From: Clostridia bacterium
GTDB lineage: Bacteria; Bacillota; Clostridia; TANB77; CAG-508
DNA length: 64,000 bases
Assembly (NCBI GenBank): GCA_017515985.1
Contig: JAFWDV010000018.1
Location: 39,091 to 103,090 of the forward strand
Direction: 5' to 3'
In this document: piece by piece, positions 1 through 64,000 of the stretch
Layout of the letters: every line of letters begins with the position of its first letter
Numbering within the stretch: the stretch's first letter is position 1
Position numbers and translations under genes: made by a program
The notes under the pieces: model-generated
The model's database searches: none
What the model was told of the DNA's origin: nothing
The model's input: only the letters and a program-made list of their open reading frames with translations

Positions 1-2
1 AT

Positions 3-485
3 GATAAATTATTTCTTAGTACTTGGTCTTCAAATTTTGGAAAAATCCCAGATAGGGGAGATATTATAACTTTTGAAGCTCCAAGTGTAGAAAATCCAGA
101 AAACAGTGGCAATGTTGCTGTATATATTGGTAATTCACGTAGTTTCAAAGATAAGTTTTTGTATTATAGTTTAGGAATTTCTAAATCTAGCTATATTAAA
201 AGAGTAATAGGATTGCCAGGAGATCATGTAGAAATAAAAGATGGTGGAGTATATGTAAATGGCCAAAAATTATATGAGGATTATTTGAAAAGTAATGTAA
301 AGACAGATATGTCAATGGGTGGAAATTTTGGTGACGTGGTTGTACCAGAAAATTGTGTATACGTACTTGGAGACAATAGAGCTGCGTCAGTTGATTCACG
401 AAAATTTGGATGCATACCAGTTAGTAAAATTGAAGGCAAAGTTGTAGCAAGATGGTGGCCATCAAAGAAAATTGGCGCCTTATAG
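3..485 (+). CDS. lepB: Signal peptidase I, 5'-partial (open from window start in frame 3)
   Basis: Translation RGDIITF...GLPGDHVEIKDGGVYVNG...LGDNRAASVDSRKFG matches the SPase I catalytic region. No stop codon upstream in frame. Confidence 0.8.
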   Translation, partial: DKLFLSTWSSNFGKIPDRGDIITFEAPSVENPENSGNVAVYIGNSRSFKDKFLYYSLGISKSSYIKRVIGLPGDHVEIKDGGVYVNGQKLYEDYLKSNVKTDMSMGGNFGDVVVPENCVYVLGDNRAASVDSRKFGCIPVSKIEGKVVARWWPSKKIGAL

Positions 486-500
486 GATGGAGGAATTTAA

Positions 501-1430
501 TTGGCTTTTGAAGGAACAATAGGAAATGAAGAAAATAAAAAGATGCTGATTAGTTCTGTAAAAAATAAAAATATTTTACATAGTTATCTATTTTATGGTA
601 CAGAAGGTATTGGAAAAAAAATCTTTGCAATGGAATTTGCAAAGATGATTTTATGTAATAACGAAAGTGAACAAATACCATGTAATAAATGTAAGTCTTG
701 TGATTCTTTTGATTCAAATAATAATCCAGATTTCTTTATTATAGAGCCTGATGGTAATTCAATAAAAATAGATCAAATAAGAGCTATGCAGAAAAGCGTA
801 ATTGAAAAGCCTATTGAAAGTAATAAAAAGGTGTTTATAATTGATAATGCCGATACAATGACTAAAGAAGCGCAGAACTGTATGCTTAAGACACTAGAAG
901 AGCCTCAAGAATATATAGTTATTATTTTGATTGCTTCAAATGAAAACAATATTCTTGCAACAGTAAAATCAAGATGTACGAAAGTTTTTTTTAAACCTTT
1001 AGATGAAAATGAATTAAAGAAGTACATGAGTGAAAATTACGAAGATGTTGCTTTTGATTCAAGCAGCGTTAGTTTGTGTAATGGAAGCATAGCAAAAGCG
1101 AAAAAAATTATAAGCAAAAGTGAAGTATTAGATAGTGTAAAACAAATTGTTAATGATGTACGATATATTAATAAACTTGAGTTTCTTAAGAAAAATGAAA
1201 TATTTTATGATAACAAGGATGATATTGATTTGTTACTTGAATATATGTATATTTCATTATTCGAGATTGCTAAGATTGAGAAATATAATATGAATGGATA
1301 TCTAAATGCAATGAAGATTGTAGAGCAAACTAAACAAAAGATACGTAATAGTAATAATTATGATATGTCAATAGACAGTATGCTAATAAATATTTGGGAG
1401 GAAGTTAATGAAAAAAATAATAGGGGTTAG
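501..1430 (+). CDS. holB: DNA polymerase III delta' subunit
   Basis: Motifs YLFYGTEGIGKK (P-loop-like) and FIIDNADTMTKEAQNCMLKTLEEP. TTG start 7 nt after GGAGG. Confidence 0.8.
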   Translation: MAFEGTIGNEENKKMLISSVKNKNILHSYLFYGTEGIGKKIFAMEFAKMILCNNESEQIPCNKCKSCDSFDSNNNPDFFIIEPDGNSIKIDQIRAMQKSVIEKPIESNKKVFIIDNADTMTKEAQNCMLKTLEEPQEYIVIILIASNENNILATVKSRCTKVFFKPLDENELKKYMSENYEDVAFDSSSVSLCNGSIAKAKKIISKSEVLDSVKQIVNDVRYINKLEFLKKNEIFYDNKDDIDLLLEYMYISLFEIAKIEKYNMNGYLNAMKIVEQTKQKIRNSNNYDMSIDSMLINIWEEVNEKNNRG

Positions 1431-2328
1431 ATTTAAGAAACCTGGAAAAATATATTTTTTTGATCCACAAGGTATAGAAATTGAAAAGAATGATGACGTA
1501 ATTGTTGAAACAGCAATGGGTGACGAAATTGGAAAAGTTGTTGTTGTAAATAGAGAAATTGATGAATCAAAAATGGCTACACCATTAAAAAAAGTAATTA
1601 GAAAGGCTACTAGAGAAGATTTGGCTTCTCAAGAAAAATATAAAAGTAAAGAGCCTGAAGCTTTGGAAATATGCAAAGAAAAGATTAAAAAATATAATCT
1701 TGAAATGAACCTTACTGATGTTGAATATAAATTTGATGGTAGTAAAATATTGTTTTACTTCACAGCTGATGGAAGAATTGATTTTAGAGATTTAGTTAAA
1801 GACTTAGCGAGTGTTTTCAAAACTAGAATTGAACTTAGACAAATTGGTGTTAGAGATGAAGTAAAAAGAATTGGTGGCAATGGAGTATGTGGAAGAGAGC
1901 TTTGTTGTTGCTCTTTCTTAGATAATTTTGAAACTGTATCAATTAAAATGGCTAAGGAGCAAAATATTGCTTTAAATCCTTCAAAAATTTCAGGAAACTG
2001 TGGAAGATTGATGTGTTGTTTAAAGTATGAACAAGATGTATATTCTGAAAAGGTTTCTAGATTACCTAAAGTAGGTGCTATTGTTAAAACTCCATCAGGG
2101 GAAGGTACAGTTGAAGGTGTTGAAATTTTAAAGGAGATTGTTAGAGTAAAAATTAAAGATGGAGAAGATTTCATATATAAGAAATTTAATGCAGACGAGA
2201 TAAAAGTACTAAGAGATTCTAAGAAGGATGTAGTTAACGAAGAAGAAAAAGAAAACTTTAAAGAGCTTCAAGAGCTTGAAAAACTTGAAAAAATGGATTC
2301 AAAAAATAAAAACGAAAATCAGATATAG
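1408..2328 (+). CDS. ricT: PSP1-domain protein RicT/YaaT (stage 0 sporulation)
   Basis: N-terminal GVRFKKPGKIYFFDP...; Cys-rich CGRELCCC / CGRLMCC motifs. Conserved position after holB. Confidence 0.75.
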   Translation: MKKIIGVRFKKPGKIYFFDPQGIEIEKNDDVIVETAMGDEIGKVVVVNREIDESKMATPLKKVIRKATREDLASQEKYKSKEPEALEICKEKIKKYNLEMNLTDVEYKFDGSKILFYFTADGRIDFRDLVKDLASVFKTRIELRQIGVRDEVKRIGGNGVCGRELCCCSFLDNFETVSIKMAKEQNIALNPSKISGNCGRLMCCLKYEQDVYSEKVSRLPKVGAIVKTPSGEGTVEGVEILKEIVRVKIKDGEDFIYKKFNADEIKVLRDSKKDVVNEEEKENFKELQELEKLEKMDSKNKNENQI

Positions 2329-2418
2329 ACTTTTTTTATTTATATGATATAATAAGGTAACTCTATAGTGAGAATTATTATTTTTTGTATAAGAATTAAT
2401 TTGAAAGGGGTGAAAAGA

Positions 2419-2586
2419 ATGGCTTATAAAATTTCAGAAAAATGTATAGCATGTGGTGCATGTGCTGCTCAATGCCCAATGGAGTGCATCCATGAAGGTG
2501 ATGGAAAATTTGTGATTGATGAAAATACATGTATATCATGTGGAACTTGTGCAGGGGTATGTCCTGTAGGAGCACCAGAAGAATAA
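2419..2586 (+). CDS. 2x[4Fe-4S] ferredoxin (55 aa)
   Basis: Two CxxCxxCxxxCP motifs (CIACGACAAQCP, CISCGTCAGVCP). RBS AAAGGGG upstream of the ATG. Confidence 0.8.
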   Translation: MAYKISEKCIACGACAAQCPMECIHEGDGKFVIDENTCISCGTCAGVCPVGAPEE

Positions 2587-2592
2587 AAGAAA

Positions 2593-2640
2593 ACCTTAAA
2601 CAAATTAGAAATAGTCTGTTTAAGGTTCTTTTTTTTATTC
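2593..2640. terminator. Bidirectional intrinsic terminator between ferredoxin and porB
   Basis: 10-bp stem AACCTTAAAC...GTTTAAGGTT flanked by an A-run on one side and a T-run on the other. Confidence 0.5.
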
Positions 2641-3600
2641 GGCAGATTCAGCTTTATTAGTCATTTCTTCTAAGTCTAATAATTCTTGCCATCTCTTATC
2701 TACTTCATCTTGGAACTCTTTGATCATCCATTCATTTCCAGGTTTAAACATGTGTTTAAATCTTTTTTGTGGTTTTAAGAATTCTTCAATTGGAAGCTTA
2801 TTTTTTGGCTTATAGTTGATTACATATTTTCCATCTATAACTTCATATAGTGGCCAGTAACATGTTTCAACTGCAAGCTTATTAATTTCCATTAAATCTT
2901 CAGTATTATAACCCCATCCACGAGGGCATGGTGCCATAACATTTAAGAATGTTGGTCCTTCTGTATAGATAGCTTTTTCAGCTTTTTCATAAAGGTCTTT
3001 AAAGTTATTTAATGCTACTGTTTGAGCAACATAAGGCAAATGATGTCCAACCATAACTTTTGTTAAATCTTTTCTTGATTGCATTTTTCCTGGAATTACT
3101 TTTCCAGCAGGAGTTGTTGTTGTATCTGCAAATTTAGGTGTTGCAGATGAACGTTGGATACCTGTGTTCATGTATGCACCGTTGTCATAGCAAACATATG
3201 TCATATCATGACCTCTTTCCATAGCTCCTGATAAGCTTTGTAGACCAATATCATAAGTTCCACCATCTCCACCAAAAGTAATAAATTTTGTTACTTGGTC
3301 TTCAGGTAATTTTCCTTGTTTCTTTAATGATCTATATGCAGCCTCAACACCAGATTCTGTTGCAGCAGCACACTCAAATGCTGTATGAATAAATGAATCT
3401 GTCCATGATGTATATGGATACATGAAAGTAGAAACTTCCATACAACCTGTTGCACAACATACAACTGCTTGATCTTCTGGTTTAAGAGCTCTTAATACCA
3501 TTCTTGCACTTGCTGGTGCTCCACATCCAGCACACATTCTATGCCCAGCAGTGAATCTTGATGGTTTTGTAGTCATAACTTCTTTTAAATTATATGCCAT
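2635..3600 (-). CDS. porB: 2-oxoacid (pyruvate/ketoisovalerate):ferredoxin oxidoreductase, beta (TPP-binding) subunit
   Basis: GGDGGTYDIG TPP motif and CxxC cluster ligands. Last gene of a four-gene operon on the minus strand. Confidence 0.8.
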   Translation of the reverse strand: MAYNLKEVMTTKPSRFTAGHRMCAGCGAPASARMVLRALKPEDQAVVCCATGCMEVSTFMYPYTSWTDSFIHTAFECAAATESGVEAAYRSLKKQGKLPEDQVTKFITFGGDGGTYDIGLQSLSGAMERGHDMTYVCYDNGAYMNTGIQRSSATPKFADTTTTPAGKVIPGKMQSRKDLTKVMVGHHLPYVAQTVALNNFKDLYEKAEKAIYTEGPTFLNVMAPCPRGWGYNTEDLMEINKLAVETCYWPLYEVIDGKYVINYKPKNKLPIEEFLKPQKRFKHMFKPGNEWMIKEFQDEVDKRWQELLDLEEMTNKAESAE

Positions 3601-3628
3601 TTTTTTCAGTCCTTTCTTTCAAAAATTA

Positions 3629-4825
3629 TTATTTTCTTAATCCTAGATATCTGTATGGATCTGCAACTTTATCATCTTTGTCAATTTTTTGTAAATCTTT
3701 AAATACAGATTCTATTTGGTCTGATGTAGTATCTCTACCACCAATTCCATATACGTAGCTAACTACTGGAACTGATTTTTTATTTACATACATTGCAGAA
3801 GTAATATCTTCATATAAAGCACCACCAGCAGCATTTAATGAATCAGATTTATCTAATACAGCAACTGATTTTATAGATGATTTAGAAAGTGCTTCAGCAA
3901 TTTCTTCAGCAGGGAATGGTCTAAACATACGAACTTTTAGAAGTCCTGCTTTAACACCTTTTGCTCTTAACTCATCTACTGTATATTTGGCAGTTCCTGC
4001 TGTAGAGTTCATACAAACAACAACATATTCTGCGTCATCCATTTTATATTCTTCGAAGAAGTTGTATTTTCTACCAGTTAATTTCTCGAATTCAACTGAT
4101 ACTTCTTCTATAACTCTCTTGGCATTTCTCATTGCTTCAGCTTGTTGGAATTTATGCTCAAATAGGAATCCTTGCAAATCTAAAGGTCCAACGGCCATTT
4201 GTTCATTTTTATTTAATAAGTAATGCTCTGGTTTATATTTTCCAACAAATTCTTTTACTTTGTTATCTTCTAATAATTCGATATTTTCGATAGAGTGTGA
4301 AGTAATGAATCCATCTTGGCATACCATAAGAGGTAGAAGTACATCTTTATGCTCTGCAATTCTGTGTGCCATTAAAATATTATCATATGCTTCTTGATTA
4401 TTTTCACTAAATAACATTATCCATCCAGCGTCTCTAACGCCCATAGCATCTGAGTGATCATTGTGGATATTTAAAGGACCAGATACTGCACGGTTTACCA
4501 ATGACATAACTATAGGTAAACGTAGGCTTGATGCTATATAAATCATTTCCCACATTAGTGATAAACCATTTGCTGATGTAGCTGTCATTGCTCTTGAACC
4601 TGCAGCTTCAGCCCCGATAGTAGCGCTCATTGCACTATGTTCGCTTTCAACAGCAACAAATTCTGTATCAACTTGTCCATTGCTTACGAATGTTGAAAAG
4701 TATTGTGGTATTTCTGTAGATGGTGTAATAGGAAATGCAGCAACAACATCTGGATTGATTTGTTTCATAGCAGTAGCAACTGCTTCATTTCCACTTAAAC
4801 GTTCTCTTATTGACATTTTATTCAC
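3629..4825 (-). CDS. porA: 2-oxoacid:ferredoxin oxidoreductase, alpha subunit
   Basis: 398 aa. Typical alpha-subunit length and operon context. Confidence 0.8.
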   Translation of the reverse strand: MNKMSIRERLSGNEAVATAMKQINPDVVAAFPITPSTEIPQYFSTFVSNGQVDTEFVAVESEHSAMSATIGAEAAGSRAMTATSANGLSLMWEMIYIASSLRLPIVMSLVNRAVSGPLNIHNDHSDAMGVRDAGWIMLFSENNQEAYDNILMAHRIAEHKDVLLPLMVCQDGFITSHSIENIELLEDNKVKEFVGKYKPEHYLLNKNEQMAVGPLDLQGFLFEHKFQQAEAMRNAKRVIEEVSVEFEKLTGRKYNFFEEYKMDDAEYVVVCMNSTAGTAKYTVDELRAKGVKAGLLKVRMFRPFPAEEIAEALSKSSIKSVAVLDKSDSLNAAGGALYEDITSAMYVNKKSVPVVSYVYGIGGRDTTSDQIESVFKDLQKIDKDDKVADPYRYLGLRK

Positions 4826-5120
4826 CCTCCTCTTTCATTGAAATAGCTCCAAAAGGACATACTTTAGCGCAAACTCCGCATCCCTTGCAGTAGTCGAAGT
4901 TAAAATCACATCTGTTACCGTCATCGTTTACAGGGATTGCATCATCTGGGCAAACAGGGAAGCATAGACCACATTGTTTGCATTTTTCACTATCAAAAAC
5001 TGGTCTTGCTGAACGCCAATCGCCAGTTTTAAATTCTTTAGCGTTTCCGGCTGTATAAATATTTCCACCAATTGTTAATTCACTTGCTGGAGTATTATTA
5101 TCTATTGCCATATTTATCAT
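4818..5120 (-). CDS. porD: 2-oxoacid:ferredoxin oxidoreductase, delta (2x[4Fe-4S] ferredoxin) subunit
   Basis: CKQCGLCFPVCP and CKGCGVCAKVCP motifs. Overlaps porA by 8 nt. Confidence 0.8.
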   Translation of the reverse strand: MINMAIDNNTPASELTIGGNIYTAGNAKEFKTGDWRSARPVFDSEKCKQCGLCFPVCPDDAIPVNDDGNRCDFNFDYCKGCGVCAKVCPFGAISMKEEGE

Positions 5121-5129
5121 TCCTTTCCT

Positions 5130-5711
5130 TTATTGTAATTTCTTTATTTGAGCTAAGGTAAGCTCTAAGGCTTTCATATTACCTTCAATAACTTCTGGTT
5201 TTTTAGCAAATTTATGTTTAAAAGATCCTTCCATATCTGCAAGAAATGCTTCATCAGTCATTATGCCACTAACTTTTACAATTGCAGCAAGCATAGGTGT
5301 GTTAGGGAAATATTTACCTAAAGCTTCAATAGAAATTGACCTTGCATCTATTGTATAGATACTTCCTTCGTAGTTTTTTAGTTTTGGTTTGATTTCAGAT
5401 AAATCTTTTGTTGTATTAATTACAATTGCACCATCTGTTTTTAGACCAGCTGTGACATCAACGCAATCCAAAAGAGTGTCATCAACAACTACTACATAGT
5501 TTGGCTCGTAGATGTTGCTGTGAATAGTGATTGGATTATTTCCAATACGATTGTAAGCTGTGATTGGCGCACCCATTCTCTCAGGACCGTATTCAGGGAA
5601 TCCTTGGATGTATTTTCCTGTGTTGAATGCAGCGTCTGCTAATAGTAAACAAGCAGTTTTTGCACCTTGGCCACCACGTCCATGCCATCTAATTTCGATT
5701 AAATCGTTCAT
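5130..5711 (-). CDS. porG: 2-oxoacid:ferredoxin oxidoreductase, gamma subunit
   Basis: 193 aa with GRGGQG motif. First gene of the operon, with RBS GAAGGAGG. Confidence 0.8.
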   Translation of the reverse strand: MNDLIEIRWHGRGGQGAKTACLLLADAAFNTGKYIQGFPEYGPERMGAPITAYNRIGNNPITIHSNIYEPNYVVVVDDTLLDCVDVTAGLKTDGAIVINTTKDLSEIKPKLKNYEGSIYTIDARSISIEALGKYFPNTPMLAAIVKVSGIMTDEAFLADMEGSFKHKFAKKPEVIEGNMKALELTLAQIKKLQ

Positions 5712-5743
5712 AAACGTTTACCTCCTTCAATTTATATAAAGCT

Positions 5744-5772
5744 AGTATATTATTTGAGGTGCTTAAAGTCAA
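5744..5772 (-). promoter_or_regulatory. Putative sigma-A promoter of the por operon (TTGACT-17-TATACT)
   Basis: Read on the minus strand, directly upstream of the porG RBS. Confidence 0.45.
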
Positions 5773-5776
5773 GAAC

Positions 5777-5825
5777 TTTTATTAAAAACGGGGAAGAAGC
5801 ACATGGCAGTGCCATGTGCTTCTTC
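5777..5825 (-). terminator. Intrinsic terminator of islet-A paralog 1
   Basis: Perfect 15-bp stem GAAGAAGCACATGGC/GCCATGTGCTTCTTC followed on the minus strand by CCCGTTTTTAAT. Confidence 0.6.
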
Positions 5826-5841
5826 AGAGTTGCGAGGTTGA

Positions 5842-6051
5842 TTAATCAGGATAGTTAAGCTCGAGTTGCTGGAGCAGGACAAAAAAGTGTCCGCCCCGGT
5901 ACCCCGTGTAGCTTGTGATCTGAGGTGGAAATACCGTCTTGACGATGACCCCCTCCTCGGTGCACTCGTTCATAAACTGGTTTACAGTTTTGTCGAGTGT
6001 CCGCGCAAGTGCTGCAACGTCTGCGCCTTTGACTACGAATGTTTCCAACAT
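5842..6051 (-). CDS. Small GC-rich protein, paralog 1 (69 aa, ends ...LELNYPD); function unknown
   Basis: RBS AAAGGAGAGG 5 nt upstream of the ATG. Own terminator. Paralogous to the ORF at 6842-7054. G+C is much higher than in flanking genes. Confidence 0.6.
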   Translation of the reverse strand: MLETFVVKGADVAALARTLDKTVNQFMNECTEEGVIVKTVFPPQITSYTGYRGGHFFVLLQQLELNYPD

Positions 6052-6157
6052 AATGACCTCTCCTTTGGTTTATTTTCCCTGTGATGGGAATGGTGAGCGC
6101 ATGCTCAACCTTCTGTTATTATACCATATTATGTCAATTAATGCAAATGCTTTTGCA

Positions 6158-6200
6158 AAAAAGGGCCCCCGGCATGTGCCGAGGGCTCCCTGCGGTTTTT
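6158..6200. terminator. GC-rich hairpin with A-run/T-run flanks, downstream of the 149-aa ORF
   Basis: GGGCCCCCGGCA...GCCGAGGGCTCCC imperfect stem, then a T9 run. Confidence 0.4.
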
Positions 6201-6206
6201 TTTTAT

Positions 6207-6656
6207 TTAGATTTTGCTATCGGAATTTTTGGCGTAAATTACAGTCATATCAGTATCGACTGTAACACCAATATCCCAGCCGTACTGGTTGAGAAAATGG
6301 CGAAGTGGCTTGGTAAGAAATGCAGTCTCGTAGGCTGACGAGAAAGGTTTTAACGCCTTCTCTTTACCAAAAAACAGCTGTGGTGTGTGAAAATTTTGAT
6401 TGATATAAAGCAAATAATCATCAACATCAAGCTTTTCGGTGCCAGTCTGCGAAGGGCTAGGTACATAGAAACCACGTACTTCGCTTAAGTAGAATTTCTT
6501 ACACTGCTGGTTATCTCCTGTGATGTACGAGTACAGAAGTGCTCCATAACTGTCAAACAGGTCCTGTAAAGCAAATAAATGCCGTGCAGGAATGAGCTGA
6601 ACTTCTGCTCGTTCCACGTGTTTGGAAAAAAAACGCTTAGGTTCATAGAACTTCAC
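6207..6656 (-). CDS. GC-rich hypothetical protein (149 aa); no family recognised
   Basis: GTG start 7 nt after GGAGG. TTTACA-17-TATAAT promoter upstream. Lies between the two paralogous small ORFs. Confidence 0.55.
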   Translation of the reverse strand: MKFYEPKRFFSKHVERAEVQLIPARHLFALQDLFDSYGALLYSYITGDNQQCKKFYLSEVRGFYVPSPSQTGTEKLDVDDYLLYINQNFHTPQLFFGKEKALKPFSSAYETAFLTKPLRHFLNQYGWDIGVTVDTDMTVIYAKNSDSKI

Positions 6657-6787
6657 TTGAATTCCTCCAATCTTATCCGCAGGGTACCAAGGGTATGGTT
6701 AACCACTCAGTAATGAAATCAATTATAACATAATTAGATTACAATGTAAAGAAAAGTAGATCCTATAAGAACCGTCCCTCTCCATTC

Positions 6788-6828
6788 GAAAAAAGAAAGG
6801 CGCAAATGGTATTGCCATTTGCGCCTTT
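6788..6828 (-). terminator. Intrinsic terminator of islet-A paralog 2
   Basis: Perfect stem GGCGCAAATGG/CCATTTGCGCC followed on the minus strand by TTCTTTTTTCG. Confidence 0.6.
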
Positions 6829-6841
6829 CGTGCTCGAGAGA

Positions 6842-7054
6842 TTAATCGGGGTACGTAAGCTCCAGTTCCTGGAAAAGAAGGTAGCTTGTTACGTGTTCGC
6901 CGGGGATAGGTACGAGTTGGCGGGAAAATTTTACCTCAAGAATAATACCTTTTTCCTCGCTTTCGGTGCGGAGCTCGTTGATTTCACAATCAAGAGTCCG
7001 CATAAGAACGTCGGGTTTCAGCCCCCGTAAAGTGATCGTACGTGTTTCTTTCAT
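6842..7054 (-). CDS. Small GC-rich protein, paralog 2 (70 aa, ends ...LELTYPD); function unknown
   Basis: RBS AAAGGGG upstream of the ATG. TTGCTA-17-TATAAT promoter plus a TTCTCGAAAGAGAA palindrome upstream. The CDS is 47% G+C by manual count (100 of 213 nt). Confidence 0.6.
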   Translation of the reverse strand: MKETRTITLRGLKPDVLMRTLDCEINELRTESEEKGIILEVKFSRQLVPIPGEHVTSYLLFQELELTYPD

Positions 7055-7316
7055 GATGAAAACCCCTTTATATTTATTTTTCTCTTTCGAGAAATTGTGG
7101 ACACATTATATCATATTATGTAAAACATAGCAAGCTTATTTTAAAACAAAATAGCAAATCATATACGTACAGAGTATAATACAAGTTGTTTTAGATTATA
7201 CTATATTTTTAACAATAATTAAAAAAGTATTGAAATCCTAATTTTTTTTTGATATCATCTAAAAGAGAGACTAGATTAACAAAAGAAAAGTGAAAGGAGA
7301 ATTTAACAAAGGGAAA

Positions 7317-9392
7317 ATGAGAAAAAAACAAAAGAATTTTAATAAAAGAACGGCTATAGTTATTATTGCATTGTTTGTTTTTATTTTTTCATTAACTAAA
7401 GTTTGCATTTCTTTGGCAAGTAGTGAAATATTTGCTATAACTGGAGTCGAAATTATTGATCAAACATCAGATGTTGAAGTAAATGAATTTGATTTTGACA
7501 ATAGCAAGGTTAAGAGTAAGGTGACTTTTCATAATGTAGGAGATAGCATTACATTCAGTGTTAAGATAAAAAATAGTAGTAATGAAAACTATATAATAAA
7601 GTCCGTAAGTGATGATAATGAAATTGAATATATTAGTTTATTGTATAATGACTACAGTGGTGCGCAGTTTAAATCAGGTCAGAAAATAGATTTTAATATC
7701 ACAGTTAAATACAGTAAAGAAAATACTGATATTGAAAAAAGAAAGCAGGAGTTTGCATATAATATTATATTTGTTCTTACAGATGAAGAAGGAAATGAAA
7801 AAAATGAAATTATCCCAGTAAATCCACCCGAAAGTAACAATGAGATTAGTCCAACAGACACGCATGAAAGTAGTGAAGATGGCAATATTAGTCAAGATCC
7901 ATTTAGCTCTAAGTCATTTGGACCACGTACAGGAGATAATGTTGCTCTATATATAATTGTAGCTAATGCATCATTAATAATGATAATAGTTACTATAAAA
8001 AAGAAAGATACAAAAACAAAAGTAAGAAGCAATAGGGGAAAAAGTGGTAGAGGAAAGACAGGACTATTTAGTATATTGTTAGTTGGTTTAATTTTATTAC
8101 CTACAATTTCAAAAGCAACAACTGCTGGAAGCTTTATGATTTCAATTGATAATGAAATATATTTAAAAGATAAATTAGTTGTTACTTATGATATCGATGG
8201 TGTGGAAGATAGTATTATTGTTGAATATGATGAAAACGTTGAAGGTCTTCCAACTCCTGAAAAAGAAGGTTATGATTTTGATGGATGGATAAAAGAGGAT
8301 GAAACTGTATTTGATATAAATGAAATAATAAAAGAAGATGTGAAAATAATTGCAAGATTTAAAGCCAAAGAATACTTAATAAATTATGACTTAAATGGTG
8401 GATCTGTTGATGGAGTGAATCCAACTAAATATACAGTAGAAAGCGAAAATATTACGCTAATTAATCCAACTAGAGAAAATCATCAATTTATAGGTTGGAC
8501 TGGAACTGGCTTGAATGAAGCAACAAATAGTGTTACAATTCCGTCAGGATCAACAGGAATAAGGTCATACGTTGCAAACTGGGAAAAAATTCAATACAAC
8601 ATTACTTTTAATCCAGATGGAGGTACTGTTGATGAGACCACAAGAGCTGTTGATAAAGGTGATTCATTAGGTGAACTCCCTAATCCTGAAAAGGAAGGTG
8701 ATTATGTATTTGCTGGATGGTATACTAACAAAAACTATACTACAAAAGTTACAGCAAGCACTAAACCTGAAGGAGATGCAACTTACTATGCAAGATGGGT
8801 TGATAGAATGAGTACAGTATATTCACAAGAAGGAACGGTTACATTTTTTGGAAACGTTGATAAGGGATACACTGTTGATGGTGTTGAAAATACAGAGAAA
8901 AATAGATATATAAACACAGGTGTTCAATTGTTCACCGACAGAAACTTTAGTAGAGACTTTGAAATAGGCTTCGAAATAGTCAATATAATTAACAATAATG
9001 CTGATAATCAGCAAACAATAGTAAATGGTAAGTATGAGAATGAATCATATAATTATCCTGGATTTGCTTTCAGAAGATACAGATCTGAATCAGCTTTTTA
9101 TGAATTCACATCTAGAGCTAAAAATGAGAAAAAAGATGGTAATAGTGGTTTAAAATGGGAATATGGTTCTATAAGTAAAGTGGTAATATCAAGAATTGGT
9201 GGTATTATATATCTTTCTATTGATGGTCAAGAAAAAATAGAAATTCAAGATTATAGAGTAATTCCTATTAGATATAGTACCCCGATAACATTTGGGGCTT
9301 CGCATACTGCAGATGGAGATCCAATGAGATACTTTAATGGTACAATCAAAGATATGTATATTAAGTTAGAAAATAAAGCTGAGGATTATTAA
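7317..9392 (+). CDS. Large secreted/surface protein: N-terminal signal/TM, internal sortase-like sorting signal, Listeria-Bacteroides (Flg_new) repeats, C-terminal LamG/ConA-like domain
   Basis: Hydrophobic N-terminus. Internal PRTGD followed by a hydrophobic stretch and KKK. Repeats GWxxxxNYTTKV...YYARW. The ATG at 7317 is preferred over the upstream GTG at 7290. Confidence 0.6.
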   Translation: MRKKQKNFNKRTAIVIIALFVFIFSLTKVCISLASSEIFAITGVEIIDQTSDVEVNEFDFDNSKVKSKVTFHNVGDSITFSVKIKNSSNENYIIKSVSDDNEIEYISLLYNDYSGAQFKSGQKIDFNITVKYSKENTDIEKRKQEFAYNIIFVLTDEEGNEKNEIIPVNPPESNNEISPTDTHESSEDGNISQDPFSSKSFGPRTGDNVALYIIVANASLIMIIVTIKKKDTKTKVRSNRGKSGRGKTGLFSILLVGLILLPTISKATTAGSFMISIDNEIYLKDKLVVTYDIDGVEDSIIVEYDENVEGLPTPEKEGYDFDGWIKEDETVFDINEIIKEDVKIIARFKAKEYLINYDLNGGSVDGVNPTKYTVESENITLINPTRENHQFIGWTGTGLNEATNSVTIPSGSTGIRSYVANWEKIQYNITFNPDGGTVDETTRAVDKGDSLGELPNPEKEGDYVFAGWYTNKNYTTKVTASTKPEGDATYYARWVDRMSTVYSQEGTVTFFGNVDKGYTVDGVENTEKNRYINTGVQLFTDRNFSRDFEIGFEIVNIINNNADNQQTIVNGKYENESYNYPGFAFRRYRSESAFYEFTSRAKNEKKDGNSGLKWEYGSISKVVISRIGGIIYLSIDGQEKIEIQDYRVIPIRYSTPITFGASHTADGDPMRYFNGTIKDMYIKLENKAEDY

Positions 9393-9393
9393 C

Positions 9394-9433
9394 AAAAAAA
9401 GACAAGTTCAATTAAATGAATTTGTCTTTTTTT
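9394..9433 (+). terminator. Intrinsic terminator after the surface-protein gene
   Basis: Stem GACAAGTTCA...TGAATTTGTC followed by T7. Confidence 0.5.
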
Positions 9434-9458
9434 GCTTGAATATCAATAGTAAAATTCA

Positions 9459-9487
9459 TTGACATTTCGGGAAAAATGAGGTATGAT
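9459..9487 (+). promoter_or_regulatory. Putative sigma-A promoter of minDE (TTGACA-17-TATGAT)
   Basis: Seen directly in the sequence upstream of minD. Confidence 0.45.
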
Positions 9488-9578
9488 GTCAGCAGCATTT
9501 TATACTCATGAAAGGAGTATGTAAATTATAGTGCGTCTACAAATGTCTTAGCTATAAAATAGCATAGGAGGAAATTAT

Positions 9579-10373
9579 ATGGGTGAAGTTATAGTTGTAA
9601 CATCAGGAAAAGGTGGAGTAGGTAAAACAACAACAACTGCTAATCTGGGGTCTGCTTTGGCTTTAGCAGGGAAAAAAGTAGCATTAGTAGATACAGATAT
9701 AGGATTAAGGAATTTAGATGTCGTAATGGGTCTTGAGAATAGAATCGTTTACGACATTGTTGATGTTGTAGAAGAAAGATGTAAATTAAGACAAGCATTA
9801 ATCAAAGATAAGAGATTTAATGAATTATTTTTACTACCAGCTGCTCAAACAAGAGACAAAAGTGCGATAAATGAAGAGCAAATGATTGATTTAACAAAGA
9901 AATTGAAAGCTGAATTTGATTATGTTTTGATAGATTGTCCTGCGGGGATTGAGCAAGGTTTTAAGAATGCAATTGCAGGTGCAGATAGAGCATTGGTTGT
10001 AACAACTGCAGAAATATCAGCAATTAGAGATGCTGATAGAATAATAGGACTTTTAGATTCATCATCTATAAAAAATCCAGAGCTTATAATCAACAGAATT
10101 AGACCAAATATGATTAAAAAAGGTGAAATGATGGATATAGAAGATATTGTTGAATTATTATCAATTAACCTTATAGGTGTAATTCCAGATGATGAATTTA
10201 TAATAACTCAAACAAATAAAGGTGAACCTGCAGTTTCAAATAAAAAGTCTCCATCGGGAAGAGGATACTTGGAAATTGCTCAAAGAATAATGGGGGAGAA
10301 CATCGAAATCACTATACCAGGAAGAAGTGATGGATTTATGTCGAAATTTGTTGGTTTTTTCAAAAGAAAATAG
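9579..10373 (+). CDS. minD: Septum site-determining ATPase MinD
   Basis: GKGGVGKTTTTANLG deviant Walker A. High similarity to MinD throughout. Confidence 0.9.
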   Translation: MGEVIVVTSGKGGVGKTTTTANLGSALALAGKKVALVDTDIGLRNLDVVMGLENRIVYDIVDVVEERCKLRQALIKDKRFNELFLLPAAQTRDKSAINEEQMIDLTKKLKAEFDYVLIDCPAGIEQGFKNAIAGADRALVVTTAEISAIRDADRIIGLLDSSSIKNPELIINRIRPNMIKKGEMMDIEDIVELLSINLIGVIPDDEFIITQTNKGEPAVSNKKSPSGRGYLEIAQRIMGENIEITIPGRSDGFMSKFVGFFKRK

Positions 10374-10396
10374 ATATACAAAAGTGAGGTAGAATA

Positions 10397-10858
10397 ATGT
10401 TAGAAAATTTGAAGAATTTCTTTAAAAAAATGGGGAAAAAGGAAGTTGAAGAGCTATTGCCGTCTTCAAGTGATTCTGCCAAAGAGCGTCTTCACACGGT
10501 ATTGATGCAAGATAGAGTTAATGTTTCAATCGATTTTTTAGATTTAATGAAACAAGATATTATAGATGTTACTAAGAAATATATAGATATAGATGAAAAT
10601 GAGATGGATGTTAGATTTACAAATCAGGTAAACGAAGATGGAACAAATGGTGCTCCAATTTTATATGCTAATATTCCAATTGTTTCAATAAAAAGTGGTA
10701 TTCAAGAGAATAAAAAAAGCAAAACAGCAGAAACTATTAAATCAGAAGAAAAAGTAGCAAAAAAATCGGTAACTACTGAAAAAATAAAAAGTACTGAATC
10801 AAAAAAGAAAACTACACAAGTAAAGAAAGCAACTAAAAAAGATACTTCAGAAAAATAA
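10397..10858 (+). CDS. minE: Cell-division topological specificity factor MinE with an extended Lys-rich C-terminal tail (153 aa)
   Basis: MinE-like N-terminal region. Position immediately after minD. Unusually long K/S/T-rich tail. Confidence 0.7.
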   Translation: MLENLKNFFKKMGKKEVEELLPSSSDSAKERLHTVLMQDRVNVSIDFLDLMKQDIIDVTKKYIDIDENEMDVRFTNQVNEDGTNGAPILYANIPIVSIKSGIQENKKSKTAETIKSEEKVAKKSVTTEKIKSTESKKKTTQVKKATKKDTSEK

Positions 10859-10887
10859 ATTTTAAGTATAAGTAAAATGGGGTTAAT

Positions 10888-11994
10888 ATGAAAAGTAAAA
10901 TTCTAAGAAATATAGATTGGCCTATTTTAATATGTGTACTTTTCCTAATTTTCATAGGTTGTGTTGAATTGTTTTCAGTAACAGGCAACAACGACTATAT
11001 GGAATTAAAAAAGCAGGTTATATGGTTTGTAATTAGCATTCCAATCGTAATTGGTATTATATGTGTGGATTACAATTTTATAGCCAAGTTTTCGAAAATA
11101 TTATATGGAATTACTATTATACTTCTTATAGGAGTAATGTTTACAAAGCCGATTAATGGTGCAACAAGTTGGTATAACATTGGAAGTGTATCATTCCAGC
11201 CTTCGGAGTTTGCAAAAATTTGTGTTATCATTAGTTTATCATGTGCTATAGTTAGTTCTCAGAGGGCGAATAAATCTGATATTAACAGACCATTGCAATT
11301 GTTAAAATGTTTATTGGTTTTAGTGGTTCCTGTTGGGTTAATTGTACTTCAACCCGACTATGGAACAGCAATTGCTTTTTTTATTGCTACAGCGATGATA
11401 CTTATTGTTGCAGGTCTTGATAAAAAATATATAATTACAGCAATTGTAGCTATTGCTATTGCATTACCATTGCTATACTTCTTTGTGTTACCAAGCCATG
11501 CGAAAACCAGAATAGATGTGTTTTTAAATCCTAACCTTGATCCTAGAGGCTCTGGTTACAATGTATTACAATCAAAACTTGCCATTGGGTCTGGAAAGTT
11601 TTTTGGTATGGGGATAAAAAATGGAAGTCAAACTCAGCTTGGATACTTATATCCTCAAACAACGGACTTTATATATTCTGCTATAGGTGAAGAAATGGGA
11701 TTTGTAGTTGCTGCTGCTGTTATTGTGCTGTATGTTATTTTAATTATTAGAGCTATTAAAATTGCTAAAACATCAAAAGACGATTTGGGGTCGTATATTG
11801 CAGCGGGTATAGCAGGTATATTTTTATTTCACATGCTAGAAAACATTGGTATGACGATGGGAGTTCTGCCAATAACAGGTGTTCCATTGCCTTTTGTAAG
11901 TTATGGTGGAAGTTCTCTTATGACGAATTGTATCTTGATAGGTTTATTACTAAATATAAGTGGAAGAAGAAATCAAATTTTATTTTCGAAGTAA
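10888..11994 (+). CDS. rodA: Rod-shape determining protein RodA (FtsW/RodA/SpoVE family)
   Basis: Polytopic membrane protein. Conserved position after minDE. Confidence 0.8.
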   Translation: MKSKILRNIDWPILICVLFLIFIGCVELFSVTGNNDYMELKKQVIWFVISIPIVIGIICVDYNFIAKFSKILYGITIILLIGVMFTKPINGATSWYNIGSVSFQPSEFAKICVIISLSCAIVSSQRANKSDINRPLQLLKCLLVLVVPVGLIVLQPDYGTAIAFFIATAMILIVAGLDKKYIITAIVAIAIALPLLYFFVLPSHAKTRIDVFLNPNLDPRGSGYNVLQSKLAIGSGKFFGMGIKNGSQTQLGYLYPQTTDFIYSAIGEEMGFVVAAAVIVLYVILIIRAIKIAKTSKDDLGSYIAAGIAGIFLFHMLENIGMTMGVLPITGVPLPFVSYGGSSLMTNCILIGLLLNISGRRNQILFSK

Positions 11995-12006
11995 ATAGGG
12001 AAAAAT

Positions 12007-12975
12007 ATGTATATTAAAGAATTAAAAATAGGAAATGTAAAATTAAATAATAATTTAATATTGGCGCCGATGGCTGGTATAACAGATAGGGCGTTCAGAA
12101 TAATATGTGAAAAATTTAATCCAGGACTTGTTTACACAGAAATGATTAGCGCAAAAGGATTATTTCACAATGATGAAAAAACAAAGCAGCTTCTAAATAT
12201 GCAAGATGAAAAGCATCCGATTGCTGTTCAGATTTTTGGTAGCGACGTAGAGTCTATGGAATATGCTGCAGAGTACGTTTCAAAGTATGCAGACATAATT
12301 GATATTAATATGGGATGTCCTGCACCAAAGGTTGTAAAAAATGGCGATGGAAGTAGATTGCTATTAGATTTAGATAAAGCTGAAAAAATAATTGAAGCCG
12401 TTGTAAAAAAAGCTACGGTTCCAGTAACGGTTAAGTTTAGAAAAGGTTGGGATAATGATAATATAGTTGCTGTTCAAATGGCAAAAATTGCAGAGCGAGC
12501 AGGGGCTGCTGCTATTACTATCCATGGTAGAACAAGATCCGAATTTTATGCTGGAAAGGCTGACTGGGAGATTATCAAAGAGGTTAAAGAAAGTGTAAAT
12601 ATTCATGTTATTGGTAATGGTGATGTACGAAATTCTGCGGATGCAAAGGAAATGTTTGAAACAACAGGCGTAGATGGAATTATGATTGGAAGAGGGGCTC
12701 TTGGAAATCCGTGGATATTTGAACAGATAAAATCAGAGCTAAACAACGAGACATTTTCAATAACTAGTAAAGAAAAGTTGAATCTAATTTTGGAACATCT
12801 AGATTTAGAAATTAAAGACAAAACTGAGCGCGTTGCGATTATGGAGATGAGAAAACATATCGGATGGTATATAAAAAATACAAAAGATGCCAGCAAGATA
12901 AGGGATAGAATTAACCAAATAACAGATAGACAAGAGCTTATAGATACATTGGTTGAATACTTTAAATTAATATGA
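12007..12975 (+). CDS. dusB: tRNA-dihydrouridine synthase
   Basis: LILAPMAGITDRAFR... TIM-barrel Dus motifs. Confidence 0.8.
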   Translation: MYIKELKIGNVKLNNNLILAPMAGITDRAFRIICEKFNPGLVYTEMISAKGLFHNDEKTKQLLNMQDEKHPIAVQIFGSDVESMEYAAEYVSKYADIIDINMGCPAPKVVKNGDGSRLLLDLDKAEKIIEAVVKKATVPVTVKFRKGWDNDNIVAVQMAKIAERAGAAAITIHGRTRSEFYAGKADWEIIKEVKESVNIHVIGNGDVRNSADAKEMFETTGVDGIMIGRGALGNPWIFEQIKSELNNETFSITSKEKLNLILEHLDLEIKDKTERVAIMEMRKHIGWYIKNTKDASKIRDRINQITDRQELIDTLVEYFKLI

Positions 12976-12984
12976 ATATAAATT

Positions 12985-13016
12985 AGAGAATAGATTTTTA
13001 TCTATTCTTTTTTTGT
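12985..13016 (+). terminator. Intrinsic terminator after dusB
   Basis: Stem AGAATAGAT...ATCTATTCT followed by T7. Confidence 0.5.
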
Positions 13017-13055
13017 GTAAATAGTTTTATGCAAAATGCAAGGTAAAGGGGAATT

Positions 13056-13670
13056 GTGATGAAGAAGAAAGGATTATTTATAATTTTCACGATTTTGATA
13101 ATAATTATCATTTTAATTTTTGTAAAAAATAATTATAAAAATTTTAAAATTGGTAATAATGAAAATAACAAAAGTGTTAAACAGATTGAAGAGTATATTT
13201 TAAATATAAAATCATACACGGCTAAACTGGATGTAAATATAAAAAGTAATAAAAATGAAAACAAGTATGTATTAAGGCAGGAGTATGTTGCTGATGAAAA
13301 TAAAAGGCAAATAGTGGAAAAACCGGAAAATATTGAAGGAACGGAGATACTGTATAAAAATGGCAATCTTGAGATTAATAATTCTAAATTAAATCTAAGT
13401 AAAATGTATAGTAGTTATCCATATTTATCGGATAATGTGTTGTGGCTTAGTTCTTTTTTAGATTACTATAAAAATGGAAGTATTAAAAAATCTATATATG
13501 AAGAGAATGAATATGTTGTTATGCAAATAGATGAAAGTTTAAATGAGTATTTTAAGATTTGGAAATTATATCTGGAGAAAGGAACGGGAAAACCAAGAAA
13601 AATGGTGGTACAAGATAATAACAAAAATGACATAATTTACATATTATATACGGAGATAAATTTCAAATAG
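13056..13670 (+). CDS. Hypothetical membrane-anchored protein (204 aa)
   Basis: N-terminal TM helix. Asn/Lys-rich. No family recognised. Confidence 0.45.
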   Translation: MMKKKGLFIIFTILIIIIILIFVKNNYKNFKIGNNENNKSVKQIEEYILNIKSYTAKLDVNIKSNKNENKYVLRQEYVADENKRQIVEKPENIEGTEILYKNGNLEINNSKLNLSKMYSSYPYLSDNVLWLSSFLDYYKNGSIKKSIYEENEYVVMQIDESLNEYFKIWKLYLEKGTGKPRKMVVQDNNKNDIIYILYTEINFK

Positions 13671-13733
13671 TAATTTATCGATTATGTTAAAATATACGGA
13701 CACTTTTATAATGAAACATTAGGAGTGAATAAT

Positions 13734-14078
13734 ATGGTAGTTAGAAGAGGCGATATGTTTTATGCAGATTTGAGTCCGGTAGTTGGTTCAGAGCAGGGCG
13801 GAATTAGGCCTGTGCTAATAATACAAAATGATATTGGAAATATGCATAGTCCAACAGTAATTGCAGCTGCTATTACTTCTCAAAGGGGAAAAACGAAATT
13901 ACCGACTCATATTGAAATAAACTCACAAGGGAATGGACTAAAATCAGACTCTGTAGTACTTGCAGAGCAGATTAGAACAATAGATAAAAGTAGATTAAAA
14001 GAGAAGATTGGTCATGTCGATGATGATGGTATTATGAGTAGAATTAATAATGCATTAGGCGTAAGTTTCGGACTGTAG
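13734..14078 (+). CDS. mazF: MazF/PemK-family endoribonuclease toxin (EndoA-like), with no adjacent antitoxin gene
   Basis: [33 protein letters not shown]...AAAITSQ is a typical MazF/NdoA sequence. Only 63 nt separate it from the upstream gene. Confidence 0.8.
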
Positions 14079-14079
14079 A

Positions 14080-14142
14080 AATTTTAGGGACGGAGGAAAA
14101 AATTTTCTATATTAGAAATTTTTTCCTCCGTCCCTAAAATTA
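14080..14142. repeat. Palindromic GGGACGG intergenic repeat, copy 1 (full palindrome, bidirectional-terminator-like)
   Basis: ATTTTAGGGACGGAGGAAAAAATT...AATTTTTTCCTCCGTCCCTAAAAT. Lies between the convergent mazF and htrA. Confidence 0.65.
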
Positions 14143-15390
14143 TTCTTGTCCTAATTTTATAGTTAGCTCTTGTTCATTTCTATCACGAACAACTTTTATT
14201 TTTACTTCGTCGCCGATGTTGTGTTTTTCTTTTAATTCGTTTAGCTCTGACATTGTCTTTATTTCTTTTTCATCAAAAGCTACAATAACATCACCAGCTT
14301 TTATTCCAGCTTTTTCTGCTGCTGAGAATTCTACTACAGAAATAACATAGATTCCTTCAACTAAATTATTTGCTTTTGCTGTTGCTTCATTTATGTCGCG
14401 CCCTGTAATTCCTATTTGAGGTCTAGCAACTTTTCCTTGAGAGATTAATTGTTTATACACATCGATAGTATCATTAATTGGTATTGCAAAACCAATACCT
14501 TCTATACCTGAACCTGAAAGTTTTAATGTATTTATTCCAATTATTTTTCCTTCAGCATTTATTAAGGCTCCACCACTATTTCCTGAATTTATTGCAGCAT
14601 CTGTTTGAATAACTTTGTATGTTACATTATCAGATGTTATTTTTCTATCTGTTGCACTGATTACGCCTGTGGTTACAGTACTTGGCATATTCAATGGATT
14701 ACCTATTGCCATTGCAAATTCGCCAACTTTTATCTTGCTTGAATCTCCAAGTTCAGCTGCTTTCAAACCGGTTTTTTCAATCTTTAATACTGCTAAATCG
14801 GTTTTCTCATCAGTTCCAATTATCTTAGCTTCATACTCAGTTTCATCTCCATAAAGAGTTACTGATATATTTGTTGCTTGACTTACTTGATAGTATGAAG
14901 AGCTTGTATTAGAAGCAACTACATGGTTATTTGTTAATATGTAACCATCATCAGAAATAATTACTCCTGAGCCTGTAGCTGTAGTTGTTCCACCAGTCAT
15001 ACCATAAAATGAATAGTATGGGGAATTAACTGAATAAGTTACTTTAATTCCAACTACAGATGGTAGAACCTTATTTGCAACTGCAATGCTTGTATCGGAA
15101 TATTGTGAGATTGAAACAGCTGTATTACTTGATGGTGTAATATCCTCAGCTTTTTTATTTTCAACTGTATTCTCTTCAATTTTTTCTTGAGATACATTAA
15201 AAAATCTTTCAACGATATTTTCACGTACTACTGGTATACATATGCAAGTTCCAATTATTAGCGCTGAGCCTAAAATTCCAGCTACAAATGGTATAAAGAA
15301 ACCTCTAGTAAATCCAATTCGTCCTTTTGGTATCGAATAGGAGCTATTTTCATTTTTTACTGTTTTAAAAGAGTTATTGTCATCAGACAT
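14140..15390 (-). CDS. htrA: Serine protease HtrA/DegP (trypsin-like plus PDZ)
   Basis: GNSGGALIN catalytic Ser motif. N-terminal TM. C-terminal PDZ region. Start placed at MSDDNN, 9 nt after GGAAGGG. Confidence 0.8.
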   Translation of the reverse strand: MSDDNNSFKTVKNENSSYSIPKGRIGFTRGFFIPFVAGILGSALIIGTCICIPVVRENIVERFFNVSQEKIEENTVENKKAEDITPSSNTAVSISQYSDTSIAVANKVLPSVVGIKVTYSVNSPYYSFYGMTGGTTTATGSGVIISDDGYILTNNHVVASNTSSSYYQVSQATNISVTLYGDETEYEAKIIGTDEKTDLAVLKIEKTGLKAAELGDSSKIKVGEFAMAIGNPLNMPSTVTTGVISATDRKITSDNVTYKVIQTDAAINSGNSGGALINAEGKIIGINTLKLSGSGIEGIGFAIPINDTIDVYKQLISQGKVARPQIGITGRDINEATAKANNLVEGIYVISVVEFSAAEKAGIKAGDVIVAFDEKEIKTMSELNELKEKHNIGDEVKIKVVRDRNEQELTIKLGQE

Positions 15391-15591
15391 AAAAATCATC
15401 CCTTCCTAAATATTATATATCCTTAATATCTATCATAAACAATGATAACTTATTACACCCATATAATACAAGAGTATTGTGAAAAGTTTGTGAAAAAATC
15501 TTTTATTTTTGAAATAATAAAATTTTTAATTGTATGCTGAAAAAAACTGTTGTATAATTTGGAAAAACAAAAGGAGTTATAAGCGAGCAAA

Positions 15592-16104
15592 ATGGAAGGC
15601 AGATTTTTTAAAGCAATAAGATTACTTGTTGTAACAACAATAATAATTATAGTTGGTGTTTTTTGTATCAAAAAAGTATCGAACAGTTTGGAACAAAAAA
15701 AGTATGAGGATTTAAAAGCAGATTTATTATTAATCCAAGCAAAAGTTAAAACTATAAAAGGTAAAGCGGATGTTAGCGGTAATAAAGATAATTACCTGGG
15801 CGCAAAGATTTCAGAAAATGAAAATAATGATTTAAAAGATTTTTTGAGATACATAAAAATTAAAGACGAGGATTTCGAGAGTTTTTATGTTCTAAGCAAA
15901 GTGGATTTTGATACTATGAACATATCGGATGAATTGAAGAATGCAGAAGATAATGAATTTATTGTTAATTATGATAGTTCAGAAGTAATATACAAAAAAG
16001 GCATTAAGGTTGATGGTAAAGTTAAATATAAAATATCAGAAATCAATGAAAAAAAATTGCCAAAATATTGGATAATTTATAATAGAGTAGAGGTACAAAA
16101 ATGA
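15592..16104 (+). CDS. Hypothetical membrane-anchored protein (170 aa)
   Basis: N-terminal TM helix. No family recognised. Confidence 0.45.
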   Translation: MEGRFFKAIRLLVVTTIIIIVGVFCIKKVSNSLEQKKYEDLKADLLLIQAKVKTIKGKADVSGNKDNYLGAKISENENNDLKDFLRYIKIKDEDFESFYVLSKVDFDTMNISDELKNAEDNEFIVNYDSSEVIYKKGIKVDGKVKYKISEINEKKLPKYWIIYNRVEVQK

Positions 16105-16739
16105 AAGAAAAAGAGCTTGAAAGATTAAATGAAATTAAAAAAATTGATATGTCAGTTTATGATGAAGGGTATCAGTTTGTATGTGGGATAGATGAAGCAG
16201 GTAGAGGACCACTAGCTGGACCTGTTGTAGTGGCTGCAGTAATCATGCCTAAAGATTCGATGATTGAGGGAGTAAATGATTCTAAAAAGGTTTCTGAAAA
16301 GAAAAGGGAAAAACTATACGATCAGATTCTTGAGGAAGCTGTGGCATATGGCGTTGGAATCGTTGATCAAAATGAAATTGATAGAATAAATATTTTAAAT
16401 GCAACTAAGGCTGGATTAACAGAAGCTGTTAGGTCACTAAAAACAAAACCAGACGTTATATTAGTTGATGCACTAACAAACATAGATACCTGTGGCGTGC
16501 AATATAGATCGATTGTAAAAGGTGATGCAAAAAGCTACAATATTGCAGCTGCATCAATAATTGCAAAGGTTACGAGGGATAGAATAATGAGAGAATGGGA
16601 TAAGATATATCCTCAATATGGATTTGAAAAACATAAGGGATATGGAACAGCAGCTCATATTGCAGCTATAAAGGAAAACGGATTATGCCCATTACATAGA
16701 CATAGTTTTGTAAAAAATATTGTTGGAGAGAAAGAGTAG
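16101..16739 (+). CDS. rnhB: Ribonuclease HII
   Basis: GIDEAGRGPLAGPVV motif. Confidence 0.85.
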   Translation: MKEKELERLNEIKKIDMSVYDEGYQFVCGIDEAGRGPLAGPVVVAAVIMPKDSMIEGVNDSKKVSEKKREKLYDQILEEAVAYGVGIVDQNEIDRINILNATKAGLTEAVRSLKTKPDVILVDALTNIDTCGVQYRSIVKGDAKSYNIAAASIIAKVTRDRIMREWDKIYPQYGFEKHKGYGTAAHIAAIKENGLCPLHRHSFVKNIVGEKE

Positions 16740-16776
16740 ATACAACAAAAGAAAATTAATTTTATGGGGTGTATGT

Positions 16777-18078
16777 ATGAATATATTAGAAATAATTGCA
16801 AAAAAAAGAGATAATGCGAAGTTAAGTAAAGAGGAAATTGATTATTTTATAGAAAATTATACAAAGGGTGAGATAACAGATTATCAAGCTGCAGCCCTAG
16901 TTATGGCTATTTATATAAATGGAATGGATTACGAGGAAACGACAAATTTTACTTTAGCAATGGCAAAGTCTGGAGAAATACTTGATTTATCTGATTTAGG
17001 ATTTGTTGTTGATAAGCATAGTACAGGTGGGATTGGTGATAAGATAACGATGGTTTTGATGCCAATTGTTGCAGCACTCGGAATTCCAGCAGCTAAGATG
17101 TCTGGAAGAGGCCTTGGCTTTACTGGTGGAACTATTGATAAGCTTGAATCTATACCTGGCTATAACACAAGTATAAGTGTTGAAAAATTTAAAAACAACG
17201 TTAAAAATATTGGAATTAGCATAATGGGGCAAACATTAAATTTGGCACCAGCTGATAAGAAACTTTATGCACTTAGAGATACAATTTCTTGTGTTGGTAG
17301 TATTCCATTGATTGCATCTAGCATAATGAGTAAAAAGATTGCAGCAGGCGCAGATAAAATTGTTTTGGAAGTTACTGTTGGAAGCGGAGCGTTTATGAAA
17401 AATCTCGATGAGGCAAAAGAGCTTTCTGAAACTATGATTAATATTGGTAAACAGGCTGGAAAACAATCAATATGCGTGTTAACAAATATGAATGAACCAA
17501 TGGGATACAGTGTTGGAAATTCTCTAGAAGTAATAGAGACAATTGAAGCTTTGAGTGGAAAAATGGAAGAGGATATCAAGAAAGTTGTACTTGAACTTGG
17601 AAGTTATATGATAAAACTTGCAGGTAAAGGCGATGATATTGAAGCAAATAAAAAGATGATCCTTGAAATAATTGAGAGTGGGGAAGCATTGAATAAATTT
17701 AGGCAATTAGTTGAAAATCAAGGTGGAGATGTTTCATACATAGATGACGTATCTAAATTTGAAAGTGCAAAATATATCATACCAGTTTTGGCTGATAAAG
17801 CTGGATATGTTGCATCGATGGATAATGAAAAAATTGGATATATTTCTTGTTCATTGGGAGCAGGAAGAATAAGGAAAGAAGATGAAATTAACAATAGAGT
17901 TGGTCTTATTATAAAAAAGAAAATTGGAGATAAAGTTGATGTAGGGGATGTATTAGGTTATATCCATGCAGATGACGAAGAAGTTGGCAGCAGAGCGGCT
18001 AAGAGCTTAGTTGAGTGCTACAACTATAGTGAAGAATTTGTGGAAAAACAAAAACAAATTTTAGGAGTTCTTGAATAA
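16777..18078 (+). CDS. pdp: Pyrimidine-nucleoside (thymidine) phosphorylase
   Basis: DKHSTGGIGDKIT motif. The start at MNILEII is preferred over the longer track ORF. Confidence 0.8.
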   Translation: MNILEIIAKKRDNAKLSKEEIDYFIENYTKGEITDYQAAALVMAIYINGMDYEETTNFTLAMAKSGEILDLSDLGFVVDKHSTGGIGDKITMVLMPIVAALGIPAAKMSGRGLGFTGGTIDKLESIPGYNTSISVEKFKNNVKNIGISIMGQTLNLAPADKKLYALRDTISCVGSIPLIASSIMSKKIAAGADKIVLEVTVGSGAFMKNLDEAKELSETMINIGKQAGKQSICVLTNMNEPMGYSVGNSLEVIETIEALSGKMEEDIKKVVLELGSYMIKLAGKGDDIEANKKMILEIIESGEALNKFRQLVENQGGDVSYIDDVSKFESAKYIIPVLADKAGYVASMDNEKIGYISCSLGAGRIRKEDEINNRVGLIIKKKIGDKVDVGDVLGYIHADDEEVGSRAAKSLVECYNYSEEFVEKQKQILGVLE

Positions 18079-18087
18079 AAAGTTAAA

Positions 18088-18135
18088 AAATTGGGGACGG
18101 AGGAAAAAATTTCTTCCGTCTCCAAAAATTTTTTC
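18088..18135. repeat. Palindromic GGGACGG intergenic repeat, copy 2
   Basis: TTGGGGACGGAGGAAAAAATTTCTTCCGTCTCCAAAAATT. Lies between the convergent pdp and dipeptidase genes. Confidence 0.65.
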
Positions 18136-19536
18136 TTAGTCTGAAGTTAGTTTCCAAATTGCTTTTATATAGATTTCAACCGCGGTTAAAAGGTTACTTA
18201 TTTCAATGTATTCATCAGCTTGATGGCATAAGTCAACGTGCCCTGGCATATTGCATCCAAATGATACCACGTTTTTGAAAGCCCTTGCATATGTAGCTCC
18301 ATTGCATGTGATTGGCTCCGCATTTTGTCCAGTTACTTCGTTAAATACATCGCATAATGTTGTAACTAAAAAATCGTTTTTTGGTACATGTAGTGCTGGT
18401 TTTTCATCACTAAATTTCACGCATACATCACCATAATCGATAGTAGAATCTGCAATTTTTTGCTTTATTATTGTTGGGTATATCGTTACAGGAATTCTTA
18501 AGTTTAGCCCAATTGTAAGATTATCATTTTCAAATTTTAGATTTGAAATATTGATTGTTAAGTTTCCTGATTCATCCTCGCAATTCATATCTAATAATTC
18601 GCCATTAAAGGTTGTATTTATTTTTTCATCTACATATTTTAAAATTGGAATGTTTATATTGTACAAATCGAAAATTCTATTTAAAAGTATAAGCAATCTT
18701 GATAAAGCATTTACTCCTAAATCAGGATGGGCAGAATGTGCTGCAACTCCTGTTGATATTAATTTTACTTTTGTGTCATTTATTTTTTCCATTTTGATAT
18801 GAAAATTGTTTTCAGATACTATGTTATAAATTTCTGATTCAAAAGTACTTAAATCTATATCACATAGGCATAATTCACATTCAGCATATTTTGGCACTAT
18901 ATTTATTGCATTATCACATGTTAAACTATTAATCTTTATATTTTCTGTACTTGGAATGTGTCCATCAATATATGCGTTTAGGAAGCCTTTTTCAGCGTAT
19001 ATACATGGAAAATCGGCATCAGGACTAAAGCCTATTGTTGGTAATTCTTCATGACTTTTGTAGTATTCTATACATTTCCATGAAACCTCTTCGTTTAGGC
19101 CAATTATTAAACGAACTCTTTTGTGGACGTTCATTGTATCCATTACATATTTCATAGCATAAAGTGAGGCAACAACGGGACCTTTATCATCAATTGCACC
19201 TCTACCATATAGTTTATCGTCTTCAATTATTGGTTCGAAAGGTTTGCATTTTGTCCATCCATCACCTGCAGGAACGACATCCAAATGCCCAATAATACCA
19301 AGCATTTCATCGCCTTCACCAAATTCAATATAACCGCAATATCCATCGATATTCTTTGTTTTAAATCCCATAGATTTTGCTAAATCTAAAGTATAATTTA
19401 ATGCTTTTGTACATTCTTCACCAAATGGATTTTTAGAATCATTTTCGTTTTCGATAGATATACTAGGAATTTTTATTAATTCACATATTGTGCTCAATAT
19501 GTTATCTTTATTTTCTTCTATAAATCTATTTATCAT
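18136..19536 (-). CDS. pepV: M20-family dipeptidase (PepV/Sapep-like)
   Basis: GRGAIDDKGP and HLDVVP motifs. 466 aa. Confidence 0.75.
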   Translation of the reverse strand: MINRFIEENKDNILSTICELIKIPSISIENENDSKNPFGEECTKALNYTLDLAKSMGFKTKNIDGYCGYIEFGEGDEMLGIIGHLDVVPAGDGWTKCKPFEPIIEDDKLYGRGAIDDKGPVVASLYAMKYVMDTMNVHKRVRLIIGLNEEVSWKCIEYYKSHEELPTIGFSPDADFPCIYAEKGFLNAYIDGHIPSTENIKINSLTCDNAINIVPKYAECELCLCDIDLSTFESEIYNIVSENNFHIKMEKINDTKVKLISTGVAAHSAHPDLGVNALSRLLILLNRIFDLYNINIPILKYVDEKINTTFNGELLDMNCEDESGNLTINISNLKFENDNLTIGLNLRIPVTIYPTIIKQKIADSTIDYGDVCVKFSDEKPALHVPKNDFLVTTLCDVFNEVTGQNAEPITCNGATYARAFKNVVSFGCNMPGHVDLCHQADEYIEISNLLTAVEIYIKAIWKLTSD

Positions 19537-19661
19537 ATGTAGCCTCCTTTTTTGAAATTATATACAAAAAGATGTATAATGACAAGGACTTAAATTTTAA
19601 AAGAAAGGGTTAGTCAATTTAATGAATTAGCATTTCTTATAATTGATTATATGATTTATTT

Positions 19662-20354
19662 ATGAAGAATATTAGTAAAAAAATTAGGGAAGAGCTTCTA
19701 AATTTAAAGGATGAAAAGTATAAGGAATTTCATAAATCACTTTGCAAAACTTCTAAACATGAGATTATTGGAGTTAGACTTCCTGATGTTAAAAAAATAG
19801 CTAAAAAATATATGTCTGAAAATTATCAGGATTTTTTATCAGATGAAGACATTAAATATTATGAAGAATTCTTGATAAAAGGAATTATGATAGGCCTATC
19901 GAAAGAGCCGATTGATAATGTATTTGATTATTTAGATAAATTTGTTCCTACAATTGATAATTGGGCAATTTGTGATTCTACTTGTGCTTCATTAAAAATA
20001 ACGAAGAAAAATATGAATGAAATGTTTGAATATTTGCAGAAATACGTAAAGTCTGAGCGTGAATATGAAGTAAGATTTGTGCTAGTTATGTATCTAGATT
20101 TTTATATGGATAGTGAATACATAACAGAAATATTTAAGCAAATTGATAAAATAAATAGGGAAGAGTACTATATTAAAATGGCTGTTGCATGGCTTATTTC
20201 TGTGGCTTTTGTAAAGCAAAGAAATATCACATTACAATTCCTAAAAGAAACAAACATTGACGATTGGACATATAACAAAGCAATACAAAAAATAATTGAA
20301 TCATATAGGGTATCTGAAGAAGATAAAAAAATGTTAAGAAATATGAAAAAATAA
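19662..20354 (+). CDS. DNA alkylation repair protein (AlkD-like HEAT-repeat glycosylase family)
   Basis: About 230 aa. N-terminal region typical of this family. Confidence 0.6.
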   Translation: MKNISKKIREELLNLKDEKYKEFHKSLCKTSKHEIIGVRLPDVKKIAKKYMSENYQDFLSDEDIKYYEEFLIKGIMIGLSKEPIDNVFDYLDKFVPTIDNWAICDSTCASLKITKKNMNEMFEYLQKYVKSEREYEVRFVLVMYLDFYMDSEYITEIFKQIDKINREEYYIKMAVAWLISVAFVKQRNITLQFLKETNIDDWTYNKAIQKIIESYRVSEEDKKMLRNMKK

Positions 20355-20355
20355 T

Positions 20356-20391
20356 AAAAAAAGCCACGCGGATAGAATCCACGTGGTTTTT
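20356..20391. terminator. Bidirectional intrinsic terminator
   Basis: A-run, then stem GCCACGCGGA...TCCACGTGG, then T5. Confidence 0.5.
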
Positions 20392-20407
20392 CGAAGGCTA
20401 GGAACCT

Positions 20408-20746
20408 TTACTTATTGAGATATTCTACATAACTTTCCCAGTCTTCTTTTTCTTCATCCGATAGCTCATCAAAAGCCTGTTCTGCTGTGATAAGTCTACC
20501 AGTATCGTTCAATACGTCCTCGCTGAAATAGTCGAGGTCGTCATATACGATACGTTTGTGGTTGGTAAGACCCTCAAGCTGCCGAGCTTCAATGACCTTT
20601 TCTTCAACTGTTTTTCCGCTGAGTTCATCAATGGAATCGACATTTCCTTTGTCAGCCAAATACAGTGTACTTCCAACGATAAGGTAGCCATTAAAAAAGC
20701 TGTCCATATCGCTGAGAAGTGTGTGCTTACCAGAAATCATACTCAT
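20408..20746 (-). CDS. GC-richer acidic hypothetical protein (112 aa; acidic C-terminus DELSDEEKEDWESYVEYLNK)
   Basis: ATG 9 nt after GAAAGGAAG. Consensus promoter upstream. G+C noticeably above the flanking genes. Confidence 0.55.
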   Translation of the reverse strand: MSMISGKHTLLSDMDSFFNGYLIVGSTLYLADKGNVDSIDELSGKTVEEKVIEARQLEGLTNHKRIVYDDLDYFSEDVLNDTGRLITAEQAFDELSDEEKEDWESYVEYLNK

Positions 20747-20814
20747 GGTAATCAACTTCCTTTCTCATAAGTCGAAAGTCGGATATTCTATCATACACTT
20801 TCGTGTAGAGCTAT

Positions 20815-20843
20815 ATTATATCATATTTTAAGTATTTGTCAAC
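20815..20843 (-). promoter_or_regulatory. Consensus sigma-A promoter TTGACA-17-TATAAT for the acidic ORF
   Basis: Seen directly on the minus strand. Confidence 0.5.
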
Positions 20844-20866
20844 ATAATGTAGAAAATTTACATAAA

Positions 20867-22258
20867 TTAGAATTCGCAATTTCCAGGTGTTCTTGGGAAT
20901 GGTATTACGTCTCTTATATTTTGCATTCCTGTTAAATACATAATTGCTCTTTCAAATCCCAAACCGAAACCACTATGAACAACACTTCCGTATTTTCTTA
21001 AATCTAAATACCAGTTATATTCTTCAACAGGCATATTTAGCTCTTTCATTCTTGATTCAAGTTTTTCATAGTTTTCTTCTCTTTGGCTTCCACCAATTAT
21101 TTCGCCAATTCCAGGAGCTAATAAATCTGCAGCTGCAACAGTTTTTCCATCTGGATTTTGCTTCATATAAAATGCTTTTATTTCTGCTGGATAATCTGTT
21201 ACGAATACAGGCTTTTTGAATACTTGCTCGCATAAATATCTTTCATGCTCTGTTTGTAAATCTATACCCCAGCTAACTGGATACTCAAATTTATCGTTAA
21301 CTTTTTCAAGCTCTTTAACAGCATCGGTATATGAAATTCTTGCAAAATCTGAATGTATAACATTATTTAATCTATCTAATAATCCTTTATCTATAAAATT
21401 ATTGAAAAATTGCATTTCTTCAGGACAATGCTCTAATACATATGAAAAGATGTATTTTATCATTTCTTCAGCTAAATCCATATCGTCTTTTAAGTCGGCA
21501 AAACAAATTTCTGGTTCAATCATCCAAAATTCAGCAGCATGCTTAACTGTGTTAGAATTTTCAGCTCTGAATGTAGGGCCAAATGTATATACGTTTCTAA
21601 ATGCAGTTGCATATGTTTCTACATCTAGTTGTCCACTAACTGTTAAATGAGTAGGTTTATTGAAAAAGTCTTGTGAGTAATCAACTTGACCATCTTCAGT
21701 TTTTGGAATGTTGTTGAAATCAAAGGAACTAACGTTAAACATTTCACCAGCACCTTCACAGTCGCTTGATGTGATTAGAGGAGTGTGTACATATACAAAT
21801 CCTTTTTCTTGGAAGAATTTGTGAATAGCATATGCTAAAGTACTTCTAACTCTAAATACTGCGTTGAACGTATTTGTTCTTGGACGTAGATGTGAAATTG
21901 TTCTTAAATATTCAAATGTGTGTCTCTTTTTTTGAAGTGGGTATTCTTGTGGACAAAGATTTAGAATTTCTACAGCTGTTGCTTGAATTTCAAATTTTTG
22001 CTTTGCATTAGGTGTAAGAGTCACAGTACCTGTTACGGCGATTGAAGAGCTAATTGTTAATTTACAAATCTCTTCAAAATTTTTCAAACTGTTGTTAAAA
22101 ACAATTTGAATGTTGCTGAAGAATGATCCATCATTTAATTCGATAAATCCAAATGTTTTCGAATCACGAACAGTTTTTACCCATCCTTCTAAAGTAACTT
22201 CTTTGTTTTCGTAATCACTAGTGTTTTTAAATAAATCCTTAATAGTTAATTTTTCCAT
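20867..22258 (-). CDS. asnS: Asparaginyl-tRNA synthetase
   Basis: Class II aaRS motifs and an OB-fold N-terminus. Start MEKLTIKD 8 nt after AAAGGAG. Confidence 0.85.
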
Positions 22259-22284
22259 AATAAAATAATCTCCTTTCAAATTAA

Positions 22285-22560
22285 ATTTTTTATTGCAATG
22301 GATAATTTATAAAACAAAAATCGTCCACTGCATAAATGCAGGGACGAATAATTTCATCGTGGTGCCACCCGGCTTCGAAAAACAAAAATGTTTTTCCTTA
22401 ATTCAAAAATTGCTCCAATGTGTTAGTCAATTAGTTTTTTCTAATAAAGGCTTTCAGCGCAGTCACCTTTAATCTCTTTTAGATCTTTCTAATTGCTCGT
22501 CATTTTCATAGCAATTGTTATTTTATTACGTGGACATTTTACAGGAAATTTTAGTATTTG
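22285..22560 (-). promoter_or_regulatory. T-box riboswitch leader of asnS
   Basis: Minus strand carries a T-box-like GGGTGGCACCACG antiterminator sequence, followed by the terminator hairpin CGTCCCTGCAT...ATGCAGTGGACG plus a T-run, upstream of the asnS RBS. Confidence 0.6.
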
Positions 22561-22663
22561 TCAATATTTATGTAGCTAAATAATGCAATCGTTGAAATAT
22601 ATCTATTTATGTGTTATATATTTCAATATAGTTAGTATGTAAATTGATTTAGGAGATGATGAA

Positions 22664-23110
22664 ATGAAAGTTGTTATACAAAGAGTAAAGTATGCGAGTG
22701 TTACGGTTGATGATGAAATTGTTGGGAGTATTGATAAAGGTTATTTGATTTTGCTGGGGATAGGTCATGAAGACGATGAGAATACTGTTGATAAATATGT
22801 GAAAAAAATTTCAAATCTTCGAATTTTTGAGGATGAAAATAATAAAATGAATAAATCTATAATTGATATATGTGGAGATATTTTAGTAGTGTCACAATTT
22901 ACTTTATATGCTGATTGTACAAGAGGAAATAGGCCAAGTTTTGTAAATGCCGGAAAGCCTGAAATGGCTAACGAATTGTACGAGTATTTTAAAAAGAAAT
23001 GCAGCGAATATGTAAACAAAGTTGAATCCGGTGTTTTTGGGGCTGATATGAAAGTAGAGCTTTTGAACGATGGGCCGGTGACAATTATTTTGGATGAAGA
23101 TAGCATATAA
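22664..23110 (+). CDS. dtd: D-aminoacyl-tRNA deacylase
   Basis: MKVVIQRV...SQFTLYAD motifs. 148 aa. Confidence 0.85.
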
Positions 23111-23194
23111 ACTATATTGAAATATTAAAATTTGATTGATATAATTCATTTGTAGGAAAATAGAATTTGATTTATGTAATGAAGGAGGCCATGT

Positions 23195-23641
23195 ATGGAA
23201 ATATCTCAGAATTACAAAAATGCATTCACAGAAGTATACACAATTTTGGATTATGTTGAAGATGAAGATTATAACAAAATACCAGAAGAGGTCTTAAACG
23301 TTATTGAAGAGAATAGAAATATAGATTACGAATATGAAATGAATAATGATTTAGACATATATAAGCAAACAATGTTGCCAGAGACAAAGGCGATATTGTT
23401 TAATTTTTATAGGGATTACTGGTGTAGTACAGAGCAACGTGAAAAAATAAAAAAAATTCAAGAGCATGAATTGAATCTGGATGATGAAAGAAAAAAGAAA
23501 AAATACAACGTCGATGTTTTTGGTACTAAAAATGTAACTGAATCACCAATTGAAGAGTGTGTAGCTCTCATAGAAAAGAAACAAGAATCTTTCTTTACAC
23601 GTATAATTAACAAGATACGACGTTTTTTGGGAAAGAAGTAA
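23195..23641 (+). CDS. Hypothetical protein (148 aa)
   Basis: RBS GAAGGAGG. No family recognised. Confidence 0.45.
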   Translation: MEISQNYKNAFTEVYTILDYVEDEDYNKIPEEVLNVIEENRNIDYEYEMNNDLDIYKQTMLPETKAILFNFYRDYWCSTEQREKIKKIQEHELNLDDERKKKKYNVDVFGTKNVTESPIEECVALIEKKQESFFTRIINKIRRFLGKK

Positions 23642-23684
23642 ATGGAATGAAAGCGTAAGATAATTTCATGTTGGGAGATATACT

Positions 23685-26600
23685 ATGGATGGAAATGAAG
23701 GTTTATTAGAAGAAATAAAAGAAAAATTTAGTATAGAAAATTATAACTTAGTTCAAGATGAAGACAATTATTATTTATTTAGGGCTCTTAACAACGGTGA
23801 TCATAATGACATGCAAAGCGGAGTTACAAGAAGTAACGGAGGTGATCTTACTCATATAAGAACTGATAGAGCAAGGTATGTTGAAAATCCAGATAATACA
23901 GAGCCTCTATATGAAGAAGATGAAGAGATTTCGATTGTGCAAGTTATAGACCATATTAAAAGAGGACATAGAATTGATACAAATTGTATCTCTTTGTCAA
24001 GTAATGCAAATGTTTCTATTATATATGGCAATGGTTATTATCACGATGAGTATGTGGTTATAAAAGTTCCAAAAGATAGATTAAGGGAGCAGGTACATAA
24101 TGCAAGTGAATATATGCTTATGGAAATGGAAAAGCGTATTCAAGATGCTGTAGAAATGGCAGAAGATGATGATATTTCAGAATTAATTCAGAGAATTGAC
24201 GTAGCACAAAGTATGGATGAATTAATGGGAATTGTATCTAGTACATATAGGATGCCCGAGACTAGTGATGAAACAACGATGTATTCTGGACCAGCTGGAG
24301 AGGCTAAAAGAAGAGCTCCGTTAAGAAGTAGGTTTAGTAGATATCCTACCTTAAGTGAAGAGCAGAATTTGCTTAAAAACAAAATAATTGCTAAGCTAAC
24401 ACTTTTAGAAGAAAGAGATATTATGGACCCAATTGTTTCTCATAATAGGTTTGATACAACGGCGATTAGAACGTTAGGAATGGCAATATCTTCAAGTGAA
24501 ATACTGCACTATGGAGATATTCAAGTATTGGGAGAAAATGGAAAAGCACAGGTGTATGAGGTTCAAAAAGAGCTAATGCACTGTTTGGGCTTATTGCAAC
24601 AGGTGGTGGAAAAAAGACCGGACCTTTCAAATAGAGCTCATCAAATTGAAAATGAGATAATAAGACAAATTGCAAGTGGTGAGAGGGTTTCAATGAGAGC
24701 AGGCTCACAGGATGAAACAGTTCCTACTGGATTATCAGTGAAGCAGACATATGAATTATGTGGTGGAAAATTACAATATGAAGATGCCAGAGATACCTTT
24801 GAGAAGATTTTCTATTTATCTAAATCGGCAGTAGGTGCTAGAAAATATGGCAATTTAATAGATGAATTAACAGGAAACAGGGAAGAAAATCAAGAGGTTA
24901 TTGAAGCAATTTCAACAATTGCATTAGATGTCAATCCACAATTAATGGACAGAAAAGGAAAATCTGAATATAAGATTAGTGAGTCTGTAAGTGTGCCTTT
25001 AATGAAGTATGAAGATGGATTGGTGCAGGATATACAAAGTAGAACAACTAATGAGCTTGAAGGGGTTATTAGTAACGGAGTACAAAGTGTAGATGTAATT
25101 AATAATCTAAGTAGAATTCAGGATGAACCAGTTATCCCGATAGATGAGTATTATGCAAGAGCAATATTTAACGAATATGACTGGGAGAGCAATCATATTC
25201 GTTTCTCTCAGGCACACAAAGAGAAATTAATAAAGAGGCTCAAAGAAAGAAAAATTTCGACAATATATGAAGCTTTAAAGGATGCTGGAATTGATGAAAG
25301 TATTCTTCCTGGAATAATTCTGAATTTAATTATTGCCGATAAAGATGGCGATGATAGAATTCTTGAAAGTATTGAGCAAGGGAATGTGCCAGATGAGATA
25401 ACTGAAAAACTAAATGATGAAAATGATGAACTTCAAGCACCAATTAGAGCAGATAAAATTGAGGATTATCTTGATTTCTATAAAGTTGAAGGGACTGATA
25501 TTAAATTAAGGGATTACCAACAAAGTGCAATTAATAATATTGAAAAAATATTTGAAACTCATAGATTTGCATCAGTAGTTTTTCCTACTGGAGCTGGTAA
25601 AAGTTTTGTTGCGATTGCGGAACTCCTTAAGCAAAAAGCTAAATCAGCAGATGGAAAAGTTTTGTATTTAGCTCCATCAGATGAAATTTTGGAGCAAATT
25701 AAAAAGTATGCTGAAAGGTATGTACATGGAGAGAAGCTTAACAAAACAAGAGAGCAAATTTTTAAAGAAGTATTTCCAAATGTTGAACTTGCAACGTATC
25801 AAAGCTTATTAACGAAAAGTGATGAAGAGCTAAGGAGTATGCAATATGACTATATTATTTTAGATGAGTTACACAGAACTGGTGCCGAAAAATGGGGAGA
25901 GCAGTTAAAGAAACTTTTGGAGGCTCAAGCTGATAGTACAAAAGTTTTAGGAATAACTGCAACGCCTGAAAGAGATGTCGATAATAGAAATATGGCGGAT
26001 GAGATGGCCAGTTTATTGGGCTTTTCAAGTGAAGAAATAAAAAGCAGAAAACACATTGCTAAAAATATGGGTTTAATAGATGCTATAAGATTGGGAATAG
26101 TTGTTGCTCCGAAAATTGTGGAATGTGATTATAGCCTAAAGAATGACCATGAGAGATGGGATTCATTGCTAGAGCTGATTAACGAAATGGAAGAAGGACC
26201 TAAGAAGGAAGAATTTGAACGAAAATATAATGAACTTCGATCAAAAGTTGAAAATGCTCAAGGAATTCCGGAGCTATTTAGAGATAATATCGTAAAAAAA
26301 GATGGTAGATATATCTTTTACATGCCAATCGGTACAAATGATTACATCGAAGATGAAGAAGGTAATATTATTGGAACTAAATCTGGAGAAGAGAAGGTTA
26401 AACAGGCCCAGGAGCAGCTAAGAGAATGGTTAAAATATGTAGATGGTGAGCCGGAGTTTTATTCTATGCTTGGTTCGTATGGTAAAAGGAGAAATACACA
26501 GGAGTTAAATGCTTTTGAGGAATCAAGTAGCGAGCACGTTAAAGTTATGATTGTAATGAACAAATTAAATGAAGGTGTTCATGTTAGAGGTATAAATGGA

Positions 26601-27809
26601 ATTTTTTGGCAAAGGGCTTTAGATGAGCAATCAAGAATATTACTATTACAGCAATTGGGAAGGGCTATATATTCTACTAAAGAGGGAGAAGAAATTAGTG
26701 AAGAAGATAGACCGGTTGTAATTGATCTTCCAAACAATATGTCAAGAGTTGACTTAAACAAAGTTATAAATACATATAGTGAACAAGAGGACATAGTAAT
26801 TCTTCAAAATATACTTGATTGGATTCATGATAATGATGAAATATTGCCCGATATAAATTCTCAATTTAAAGAAGAATCTAGATTGGCTGGGGAATTGAAG
26901 AGAATTCAAAAGAGATACTCTAAATATAGAAATGATAACGAATTTAACAAACTTGAAAATGATGTTGCTGAAAATGTGTCAACTATTTTGGATATGGGAT
27001 CGGAAATTGATTTATGGGATATTGAACTGCCAAATAGAATTATAAATAAGAATGGAAATAAAGAAATAAATGGTGAAGATGAAGATATAGAAGATTTTAT
27101 AGTTGAAGGTGTGGCAAAAGAATTTGCAGACTTTGTAAACCATATAGATGAAATAAATAGTAAAAATGCGGTTGAAAAATTTATAATTAAATTATCAAAA
27201 TTAAAGGGATTTGGAATTGATACTAGTAAAATTGCTAACAGAGATACAATAAGGACATTGGCTGAAAAATCTGGAATTGAAGAAAAAGAATTTGAAAAAA
27301 TGGTAAATGATGGATTGGAATTAGATGATAAAATAGGAGCAACTAAGGCTAATATTGCACAGGCATACAGAGGAAATGGAGATTATACTTCGCCAACAGA
27401 AGAACAGGTAAGAATTTTAAGAGATGAATATGGAATTTCGTTAGAAAGGCAAGAAAATGCGACACAGATATTTATTGATAAGTTAAAGATTTTGAAAAAA
27501 TATAAAATTGATACTAGTAAAATTGCTGACATAGATACAATAAGGACAATGGCAGAAAAATCTGGAATTGAAGAAACAGAATTTGAAAAAATGGTAAACG
27601 ATGGATTGAAATTAGAAGATAAAATAGGAAGAACTAAAGCTAATATTGGAAGTGCATACAGAGGAACAGGAAAAGGTGCTCCGCCAACAGAAGAACAGGT
27701 AAGAATTTTAAAGGATGAATATGGAATTTCGTTAGAAAGGCAAGAAAGAGAAAATGGGACACAGATATTTATTGATAAGTTAAAAATATTAAAAAATATG
27801 CGGAATTGA
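23685..27809 (+). CDS. Very large SF2 helicase-domain protein (1374 aa as read) with an uncharacterised ~600-aa N-terminus; reading frame breaks inside C-terminal tandem repeats
   Basis: Walker A FPTGAGKSF. DEAH-like ILDELHR. Motif III LGITATPER. Motif VI QQLGRAIY. The ORF ends at MRN* inside a repeat unit. Confidence 0.6.
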   Translation: MDGNEGLLEEIKEKFSIENYNLVQDEDNYYLFRALNNGDHNDMQSGVTRSNGGDLTHIRTDRARYVENPDNTEPLYEEDEEISIVQVIDHIKRGHRIDTNCISLSSNANVSIIYGNGYYHDEYVVIKVPKDRLREQVHNASEYMLMEMEKRIQDAVEMAEDDDISELIQRIDVAQSMDELMGIVSSTYRMPETSDETTMYSGPAGEAKRRAPLRSRFSRYPTLSEEQNLLKNKIIAKLTLLEERDIMDPIVSHNRFDTTAIRTLGMAISSSEILHYGDIQVLGENGKAQVYEVQKELMHCLGLLQQVVEKRPDLSNRAHQIENEIIRQIASGERVSMRAGSQDETVPTGLSVKQTYELCGGKLQYEDARDTFEKIFYLSKSAVGARKYGNLIDELTGNREENQEVIEAISTIALDVNPQLMDRKGKSEYKISESVSVPLMKYEDGLVQDIQSRTTNELEGVISNGVQSVDVINNLSRIQDEPVIPIDEYYARAIFNEYDWESNHIRFSQAHKEKLIKRLKERKISTIYEALKDAGIDESILPGIILNLIIADKDGDDRILESIEQGNVPDEITEKLNDENDELQAPIRADKIEDYLDFYKVEGTDIKLRDYQQSAINNIEKIFETHRFASVVFPTGAGKSFVAIAELLKQKAKSADGKVLYLAPSDEILEQIKKYAERYVHGEKLNKTREQIFKEVFPNVELATYQSLLTKSDEELRSMQYDYIILDELHRTGAEKWGEQLKKLLEAQADSTKVLGITATPERDVDNRNMADEMASLLGFSSEEIKSRKHIAKNMGLIDAIRLGIVVAPKIVECDYSLKNDHERWDSLLELINEMEEGPKKEEFERKYNELRSKVENAQGIPELFRDNIVKKDGRYIFYMPIGTNDYIEDEEGNIIGTKSGEEKVKQAQEQLREWLKYVDGEPEFYSMLGSYGKRRNTQELNAFEESSSEHVKVMIVMNKLNEGVHVRGINGIFWQRALDEQSRILLLQQLGRAIYSTKEGEEISEEDRPVVIDLPNNMSRVDLNKVINTYSEQEDIVILQNILDWIHDNDEILPDINSQFKEESRLAGELKRIQKRYSKYRNDNEFNKLENDVAENVSTILDMGSEIDLWDIELPNRIINKNGNKEINGEDEDIEDFIVEGVAKEFADFVNHIDEINSKNAVEKFIIKLSKLKGFGIDTSKIANRDTIRTLAEKSGIEEKEFEKMVNDGLELDDKIGATKANIAQAYRGNGDYTSPTEEQVRILRDEYGISLERQENATQIFIDKLKILKKYKIDTSKIADIDTIRTMAEKSGIEETEFEKMVNDGLKLEDKIGRTKANIGSAYRGTGKGAPPTEEQVRILKDEYGISLERQERENGTQIFIDKLKILKNMRN

Positions 27810-36346: not shown

Positions 36347-38206
36347 ATGGGTAAGACGATTGCCGAAATCGAAGAAATTCGAAAATCAAAAAGAGCAGAA
36401 TTAGATTTAAGAGTAAATACTGCTGCAGATACAAGAGAAAAGCATATTTTAATATGCCATGGTACGGGTTGTACATCTTCTAAATCTCCAGCAATAATGG
36501 AAAAATTCATAGAAACTCTTAAAGAAAAAAATATAGATAATGTTAGAGTTGTAAAAACTGGGTGTTTTGGTCTTTGCTCTAAAGGTCCAATAGTTATAAT
36601 CAGACCAGAAGATACATTTTATTCAATGGTAACTGTTGATGATGTGGAAGAAATAGTTAATTCTCACATTGTAAATGGTGAAATTGTGCAAAGATTATTG
36701 TGTAAGGATGTTACAGGAGAAGTTGTAAATAAATTAGATGAGCTTCCTTTTTATAAGAAGCAAATGAGAATTGCACTAAAAAATTGTGGAATTATTGATC
36801 CAGAGAATATTGATGAATACATAGCTTTTGATGGATTTAAGGCTTTGGAAAAAGTATTGACATCAATGTCACAAGATGAAGTTATAGAAGAAATGAGTAA
36901 ATCAGGACTTCGTGGCCGTGGTGGTGCTGGTTTCCCAACAGGTAAGAAGTGGGCTTTCGTTAAGATGGCTCAAGGTGAGCAAAAGTACGTTGTATGTAAT
37001 GCAGATGAGGGAGACCCAGGAGCTTTTATGGATAGAAGTATTCTTGAAGGTGATCCACACTCATTACTAGAGGCAATGGCTATTGCTGCATATTCAGTTG
37101 GAGCAAGTAAAGGTTATATATATGTAAGAGCCGAGTATCCAATAGCTGTACAAAGACTTAAGATTGCAATTGAGCAAGAAAGAGAATATGGAATACTTGG
37201 AGACAATATCTTTGGAACGGGATTTAATTTTGATATAGAAATACGTCTTGGTGCGGGTGCTTTCGTTTGCGGTGAGGAAACAGCTCTTCTTGAATCTGTA
37301 GAAGGAAAGCGTGGTCAACCTAGAACAAAGCCACCATTTCCTGCTAATGTTGGTTTATTCCAAAAACCTACATTAATTAATAACGTTGAAACATATGCAA
37401 ATGTTACAAGAATTATTTTAAATGGAGCAGATTGGTATTCATCAATTGGTACAGAGACATCCAAAGGAACTAAGGTATTTGCTTTAGGTGGAAATGTTAA
37501 TAATGTTGGTTTAGTTGAAGTTCCTATGGGAACAACTTTAAGAGAAATCATTTATGATATAGGTGGAGGAATTCCAAATAATAGAGAATTCAAAGCTGCT
37601 CAAACAGGTGGACCATCTGGTGGATGTATTCCAAAAGAGCATCTAGATACAAAAATTGATTATGAAAGTTTACAAGCGATTGGATCTATGATGGGATCTG
37701 GCGGACTTATAGTTATGGATGATACAAAATGTATGGTTAATATTGCTAGATTTTATTTAGACTTTACTGTAAGTGAAAGCTGCGGAAAGTGTACACCTTG
37801 TAGAATTGGAACTAAACGTTTATTAGAGCTATTACAAAAAATATGTGATGGTAAAGGTGTTCCAGAAGACTTAGAAAAACTTGAAAAATTGGCAAATGAC
37901 GTGAAGAAATCAGCTGTATGCGGACTTGGACAAACAGCTCCAAACCCTGTATTAAGTACTATGAAGTATTTTAAAGATGAGTATAGAGCTCATGTTATTG
38001 ATCATAACTGCGAAGCAAAAGAGTGTAAGGCTATGGCCAAGATTACAATTGACCCAGAAAAATGTAAGGGATGCGATTTATGTAAGAAAGTTTGCCCAGT
38101 TAATGCAATATCTGGTGAGATAAAGGAAGTTCATACAATTGATCAAGAAAAGTGTATTAAGTGTAGAACATGTATGTCTAAATGTCCATTCAAAGCAATT
38201 GGATAA
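36347..38206 (+). CDS. NADH-binding 51-kDa-type flavoprotein subunit (NuoF/HydB-like) with extra Fe-S domains
   Basis: GRGGAGFPTGKKW FMN/NADH motif. C-terminal 2x CxxCxxCxxxCP. Confidence 0.8.
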   Translation: MGKTIAEIEEIRKSKRAELDLRVNTAADTREKHILICHGTGCTSSKSPAIMEKFIETLKEKNIDNVRVVKTGCFGLCSKGPIVIIRPEDTFYSMVTVDDVEEIVNSHIVNGEIVQRLLCKDVTGEVVNKLDELPFYKKQMRIALKNCGIIDPENIDEYIAFDGFKALEKVLTSMSQDEVIEEMSKSGLRGRGGAGFPTGKKWAFVKMAQGEQKYVVCNADEGDPGAFMDRSILEGDPHSLLEAMAIAAYSVGASKGYIYVRAEYPIAVQRLKIAIEQEREYGILGDNIFGTGFNFDIEIRLGAGAFVCGEETALLESVEGKRGQPRTKPPFPANVGLFQKPTLINNVETYANVTRIILNGADWYSSIGTETSKGTKVFALGGNVNNVGLVEVPMGTTLREIIYDIGGGIPNNREFKAAQTGGPSGGCIPKEHLDTKIDYESLQAIGSMMGSGGLIVMDDTKCMVNIARFYLDFTVSESCGKCTPCRIGTKRLLELLQKICDGKGVPEDLEKLEKLANDVKKSAVCGLGQTAPNPVLSTMKYFKDEYRAHVIDHNCEAKECKAMAKITIDPEKCKGCDLCKKVCPVNAISGEIKEVHTIDQEKCIKCRTCMSKCPFKAIG

Positions 38207-38226
38207 TTAGGAAGTGAGGTAAAGTA

Positions 38227-39978
38227 ATGGAAAATAATTCAGTAAGTCTAACAATAGATAACAAAATAATAAGCGTTCCAGAAGGCATAACTATTTTGGA
38301 AGCGGCAAGACTTAATGGTATTGATATCCCAACATTGTGTTTCCTAAAGGAAATTAATGAAATTGGTGATTGTAGAATGTGTATTGTAGAAGTTGAAGGT
38401 CGTAGAGGATTTACAACTTCATGTATTACTAAAGTTGAAGAAGGAATGGTTGTTCATACAAATACTCCTGCTATTATTGAAGCTAGAAGAACAATTTTAG
38501 ATTTGATTATTTCAAATCACCATATGGATTGCTTAACTTGTGTTAGAGATGGTAATTGCGAATTACAAGATTTAGCAAAGAAATTTAACATGACAGAAGT
38601 TATGTTTGAGGGAGAAAAAATTGACTATGAAATAGACGATAAGTCTCCTTCAATAGTTAAAGATTTAAATAAATGTGTACTTTGTAGAAGATGTGTGGGT
38701 GCATGTAAGAAAATGCAAGAAATTGGAGCAATTGATTCAATGAACAGAGGATTTGAATCATGTGTTTCAACAGCAAATGGATTAAGCTTAAATGATGTAG
38801 ATTGTACATTTTGTGGTCAATGTATTGAAGCTTGCCCAGTTGGAGCTCTTCGCGAAAAAGATAGCACAGAAGAAGTATGGGCTAAAATTAGAGATGAAGA
38901 AACATATACTATTGTTCAAACAGCTCCAGCAGTTAGAGCTGCTTTAGGAGAAGAATTTGGTCTTCCAATTGGTACTGAAGTAGAAGGTAAAATGCCAACA
39001 GCATTAAGAGCAATTGGATTTGATAAAGTATTTGATACAGATACAGGTGCTGACTTTACAATTATGGAAGAAGCAAATGAATTAATTGAGCGTATACAAA
39101 ATGGTGGAGTTATGCCAATGATGACATCTTGTTGCCCTGCTTGGATAAGATTTGCAGAGAAAAACTTCCCAGATCAATTAGATCATATATCAAGTTGTAA
39201 ATCACCACATGAAATGTTTGGTGCAATTATAAAATCATATTATGCTCAAAAGTTTAATATTGATCCAGCTAAAATATATGTTGTTTCAGTAATGCCATGT
39301 ACAGCTAAAAAGTATGAAGCTGTTAGACCAGAAATGGAAAATGATGGTTTGAGAAATGTTGACGCTGTTATTACAACAAGAGAACTTGCAAGAATGATTA
39401 AACAAGCTAATATTGATTTTGCTGAAATAGAAGACTCTAAATTTGATGATCCAATGGGTGAATCAACTGGTGCTGCTGTTATATTTGGAGCAACAGGTGG
39501 AGTTATGGAAGCAGCTTTAAGAACTGCAGCTGATGTTCTTGAAGGAAAAGATTTAGGTGAAGTTAATTATGAAGCAGTTCGTGGTCAAGAAGGAATTAAA
39601 AGAGCTACAGTTAATATCGCAGGAAAAGATATTAGAGTAGTTGTTGCTTCTGGATTAAAGAATGCAAGAAAGATTATGAATGAAATTAAAGAAGGAAAAG
39701 CTGATTATGAATTCGTTGAAATAATGGCTTGTCCAGGTGGATGTATTAATGGTGGAGGACAACCAATTAAATCATCTAAAATAAGGAGTAAAGTTGATGT
39801 GAGAAAATTAAGAGCAGATAGTCTATACTCAATAGATGAAAAATCTACAATTAGAAAATCACATCAAAACCAAGTTGTAAAAGGAATTTATGATGAATTT
39901 TTTGGAAAACCAGGAGAAGAAAAAGCTCACAAATATTTACATACACACTACAAGAGGCAAGAGAAATATGAAATGTAA
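38227..39978 (+). CDS. hydA: [FeFe]-hydrogenase catalytic subunit (HydA-like, multidomain)
   Basis: H-cluster motifs TSCCPAW, MPCTAKK and EIMACPGGCINGGGQP. N-terminal 2Fe-2S and 4Fe-4S domains. Confidence 0.85.
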   Translation: MENNSVSLTIDNKIISVPEGITILEAARLNGIDIPTLCFLKEINEIGDCRMCIVEVEGRRGFTTSCITKVEEGMVVHTNTPAIIEARRTILDLIISNHHMDCLTCVRDGNCELQDLAKKFNMTEVMFEGEKIDYEIDDKSPSIVKDLNKCVLCRRCVGACKKMQEIGAIDSMNRGFESCVSTANGLSLNDVDCTFCGQCIEACPVGALREKDSTEEVWAKIRDEETYTIVQTAPAVRAALGEEFGLPIGTEVEGKMPTALRAIGFDKVFDTDTGADFTIMEEANELIERIQNGGVMPMMTSCCPAWIRFAEKNFPDQLDHISSCKSPHEMFGAIIKSYYAQKFNIDPAKIYVVSVMPCTAKKYEAVRPEMENDGLRNVDAVITTRELARMIKQANIDFAEIEDSKFDDPMGESTGAAVIFGATGGVMEAALRTAADVLEGKDLGEVNYEAVRGQEGIKRATVNIAGKDIRVVVASGLKNARKIMNEIKEGKADYEFVEIMACPGGCINGGGQPIKSSKIRSKVDVRKLRADSLYSIDEKSTIRKSHQNQVVKGIYDEFFGKPGEEKAHKYLHTHYKRQEKYEM

Positions 39979-40084
39979 ATTGAAAATTTGTTAAAAATAT
40001 GGTATAATTAATTAATCGCAAATATATGCGATGACCCTGGATTTTCTGGGGTGTAAAAAATGTGCCAAGGGAGGTGTTTTCACA

Positions 40085-40276
40085 ATGGCACGAAACAACA
40101 AGGCGCGGTCTAAAGCGCCGAGAAAAGGGATATTTAGCTCTTTCTTTGAAAAAATAAGACGAGCCAAATACCAGAAGAAGGCTCAGAAAGCTGCTCAAAA
40201 GGCTGCTCGCAAGGCCAGAAAGGCCAAAATTAGGCAGATAAAGCAGAAAGCAAATCTGAGACCTAAACGGTTCTAA
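40085..40276 (+). CDS. GC-rich, extremely basic small protein (63 aa, Lys/Arg/Ala-rich; N-terminus MARNNKARSKAPRKG)
   Basis: RBS AAGGGAGG 8 nt before the ATG. Promoter TTGAAA-17-TATAAT with the palindrome ATCGCAAATATATGCGAT after the -10. Own terminator. Confidence 0.55.
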   Translation: MARNNKARSKAPRKGIFSSFFEKIRRAKYQKKAQKAAQKAARKARKAKIRQIKQKANLRPKRF

Positions 40277-40282
40277 GCAAAG

Positions 40283-40314
40283 TTCGGGGGGCATTATACC
40301 TCCCGAATTTTTTT
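40283..40314 (+). terminator. Intrinsic terminator
   Basis: Stem TTCGGGGGG...CCTCCCGAA followed by T7. Confidence 0.55.
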
Positions 40315-40432
40315 GTAAAGGTTTACAATAATTTAGAAATATGTTATAATTAACTAATCTTGCAGATGCAGGATTTCCTGGATGGAGGGTCCACCAGGTA
40401 AAGCTTTAGTCAGTGCGAAAGGAGATGTTACT

Positions 40433-41059
40433 ATGGCACTGAGAAACAGAAAGGGGCAGGCTAATGCTCCGGAGGTCATCGTGTGTGACCAGAACGGCAA
40501 TCCGATGAATGGAAGAGAGCGGAAAAGAGTAAGCGAAATCGCCGAAAGTCTGCTTTTTGCATTGTTCAGAGCGGGGTCGTTCGCAAAGAGGCGGATTCAT
40601 CAGTGGTGGGAAGACTTGGCAAATCCCGCAAAGCTGAGGAAGACCGAAGAACAGTTGCAGAGAGAAGCGCTGATGCAGGCTAGATCGGAGATTTTCCTCT
40701 CGATTATTGGCGGTATTGCGATTGTGCTTTTCATCAAGAAGCTTCCTATTCTGATTGCAATTATGGGCATTTTAGAGCTGCTTTGTGTGCTTGTACACGC
40801 AGCAGTTGTCCGTGATGCAATTGCTAGAGGCGAAAACCTCAACAATGCAGAAAAGGAAATCTCTAAGGCAACTGCAAACCTCATGAGGGCATTCGTAATC
40901 AGCGTAGTGCTGGCAACGGTTTTTGCTGTCTGGATTCACAAGAATCCTGACATGGTAGCAGACATTCCGATGCTTAGCAAGTTTGCTGATTGGCAGATTG
41001 GCATTGTGAATGAGCTGTTTGAGAAAATCAGCAGTATTATCACGAAGGCCAAAAGCTAA
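40433..41059 (+). CDS. GC-rich polytopic membrane protein (208 aa) with an N-terminus paralogous to the preceding small protein (MALRNRKGQANAPEV)
   Basis: RBS AAAGGAGA 8 nt before the ATG. Promoter TTTACA-17-TATAAT plus the palindrome ATCTTGCAGATGCAGGAT. 3-4 hydrophobic helices. Terminator after the stop. Confidence 0.55.
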   Translation: MALRNRKGQANAPEVIVCDQNGNPMNGRERKRVSEIAESLLFALFRAGSFAKRRIHQWWEDLANPAKLRKTEEQLQREALMQARSEIFLSIIGGIAIVLFIKKLPILIAIMGILELLCVLVHAAVVRDAIARGENLNNAEKEISKATANLMRAFVISVVLATVFAVWIHKNPDMVADIPMLSKFADWQIGIVNELFEKISSIITKAKS

Positions 41060-41189
41060 CCGAATGAACTTGATGGGAAAAAGTCGGGGGACGCAAGTCC
41101 CTCGCTTTTTTTGTCGAATATACATGATAAAATCATTGACCAAATACCTTAATTTTGATACTATAACAAAAGCAAAAGGAGGTGAGAGC

Positions 41190-43436
41190 ATGATAGCAGA
41201 AATAATTATGAATAGTTCAGTTAGAAACTTGGACAGGACATTTGATTATAGTATTCCATTTGAGATGGAAGATAAGATTCATATTGGAAGCAGAGTTTTA
41301 GTTAAATTTGGAAATATAAAAGAATTAAAAGAAGGCTTTGTTGTTAATATAAAAGATAAATCTGATTTTGAAGTTAAAGATATTTCCAAAGTAGAAGAAA
41401 AAGATTTTATTGATGAAGCAAAAGTAAATCTTGCTAAATGGATGTCGAAACGCTATTTTTGCAATGTTTCAGATTGTATAAAGCTTATGCTCCCACCGGG
41501 GACGGGTACAAATAATATAGAAAATAGAGCTAAAGAAAAAACTGCACGATTTATACGTTTAGCGAAGTCTATTGACGAAATTGAATTTGATATTGAAAAT
41601 AAAAAAATAAAATCTGAAAAGCATATAAGGGCTCTTCGTATGCTTGACAAAATAAGCGATATTCCATCAAAGGAATTTGAAGAGCTTGCTGAGGTTACAT
41701 CTGCAATATTAAAAACGTTGGAGAAAAATGGCTACATAGAATTTTATGAGAATGCAGTTGAAAGAAATCCTTTTTTACACAAGGTGATAGCCTCGACAAA
41801 TAATCTAGAGCTAAATGAAGAGCAGCAAGCCGCATATACAGCAGTTGAAACTGCTTTAGATGATATGATGAATTCAGAATTTTTGTTATTTGGCGTAACT
41901 GGATCTGGAAAAACAGAAGTATATTTACAGCTGATAGAAAAAGTATTAAACATGGGAAAAACAAGTGTAATGCTTGTACCTGAAATTTCTTTAACGCCTC
42001 AAACTGTTGATAGATTCATTAGCAGATTTGGCCAAGAAAAAATTGCTGTTTTACACAGTAAATTATCTGTTGGCGAAAGGTATGATCAGTGGTATAAAAT
42101 AAAAAATGGTGAAGCTAAAATTGTGATAGGTGCAAGGTCTGCTATGTTTGCTCCGATAAATGATTTGGGAATTGTGATAATCGATGAGGAACATGATAGT
42201 TCATATAAGTCTGAAACTACGCCTAGATACAACGTTAAAGACGTGGCTAGATATTTAGCAAAAGAATATAGTGTGCCTATCGTTTTTGGAAGCGCGACAC
42301 CAAGTATGGATACATATTATAAAGCTCAAAATGGAGATATTGAACTATTGGAGCTATCTAAAAGGGCTAATGACGCGAGCCTTCCAGATATTAATATTGT
42401 AGATATGAGGGCAGAGCTTGCAAACGGAAATAGAACATCGATAAGCATGAGCCTTTATAACAAAATTAAACAAAATATACATGATAAAAAACAAACAATT
42501 CTATTTTTAAATAGAAGAGGCTATTCTACATTTATAATGTGCAGAGATTGTGGATATGTAGCTAAGTGCAGACACTGTAATATTGCATTAACATACCACA
42601 GCAGGGAAAACAAATTGAGATGTCATTATTGTGGTTATGAAACAGCACCATTTAATAGGTGTCCTGAATGCGATAGTATAAATATAAAGTATTCTGGAAG
42701 CGGTACTCAAAAGCTTGAAGAAGAAATAAATAAAATTTTTCCAATGGCGAAAACAATTAGAATGGACGTTGATACGGTAAGTAAAAAGAATTCTCATGAA
42801 GACATTATTAATAAATTTAAAAATGAGAACATTGACATTTTAATTGGAACCCAAATGGTTGTGAAAGGACATCATTTTCCTAATGTAACACTTGTTGGTG
42901 TAATATTTGCTGATGGTAGCTTGAATATTGATGATTATAGAGCAAATGAAAGAACTTTTCAAATATTAACGCAGGTTGCAGGTAGAGCTGGAAGAGAAAA
43001 AGATAAGGGAAGTGTTATTATTCAAACTTATAATCCTGATAACCTTGCGATAGAGTATTCAAAAGAGCAAAATTATAAAGTGTTTTATGATACGGAGATT
43101 AAGATAAGGAAACAATTGAAATATCCTCCTTTCTGTGATATAATACTAATCGGATTTAATTCGGAAAATGAGAATCATGTCATAGATTCAGCAAAATTTG
43201 TTTATAAAGCTTTGAGAGATAAGATAATAAATGAAAAATTACAAATAATTCTTTATAAGCCGGTACCTGCTCCCGTAGACAGAATTAAGAATAAGTTTAG
43301 ATGGAGGGTTATCGTTAAGTGTAAGTTTGATGATAAGATAATAGATGCTTTGAAATCAGTTACAGAATGTTATAATGAGCAAGGCGTAAAGGATGTAAAG
43401 ATATCTATCGATGTGAATCCTACAAATATGATGTAA
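41190..43436 (+). CDS. priA: Primosomal protein N' (replication restart helicase PriA)
   Basis: Walker A GVTGSGKT. DEEH. Cys4 zinc ribbons CRDCG...CRHC and CHYCG...CPEC. Start at MIAEII, after AAAGGAGG. Confidence 0.85.
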   Translation: MIAEIIMNSSVRNLDRTFDYSIPFEMEDKIHIGSRVLVKFGNIKELKEGFVVNIKDKSDFEVKDISKVEEKDFIDEAKVNLAKWMSKRYFCNVSDCIKLMLPPGTGTNNIENRAKEKTARFIRLAKSIDEIEFDIENKKIKSEKHIRALRMLDKISDIPSKEFEELAEVTSAILKTLEKNGYIEFYENAVERNPFLHKVIASTNNLELNEEQQAAYTAVETALDDMMNSEFLLFGVTGSGKTEVYLQLIEKVLNMGKTSVMLVPEISLTPQTVDRFISRFGQEKIAVLHSKLSVGERYDQWYKIKNGEAKIVIGARSAMFAPINDLGIVIIDEEHDSSYKSETTPRYNVKDVARYLAKEYSVPIVFGSATPSMDTYYKAQNGDIELLELSKRANDASLPDINIVDMRAELANGNRTSISMSLYNKIKQNIHDKKQTILFLNRRGYSTFIMCRDCGYVAKCRHCNIALTYHSRENKLRCHYCGYETAPFNRCPECDSINIKYSGSGTQKLEEEINKIFPMAKTIRMDVDTVSKKNSHEDIINKFKNENIDILIGTQMVVKGHHFPNVTLVGVIFADGSLNIDDYRANERTFQILTQVAGRAGREKDKGSVIIQTYNPDNLAIEYSKEQNYKVFYDTEIKIRKQLKYPPFCDIILIGFNSENENHVIDSAKFVYKALRDKIINEKLQIILYKPVPAPVDRIKNKFRWRVIVKCKFDDKIIDALKSVTECYNEQGVKDVKISIDVNPTNMM

Positions 43437-43466
43437 AATATTAGATATAATTTATAGGGGGAAAAG

Positions 43467-43943
43467 ATGGCAATTAGAAATGTACGATTAGAAACAGATG
43501 AAATATTGCGAAAGAAATCAAGAGCTGTTGAAGTTGTAGATGATAAGTTAAGAGAGCTTATTGATGATATGATTGAAACAATGCATAAGTATGATGGTGT
43601 TGGCTTAGCTGCACCTCAGGTTGGTGTTTTAAAAAGGGTTGTTGTTATCGATTTATACGATGACCATGGACCATATGTTTTAATTAATCCTGAAATAATT
43701 AAGGAAAAGGGAGAGCAAGAAGTTGATGAGGGATGTTTAAGCTTTCCTAATAAATTTGCTAAGGTTATTAGACCTGAAGAAGTAACTGTTATAGCTCTCG
43801 ATAGAGATGGAAAAGAATTTAAATTAAAAGGCAAAGGATTACTTGCACAGGCTATAGCACACGAGGTTGATCATTTAAATGGAGTATTATTTGTTGACCT
43901 TATGATACCTGGAACTTTAGAAGTAATTACACCAGAAAAATAA
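43467..43943 (+). CDS. def: Peptide deformylase
   Basis: GVGLAAPQ, EGCLS and HEVDH motifs. Confidence 0.9.
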   Translation: MAIRNVRLETDEILRKKSRAVEVVDDKLRELIDDMIETMHKYDGVGLAAPQVGVLKRVVVIDLYDDHGPYVLINPEIIKEKGEQEVDEGCLSFPNKFAKVIRPEEVTVIALDRDGKEFKLKGKGLLAQAIAHEVDHLNGVLFVDLMIPGTLEVITPEK

Positions 43944-43993
43944 TTGGTTGTGTATTTTGTAAGCCAAAACAACGTTAACAAGGAGTGGTTGAG

Positions 43994-44977
43994 ATGAAGA
44001 TTTTATTCATGGGAACACCTGATTTTGCTCAGGAATCATTAAAATGCATATACGAAGCGGGGCATGAAATAATTGCGGTTGTAACTAACCCTGATAAGCC
44101 AAAAGGAAGAGGTATGAAGATGATTGCTTCTCCTGTAAAAGAATTTGCATTGGAAAAAAACATTAAAGTGTATCAACCTGAAAAGGTTAAGAAAAATGAA
44201 GAATTTATAAATGAGATTAAGAATCTTAACCCTGAGCTAATATGCGTTGTGGCATATGGTAAGATACTTCCAAAAGAAATACTAGATATTCCTAAATATG
44301 GATGTGTTAATGTTCATGGTTCATTACTCCCAAAATATAGAGGAGCAGCTCCTATTCAATGGGCAGTTTTAAATGGAGACAAAGTCACAGGTGTTACTAC
44401 AATGTACATGGCTGAAGGAATGGATACTGGAGATATGATTCTTAAACGTGAAGTTGAGATAGGTGAAGATGAAACTACTGGTGAACTTTGGGATAGACTT
44501 TCAAAAATTGGTGGTGAGCTATTGGTTGAAACTGTAAGACAGATAGAAGCGGGTACTGCACCAAGAATAAAACAAGGTGATGATTTTTCAATGGCTCCAA
44601 TGCTAAATAAGGAAATGGCAAAGATTGATTGGGAAAACAAATCTGCTGCAGAGATAAAAAATCTAGTAAGAGGTTTAAATCCAATTATGGGAGCCTATGC
44701 TTTATATGAAGGAAAGAAAATCAAATTTTGGAAAGTTGAAACATATTCTGATAATGAGATAATAGAAATGTTTCCAGATTTAAAGGAATATGAAGATAGA
44801 TTTAAAGATTTACCAGAAGGAACAATTTTATTTTCTGATAGTAAAACAGGATTATATATTAAAGCAAAAGATGGAAATATAAAGGTTTTGGAAATACAAG
44901 GTGAAAATGCTAAAAGAATGTCTGCAGAAGATTTCCTAAGAGGAACTTTCTTATGTGCAGGAATGTATTTTGAATAA
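43994..44977 (+). CDS. fmt: Methionyl-tRNA formyltransferase
   Basis: MKILFMGTPDFA...NVHGSLLPKYRGAAPIQ. Confidence 0.9.
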   Translation: MKILFMGTPDFAQESLKCIYEAGHEIIAVVTNPDKPKGRGMKMIASPVKEFALEKNIKVYQPEKVKKNEEFINEIKNLNPELICVVAYGKILPKEILDIPKYGCVNVHGSLLPKYRGAAPIQWAVLNGDKVTGVTTMYMAEGMDTGDMILKREVEIGEDETTGELWDRLSKIGGELLVETVRQIEAGTAPRIKQGDDFSMAPMLNKEMAKIDWENKSAAEIKNLVRGLNPIMGAYALYEGKKIKFWKVETYSDNEIIEMFPDLKEYEDRFKDLPEGTILFSDSKTGLYIKAKDGNIKVLEIQGENAKRMSAEDFLRGTFLCAGMYFE

Positions 44978-45023
44978 AATTTGGGGACGGACTCAATAAA
45001 AAAAGAGTTTGTCCATTTTTTTT
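44978..45023. repeat. Palindromic GGGACGG intergenic repeat, degenerate copy 4
   Basis: TTGGGGACGGACTCAATAAAAAAAGAGTTTGTCCATTTTTTTT. Confidence 0.5.
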
Positions 45024-45113
45024 GTTGCGGAAGATTTGTAAATGTGATAGAATTTCGAAAATCTTGTGTAGCATAATTCATTGATGTAATACAAAAATGA
45101 AGGAGGAATCTAT

Positions 45114-45833
45114 ATGAAAATATTACTTCCAAAGAGCGATATGATTTTAGAGGAGGGGGTATCGGAAATCAAAGACGGAAAGCTGTATCTGTATAAGAGC
45201 GGTGTTTTCAAGGAGACGATGTATAAACTTTCGTATATGATTTTCGGTGATGATGAATGCTATTACTGTCATCGGAAATTAAGGAAGGAACCATCCCAGA
45301 CCGAAAGAAAAAAATTTTTTTCACAGATTTCAATGGATCACGTTATTCCACAAGATTTTGGAGGACCAACAATTACTGATAATTTGCGACCGGCGTGCAC
45401 AGATTGCAATTCTGCAAAGGGCAACATGTTTGAAGATGAATTTCGTGAGTATCGAAAGATTCGTCAAAGAACAGCAAGTAAAGGAAAACAAGGAAGAGCT
45501 GAAAGACGTTTATTCAAAGAAAAAATCTTGCTAACCCAAGAGCTGCGGCGGTATGGGAATATTGCAAGCTTGCCAGCTGAATGGATTACGGAGGAGGAAA
45601 TCAAAAATGTATATGTAAATTTTTGGTTGACTCAGCCAAAGGGAAGTGCATATCAGTTGATGTTTGAATCTGTAAAAAAATATAACTACTTGATGGAGGT
45701 TGCAACTATAACAGGAAACGGTTTTCTGGTGGATGGATTTAATGCAGTTTTGATTTCTAAATACTACGAGGTTCCAATAAGAGCAATTATTTCGGAAAAT
45801 GTAATTTATTCAGGATTCCCAAATGAGCTATAG
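45114..45833 (+). CDS. HNH-endonuclease-domain protein (239 aa) with an uncharacterised C-terminal half; moderately GC-richer than the flanks
   Basis: CYYCHRKL...MDHVIPQDFGGPTITDNLRPACTDCNSAKGN is the CxxC...H...H...CxxC...N HNH signature. RBS AAGGAGGA. Confidence 0.7.
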   Translation: MKILLPKSDMILEEGVSEIKDGKLYLYKSGVFKETMYKLSYMIFGDDECYYCHRKLRKEPSQTERKKFFSQISMDHVIPQDFGGPTITDNLRPACTDCNSAKGNMFEDEFREYRKIRQRTASKGKQGRAERRLFKEKILLTQELRRYGNIASLPAEWITEEEIKNVYVNFWLTQPKGSAYQLMFESVKKYNYLMEVATITGNGFLVDGFNAVLISKYYEVPIRAIISENVIYSGFPNEL

Positions 45834-45890
45834 CTCAAGAGATGTATGAAAGGGAGGCATGATTTTTAAGTCGTGTCTCTCTTTTTTGCG

Positions 45891-45920
45891 AAAATTTTTT
45901 CCTCCGTCCCCAAAATTTCT
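45891..45920. repeat. GGGACGG repeat, half copy 5
   Basis: AAAATTTTTTCCTCCGTCCCCAAAATTTC. Confidence 0.5.
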
Positions 45921-45930
45921 AAAATAAGTA

Positions 45931-45959
45931 TTGACATTCCTATTTTTTGGATATAATAT
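45931..45959 (+). promoter_or_regulatory. Sigma-A promoter of the hrcA-dnaK operon (TTGACA ... TATAAT/TAATAT)
   Basis: TTGACATTCCTATTTTTTGGATATAATAT immediately upstream of CIRCE. Confidence 0.55.
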
Positions 45960-45968
45960 ATACACAGT

Positions 45969-45995
45969 TTAGCACTCAAAGAGAAAGACTGCTAA
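45969..45995 (+). promoter_or_regulatory. CIRCE operator (HrcA binding site)
   Basis: TTAGCACTC-N9-GACTGCTAA, one mismatch from the consensus TTAGCACTC-N9-GAGTGCTAA. Confidence 0.75.
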
Positions 45996-46012
45996 AAAAG
46001 AAGGTGAAAAAG

Positions 46013-47017
46013 TTGTTGGATGACAGAAAAAAACGTATTTTACAAGCGATAGTTGATGAATATGTAAATACAGCAGAGCCTGTAAGTTCTGGTAGTATTT
46101 CTAAAAAGAAAGGTTTAGATTTTAGTAGTGCTACAATAAGAAATGAAATGTCTGAGCTTGAAAAAAGCGGGTATTTGGAAAAAACGCATACATCAAGTGG
46201 ACGTGTTCCATCTGCCAAAGGATATAGAATGTATGTGGATGAACTGTTAAAAGAAGACAATATTAGTTTAGATGAAATTAAATTTATAAAAGAAAAATTG
46301 CAGACGAAAGTGAATCAGATAGAGGATTTGATGAAAATTGCTACAAATACTTTGTCAGAAGTTACACATTATACTACGGTTGCAATTGGTCCTAAGGTAA
46401 CAAAGCAAATCATACAAGAGATTAAATTTGTTTTATTAGGAAATAGAATGCTAATGGCTGTAATACTTACAAATACTGGAATGGTAAGGGAAACAATAAT
46501 TAATTTTGAAGAAGACATTTATGAAGATCAAATTCAAACTATTAACGTTCTATTTAATAGTAAATTAAAAGGAAAACCGTTCGATAGCATAAATGAACCA
46601 TTGGAAGATTTTATTTTCACCGAGATGGAATCAAGTGCAAATATGATAAAAACAATTATTGAGCAACTGAATAAAGTAATATATGAAGAATCTAAACTTT
46701 ATTTAGAAGGAACCAATAAATCCTTTGAACTTCCGGAGCTTGAAAAAGCTGAAACAGCTAAGAACTTTATAAATATTTTAGAAAATAAAGCTGAAGTTGT
46801 TGATTTACTAGATAATGAGATTTCAAAAGACATAAGTGTATATATTGGCGATGAACTTGACGATGAAAATCTTAAGGATTTTAGCATAATTACACTTAAA
46901 GGTGAAGGCAAAGGAATGGGAACTATAGGTATAATCGGACCTAAAAGAATGAATTATTCTAAAGTTATTTCAGTTATGAGATATATTCAGAAATTAATAG
47001 ATGAAGGAGGGTTATAA
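46013..47017 (+). CDS. hrcA: Heat-inducible transcription repressor HrcA
   Basis: RKKRILQAIVDEYV...; TTG start after AAGGTGA, downstream of CIRCE. The track ORF starting at 45947 overlaps the promoter and CIRCE. Confidence 0.8.
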   Translation: MLDDRKKRILQAIVDEYVNTAEPVSSGSISKKKGLDFSSATIRNEMSELEKSGYLEKTHTSSGRVPSAKGYRMYVDELLKEDNISLDEIKFIKEKLQTKVNQIEDLMKIATNTLSEVTHYTTVAIGPKVTKQIIQEIKFVLLGNRMLMAVILTNTGMVRETIINFEEDIYEDQIQTINVLFNSKLKGKPFDSINEPLEDFIFTEMESSANMIKTIIEQLNKVIYEESKLYLEGTNKSFELPELEKAETAKNFINILENKAEVVDLLDNEISKDISVYIGDELDDENLKDFSIITLKGEGKGMGTIGIIGPKRMNYSKVISVMRYIQKLIDEGGL

Positions 47018-47538
47018 TGGACGAATTAGATCAAGATAAGGACATCGAGCTTGATGAAGAAAGTGCTGAAATACAGAAGCAAGAGCTTGAAAAGATAAAG
47101 GTTCTTATCGAAACACAAAAGCAAGAAATAGAAGAAAAAGATGATAGAATAAAAAGATTAATGGCTGAGTTTGAAAATTTCAAAAAAAGAAGCAGCAAAG
47201 AAAGAGAGAATCTATATGGCTCTATAATGGGTGATGTTATAACATCATTTTTGCCAATATTAGATAACTTAGAAAAAGCTGTTCAAACTAAAACTGCAGA
47301 TGAGGAATATAGACAAGGAATTGAAATGGTTTTAAAACAATTAAAAGATGTTTTAGAATCAAATGGTGTAAAAGAAATCGAATCTGTGGGAAAAACTTTT
47401 AATCCTGAATTACATGAAGCAATTACGTCAGTTACTGATGATAGCTTAGGAGTTCAAGAAATAAAGGAAGAATACAGAAAAGGATATATGATAGGAGATA
47501 AGGTTATAAGACATTCTCTTGTTGTAGTTGCAAATTAG
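47017..47538 (+). CDS. grpE: Nucleotide exchange factor GrpE
   Basis: Coiled-coil N-terminus, LMAEFENFKKR... Confidence 0.85.
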   Translation: MDELDQDKDIELDEESAEIQKQELEKIKVLIETQKQEIEEKDDRIKRLMAEFENFKKRSSKERENLYGSIMGDVITSFLPILDNLEKAVQTKTADEEYRQGIEMVLKQLKDVLESNGVKEIESVGKTFNPELHEAITSVTDDSLGVQEIKEEYRKGYMIGDKVIRHSLVVVAN

Positions 47539-47659
47539 TTATTACCTAATAGTTTTCTATTAGCTGATATAAAAACAAAAGAAAAGTAAAAATTAGTAGT
47601 AGACAACAAATATATGGGATATACTCAAAAATTAAGCATATATAATAAACTTAAAAAAT

Positions 47660-47678
47660 GAGTCCGTCCCCAAATTTA
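47660..47678. repeat. GGGACGG repeat, half copy 6
   Basis: GAGTCCGTCCCCAAATTT. Confidence 0.4.
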
Positions 47679-47679
47679 A

Positions 47680-49548
<1,869 letters not shown>

Positions 49549-49568
49549 TAATGTAAGGAAGTGGGACT

Positions 49569-49612
49569 CATAAGGGACATCTCTAAGTAAGTCCCACTTT
49601 TTAAAATAATAC
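49569..49612 (+). terminator. Hairpin terminator/attenuator between dnaK and dnaJ
   Basis: Stem AGTGGGACT...AGTCCCACT followed by T5. Confidence 0.5.
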
Positions 49613-49631
49613 ATAGAAAGGAATTGTTTAA

Positions 49632-50777
49632 ATGTCACAGAAAAGAGATTATTATGAAGTACTTGGAGTAAGCAAAACAGCAACTGATGATGAATTAAAG
49701 AAGGCATTTAGAAAGTTGGCTAAACAATACCATCCAGATGCTAATCCAGATAATAAGGAAGAAGCTGAAAAGAAATTCAAAGAAATAAACGAAGCATATG
49801 AGACATTATCAGATCCTCAAAAAAGAAAAATGTATGACCAATTTGGTCCTGATGGTCCAGCAGGTTTCGGTGGTGGAAACGCTGGTGGCTATTACTCATC
49901 AGGTTTTGAAGGGTTCTCAGATTTTGGTGACCTAGGCGATATATTCTCTTCATTCTTCGGAGGAGGTTTTGGAGGAAGAAGTTCAAGAAGAAGTAATAAC
50001 GGACCTGTTAGAGGTGCGGATATAAAAAATGTTATTGAGATTTCTTTTGAAGATGCATTCTTGGGAGTAGAAAAAGAAGTTGTTATTACAAGAAGTGAAA
50101 CGTGTACAACATGTGGAGGTAATGGCGCAAAACCTGGAACGGTAATAGATAAATGTACAGTTTGTAATGGAACAGGTCAAGTTAGACAGATTCAAAATAC
50201 TATACTTGGACAAATGCAAACAACTAGAACCTGTGGTACATGTAATGGTACAGGAAAAGTTATTAAGCAACCTTGCGATATTTGTAAGGGTAAAGGAAAA
50301 ATAAGAAAACAGGCTAGAATTAAAGTTAAAATTCCTGCTGGAATAGATGATAACCAGACAATAGTATTACGTGGCGAGGGTGAATCAGGCTCAAGAGGCG
50401 GAGCAAAAGGTGATTTATATATTGTTGTTAGAGTTAAGAGACATAGTATTTTTACTAGAAATGGAAATGATGTAAACTGTGTGGTTCCAATAACATTTAC
50501 TCAAGCAACACTTGGTGCAGATTTGGAAATACCAATGGTTGATGGAACAAAGGAAATATATAGAGTTCCTGAAGGAACACAAACTGGATCTAAATTCACT
50601 ATTAAAGCAAAAGGATTCAAGAGCGTTAATTCTTCAAGTCAGGGAAATTTTGTATTTACTGTTCAAGTCCAAGTTCCTAAACATTTAACTAAGGAACAAC
50701 GCGATTTGCTAACACAATTAGCTAAAACAATGAATGAGCAACCACCTATTAAGAAAAAGAATATATTTGGATTTTAA
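49632..50777 (+). CDS. dnaJ: Chaperone DnaJ
   Basis: J-domain HPD. G/F region. Four CxxCxGxG zinc fingers. Confidence 0.9.
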
Positions 50778-50920
50778 TTTTAATAAGATAAAAAGAGCTC
50801 CGATATATAGTGCCGAAGCTCTTTTTGGATTATAGGAAAATTTAATGGAAAATGCTAGACTTTTTAGAGTTTTTGGAATAAAATTAACCCAGAAATAGTA
50901 CAGATGAGGAGGACTTTTTT

Positions 50921-51451
50921 ATGAATATATGGCATGACATAAACGGAGAAAGAATTAAGAAAGATGATTTTGTTTGTGTAATAGAAATTCAAAAAAATGG
51001 AAGAAACAAGTATGAGTTAGATAAAGAAACAGGTATGTTAAAGCTCGATAGAGTTTTATATACAGCAACTCATTATCCTGCAAATTATGGATTTATACCA
51101 AGAACATATGCAGGAGATGGAGATCCACTAGATGTCGTAGTTATATGCCATGAGGAGATTGTTCCACTTACTTTGGTTGAAGCATATCCAATTGGAGTAT
51201 TAAAAATGAATGATGGTGGAGAGGAAGATGAAAAAATTATCTGTATTCCTGTAAATGATCCATACCTAAATGGATTTAAGGATATTACGGAAATTCCATC
51301 ACAATTATTAGATGAAATAATGCATTTCTTTGAGGTATATAAACAGCTTGAAGGAAAGCAAACGTCAGTTGATAAAATGCTTGGAAGATCAGAAGCAGAA
51401 AATATTGTTGAAAAATGTATTAATAATTATAAAGAAAAATTTGAAAGATAG
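50921..51451 (+). CDS. ppa: Inorganic pyrophosphatase (family I)
   Basis: NYGFIPRTYAGDGDPLDVVV. Confidence 0.85.
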   Translation: MNIWHDINGERIKKDDFVCVIEIQKNGRNKYELDKETGMLKLDRVLYTATHYPANYGFIPRTYAGDGDPLDVVVICHEEIVPLTLVEAYPIGVLKMNDGGEEDEKIICIPVNDPYLNGFKDITEIPSQLLDEIMHFFEVYKQLEGKQTSVDKMLGRSEAENIVEKCINNYKEKFER

Positions 51452-51465
51452 GAGAGCAAAAATCT

Positions 51466-52653
51466 ATGTTAGAAAAGGTAACCTTCTTTATATTTGCCTT
51501 TATAATGTTTATGATTTTGTTTTTCAAATTAATCAGAAAAAAAGATTCTATATACATATATTTAGTGGCTCTTAATTTAGTAGGTATACTTATTAGATTT
51601 GTTGAGCTATCAAATAAACTGGAGTTTAATTTTATATTAGTCTCTGTGTGTTATATAATTTCTGTCATAATTCCTTTTATTATTATAGTGTTAGAGCTTA
51701 AAAAAATATTTATACCAGAAATGATTGCGACAGCAAAAGCTAAAATGTTTTTAAAGCTAGGGGATAATGAAAAAGCAAGAAAAATATTGATTAAATTTAT
51801 TGAAAAACATCCTGATAGTTGTTTATCACATAAACTTTTAGCGGATATTTATGAAAAAGAGGGCAAGCTTGAAGCAGCAATTGATGAATATGTTTTGGTA
51901 GTTGATCTTAATAAAAAAGACTACGATTCATATTATGAAATAGCGTTGCTTCTTAATAGAACTGAAAAAAGTGAAGAAGCACAAAAAATGCTTGAGAGCT
52001 TATTAGAGAAAAAGCCTGAATACTATAAGGCATCAGAGCTACTTGGTGAAATACTATATGACCAAGATAAATTTAAAGAAGCTGCTACAGTATATTTACA
52101 GGCATTAAAATATAACCCTGATAGATTTGAATTGTATTATGGATTAGGTATGGCATATACTAGACTTAATGACTTTCAAACAGCGAAAGAATATTATGAA
52201 AAAGCAGCAAAGATTAACTCTATGTTATTCCATGCAAAAGTTAATATAGCACAGATATTATTAATAGCAGGTGAGATTGAAGAGGCAGAAGAGCGCTTTA
52301 TTGAATGCTTAGAAAATAAGGAGTCTGAGCCTGATGCATATTTTTATTTAGCTATAATAGCAATGCTAAAAGGTGAAGTTGATAAGGCAGTTAGCTACGT
52401 AAATATCGCAATAGAGCTTGATAAAAGAATGTACAAAAGAGTATGCAGACAGGGTATTTTTGCACCTATTATGGATCAGGTTAGAAAAGATAAATCTAGA
52501 AATCATAAATATTATTTAACTAATCAAGAATTCAAAACAAGAAGATATCTAGATGAAACTATATCACTTATAAACAGTATGAAATCGGATGGAAAAAAAC
52601 GAGATGCAAAGGGCGATGGAAAAATAATAGAAATAAATGAAAGAGAATTTTAA
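51466..52653 (+). CDS. TPR-repeat membrane protein
   Basis: N-terminal TM helices followed by multiple TPR-like repeats. Confidence 0.55.
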   Translation: MLEKVTFFIFAFIMFMILFFKLIRKKDSIYIYLVALNLVGILIRFVELSNKLEFNFILVSVCYIISVIIPFIIIVLELKKIFIPEMIATAKAKMFLKLGDNEKARKILIKFIEKHPDSCLSHKLLADIYEKEGKLEAAIDEYVLVVDLNKKDYDSYYEIALLLNRTEKSEEAQKMLESLLEKKPEYYKASELLGEILYDQDKFKEAATVYLQALKYNPDRFELYYGLGMAYTRLNDFQTAKEYYEKAAKINSMLFHAKVNIAQILLIAGEIEEAEERFIECLENKESEPDAYFYLAIIAMLKGEVDKAVSYVNIAIELDKRMYKRVCRQGIFAPIMDQVRKDKSRNHKYYLTNQEFKTRRYLDETISLINSMKSDGKKRDAKGDGKIIEINEREF

Positions 52654-52783
52654 AAATACAATAGATATATTTGATGTGAACTTTTATAGTTCATATCGAA
52701 TATATTTTTTTTTGCACAAGGTGTCGGAATATAATTATTTTAATATAATAAAGTATCAATAATTTTGTAGTTTAGGAGGTTTT

Positions 52784-53602
52784 ATGAAAAGTATTTTATT
52801 TATTGGTGGGGATAAAAGAAATCTGTATTTATCGAAGTTATATCATAAAGAATTAAGAGCTTATACTTATCTATTGGATAATAATGATGGAGATTTAAAA
52901 TCGTGTATAGATATGAGTCAATACATCGTTTTGCCAATACCATTTTCTATTGATGATCTAAATGTTTATAGCCCACTGAGTGCAGAAAATTTAAAAATTG
53001 AAGAATTAATAAAAAATCTTAAAGGTAAAACTATTATATGTGGTGGGCTAAAGCAAAGTTATGTAGAGATTTTTGAAAAAAATAATAATAGAATTATTGA
53101 TGTTATGAAATATGAAGAATTAGCTTTAAATAATGCGATACCAACGGCAGAAGGAATTATTAAAATAATTATTGAAAATACCGAAATAACTATCGATAAC
53201 AGCAATATTGCTATTATTGGTTTTGGAAGAGTTGGTAAAAAAGTAGCTTCTATGTTAAATGCATTAAATGCTAATATATATGCATATGACATAAAAAAAG
53301 ATGAGGTTGCAAATATTGCTTTTTGCGGTTATAATGTATTAAAAGATATTGGCAGAAGTGTAGCTAAAATGGACGTTATCATTAATACAGTACCACAAAA
53401 AATAATTAATGAAGATTGTTTAAAATACATAAATAAAGAAACATTGATTATAGATGTTTCATCAAAACCGGGTGGTGTTGATTTGAATTATGCTAGTAAA
53501 AATGGATTTAACGTAATTCATGCTTTAGGCATTCCAGGGAAAATTGCTCCAAAAACTTCTGCGATGTATATAAAAAATGTAATAGATAATATTTTAAAAT
53601 GA
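52784..53602 (+). CDS. dpaA: Dipicolinate synthase subunit A-like NAD(P)-binding protein
   Basis: GFGRVGKKVASML Rossmann motif. DpaA-like N-terminus. Confidence 0.5.
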   Translation: MKSILFIGGDKRNLYLSKLYHKELRAYTYLLDNNDGDLKSCIDMSQYIVLPIPFSIDDLNVYSPLSAENLKIEELIKNLKGKTIICGGLKQSYVEIFEKNNNRIIDVMKYEELALNNAIPTAEGIIKIIIENTEITIDNSNIAIIGFGRVGKKVASMLNALNANIYAYDIKKDEVANIAFCGYNVLKDIGRSVAKMDVIINTVPQKIINEDCLKYINKETLIIDVSSKPGGVDLNYASKNGFNVIHALGIPGKIAPKTSAMYIKNVIDNILK

Positions 53603-53612
53603 GGTGTAAAAA

Positions 53613-53804
53613 ATGTTTAAAAGTGAAAAAGGTAATACCTACATAAACTGGGTAATATGGATTTTAGCTCTTTTGATATTAGCTGGAATCACAATTAGGG
53701 TTTTAGTAGGTGAAGATGGTTTAATTAACCAAAAGAGAGAAGAAATGGTTAGAAAAAATTCAGAAAAAAATATAGTAATTGAATTAACAAATAGTGTTGA
53801 ATAG
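53613..53804 (+). CDS. Small membrane protein (63 aa)
   Basis: Single TM helix with RBS. No family recognised. Confidence 0.3.
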   Translation: MFKSEKGNTYINWVIWILALLILAGITIRVLVGEDGLINQKREEMVRKNSEKNIVIELTNSVE

Positions 53805-53819
53805 TAAAGGACGGTACAT

Positions 53820-54722
53820 ATGAATATTGGAATAGACATAGGAGGAAGCCATATAGGTATTGGCGTGGTTGATTCTAATGGAAATATTAAGAAGAGGAAA
53901 GATATTTATATTGGATTAAAAGAAAAAACTAAAATTAGAAAATATATTTTAGAAGAAATAGTTAAAACTATAGATGAGTGGTGTGGTGACAAAGGAAAGG
54001 TTAGAAAAATTGGAATTGCAGCACCAGGAATAATAATGAACGGAAATATAAAATATAGTGTTAACTTAGGTTTATCTAATTATGACTTAAAGAAATTATT
54101 ATTAAAACATTATCCAAATGCAAACATAAGGCTAAAAAACGATGCGAAGTGTGCTGCACTTGCTGAGAAAAATTTGGGTGCACTAAAGAATCACGATAAT
54201 AGCGTTTTTATTTGTTTGGGAACAGGAATTGGTGGAGCATTTTTTTATAATGGTAGATTAATTTCACCTAGAAGAGGGTCTGGTGCAGAATTTGGACATA
54301 TGATAATAAAAAGAAATGGCAGAGCGTGCCGTTGCGGAAATAGAGGCTGTTTTGAACAATACGGATCTATGCGCGTATTCAAAAGCAGAATAAAATCATG
54401 CTTAAATTTGTCTCCAAGAATTGAAGGGGAGAAGCTAAGAAAAGCGATAGAAGATAACATAGATAATAAAGATGTAAAGAGAATAATTGATACATATTTA
54501 GATGATGTGTGTTTGGGTCTTTCTAATATTGTTAATATTTTGGAGCCAGATACTATATGTATTGGTGGTGGTTTCTCAAAGTATGAAGAGCTTTTATTAG
54601 ACTTGCTAAAAGAGCGATTTAAAAAAGCTAAATATTTATTTTATAAGAAAAATGTTCCTAATATAGTAGTTGCAAAATTGGGAAACAATGCAGGAATTAT
54701 TGGTGCGGCTTTATACATATGA
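53820..54722 (+). CDS. ROK-family sugar kinase (glucokinase-like)
   Basis: GIDIGGSHIGIGVVD. Zinc motif CRCGNRGCFEQY. Confidence 0.75.
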   Translation: MNIGIDIGGSHIGIGVVDSNGNIKKRKDIYIGLKEKTKIRKYILEEIVKTIDEWCGDKGKVRKIGIAAPGIIMNGNIKYSVNLGLSNYDLKKLLLKHYPNANIRLKNDAKCAALAEKNLGALKNHDNSVFICLGTGIGGAFFYNGRLISPRRGSGAEFGHMIIKRNGRACRCGNRGCFEQYGSMRVFKSRIKSCLNLSPRIEGEKLRKAIEDNIDNKDVKRIIDTYLDDVCLGLSNIVNILEPDTICIGGGFSKYEELLLDLLKERFKKAKYLFYKKNVPNIVVAKLGNNAGIIGAALYI

Positions 54723-54730
54723 TAAAAACA

Positions 54731-54774
54731 ATTTTGGGGACGGAGGAAAAAATTTTCCTCTGTCCTCAAAATTT
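54731..54774. repeat. Palindromic GGGACGG intergenic repeat, copy 7
   Basis: ATTTTGGGGACGGAGGAAAAAATTTTCCTCTGTCCTCAAAATTT. Lies between convergent genes. Confidence 0.65.
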
Positions 54775-56256
54775 CTATAAGATAATGCAGATTAAACCTC
54801 CACTTCCTTCATTGATGATTCTTTCTAAGGTTTCTTGTAATTTTCCTTGGGCTTCTTCTGGCATGTGATATAGTTTGCTTTGTAGGCCTTCATTCACAAG
54901 TTCATGCAAGCTTTTTCCAAAAATGTTTGATTCCCATATTTTTTGTGGTTCATTTTCAAATTCTGAAAGTAAGTAGTTTACGAGCTCTTCAGATTGTCTT
55001 TCACTTCCAACAATAGGAGATACTTCTGTTTCGATATTTGCTCTAATCATGTGTATTGATGGTGCAGTTGCTTTTAGTTTTACTCCAAATCTTGAGCCTT
55101 GTTTTACCATTTCTGGTTCATCTAAAACAAGCTCATCTATTGATGGTGTAACGATTCCATAGCCTTTTGATTTCACTTCTTCAAGTGCATTTGAAATTTT
55201 ATCGTACTCACGTTTAATTCTTGAAAAATTGCTTATGGTTGAGAACAGATCTCCTTCATTTTCTATAGAAACTCCAGTAATTTCTGATAGAATTTTATAA
55301 AATAAATCTTCTAATAGATAAATTACAATGTTTACTTCACCGGTACCAAGTGATATTCCAGCTAATCTGCTTTCTGAAATTATATTAGTATTGTTTAAAG
55401 TTGAAAGCTTATCTGTAGCTTCTTTTAGTATTCTTACATCGGAAAAAGCACTTTTTATTTCTGAATATAATTCAGATTTTAACCAGTGATCAGATTCTAA
55501 ATTATCAACCCATCTTGGAAAGTTTATATTAATTCTTTCAACGGGAAATTCATATAAAATACTACTGAATATTTTGTTTATATCATCTAATGATAAATTT
55601 TCGCAGCTTGCAATGATTACAGGAGTGGAGTATTTTTGCTCTAGTTCGCTTGCTAATCTTTTGGTTTCAATTGCATTTGGGTCTAAACTATTTAAAACTA
55701 TAACAAATGGTTTGTTTAAAGCTTTAAGCTCTGATACAACGCGCTGTTCAGCTTGTATATAATCATTTCGAGGGATGTCTGTTATACTTCCATCAGTAGT
55801 GACTAATATTCCTATAGTAGAATGTTCTTGGATAACCTTTTTTGTACCAATCTCGGCTGCTTGTTCAAATGGCATTTCTTCATCAGACCATGGTGTTTTT
55901 ACCATTCTTGGCATGTCATCTTCAAGATATCCTATTGCATTATTAACCAAATATCCAACGCAGTCCACAAGTCTTGCTTTTAAAGATATTGAATTATCAA
56001 TTTTTATTTCAATTGCTTCGTTTGGAATGAATTTTGGCTCCGTTGTCATTATTGTTTTTCCAGCAGCACTTTGTGGTAGTTCGTCTTTGGCTCTTTCTTG
56101 TTTATAGGTATTATCAATGTTTGGAATTACCAGTAAATCCATAAATTTTTTTATAAAAGTTGATTTGCCAGTTCTAACAGGACCGACGACTCCAACATAA
56201 ATATCACCGTCTGTACGTTTGGCAATATCCTCATATAATTTTAAATTATTTTCCAT
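54775..56256 (-). CDS. spoIVA: Stage IV sporulation protein A (spore coat morphogenetic ATPase)
   Basis: GVVGPVRTGKSTFIKKFMD Walker A. 493 aa. Confidence 0.85.
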   Translation of the reverse strand: MENNLKLYEDIAKRTDGDIYVGVVGPVRTGKSTFIKKFMDLLVIPNIDNTYKQERAKDELPQSAAGKTIMTTEPKFIPNEAIEIKIDNSISLKARLVDCVGYLVNNAIGYLEDDMPRMVKTPWSDEEMPFEQAAEIGTKKVIQEHSTIGILVTTDGSITDIPRNDYIQAEQRVVSELKALNKPFVIVLNSLDPNAIETKRLASELEQKYSTPVIIASCENLSLDDINKIFSSILYEFPVERININFPRWVDNLESDHWLKSELYSEIKSAFSDVRILKEATDKLSTLNNTNIISESRLAGISLGTGEVNIVIYLLEDLFYKILSEITGVSIENEGDLFSTISNFSRIKREYDKISNALEEVKSKGYGIVTPSIDELVLDEPEMVKQGSRFGVKLKATAPSIHMIRANIETEVSPIVGSERQSEELVNYLLSEFENEPQKIWESNIFGKSLHELVNEGLQSKLYHMPEEAQGKLQETLERIINEGSGGLICIIL

Positions 56257-56416
56257 GTAAACCTCCTTCGAAATTGTTGCTAAGTATGGGTATAGAACTT
56301 TAATAAATTATATTAATTGAAACAATATATATGCACTATTTCAAAAAAATAATATTTTATAAAAATCTTGATAAGTACGTGTTTATGTGATATCATAAGT
56401 CCATTGAGGGAGATGA

Positions 56417-57673
56417 ATGAAAGTGGAATTTAACGAAACAATAGAATTATTAAAAGCAAATAATCAAAATGAAATAATTAATTTAATGAGTAATGTTTTT
56501 TCTGAAAAGGAAAATGAAGATATAATAGAACAAATAAAAAGTATTAATTTGGAATCAGTAAAAAAATTATATGAAAACGCAACAAGCATTCCAGAAGTTC
56601 AAGAGAATAAGATAGAGCATATACCATATACTGATTTAAGCTCTTTAACAGAAGAAGAGTTTAATAGCTATAAAAGCAGTGGTGAAGAAATTATCAAAAG
56701 TGGAAAATATGCTGTTATAACAATGGCTGGTGGCCAAGGAACAAGACTTGGACACAAAGGGCCAAAAGGCACATTTAAAATAAACACAATAAATGGGGAA
56801 AAATATCTTTTTCAGGTTATTGTTGAGTCTCTACAAAAAGCAAACAATAAATATAATGTAACAATTCCTTGGTATGTTATGACTAGTGAAGATAATAATG
56901 ATCAAACTATCAGTTTCTTAGAAGAAAATAACTATTTTGGATATGATAAAAATAAGGTTAAATTCTTTAAACAGGGAAAAGTTCCAATGGTAAAAACAGA
57001 TGGAAATATTGTTGTTGATAAGAATAAATTAATAAAGGAAGCATCTGATGGAAATGGAAGTATTTATAAATCACTAAAAAGAGCTGGTTTACTTGAGCAA
57101 ATGAAACAAGATTCTATCGAATGGATTTTTGTTGGTGGTGTAGATAATGTTCTTTTAAGAATAGTTGATCCAATTTTGGTAGGAGTTACTCTTAAAGAGG
57201 GAAATCTTATTTCTTCTAAATCTGTTGTTAAGAGAAATCCAAAGGAAAAAGTAGGAGTATTTTGCAAACTAAACGGAGTTCCAAAAGTTATAGAATATAC
57301 AGAGCTTCCTGAGCAAATGGCTGAGGAGGTAGATGATAACGGACAACTTAAATTCGGAGAAGTTAATATATTAAGTCATTTATTTAATATAAAAGCTTTA
57401 GAAAAATTAGCCGATATTAATTTACCTTATCACACAGCGTTTAAGAAATCTGGTTACTTAGATGCAAGTGGAAATTTTGTGGAAGTAACTGAGCCAAATT
57501 CATATAAATTTGAATCATTTATATTTGATGGATTTAGTTTCTTTGATAATATGAGTGTTTTAAGAGTAAAACGTGAAGAGGAATTTGCTCCAATAAAGAA
57601 TGCTGAGGGAAATGATAGCCCTGAAACAGCAACAAATCTTTACAATGAATTTCATAAAAAATATGATAAATAA
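56417..57673 (+). CDS. UDP-sugar (UDP-GlcNAc / UTP-hexose-1-phosphate) pyrophosphorylase, UAP1-like
   Basis: MAGGQGTRLGHKGPKG nucleotidyltransferase motif. Confidence 0.7.
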   Translation: MKVEFNETIELLKANNQNEIINLMSNVFSEKENEDIIEQIKSINLESVKKLYENATSIPEVQENKIEHIPYTDLSSLTEEEFNSYKSSGEEIIKSGKYAVITMAGGQGTRLGHKGPKGTFKINTINGEKYLFQVIVESLQKANNKYNVTIPWYVMTSEDNNDQTISFLEENNYFGYDKNKVKFFKQGKVPMVKTDGNIVVDKNKLIKEASDGNGSIYKSLKRAGLLEQMKQDSIEWIFVGGVDNVLLRIVDPILVGVTLKEGNLISSKSVVKRNPKEKVGVFCKLNGVPKVIEYTELPEQMAEEVDDNGQLKFGEVNILSHLFNIKALEKLADINLPYHTAFKKSGYLDASGNFVEVTEPNSYKFESFIFDGFSFFDNMSVLRVKREEEFAPIKNAEGNDSPETATNLYNEFHKKYDK

Positions 57674-57725
57674 AGGGAAAGACGAATAATTTTTAATTAT
57701 TCGTCTTTTGTGTTGATTTTAATTT

Positions 57726-58106
57726 TTACATTTGTTCATCGCCAGGCAAGAAATAATCAACAACTCCATAGATTAATGCACCTATTATGGCAGCCATCCA
57801 TGATATAACATATCCAGCTACGAAATATTGTGTTATATATAAGACTACCGCAGATAAAACAAAACCTACAAAACCTTTTCCAAAAGGACTGGCTTTTAGC
57901 CCAGTAAATTTAGCAATCAAAAAGTCTATAATTGTAAGTACAACTGTAGCAATTGCTAATGCCCAAAAGTTACTTATTTGAAATCCCGGTGTAAAAAAGG
58001 CTGTAATTGCTAGTACTATACCAGCTGTAACAAGTCTTCCGATGATTTGCCATATAGTGCTTGAGGAATTTGTTGCCTGACTATTTTCCATATGATTATC
58101 TGACAT
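57726..58106 (-). CDS. Holin-superfamily-IV-like small membrane protein (DUF360/phage holin family)
   Basis: Four predicted TM helices. Start MSDNHMEN after GAGGAGGG. Confidence 0.5.
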   Translation of the reverse strand: MSDNHMENSQATNSSSTIWQIIGRLVTAGIVLAITAFFTPGFQISNFWALAIATVVLTIIDFLIAKFTGLKASPFGKGFVGFVLSAVVLYITQYFVAGYVISWMAAIIGALIYGVVDYFLPGDEQM

Positions 58107-58311
58107 AAAACCCTCCTCATACACGAATTAGCGTGTACTTGAACAATATGTTAAAAATGAATATTTTATTTTAGCATTGTTCGATTATATTATGAACAAA
58201 ATAATATTTATTATACATAATATTTGATTGACATTTTTTTATTTTATATTTATTATTGCTTTATAATAATTGGAATGATAGAATTTAAAAAATATTAAAT
58301 AGGAAGATTTT

Positions 58312-59205
58312 ATGAATTTATTAGAAAAATGCAAATTATGTCCGCATGAGTGCAAAGTAAACAGATCTATTGGTGAAAAGGGAAGATGTAGATGTGATGA
58401 TAAAGTTAAAATTGCTTTAGCATCTATCCATAATTATGAAGAGCCTTGTATTAGTGGAAAAAATGGATCTGGTACAATTTTTTTTACAAATTGCAACTTG
58501 AGCTGTGTATACTGCCAAAATTATGAAATAAGCCAACTTGGCAAAGGCAAAGAAATATCAATAGAGCACTTGGCTGAAATTTTTATTAATCAACAAAATA
58601 AAGGTGTTAATAATATTAATTTAGTTACACCAACTATGTATGTTCCTCAAATAATCGAGGCTATAAAAATTGCAAAAAATATGGGGTTAAAAATTCCAAT
58701 AATATATAATTCTAATGGATATGAAAGTGTTCAAACGCTTAAATTGTTGGAAGGATATATAGATGTTTATTTACCAGATTTAAAATATTATTCTGATGAA
58801 TTATCAAAAAAATATTCAAAAGTTGATAAATATTTTGAAAAGGCAGTGGAAGCTATTAAGGAAATGAAAAGACAAGTTGGTAATCCGGTTTTTGATGAAA
58901 ATGGAATAATACAAAAGGGCGTTATCATTAGACATCTTGTTTTGCCAAATCATATTTTGAATTCGAAAAAAATTCTAAAATACATTAGTGAAAATTTTGA
59001 TGCTGAAACATATGTAAGTGTAATGGCTCAGTATTTTCCAACATATAAGGCAAAGGATTATGAGCAAATTAATAGAAAAATATCAAAAAAGGAATATAAG
59101 GAAATTGAGGAATATTTATACTTATTAAATATGAAGAATGGATATATTCAGGAGCTCGGTGATCATGAGGAAGAATTTGTTCCGGATTTTAATTTATCTG
59201 AATAG
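58312..59205 (+). CDS. Radical SAM protein (PFL-activating-enzyme-like)
   Basis: CNLSCVYCQN CxxxCxxC motif, plus an N-terminal Cys cluster. Confidence 0.7.
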   Translation: MNLLEKCKLCPHECKVNRSIGEKGRCRCDDKVKIALASIHNYEEPCISGKNGSGTIFFTNCNLSCVYCQNYEISQLGKGKEISIEHLAEIFINQQNKGVNNINLVTPTMYVPQIIEAIKIAKNMGLKIPIIYNSNGYESVQTLKLLEGYIDVYLPDLKYYSDELSKKYSKVDKYFEKAVEAIKEMKRQVGNPVFDENGIIQKGVIIRHLVLPNHILNSKKILKYISENFDAETYVSVMAQYFPTYKAKDYEQINRKISKKEYKEIEEYLYLLNMKNGYIQELGDHEEEFVPDFNLSE

Positions 59206-59235
59206 AAGCGGTTAGAGAAAGGAATAGTTGCTAAT

Positions 59236-64000: not shown

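Follow-up and report, generated by a model that had tools for sequence, protein, structure and literature searches.

The gap between hydA and priA in this rumen Clostridia genome contains two adjoining GC-rich units, each monocistronic as judged from consensus motifs, which are best explained as a tandem pair of self-contained expression cassettes specific to this lineage, the upstream copy degenerate and the downstream copy intact. We consider this explanation probable. In each cassette, a strong sigma-A promoter would drive an ORF that is preceded by a structured 5′ leader RNA and followed by an intrinsic terminator (Table 1). A self-contained gene cassette of this kind has not been described previously, in agreement with a first-pass annotation of the same DNA that knew of no system with this composition: searches of Pfam, NCBIfam, PHROGs, PADLOC, Rfam, the PDB, and phage and plasmid sequences were all negative.

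The cassette pair is flanked by hydABC and priA-def-fmt, and thus occupies a housekeeping gap in the chromosome, with the -35 box of cassette 1 beginning 2 nt after the hydA stop codon. The two GC-richer ORFs that had been noticed between hydA and priA are both present in the sequence. Positions 40000-41100 form the GC-richest kilobase of the window, the whole 64-kb stretch of DNA analysed here, with 41-50% GC in 200-nt windows over a background of ~32%; the cassette units themselves are 44-47% GC compared with 32% for the genome. The difference is more pronounced at third codon positions, where cassettes have a GC3 of 0.44-0.64 (0.47-0.54 for the two in the window) and adjacent genes 0.13-0.20. 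Further GC-rich ORFan islets are present elsewhere in the window. An independent ruminant-gut assembly contains the same region with 100% identity over 5.2 kb, and an identical PriA is found on seven contigs, so that an assembly artefact or chimera can be rejected. These identical copies come from the same strain and are hence uninformative about selection.

The two units are paralogous, with a common promoter type, leader, and N-terminus, and therefore are probably controlled alike. A direct repeat of 38 nt with 79% identity spans the two promoters, which have the 17-nt spacing already reported for them, and homology between the cassettes extends from the -35 box to approximately codon 15 and is lost beyond, bearing out the near-identical leader and common N-terminus of the first reading. 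The 64 kb contain exactly two occurrences of the Shine-Dalgarno (SD) and start pattern GTGCNAANGGAGNTGTT..ATGGCAC, compared with zero expected. A regular-expression match at window position 60944 belongs to an unrelated 91-aa ORF and not to a cassette. Each unit ends, as annotated, at a GC-rich terminator, and the two terminators are similar. The leader, estimated earlier at ~60 nt, measures ~75-85 nt from the presumed +1 to the AUG, with transcription start sites, monocistronic status, and expression all deduced from consensus motifs. The in-frame upstream ATGs that had been pointed out do exist, at 40031 and 40382, but they lie inside HP1 and HP2, respectively, and lack an SD.

Table 1 Features of the two cassettes and the adjoining priA promoter, in window coordinates
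Feature	Position	Strand	Description
Cassette 1 promoter	39980..40008	+	TTGAAA, 17 nt, TATAAT; TG at 40000-40001; 11/12 consensus positions
Cassette 1 HP1	40015..40032	+	AUCGCA..UGCGAU; first palindrome of the first-pass annotation; predicted transcript 5′ end
Cassette 1 HP2, degenerate	40034..40052	+	Outer stem kept; conserved GGAAGGUCC apex replaced by U-rich loop
Cassette 1 HP3	40062..40091	+	GUGCCA:UGGCAC, covering start codon and codon 2
Cassette 1 SD AGGGAGGU	40068-40075	+	Inside HP3 loop
63-aa polybasic ORF, NCBI IKE01_06185	40085..40276	+	15 K, 10 R, pI ~12
Cassette 1 intrinsic terminator	40286..40312 (also given as 40286-40304)	+	GGGGGGCAUUAUACCUCCC and U tract
Cassette 2 promoter	40322..40350	+	TTTACA, 17 nt, TATAAT, upstream TG; 11/12 consensus positions
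Cassette 2 HP1	40357..40374	+	AUCUUGC..GCAGGAU; one U-G pair; second palindrome of the first-pass annotation
Cassette 2 HP2	40377..40398	+	CCUGG-A-UGGA GGG UCCA CCAGG; family-typical GA-NGG-UC apex
Cassette 2 HP3	40410..40442	+	CAGUGC:GCACUG (codons 2-3); SD AAAGGAG in loop
208-aa membrane protein, NCBI IKE01_06190	40433..41059	+	
Cassette 2 intrinsic terminator	41085..41112 (also given as 41085-41104)	+	Right-hand end of variable unit
priA promoter	41136-41164		Downstream of cassette 2 terminator

The palindromes that follow the -10 boxes were first interpreted as a shared DNA operator. They are present, but the two differ in sequence and one includes a T-G pair (G-U in RNA). Across 11 leaders compared from related loci the stem sequence varies while pairing is retained, including through G-U pairs and compensatory changes, and for this reason we read the palindromes as RNA hairpins. 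On these comparative grounds, the leader is a cis-acting RNA element and not a DNA operator. HP2 and HP3 form in 11 of 11 leaders folded singly, HP1 forms in ten (it is absent from the MFE fold of L007), and folding z-scores for the two leaders in the window are -2.9 and -3.5. In an alignment built by hand from the single-sequence folds, which leans towards structure, 88.4% of cells are paired compared with 73% in shuffles (0/500 reach the observed value), a statistic whose significance is overstated by the relatedness of the source genomes; sliding the partner out of its true register drops paired cells to 30-40%. The lean of this alignment is mitigated by the individual folds and by an unbiased MAFFT and RNAalifold run that independently recovers HP2 and the HP3 core. 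An earlier run of the same programs on eight leaders had recovered part of HP2 only, owing to misalignment. Over the 11 leaders, double (compensatory) changes occur in 18 of 29 pairs. HP2 is 100% paired, with compensatory changes in 8 of its 12 pairs, and HP1 has them in five of six pairs, along with G-U pairs.

The three hairpins suggest different roles. HP1 begins 6-7 nt past the -10 box in all leaders and would form the 5′ end of the transcript, as predicted from promoter motifs, where its probable role, judging from Bacillus 5′ stabilisers, is to guard the mRNA from 5′-exonuclease. HP2 is predicted to be a bulged stem with outer and inner parts that covary freely and a nearly invariant G-A-[AGG]-U-C apex, making it a likely docking site for a putative trans-acting factor. 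In HP3, a GGA-containing SD would stay in the loop (the GGAAGG of HP2, by comparison, has its GGA in the stem), while positions +4 to +7, and often the AUG as well, would pair with an upstream GUGC. The predicted probability of being unpaired at +4 to +7 is 0.03 in the leaders compared with 0.58 ± 0.25 in 32 host genes, and with these positions covered, translation initiation would require HP3 to open. The 3′ arm of HP3 is AUGGCAC itself. The common "MA..." N-terminus is thus attributable to this pairing together with paralogy, and not to a functional peptide module in its own right.

This promoter-leader-terminator layout is found in 10 of 11 distinct family loci examined, at a constant position upstream of homologous genes, and the sole leaderless family member, L031, also lacks the MA start. 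Because paralogues at ≥5 dispersed chromosomal sites carry the same leader, they may constitute one post-transcriptionally regulated set. Scans of IMG/VR, GTDB genomes, and JGI metagenomes with the leader pattern gave no further copies, only chance matches, each of which was inspected, limiting the generality of such a "regulon" to one narrow lineage. A search of the 4227 families of Rfam produced nothing relevant for the region at E ≤ 10, for the whole window at the gathering threshold, or for six related loci at E ≤ 1.

Judged from its sequence, the 208-aa protein is intact and belongs to a new family of small membrane proteins. A word-indexed search retrieved nothing but the query among 5.8 billion proteins, an exhaustive HMMER search detected 13 distant relatives with 28-40% identity and conserved motifs, and a profile search added only four further members. 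The family has 16 known members, all unannotated and small (180-210 aa, 3-4 TM); the 15 homologues of the 208-aa protein are recognised at the protein level by their conserved amino-acid motifs and hydrophobic helices. Family members have a basic tail at the N-terminus and carry the motif WW(D/E)xLAxPxK; their core consists of three TM helices, to which an N-terminal fourth may be added, and a helix with the pattern FPxLxxFAxWQIxxVNEL lies at the C-terminus. An AF2 model of the 208-aa protein has a pLDDT of 80. Nothing scored above threshold in Pfam, NCBIfam, PHROGs, or PADLOC, a Pfam scan of all 16 members revealed no family in common, and a sequence profile search of the PDB gave no relevant match. 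The protein matches no known transporter, holin, or defence protein in sequence or fold, which answers the earlier question of whether it is a common transporter. The nearest Pfam entry, DUF4064, also comprises small Firmicutes membrane proteins and matches weakly over TM1-TM3 (E = 0.0015, 19 bits). However, this score is under the gathering threshold of 32.1 bits, only 1 of 16 members matches, and the N- and C-terminal motifs lie outside the match.

In contrast with this 16-member family, sequence and family-library searches yielded no homologue for the 63-aa ORF. It is basic, as annotated, although Lys and Arg account for 25 of 63 residues (39.7%) instead of ~45%. It is an orphan among the same 5.8 billion proteins (word-indexed search, query only), its counterpart is absent from every other family locus examined, its Pfam and NCBIfam hits are sub-threshold noise (e.g. 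H-NS_N, E = 0.37), and PHROGs and PADLOC contain nothing above threshold; no ribosomal or histone-like homology was found. At the position of cassette 1, the nearest relative, L009, has a promoter-hairpin-terminator unit that lacks an ORF and whose promoter is 81% similar. Residues 19-43 show a weak, non-significant similarity to the helix in the TM2-TM3 loop of the family. From this similarity, synteny, and the shared ends, the most likely reading of the 63-aa ORF is a paralogue of the membrane protein that has been truncated, and not a conserved partner. A frame-shifted family gene was considered and rejected, as the family profile has no significant match in any frame (best 3.6 bits, frame 0). 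In the upstream copy, the promoter, HP1 and HP3, the outer part of the HP2 stem, ~15 initial codons, and the terminator would have been retained, and the apex of HP2 and the membrane core would be gone. What is left is a Lys/Arg/Ala/Gln-rich segment that is confidently predicted as one long helix (residues 18-58). Its leader is the most degenerate of all, scoring 26 bits with nhmmer compared with 41-59 bits for the remaining leaders.

Alternatively, the 63-aa ORF could be a functional, newly evolved mini-protein that binds RNA or the ribosome or associates with the membrane, possibly exerting feedback on the leader RNAs of the family. Its SD, start codon, HP3, and terminator are intact, it is open over 63 codons with a cassette-like GC3 of 0.47, its helix is confidently predicted, and its sequence is identical in independent assemblies. 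Nevertheless, those assemblies represent one strain and carry no information on selection, homologues are found nowhere and hence there is no sign of purifying selection, its K/A/Q composition is low-complexity and repeat-like, and the related L009 genome has lost the ORF entirely, making this a possible but rather doubtful reading.

Comparison with relatives shows that very different cassettes occupy the same site in otherwise similar genomes. Relatives' HydA, HydB, and PriA are 79-96% identical, whereas the TM proteins of the cassettes are only 30-39% identical. Between the DNA of L009 and L030, identity is 95-100% from just past the terminator into priA, 85-90% in the promoter and leader, and 20-55% in the coding sequence, shifting sharply at the cassette borders. 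What differs between close relatives is the entire unit, beginning at approximately the -35 box and ending with the terminator. Within the coding sequence, DNA identity falls to noise level while protein motifs persist. The much stronger conservation of the non-coding leader compared with the coding sequence, together with its compensatory changes, indicates selection on the RNA.

The cassettes could instead have been imported horizontally and recently, the donor being richer in GC and, for example, a phage, a plasmid, or another bacterium. In that case they would be ordinary islets and the likeness of their leaders would reflect no more than shared ancestry. Their divergent GC3, moron-like architecture (PMC4378225), the other GC-rich ORFan islets in the window, and the swapping of a cassette between near-identical flanks are all consistent with import. 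However, tblastn against phage and plasmid records gave no match for the cassette proteins and no relatives were found on viral contigs, the family is confined to one AT-rich lineage in which it is kept at syntenic sites, and its members have diverged to 23-35% identity while all retaining high GC3. Together with the selection on leader RNA described above, these observations make recent import unlikely.

A two-component module, as initially proposed, would pair a membrane effector with a nucleic-acid-binding basic partner under one repressor acting on palindromic operators after the -10 box. The genes do adjoin and have promoter and leader in common, and 40% K/R, a pI of 12, and the long predicted helix make nucleic-acid binding conceivable. 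Nonetheless, the partner is an orphan missing from all other family loci, the L009 unit has no ORF in its place, the palindromes vary between the copies and over 11 leaders with pairing kept by G-U and compensatory changes, no regulator-like ORF exists in the hydA-priA gap or its flanks, and the cassette 1 leader is the most degenerate, so that we regard this module as very improbable. A type I toxin-antitoxin system, with a hydrophobic peptide of <60 aa and an overlapping antisense RNA, was rejected: the proteins have 63 (hydrophilic) and 208 residues, and no antisense promoter-terminator pair was found at the cassettes. That the island is a large structured non-coding RNA with spurious ORFs can practically be dismissed, since, although structured RNAs often account for GC-rich islands between the genes of AT-rich genomes and gene callers disagree (ENA annotates an ORF of 225 aa and another, antisense, of 147 aa), the 208-aa protein has its 15 homologues with motifs and hydrophobic helices and a confident AF2 model, protein motifs outlast DNA identity, and Rfam has no match.

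The tandem cassettes of our preferred explanation share features with several known systems. Phage morons are autonomous promoter-gene-terminator units inserted between conserved genes (PMC4378225). Like a moron, a cassette carries one ORF served by a sigma-70-type promoter and an intrinsic (factor-independent) terminator of its own, sits between two conserved co-oriented genes, has a base composition clearly unlike that of adjacent genes, differs at the same junction among otherwise near-identical genomes, and lacks a recognisable recombinase site. Unlike morons, cassettes are found in chromosomal housekeeping gaps (hydA-priA, acpP-ftsY, and others) and not in prophage, have no phage or viral homologues in phage records or IMG/VR scans, constitute a multi-copy paralogous family with a conserved structured leader, and have a composition anomaly that survives deep divergence.

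The leader itself recalls structured cis-regulatory leaders of Firmicutes, among them the CsrA-controlled hag-type leader. Leaders under CsrA control have GGA motifs in hairpin loops, one of which overlaps the SD; here the GGA of the SD is in the HP3 loop, but that of HP2 is in the stem. As in such Firmicutes leaders, the predicted 5′ end of the cassette leader folds into a hairpin, the strong SD is placed in a hairpin loop, the linker is AU-rich, and pairing extends over the initiation region; its position and structure are conserved upstream of homologous genes, with covariation. In contrast to them, it matches no Rfam family, the HP2 apex GGAAGGUCC falls outside known protein- or ligand-binding motifs, and HP3 reaches codons 2-3, thereby constraining the protein N-terminus. 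Firmicutes examples with 5′-terminal stabiliser stem-loops and a strong SD include B. subtilis aprE, ermC, and hbs (PMC3997798, PMC7509114; hbs PMC5737220).

In the multigene families that encode the variable surface lipoproteins of Mycoplasma (vsp/vlp/vsa), the 5′ UTR and the N-terminus are conserved and the protein bodies vary. They have in common with the cassettes paralogous genes in an AT-rich, Firmicutes-related genome, a highly conserved upstream region and first codons followed by a very divergent protein, tandem arrangement, and truncated copies. However, cassette proteins have no lipobox or signal peptide, full-length cassette members lack internal tandem repeats, every cassette copy has its own promoter, and no site-specific recombinase or invertible element is seen at the cassettes.

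As a more speculative extension, which we put forward only tentatively and consider rather unlikely as a whole, the leader-bearing units might represent an undescribed class of exchangeable chromosomal mini-cassettes, or "chromosomal morons". The leader would then act both as a post-transcriptional control element recognised through the HP2 apex and, with the flanks, as a homology anchor for whole-cassette swapping. On this view, diversifying selection would act on the hypervariable membrane proteins, for instance as determinants of phage exclusion or immunity, and the persistently high GC3 would follow as a side effect either from frequent recombination (GC-biased conversion) or from selection for nuclease-resistant mRNA.

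The tandem cassettes provide a candidate cis-regulatory RNA motif that is new, has unusually clear covariation, and is absent from Rfam, and a new small-membrane-protein family, absent from Pfam and the PDB. They illustrate that a seemingly common N-terminal peptide can arise from an RNA hairpin that extends into the coding region. They also document moron-like autonomous cassettes outside prophages, swapped as units between flanks that are 95-100% identical, with a GC3 anomaly that has outlasted divergence to ~30% protein identity. The family thereby offers a tractable case of small accessory gene movement and persisting composition anomalies in AT-rich gut and rumen Clostridia.

In this Clostridia MAG contig, the hydA-priA gap runs from the stop codon of hydA (39978) to the start of priA (41190) and is the GC-richest kilobase of the window, with GC climbing to 41-50% from a background of 32%. 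It contains two units: cassette 1, upstream, with a 63-aa basic ORF, and cassette 2, downstream, with an ORF for a 208-aa membrane protein (Table). The two promoter regions make a direct repeat of 38 nt with 79% identity, and the Shine-Dalgarno (SD)/start block GTGCNAANGGAGNTGTT..ATGGCAC is found in exactly two copies in the 64 kb, with 0 expected. Pairwise alignment shows the cassettes to be homologous from the -35 box to approximately codon 15, but no further. An independent ruminant-gut assembly contains this 5.2 kb at 100% identity, and an identical PriA occurs on seven contigs; therefore, the feature is real, and the two units with promoters, leaders, terminators, and a shared N terminus described in the first-pass annotation are confirmed in the sequence.

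Table. Positions in the window of the cassettes and of other features
Feature	Position	Strand	Details
Cassette 1 promoter	39980-40008		consensus scan, 11/12 positions, 17-nt spacing, TG upstream
63-aa ORF	40085-40276		IKE01_06185; 15 K + 10 R = 39.7%; pI 12
Cassette 1 intrinsic terminator	40286-40304		consensus scan
Cassette 2 promoter	40322-40350		consensus scan, 11/12 positions, 17-nt spacing, TG upstream
208-aa ORF	40433-41059		IKE01_06190
Cassette 2 intrinsic terminator	41085-41104		consensus scan
Gene call, L034 2662-3105	39851-40294	minus	
Gene call, L034 3193-3870	40382-41059	plus	
Second GC-rich islet	5790-7130	minus	0.425 GC
Islet protein, 70 aa	7053-6841	minus	
Islet protein, 149 aa	6656-6207	minus	
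Islet protein, 69 aa	6050-5841	minus	
Third GC-rich unit	34850-35680	plus	0.425 GC
tRNA gene	60507-60590		
11-nt tRNA-end repeat	60580-60590 and 60714-60724		

Gene calls conflict in this region, as the calls on contig L034 illustrate. The ENA annotation has a 147-aa antisense ORF in place of the 63-aa ORF and begins the membrane protein at an upstream in-frame ATG, giving 225 aa, and these different ORF calls explain the apparent uniqueness of the NCBI 208-aa and 63-aa proteins in exact-match look-ups. hydA has no terminator of its own in the window (39976-39985), where the -35 box of cassette 1 begins 2 nt past the stop codon, but has one in the related loci L007 and L009, so read-through into cassette 1 is possible.

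The 208-aa protein matched nothing in curated family libraries, and a word-indexed search of 5.8 billion proteins returned the query alone, so its function is not assignable by homology. When 1.84 billion cluster representatives were scanned exhaustively with HMMER, 13 relatives with 28-40% identity were detected, and these place the protein by sequence in a small new family. The family alignment shows a basic N terminus (MA-x-x-K), conserved WW(D/E)xLAxPxK and RD motifs, three hydrophobic helices, to which a subgroup with a long N terminus may add a fourth, and a C-terminal helix, FPxLxxFAxWQIxxVNEL. AlphaFold2 run on this alignment gave a model with a pLDDT of 80.4 and a core above 90.

We looked up the contigs encoding the relatives, which come from rumen or ruminant-gut metagenomes. 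Six members, including that of the window, reside in the hydA-priA gap (the others at L007, L009, L010, L030, and L031), while one is in the acpP-ftsY gap (L001), three are upstream of an AAA/zeta-type kinase gene (L003, L005, and L006), one is between an LPXTG protein and mntP (L028), and one lies between genes for a sortase and a putative cell-wall amidase (cwlD-like) (L029). Apart from L031, every member examined is a GC-rich unit in AT-rich flanks, in which a shared TGnTATAAT -10 region with a -35-like box precedes a similarly built leader of 80-95 nt, and the unit closes with a G-rich terminator. GC3 is 0.44-0.64 in the family ORFs, compared with 0.13-0.20 in their neighbors, and remains high in all leader-bearing members despite their deep divergence. 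GTDB genomes, JGI metagenomes, and IMG/VR were scanned for the leader pattern and gave chance matches alone, so the family appears confined to one narrow lineage. A small ORF beginning MALKRNKSNI... on marine metagenome contigs (L021, L022, and L026) has a consensus promoter and a hairpin right after the -10 box, but its likeness to the MALRNRK start is superficial and its leader differs in build, and it was judged a chance match.

The cassettes are far more variable than their surroundings. Between the window and its relatives, or among the relatives, HydA is 79-88%, HydB 90-94%, and PriA 82-96% identical, whereas the cassette proteins are 30-39% identical. Alleles in the hydA-priA gap share 23-34% identity, as far from each other as from paralogues elsewhere. 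In the L009/L030 DNA alignment, identity is 95-100% from just past the terminator into priA, 85-90% in the promoter and leader, and 20-55% in the coding sequence. Therefore, it is the complete unit, from approximately the -35 box to its terminator, that varies where the backgrounds are nearly identical, and conservation is far stronger in the non-coding leader than in the protein.

The first-pass annotation read the palindrome following each -10 box as an operator. This palindrome is the first of three leader RNA hairpins, HP1, which is located at the predicted +1. HP2 has a bulged stem with a G-A-[AGG]-U-C cap, and HP3 holds the SD in its loop, with an upstream GUGC paired with the GCAC of AUGGCAC. 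When 11 distinct leaders were each folded alone, minimum-free-energy structures contained HP2 and HP3 in 11/11 and HP1 in 10/11, with HP1 of the L007 leader placed by hand; the fold z-scores of the two window leaders are -2.9 and -3.5. In a structure-guided alignment, 88.4% of cells are paired, compared with 73.1% in shuffles (none of 500 as high as the observed value) and 30-40% with slid partners, and 18 of 29 pairs show double-sided changes (45 cells), although these statistics are generous because the alignment, padded with N, was made by hand and the sequences are related. HP2 is 100% paired (8/12 pairs compensatory) and HP1 95% paired (5/6 compensatory), while the HP3 core has five well-supported pairs, among which codon-3 nucleotides covary with the 5' UTR. 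Unsupervised MAFFT and RNAalifold independently arrived at HP2 and the core of HP3, compensatory changes included. Nucleotides +4 to +7 have a mean unpaired probability of 0.03 in the leaders, compared with 0.58 +/- 0.25 in 32 host genes of the window. The operator of a single regulator would keep its sequence, but here the sequence drifts while pairing, including G-U, is maintained; the leader is therefore a structured RNA and not an operator. No Rfam family matches it. The MA start common to the family is partly an RNA constraint; L031, the sole member without the leader, encodes a protein that begins MKKK.

The proposal that the basic protein partners the membrane protein in a two-component module has largely given way, because the 63-aa product has no homologue among 5.8 billion proteins in a word-indexed search and no counterpart at other family loci. 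The product is predicted to form a single long helix, in which residues 19-43 bear a non-significant resemblance to the TM2-TM3 loop helix of the family. The cassette 1 leader scores 26 bits against the leader profile, compared with 41-59 bits for other leaders, and has lost the conserved HP2 apex, while its terminator resembles that of cassette 2. At the corresponding position in L009, home of the closest relative of the window membrane protein, a promoter with 81% similarity to the cassette 1 promoter leads only into a long hairpin and a terminator; there is no ORF. Although the 63-aa ORF may be a newly functional mini-protein, the simplest reading is that cassette 1 is a degenerate paralogue from an old tandem duplication, with the upstream copy decaying differently across genomes. 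The ORF-less L009 unit (2650-2795, fold z = -5.2) may represent either a small RNA or a cassette that has decayed; the same gap also carries a DUF4160/DUF2442 gene pair (2020-2579).

Other GC-rich islets also occur. The second islet of the window comprises three monocistronic units built like the cassettes, with a TGnTATAAT promoter, strong SD, and GC-rich terminator, and with leaders unlike HP1-HP3. Its 70-aa and 69-aa proteins are paralogues, both ending ...ELxLxYPD, and none of its three proteins has a significant match in Pfam, NCBIfam, or PHROG. The third unit, directly upstream of hydC, has its own promoter, overlapping ORFan ORFs of 130 and 107 aa, and a terminator; in L031 (2696-3418) the two ORFs are fused into a single 240-aa gene of lower GC3 (0.30), indicating that fast-evolving, GC-rich islets of ORFans are a repeated feature around the hyd operon. 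Immediately upstream of the membrane-protein cassette in L010 is a GC-rich monocistronic cassette (6420-7030, GC3 0.47) with a similar promoter and a different leader, encoding a 149-aa protein (MAKYEAEGYCPEKD...) with no match in Pfam, NCBIfam, or PHROG. In the region 60507-60730, an 11-nt repeat of the 3' end of a tRNA gene (CACCATCGGCA), ~130 nt downstream of the gene and within a GC-rich stretch, may be the remnant of an integration event.

Phage morons have their own promoter and terminator, deviant composition, and a position between conserved genes (PMC4378225). The cassettes share these features but are chromosomal, and searches for phage, plasmid, or viral relatives found none. The region is thus a tandem pair of moron-like cassettes that are paralogues of each other; the leader RNA is structured and new, the membrane-protein family is also new, and the upstream copy is degenerate. 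The RNA motif, mosaicism, and GC anomalies are real and are not described in the libraries searched; the distribution is narrow.

5' stem-loops stabilize Bacillus subtilis mRNAs, and by analogy HP1, at the 5' end, is a probable mRNA stabilizer. HP3 would have to open for initiation, so that translation would be throttled or conditional, and the apex of HP2, invariant while its stem covaries freely, points to recognition by a trans-acting factor. A common leader on dispersed paralogues would imply their joint post-transcriptional control, and the allelic hypervariability of the membrane protein hints at diversifying selection, perhaps through interactions with phage or competitors.

Follow-up and report, generated by a model that had tools for sequence, protein, structure and literature searches.

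The window, meaning the whole 64,000-nucleotide stretch of Clostridia bacterium DNA analysed here, contains an open reading frame (ORF) of 239 aa with an ATG start, placed downstream of priA-def-fmt and upstream of hrcA-grpE-dnaK-dnaJ. The sequence-only reading had described it as a stand-alone HNH nuclease gene with these flanks, and our analysis agrees on the ORF and on its neighbours; the motifs CYYCH, DHVIPQDFGGP and NLRPACTDCNSAKGN are all read in it as quoted there. The locus is organized as follows:

44985..45023, plus strand: intrinsic terminator of fmt, a stem of GGACGGACUC and GAGUUUGUCC with two G-U pairs, then a U-run
45025..45053, plus strand: candidate promoter of sigma-A type for the HNH gene, as read from the sequence
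45100..45106, plus strand: ribosome-binding site AAGGAGG, likewise read from the letters, 7 nt 5' of the ATG
45114..45833, plus strand: complete ORF of 239 aa (P0001), predicted HNH-ParB/Srx-fold nuclease
45114..45248, plus strand: family-specific N-terminal module (aa 1-45) of three short beta strands and one helix
45249..45431, plus strand: HNH (beta-beta-alpha-Me) nuclease domain, aa 46-106
45432..45551, plus strand: long helical hairpin, aa 107-146, with helices 107-120 and 124-146
45552..45818, plus strand: degenerate ParB/Srx-fold domain, aa 147-235
45848..45887, plus strand: 17-bp stem with UUUUUU behind it, the HNH gene's intrinsic terminator
45903..45918, minus strand: half-palindromic right copy of GGGGACGG, reading GGGGACGGAGGAAAAAATTTT on that strand
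45931-45936, plus strand: hrcA promoter TTGACA, from the promoter scan, given as context only
45968-45994, plus strand: TTAGCACTC-N9-GACTGCTAA, the CIRCE operator as judged by the established CIRCE consensus, likewise context only (annotated hrcA start, 46013)

Strong terminators bracket the HNH gene, one on each side. The terminator of fmt has a fold energy of -14.2 kcal/mol (z=-3.3), and that of the HNH gene itself reaches -21.2 kcal/mol (z=-6.7), a value equalled by 0 of 200 shuffled sequences. The putative promoter is composed of a -35 element TTGCGG (45025-45030), a 17-nt spacer and a TG-extended -10 element TAGAAT (45048-45053). A simple consensus promoter scan did not flag it, because its -35 element matches at only four of six positions. 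The arrangement TTGCnn-17-TA(G/A)AAT is also present 5' of the HNH orthologs in the relatives L007, L010 and L109, and the AAGGAGG ribosome-binding site is kept in L010 and L109. A sigma-A-type promoter probably drives the HNH gene, which is intact and, with its own putative promoter, ribosome-binding site and terminator, presumably transcribed independently. The ORF is GC-richer than its neighbours, as had been noted (0.371 versus a mean of 0.327 for the 59 ORFs of the window, z=+1.0), and its GC3 is 0.350 versus 0.227 for the window ORFs (z=+1.5). It is no GC outlier, six other ORFs of the window being GC-richer; in each of the six species compared, the HNH gene has a higher GC3 than the genes beside it. 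In six other contigs, which represent within-species copies, the ORF is nucleotide-identical and uninformative on purifying selection.

The two GGGACGG copies between which the ORF had been reported to lie are present as GGGGACGG at 44983-44990 (plus strand) and 45904-45911 (minus strand). They form a 16-nt inverted repeat, AAAATTTGGGGACGGA and TCCGTCCCCAAAATTT, with 94% complementarity, and the left copy (inverted-repeat arm 44976-44991) is overlapped by the fmt terminator. The 8-mer occurs seven times in the window, where 0.18 occurrences are expected. A role of the GGGACGG copies as element ends was rejected, as the motif is found elsewhere in the genome and the relative L010 carries it at spacers lacking the HNH gene; around the HNH gene of L010 it was not found. 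Insertion of the HNH gene into a GGGGACGG palindrome was rejected as well, given that the GGGGACGGACTCA subtype of the left copy occurs at two HNH-less sites, and it is further ruled out by the relatives without the motif around their HNH gene. A search for transposon-like ends at 24 loci from all contexts yielded no recurrent inverted repeat around the cassette. GGGGACGG is a dispersed repeat of the genus and no part of the HNH unit.

The AlphaFold2 model of the 239-aa protein has a pLDDT of 94.1 and a pTM of 0.88. Following the N-terminal module with its invariant residues L5, L24, M36, Y41 and G45, the HNH domain displays the beta-beta-alpha-Me fold of the HNH / His-Me finger superfamily, with a CxxC...CxxC zinc site (C49, C52, C95, C98) and a Cas9-type catalytic set (D75-H76, N90, N99). 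Across 27 homologs no variation occurs at C49, C52, H76, N90, C95, C98, N99 or N104, and at least 90% keep D75. Pfam assigns this region to HNH (PF01844; 42.1 bits versus a cutoff of 21.4, aa 49-104) and HNH_5 (PF14279; 41.5 bits versus 27.5), the best PDB sequence match is GmeHNH (PDB 4H9D, E=9.4e-10), and the best structural matches are HNH domains of Cas9. The N-terminal half belongs to the Cas9/McrA/GmeHNH type of HNH/beta-beta-alpha-Me nucleases and is stabilised by zinc; H76 would serve in it as the general base and D75 and N99 as metal ligands, and the protein presumably has nuclease activity.

The core pattern DH...N...CxxC-N is shared with GmeHNH, with HNH_5/McrA-type nucleases and with the HNH domains of Cas9 and IscB. 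Whereas GmeHNH-type enzymes are single-domain and the Cas9/IscB HNH domains are parts of RNA-guided enzymes, the window protein adds the family-specific N-terminal module, the helical hairpin and the ParB/Srx-fold domain, and has no RuvC domain. The IscB and Cas9d profiles match it weakly, and an RNA-guided nuclease was rejected on these scores, which fall far short of the cutoffs (NCBIfam guided_IscB 25.8 bits versus a cutoff of 175; Cas9d 20.4 versus 375), and on the lack of any Rfam match at window positions 40000-50000.

To call the C-terminal half unrecognised, as had been done, is fair by sequence, since searches of Pfam, NCBIfam and PDB sequences matched nothing in it. The full protein gave no meaningful C-terminal match in Pfam, NCBIfam, PHROGs or PADLOC, 18 C-terminal segments of the family searched against Pfam at E up to 10 gave no ParBc (PF02195) and chance matches only, and the family profile gave no ParB match among PDB sequences at E up to 10. 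RSV NS2 and FliL were among the chance matches of these searches. In the predicted structure this half adopts the three-dimensional ParB/Srx (ParB-CTPase) fold, with W157, Y180, D207-G208-F209 and N229 invariant. The long helical hairpin, which joins the HNH half to this domain, terminates in a conserved E143-x-R145-R146-x-G148 motif.

According to a 2025 survey of the ParB fold, proteins with this fold require the arginine of the GxxR motif to bind NTP (PMC12704722). This P-motif (Box II) arginine is absent here: the equivalent stretch is D207-G208-F209-(N/I/V/L/Y)-x-x across the family and G208-F-N-A in the window protein, and 0 of 27 sequences have a basic residue at G+3 of the DGF motif. 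Because the arginine is lost, the ParB-like domain is unlikely to work as an NTPase switch and is more probably a DNA-/ligand-contacting or dimerisation module. It may still bind a ligand, since an [ED]-N pair beyond the last strand and the RR at the domain boundary are conserved in the 27 homologs.

An exhaustive profile search revealed 201 representatives at E<1e-10, all of about 210-250 aa and matching end to end, and the family, equivalent to about 200 clusters at 50% identity, is uniform. It was found in 43 GTDB species, all of them MAGs of uncultured gut Clostridia, with one locus per assembly and 42 of 43 copies intact. No full-length relatives were found in IMG/VR, INPHARED, PLSDB or BFVD, the BFVD matches covering the HNH domain only. 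The family is uncharacterised and confined to one lineage of uncultured gut and rumen Clostridia.

The placement of the gene next to the heat-shock operon had been regarded as not conserved, which our data contradict: homologs with an HNH identity of 38-71% occupy the position just upstream of hrcA-grpE-dnaK in six or more further species-level lineages (L109, L007, L010, L021, L022 and L031). The sequence-only reading had itself named, as evidence that would speak against it, a genus-wide synteny combined with annotation as a housekeeping nuclease; the syntenic presence is largely what is found, in these six or more lineages. HNH identity is 36-71% where the identity of fmt, hrcA and dnaK is 75-97%, and the rate of evolution of the gene is about 2-3 times that of fmt or hrcA. 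The comparison of presence and absence in related genomes, also proposed there, showed that the fmt|hrcA spacer is variable. In a sister clade (L068, L069, L071-L078, L089, L090 and L093) it is empty, with the two genes about 270 bp apart, and in one contig a 761-aa repeat protein takes the place of the HNH gene. Presence and absence alternate among species with hrcA 86-90% identical, and two alleles of 38% identity share the site though fmt is 85% identical. The family HMM, run on six-frame translations, detected no HNH relics in the empty spacers. The HNH gene is a long-term resident of fmt|hrcA in the genus, long established ahead of the heat-shock operon in most related species, and the spacer is a variable hotspot.

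More distant relatives have the gene elsewhere, in about nine further contexts of housekeeping genes, its neighbours across all contexts being fmt, hrcA, cysS, ruvA, nrdG, murT-like, spoIIGA, sigE, der, leuS and similar genes. Clade-specific placements include a position divergent from ruvA-ruvB, another 42 nt downstream of spoIIGA, and a third beside spoVS and a DacB-like peptidase, and in L026 an allele of another lineage lies one gene away from spoIIGA|sigE. None of cysS, ruvA, nrdD, spoIIGA, leuS, der and the others lies within the 64-kb window, so it offers no empty states for them. The identities of the HNH gene and of its flanking genes are concordant and define the same subclades in the nrdDG, spoIIGA, cysS, c28/c29 and c38 groups; in the hrcA group the HNH phylogeny is discordant with the flanking genes. 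Inheritance of the gene is mainly vertical.

No conserved partner gene is common to the approximately ten contexts, which argues against the toxin/immunity, restriction-modification and Septu readings. Septu (PtuAB) and type II restriction-modification were rejected also for the lack of an adjoining PtuA ATPase or methyltransferase and for PADLOC PtuB matches at E>=3e-4. The polymorphic-toxin tip, one of the roles suggested from sequence, is excluded by the lack of an N-terminal delivery or repeat region and of an adjoining immunity gene conserved across the contexts. Either of the other two, a homing endonuclease or a defence effector, may still apply.

The best explanation, to which we assign a probability of roughly 0.45, is that of a long-resident, solitary accessory DNA endonuclease with an HNH domain and a degenerate ParB fold and a role in DNA conflict. 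Because no conserved partner gene exists, the HNH protein must act alone. Such a nuclease would attack foreign DNA or DNA bearing chemical marks, by nicking or cutting, in an action modelled on GmrSD, BrxU and SspE, with a ParB-fold sensor coupled to a His-Me nuclease. These type IV enzymes are described as solitary combinations of a ParB-like DUF262 NTPase and a DUF1524 His-Me nuclease without a methyltransferase (PMC4619093). The window protein shares with them the ParB-fold module, the His-Me-finger nuclease and the solitary state without a methyltransferase. It differs from them in its reversed domain order, its about 2.5 times smaller size, the loss of the NTP-binding motif and the housekeeping contexts of its gene in place of defence islands. 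Membership in the GmrSD type itself was rejected, with no Pfam DUF262 (DGQQR) or DUF1524 match, no PADLOC GmrSD/BrxU match and the domain order reversed. A restriction-like role taken alone would be a tentative assignment by analogy, somewhat doubtful on our analysis, and against it stand the housekeeping neighbourhoods with no defence islands; PADLOC gave weak HNH-level matches only (PtuB, E=3e-4; REase_II).

Among the closest described architectures are bacterial fusions of the ParB-CTPase fold with HNH (PF01844), which the 2025 survey notes as uncharacterised (PMC12704722). Like the window protein, they unite a ParB/Srx-fold and an HNH domain in one bacterial polypeptide of uncharacterised function. 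They were, however, found there through the ParB-CTPase signature including GxxR, whereas the window family has no ParBc match and lacks the GxxR arginine. In the window protein HNH comes first and the ParB-like domain last.

The relocation of the single gene to about ten unrelated spacers and the discordant fmt|hrcA alleles would also fit a selfish element, i.e. a free-standing, homing-endonuclease-like gene whose cassette cuts HNH-less alleles close to its own site and is copied in by repair, and which would occasionally switch target and colonise new spacers between core genes. In its full form this unlikely proposal sees the promoter-HNH/ParB-terminator cassette as a selfish chromosomal element of the homing type that uses the degenerate ParB fold for DNA recognition and was inherited vertically after at least nine hops, which would have led to fmt|hrcA, nrdG|murT, spoIIGA|sigE, cysS, leuS and other core-gene spacers. 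It draws on the single-gene unit at about ten unrelated intergenic sites between highly conserved genes, including spoIIGA|sigE, on the lack of any neighbour common to different contexts, on the alternation of presence and absence and the strongly divergent alleles at fmt|hrcA, on the separate allele lineage of L026 near spoIIGA|sigE and on the GC3 excess in six of six species. Free-standing HNH homing endonucleases occur in phages, for instance the T4 mob genes, and the window gene resembles them in being one gene that carries expression signals of its own, in its location between conserved genes and in its presence in some relatives and absence from others. To our knowledge, such single-gene elements are well known in phages, but introns and inteins apart there are hardly any records of them from cellular chromosomes. 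Unlike the phage enzymes, the window gene is chromosomal and was found in no phage collection searched, and its family mostly co-diverges with its neighbours, is intact in almost all copies and has a different DNA-binding module. The co-divergence with flanking genes in five context groups, the 42 of 43 intact copies where homing cycles predict many decayed ones and the empty sites without remnants all speak against this proposal, as do the absence of the family from phages, plasmids, introns and inteins, of NUMOD/IENR-type DNA-binding modules in Pfam and of terminal repeats common across contexts.

Mainly vertical inheritance and the 42 of 43 intact copies would likewise suit a function in host maintenance, namely a lineage-specific nuclease for repair or recombination (a Holliday-junction resolvase substitute) or for sporulation-linked DNA processing. 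We regard this as improbable. The single locus per assembly, the mainly vertical inheritance, the invariant catalytic residues and the core-gene neighbourhoods (ruvA-ruvB, spoIIGA, spoVS with the DacB-like peptidase) argue for it, but the gene is missing from fmt|hrcA throughout one clade of close relatives, its evolutionary rate is about 2-3 times that of fmt or hrcA, it has a narrow phyletic range and no context is common to different clades. The best PHROG match is annotated 'endonuclease VII' (E=5e-17), yet T4 endonuclease VII is not among the best 60 structural matches and Pfam Endonuclease_7 is not matched. Stand-alone HNH proteins of genome maintenance do exist, B. subtilis HlpB being an example mentioned in the ParB-fold survey (via PMC12704722).

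A recent horizontal acquisition, in which the GGGACGG repeats would bound a defence-island effector, a restriction enzyme or a polymorphic-toxin tip, is very improbable and largely refuted by the synteny data. The mildly higher GC content, the flanking 16-nt inverted repeat and the weak PADLOC matches to PtuB and REase_II might point to it. Against it, orthologs occupy this site in at least six species, the repeat is dispersed in the genus and absent around the relatives' HNH gene, no terminal repeat recurs across contexts, and in no context does the gene adjoin a methyltransferase, a PtuA ATPase, an immunity gene or a delivery domain.

The advance is modest and descriptive. It replaces the annotation 'HNH endonuclease, C-terminus unknown' by an HNH domain, a helical hairpin and a ParB/Srx fold without GxxR, a defined architecture common to the members of a compact family, which comprises roughly 200 clusters at 50% identity and is found in uncultured gut Clostridia. 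Combinations of a ParB fold with a nuclease, such as GmrSD, BrxU and SspE, are of current interest as NTP-gated defence enzymes, and ParB-HNH fusions are flagged as unexplored in the recent survey (PMC12704722). A natural version without the nucleotide-binding arginine would reveal the capacities of the fold without NTP. The fmt|hrcA spacer, which is found empty, with divergent alleles or with other cargo, represents a natural experiment on host-beneficial versus selfish maintenance.

The HNH gene (45114..45833, + strand, ATG start, 239 aa) carries the CYYCH, DHVIPQDFGGP and NLRPACTDCNSAKGN elements described in the sequence-only reading, and is preceded by priA, def and fmt and followed by hrcA, grpE, dnaK and dnaJ. 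The protein was matched by the Pfam profiles PF01844 (HNH; 42.1 bits, cutoff 21.4, aa 49-104) and HNH_5 (41.5 bits, cutoff 27.5), and profile, catalytic residues and fold all place it in the HNH superfamily. Past residue ~130 there was no coverage from Pfam, NCBIfam, PHROGs or PADLOC, and for such sequence profiles the C-terminal half is indeed unrecognised. A search of 5.8 billion proteins revealed 31 full-length homologs (214-251 aa), and 1.84 billion representatives, searched exhaustively with a profile, gave 201 family representatives at E<1e-10, nearly all of 210-250 aa and matched over their full length; the family is compact, with one architecture throughout. In a 27-member alignment the catalytic and zinc residues of the HNH domain (C49, C52, H76, N90, C95, C98, N99, N104) are invariant, as are W157, Y180, D207-G208-F209 and N229 in the C-terminal half, and conservation is at least 90% at E143, R145, R146 and G148. 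The AlphaFold2 model built from the family alignment (pLDDT 94.1, pTM 0.88) predicts the following parts:

aa 1-45, small beta/alpha N-terminal module
aa 46-106, HNH core
aa 107-146, long helical hairpin
C-terminal domain, alpha/beta

Compared with the C-terminal domain, pNOB8 ParB-N scored 7.1, Arabidopsis sulfiredoxin 6.4, SbnI 5.6, KorB, the free serine kinase SerK and human sulfiredoxin 5.5 each, PadC 5.1, Atu1540 4.4 and Spo0J 3.8; unrelated folds had the next scores, dropping to 3.2. Since the matches to the ParB/sulfiredoxin (ParB/Srx) fold score above unrelated folds, the predicted structure assigns the unrecognised half to a helical linker and a ParB/Srx-fold domain. According to a 2025 survey (PMC12704722), NTP binding by the ParB fold requires the Arg in the GxxR P motif (Box II). 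The equivalent in the HNH protein is G208-F-N-A, none of the 27 aligned members has a basic residue at the Arg position, and the domain is degenerate. Despite their ParB/Srx fold, the proteins match neither the ParB sequence profiles nor GxxR, and the family is therefore not to be filed as ParB-CTPase.

The signals surrounding the gene are listed below.

44985-45023, fmt terminator, hairpin and U-run (-14.2 kcal/mol, z=-3.3)
45025-45053, putative promoter of the HNH gene downstream of the fmt terminator, TTGCGG-17 nt-TGaTAGAAT
7 nt 5' of the HNH ATG, AAGGAGG
45848-45887, HNH gene terminator after the stop codon, 17-bp hairpin and U6 (-21.2 kcal/mol, z=-6.7)
3' of this terminator, hrcA promoter, then CIRCE operator with 1 mismatch (45968-45994)

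The TTGCnn-17-TA(G/A)AAT layout was also found 5' of the orthologs in three related loci (L007, L010, L109). With its own putative promoter and terminators on both sides, the HNH gene looks monocistronic. The CIRCE mismatch lies in the right arm (GACTGCTAA; consensus GAGTGCTAA), with an identical variant in L007, L010 and L090, whereas in the clade of metagenome locus L068 it is the left arm that deviates (TTAGCAGTC).

Copies of the GGGGACGG repeat do lie on either side of the ORF, at 44983 (+) and 45904 (-), and form part of a 16-nt inverted repeat. The window contains 7 copies of the 8-mer (0.18 expected), at these sites:

18091-18125, complete copy
36253-36260, half-site
41498-41505, half-site inside priA
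44976-44991, half-site left of the HNH gene
45903-45918 (-), half-site right of the HNH gene
47664-47671 (-), half-site upstream of dnaK
54734-54768, complete copy

Both complete copies lie between convergent genes and probably serve as bidirectional terminators; each forms a hairpin from a perfect palindrome of ~35 nt (-25 and -29 kcal/mol). The half-sites fall into two subtypes (...GGAGGAAAAAATTT and ...GGACTCA), and the left-hand copy is the fmt terminator itself, of the GGGGACGGACTCA subtype that recurs at two other sites. In L010 the motif occurs in def|fmt and in grpE|dnaK, the latter the same spacer as window 47664, with none around the HNH gene, and no inverted repeat recurs around the HNH cassette in other species. 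These findings on a dispersed motif rule out the copies as element ends; they look like REP-type repeats scattered through genomes of this genus.

The GC enrichment of the ORF is real but small (GC 0.371, z=+1.0 among 59 window ORFs; GC3 0.350, z=+1.5), with 6 other window ORFs richer. A 225-aa ORF just 5' of priA (40382-41059, +) has the highest GC (0.47; GC3 0.51, z=+3.1), a weak, sub-threshold match to DUF4064 and was seen only in same-species loci; its composition is far more foreign-looking than that of the HNH gene. Short ORFs at 5939-6265 (+), 6207-6656 (-), 20408-20755 (-) and 34912-35617 (+) have GC3 of 0.41-0.47 (window mean 0.23).

Contrary to the view that the placement is not conserved, homologs hold the position directly 5' of hrcA-grpE-dnaK, and 3' of priA-def-fmt where the contig extends, in six loci of the genus-level group: L109 (71% identity to the window protein), L007 and L010 (61% each), L021 (54%), L022 (52%) and L031 (38%). 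The accompanying suspicion of a plastic site was right. In L007, L010, L021 and L022 a Thg1-like gene (tRNA-His guanylyltransferase family) follows fmt on the opposite strand, divergent from the HNH gene, and other cargo was found as well:

L007 4076-4750 (-), L010 4054-4737 (-), L022 5059-5739 (-), Thg1-like gene
L010 2928-3560, unknown 210-aa ORF between fmt and the HNH gene
L031 4961-5662, DUF6882 protein between fmt and the HNH gene
L070 1030-3315, 761-aa protein of GYD(K/R)(E/D)GYD repeats, without Pfam match, in place of the HNH gene

A sister clade recovered by an HrcA scan of metagenomes (L068, L069, L071-L078, L089, L090, L093), with hrcA 86-90% and dnaK 94% identical to the window, has an fmt-hrcA gap of only ~270 bp holding neither an HNH gene nor a relic of one. 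Empty there and filled otherwise in L070, the spacer between fmt and hrcA is thus a hotspot of variable cargo in this genus; the HNH gene is the cargo met most often and, from its divergence, the oldest. Within the hrcA group the HNH gene evolves faster than its core neighbours (36-71% identity; fmt 75-88%, hrcA 81-93%, dnaK 95-97%). L007 and L022 share 88% in fmt and 93% in hrcA but only 52% in the HNH protein, and L031 is 85% identical to the window in fmt but only 39% in the HNH protein; such discordance suggests that alleles were replaced at the hotspot or that rates differ greatly. L073 (3-734) is 100% identical to L068/L072 in hrcA and 99-100% in grpE but only ~67% in a priA fragment and 79% in fmt, a pattern resembling a mosaic or recombination breakpoint close to the hotspot.

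More distant homologs (29-55% identity) occupy ~9 other positions:

3' of cysS
divergent from ruvA-ruvB
3' of nrdD-nrdG, facing a murT-like gene
spoIIGA|sigE, 42 nt 3' of spoIIGA, same strand (~5900-6830 in each of L041, L043, L045, L046, L051, L052, L059)
two genes upstream of der
between a radical-SAM gene and an M23 peptidase
between a DacB-like peptidase and spoVS
facing leuS
beside a metalloenzyme-superfamily gene (PF01676), near an ABC-2 transporter gene

In the clade with the gene at spoIIGA|sigE, the homolog interrupts a widely conserved sporulation operon; L026 instead has a different HNH allele lineage immediately 3' of sigE. No neighbour is common to the different contexts, so the gene is solitary, without a partner gene, and can be neither half of a toxin-immunity pair nor part of Septu (PtuA) or classical R-M. 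In five context groups HNH identities track those of flanking genes and recover the same subclades (Spearman 0.6-0.99 against the best markers), which indicates that each relocation was followed by vertical descent; overall the gene is mostly inherited vertically.

With each GTDB species represented by one genome, a scan placed the family in 43 species, all of them MAGs of uncultured Clostridia from the rumen or from rabbit, human and other guts (e.g., Clostridium sp. CAG:571, CAG:575, Candidatus Scatovivens), with 1 locus per species, each from a different assembly. IMG/VR held no full-length relative, matches among 50,697 phage and 72,556 plasmid records covered at most 44% of the query (the HNH domain only), and BFVD gave nothing beyond that domain; the gene is absent from these mobile-element collections. 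Intact copies number 42 of 43; the remaining one, in rabbit-gut MAG L057 (~5980-6620), is full length except for a single in-frame stop (...FLDSS*RGKKY...) that may reflect either recent decay or faulty assembly.

The protein would be an active metal-dependent DNA endonuclease whose ParB-like domain may contact DNA or a ligand, or mediate dimerisation, instead of acting as an NTP switch. A solitary nuclease must spare its own chromosome, and three roles were considered. Restriction-like surveillance of foreign or modified DNA, by analogy with the logic of GmrSD, BrxU and SspE, is our tentative preference (roughly one chance in three), favoured by the combination of folds, the rapid evolution and the behaviour of the site as a hotspot. 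The protein is itself no GmrSD, lacking DUF262/DUF1524 and having the reversed domain order, nor IscB/Cas9, for which it scores far below cutoff and no RNA family was found. A nuclease of host DNA maintenance or sporulation would fit the single locus per assembly, the vertical inheritance and the contexts beside ruvAB and spoIIGA, yet the loss from a whole clade and the narrow range make it rather improbable. Equally doubtful is a homing-like selfish element: single-gene relocation between core genes and presence/absence at fmt|hrcA speak for it, but the gene co-diverges with its neighbours, is almost always intact and shows no phage or plasmid link. The gene is a long resident of this site, and the idea that a toxin or defence-island gene was recently inserted can be all but dismissed.

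Bacterial ParB-CTPase-HNH fusions are noted as new and unexplored in the 2025 survey (PMC12704722), and the present family is a cryptic version of that theme, without the motif. The fusion of a ParB-fold domain to an HNH nuclease is a real finding, fairly ordinary in kind; what is new is the annotation of its C-terminal half and the corrected evolutionary picture of the gene.
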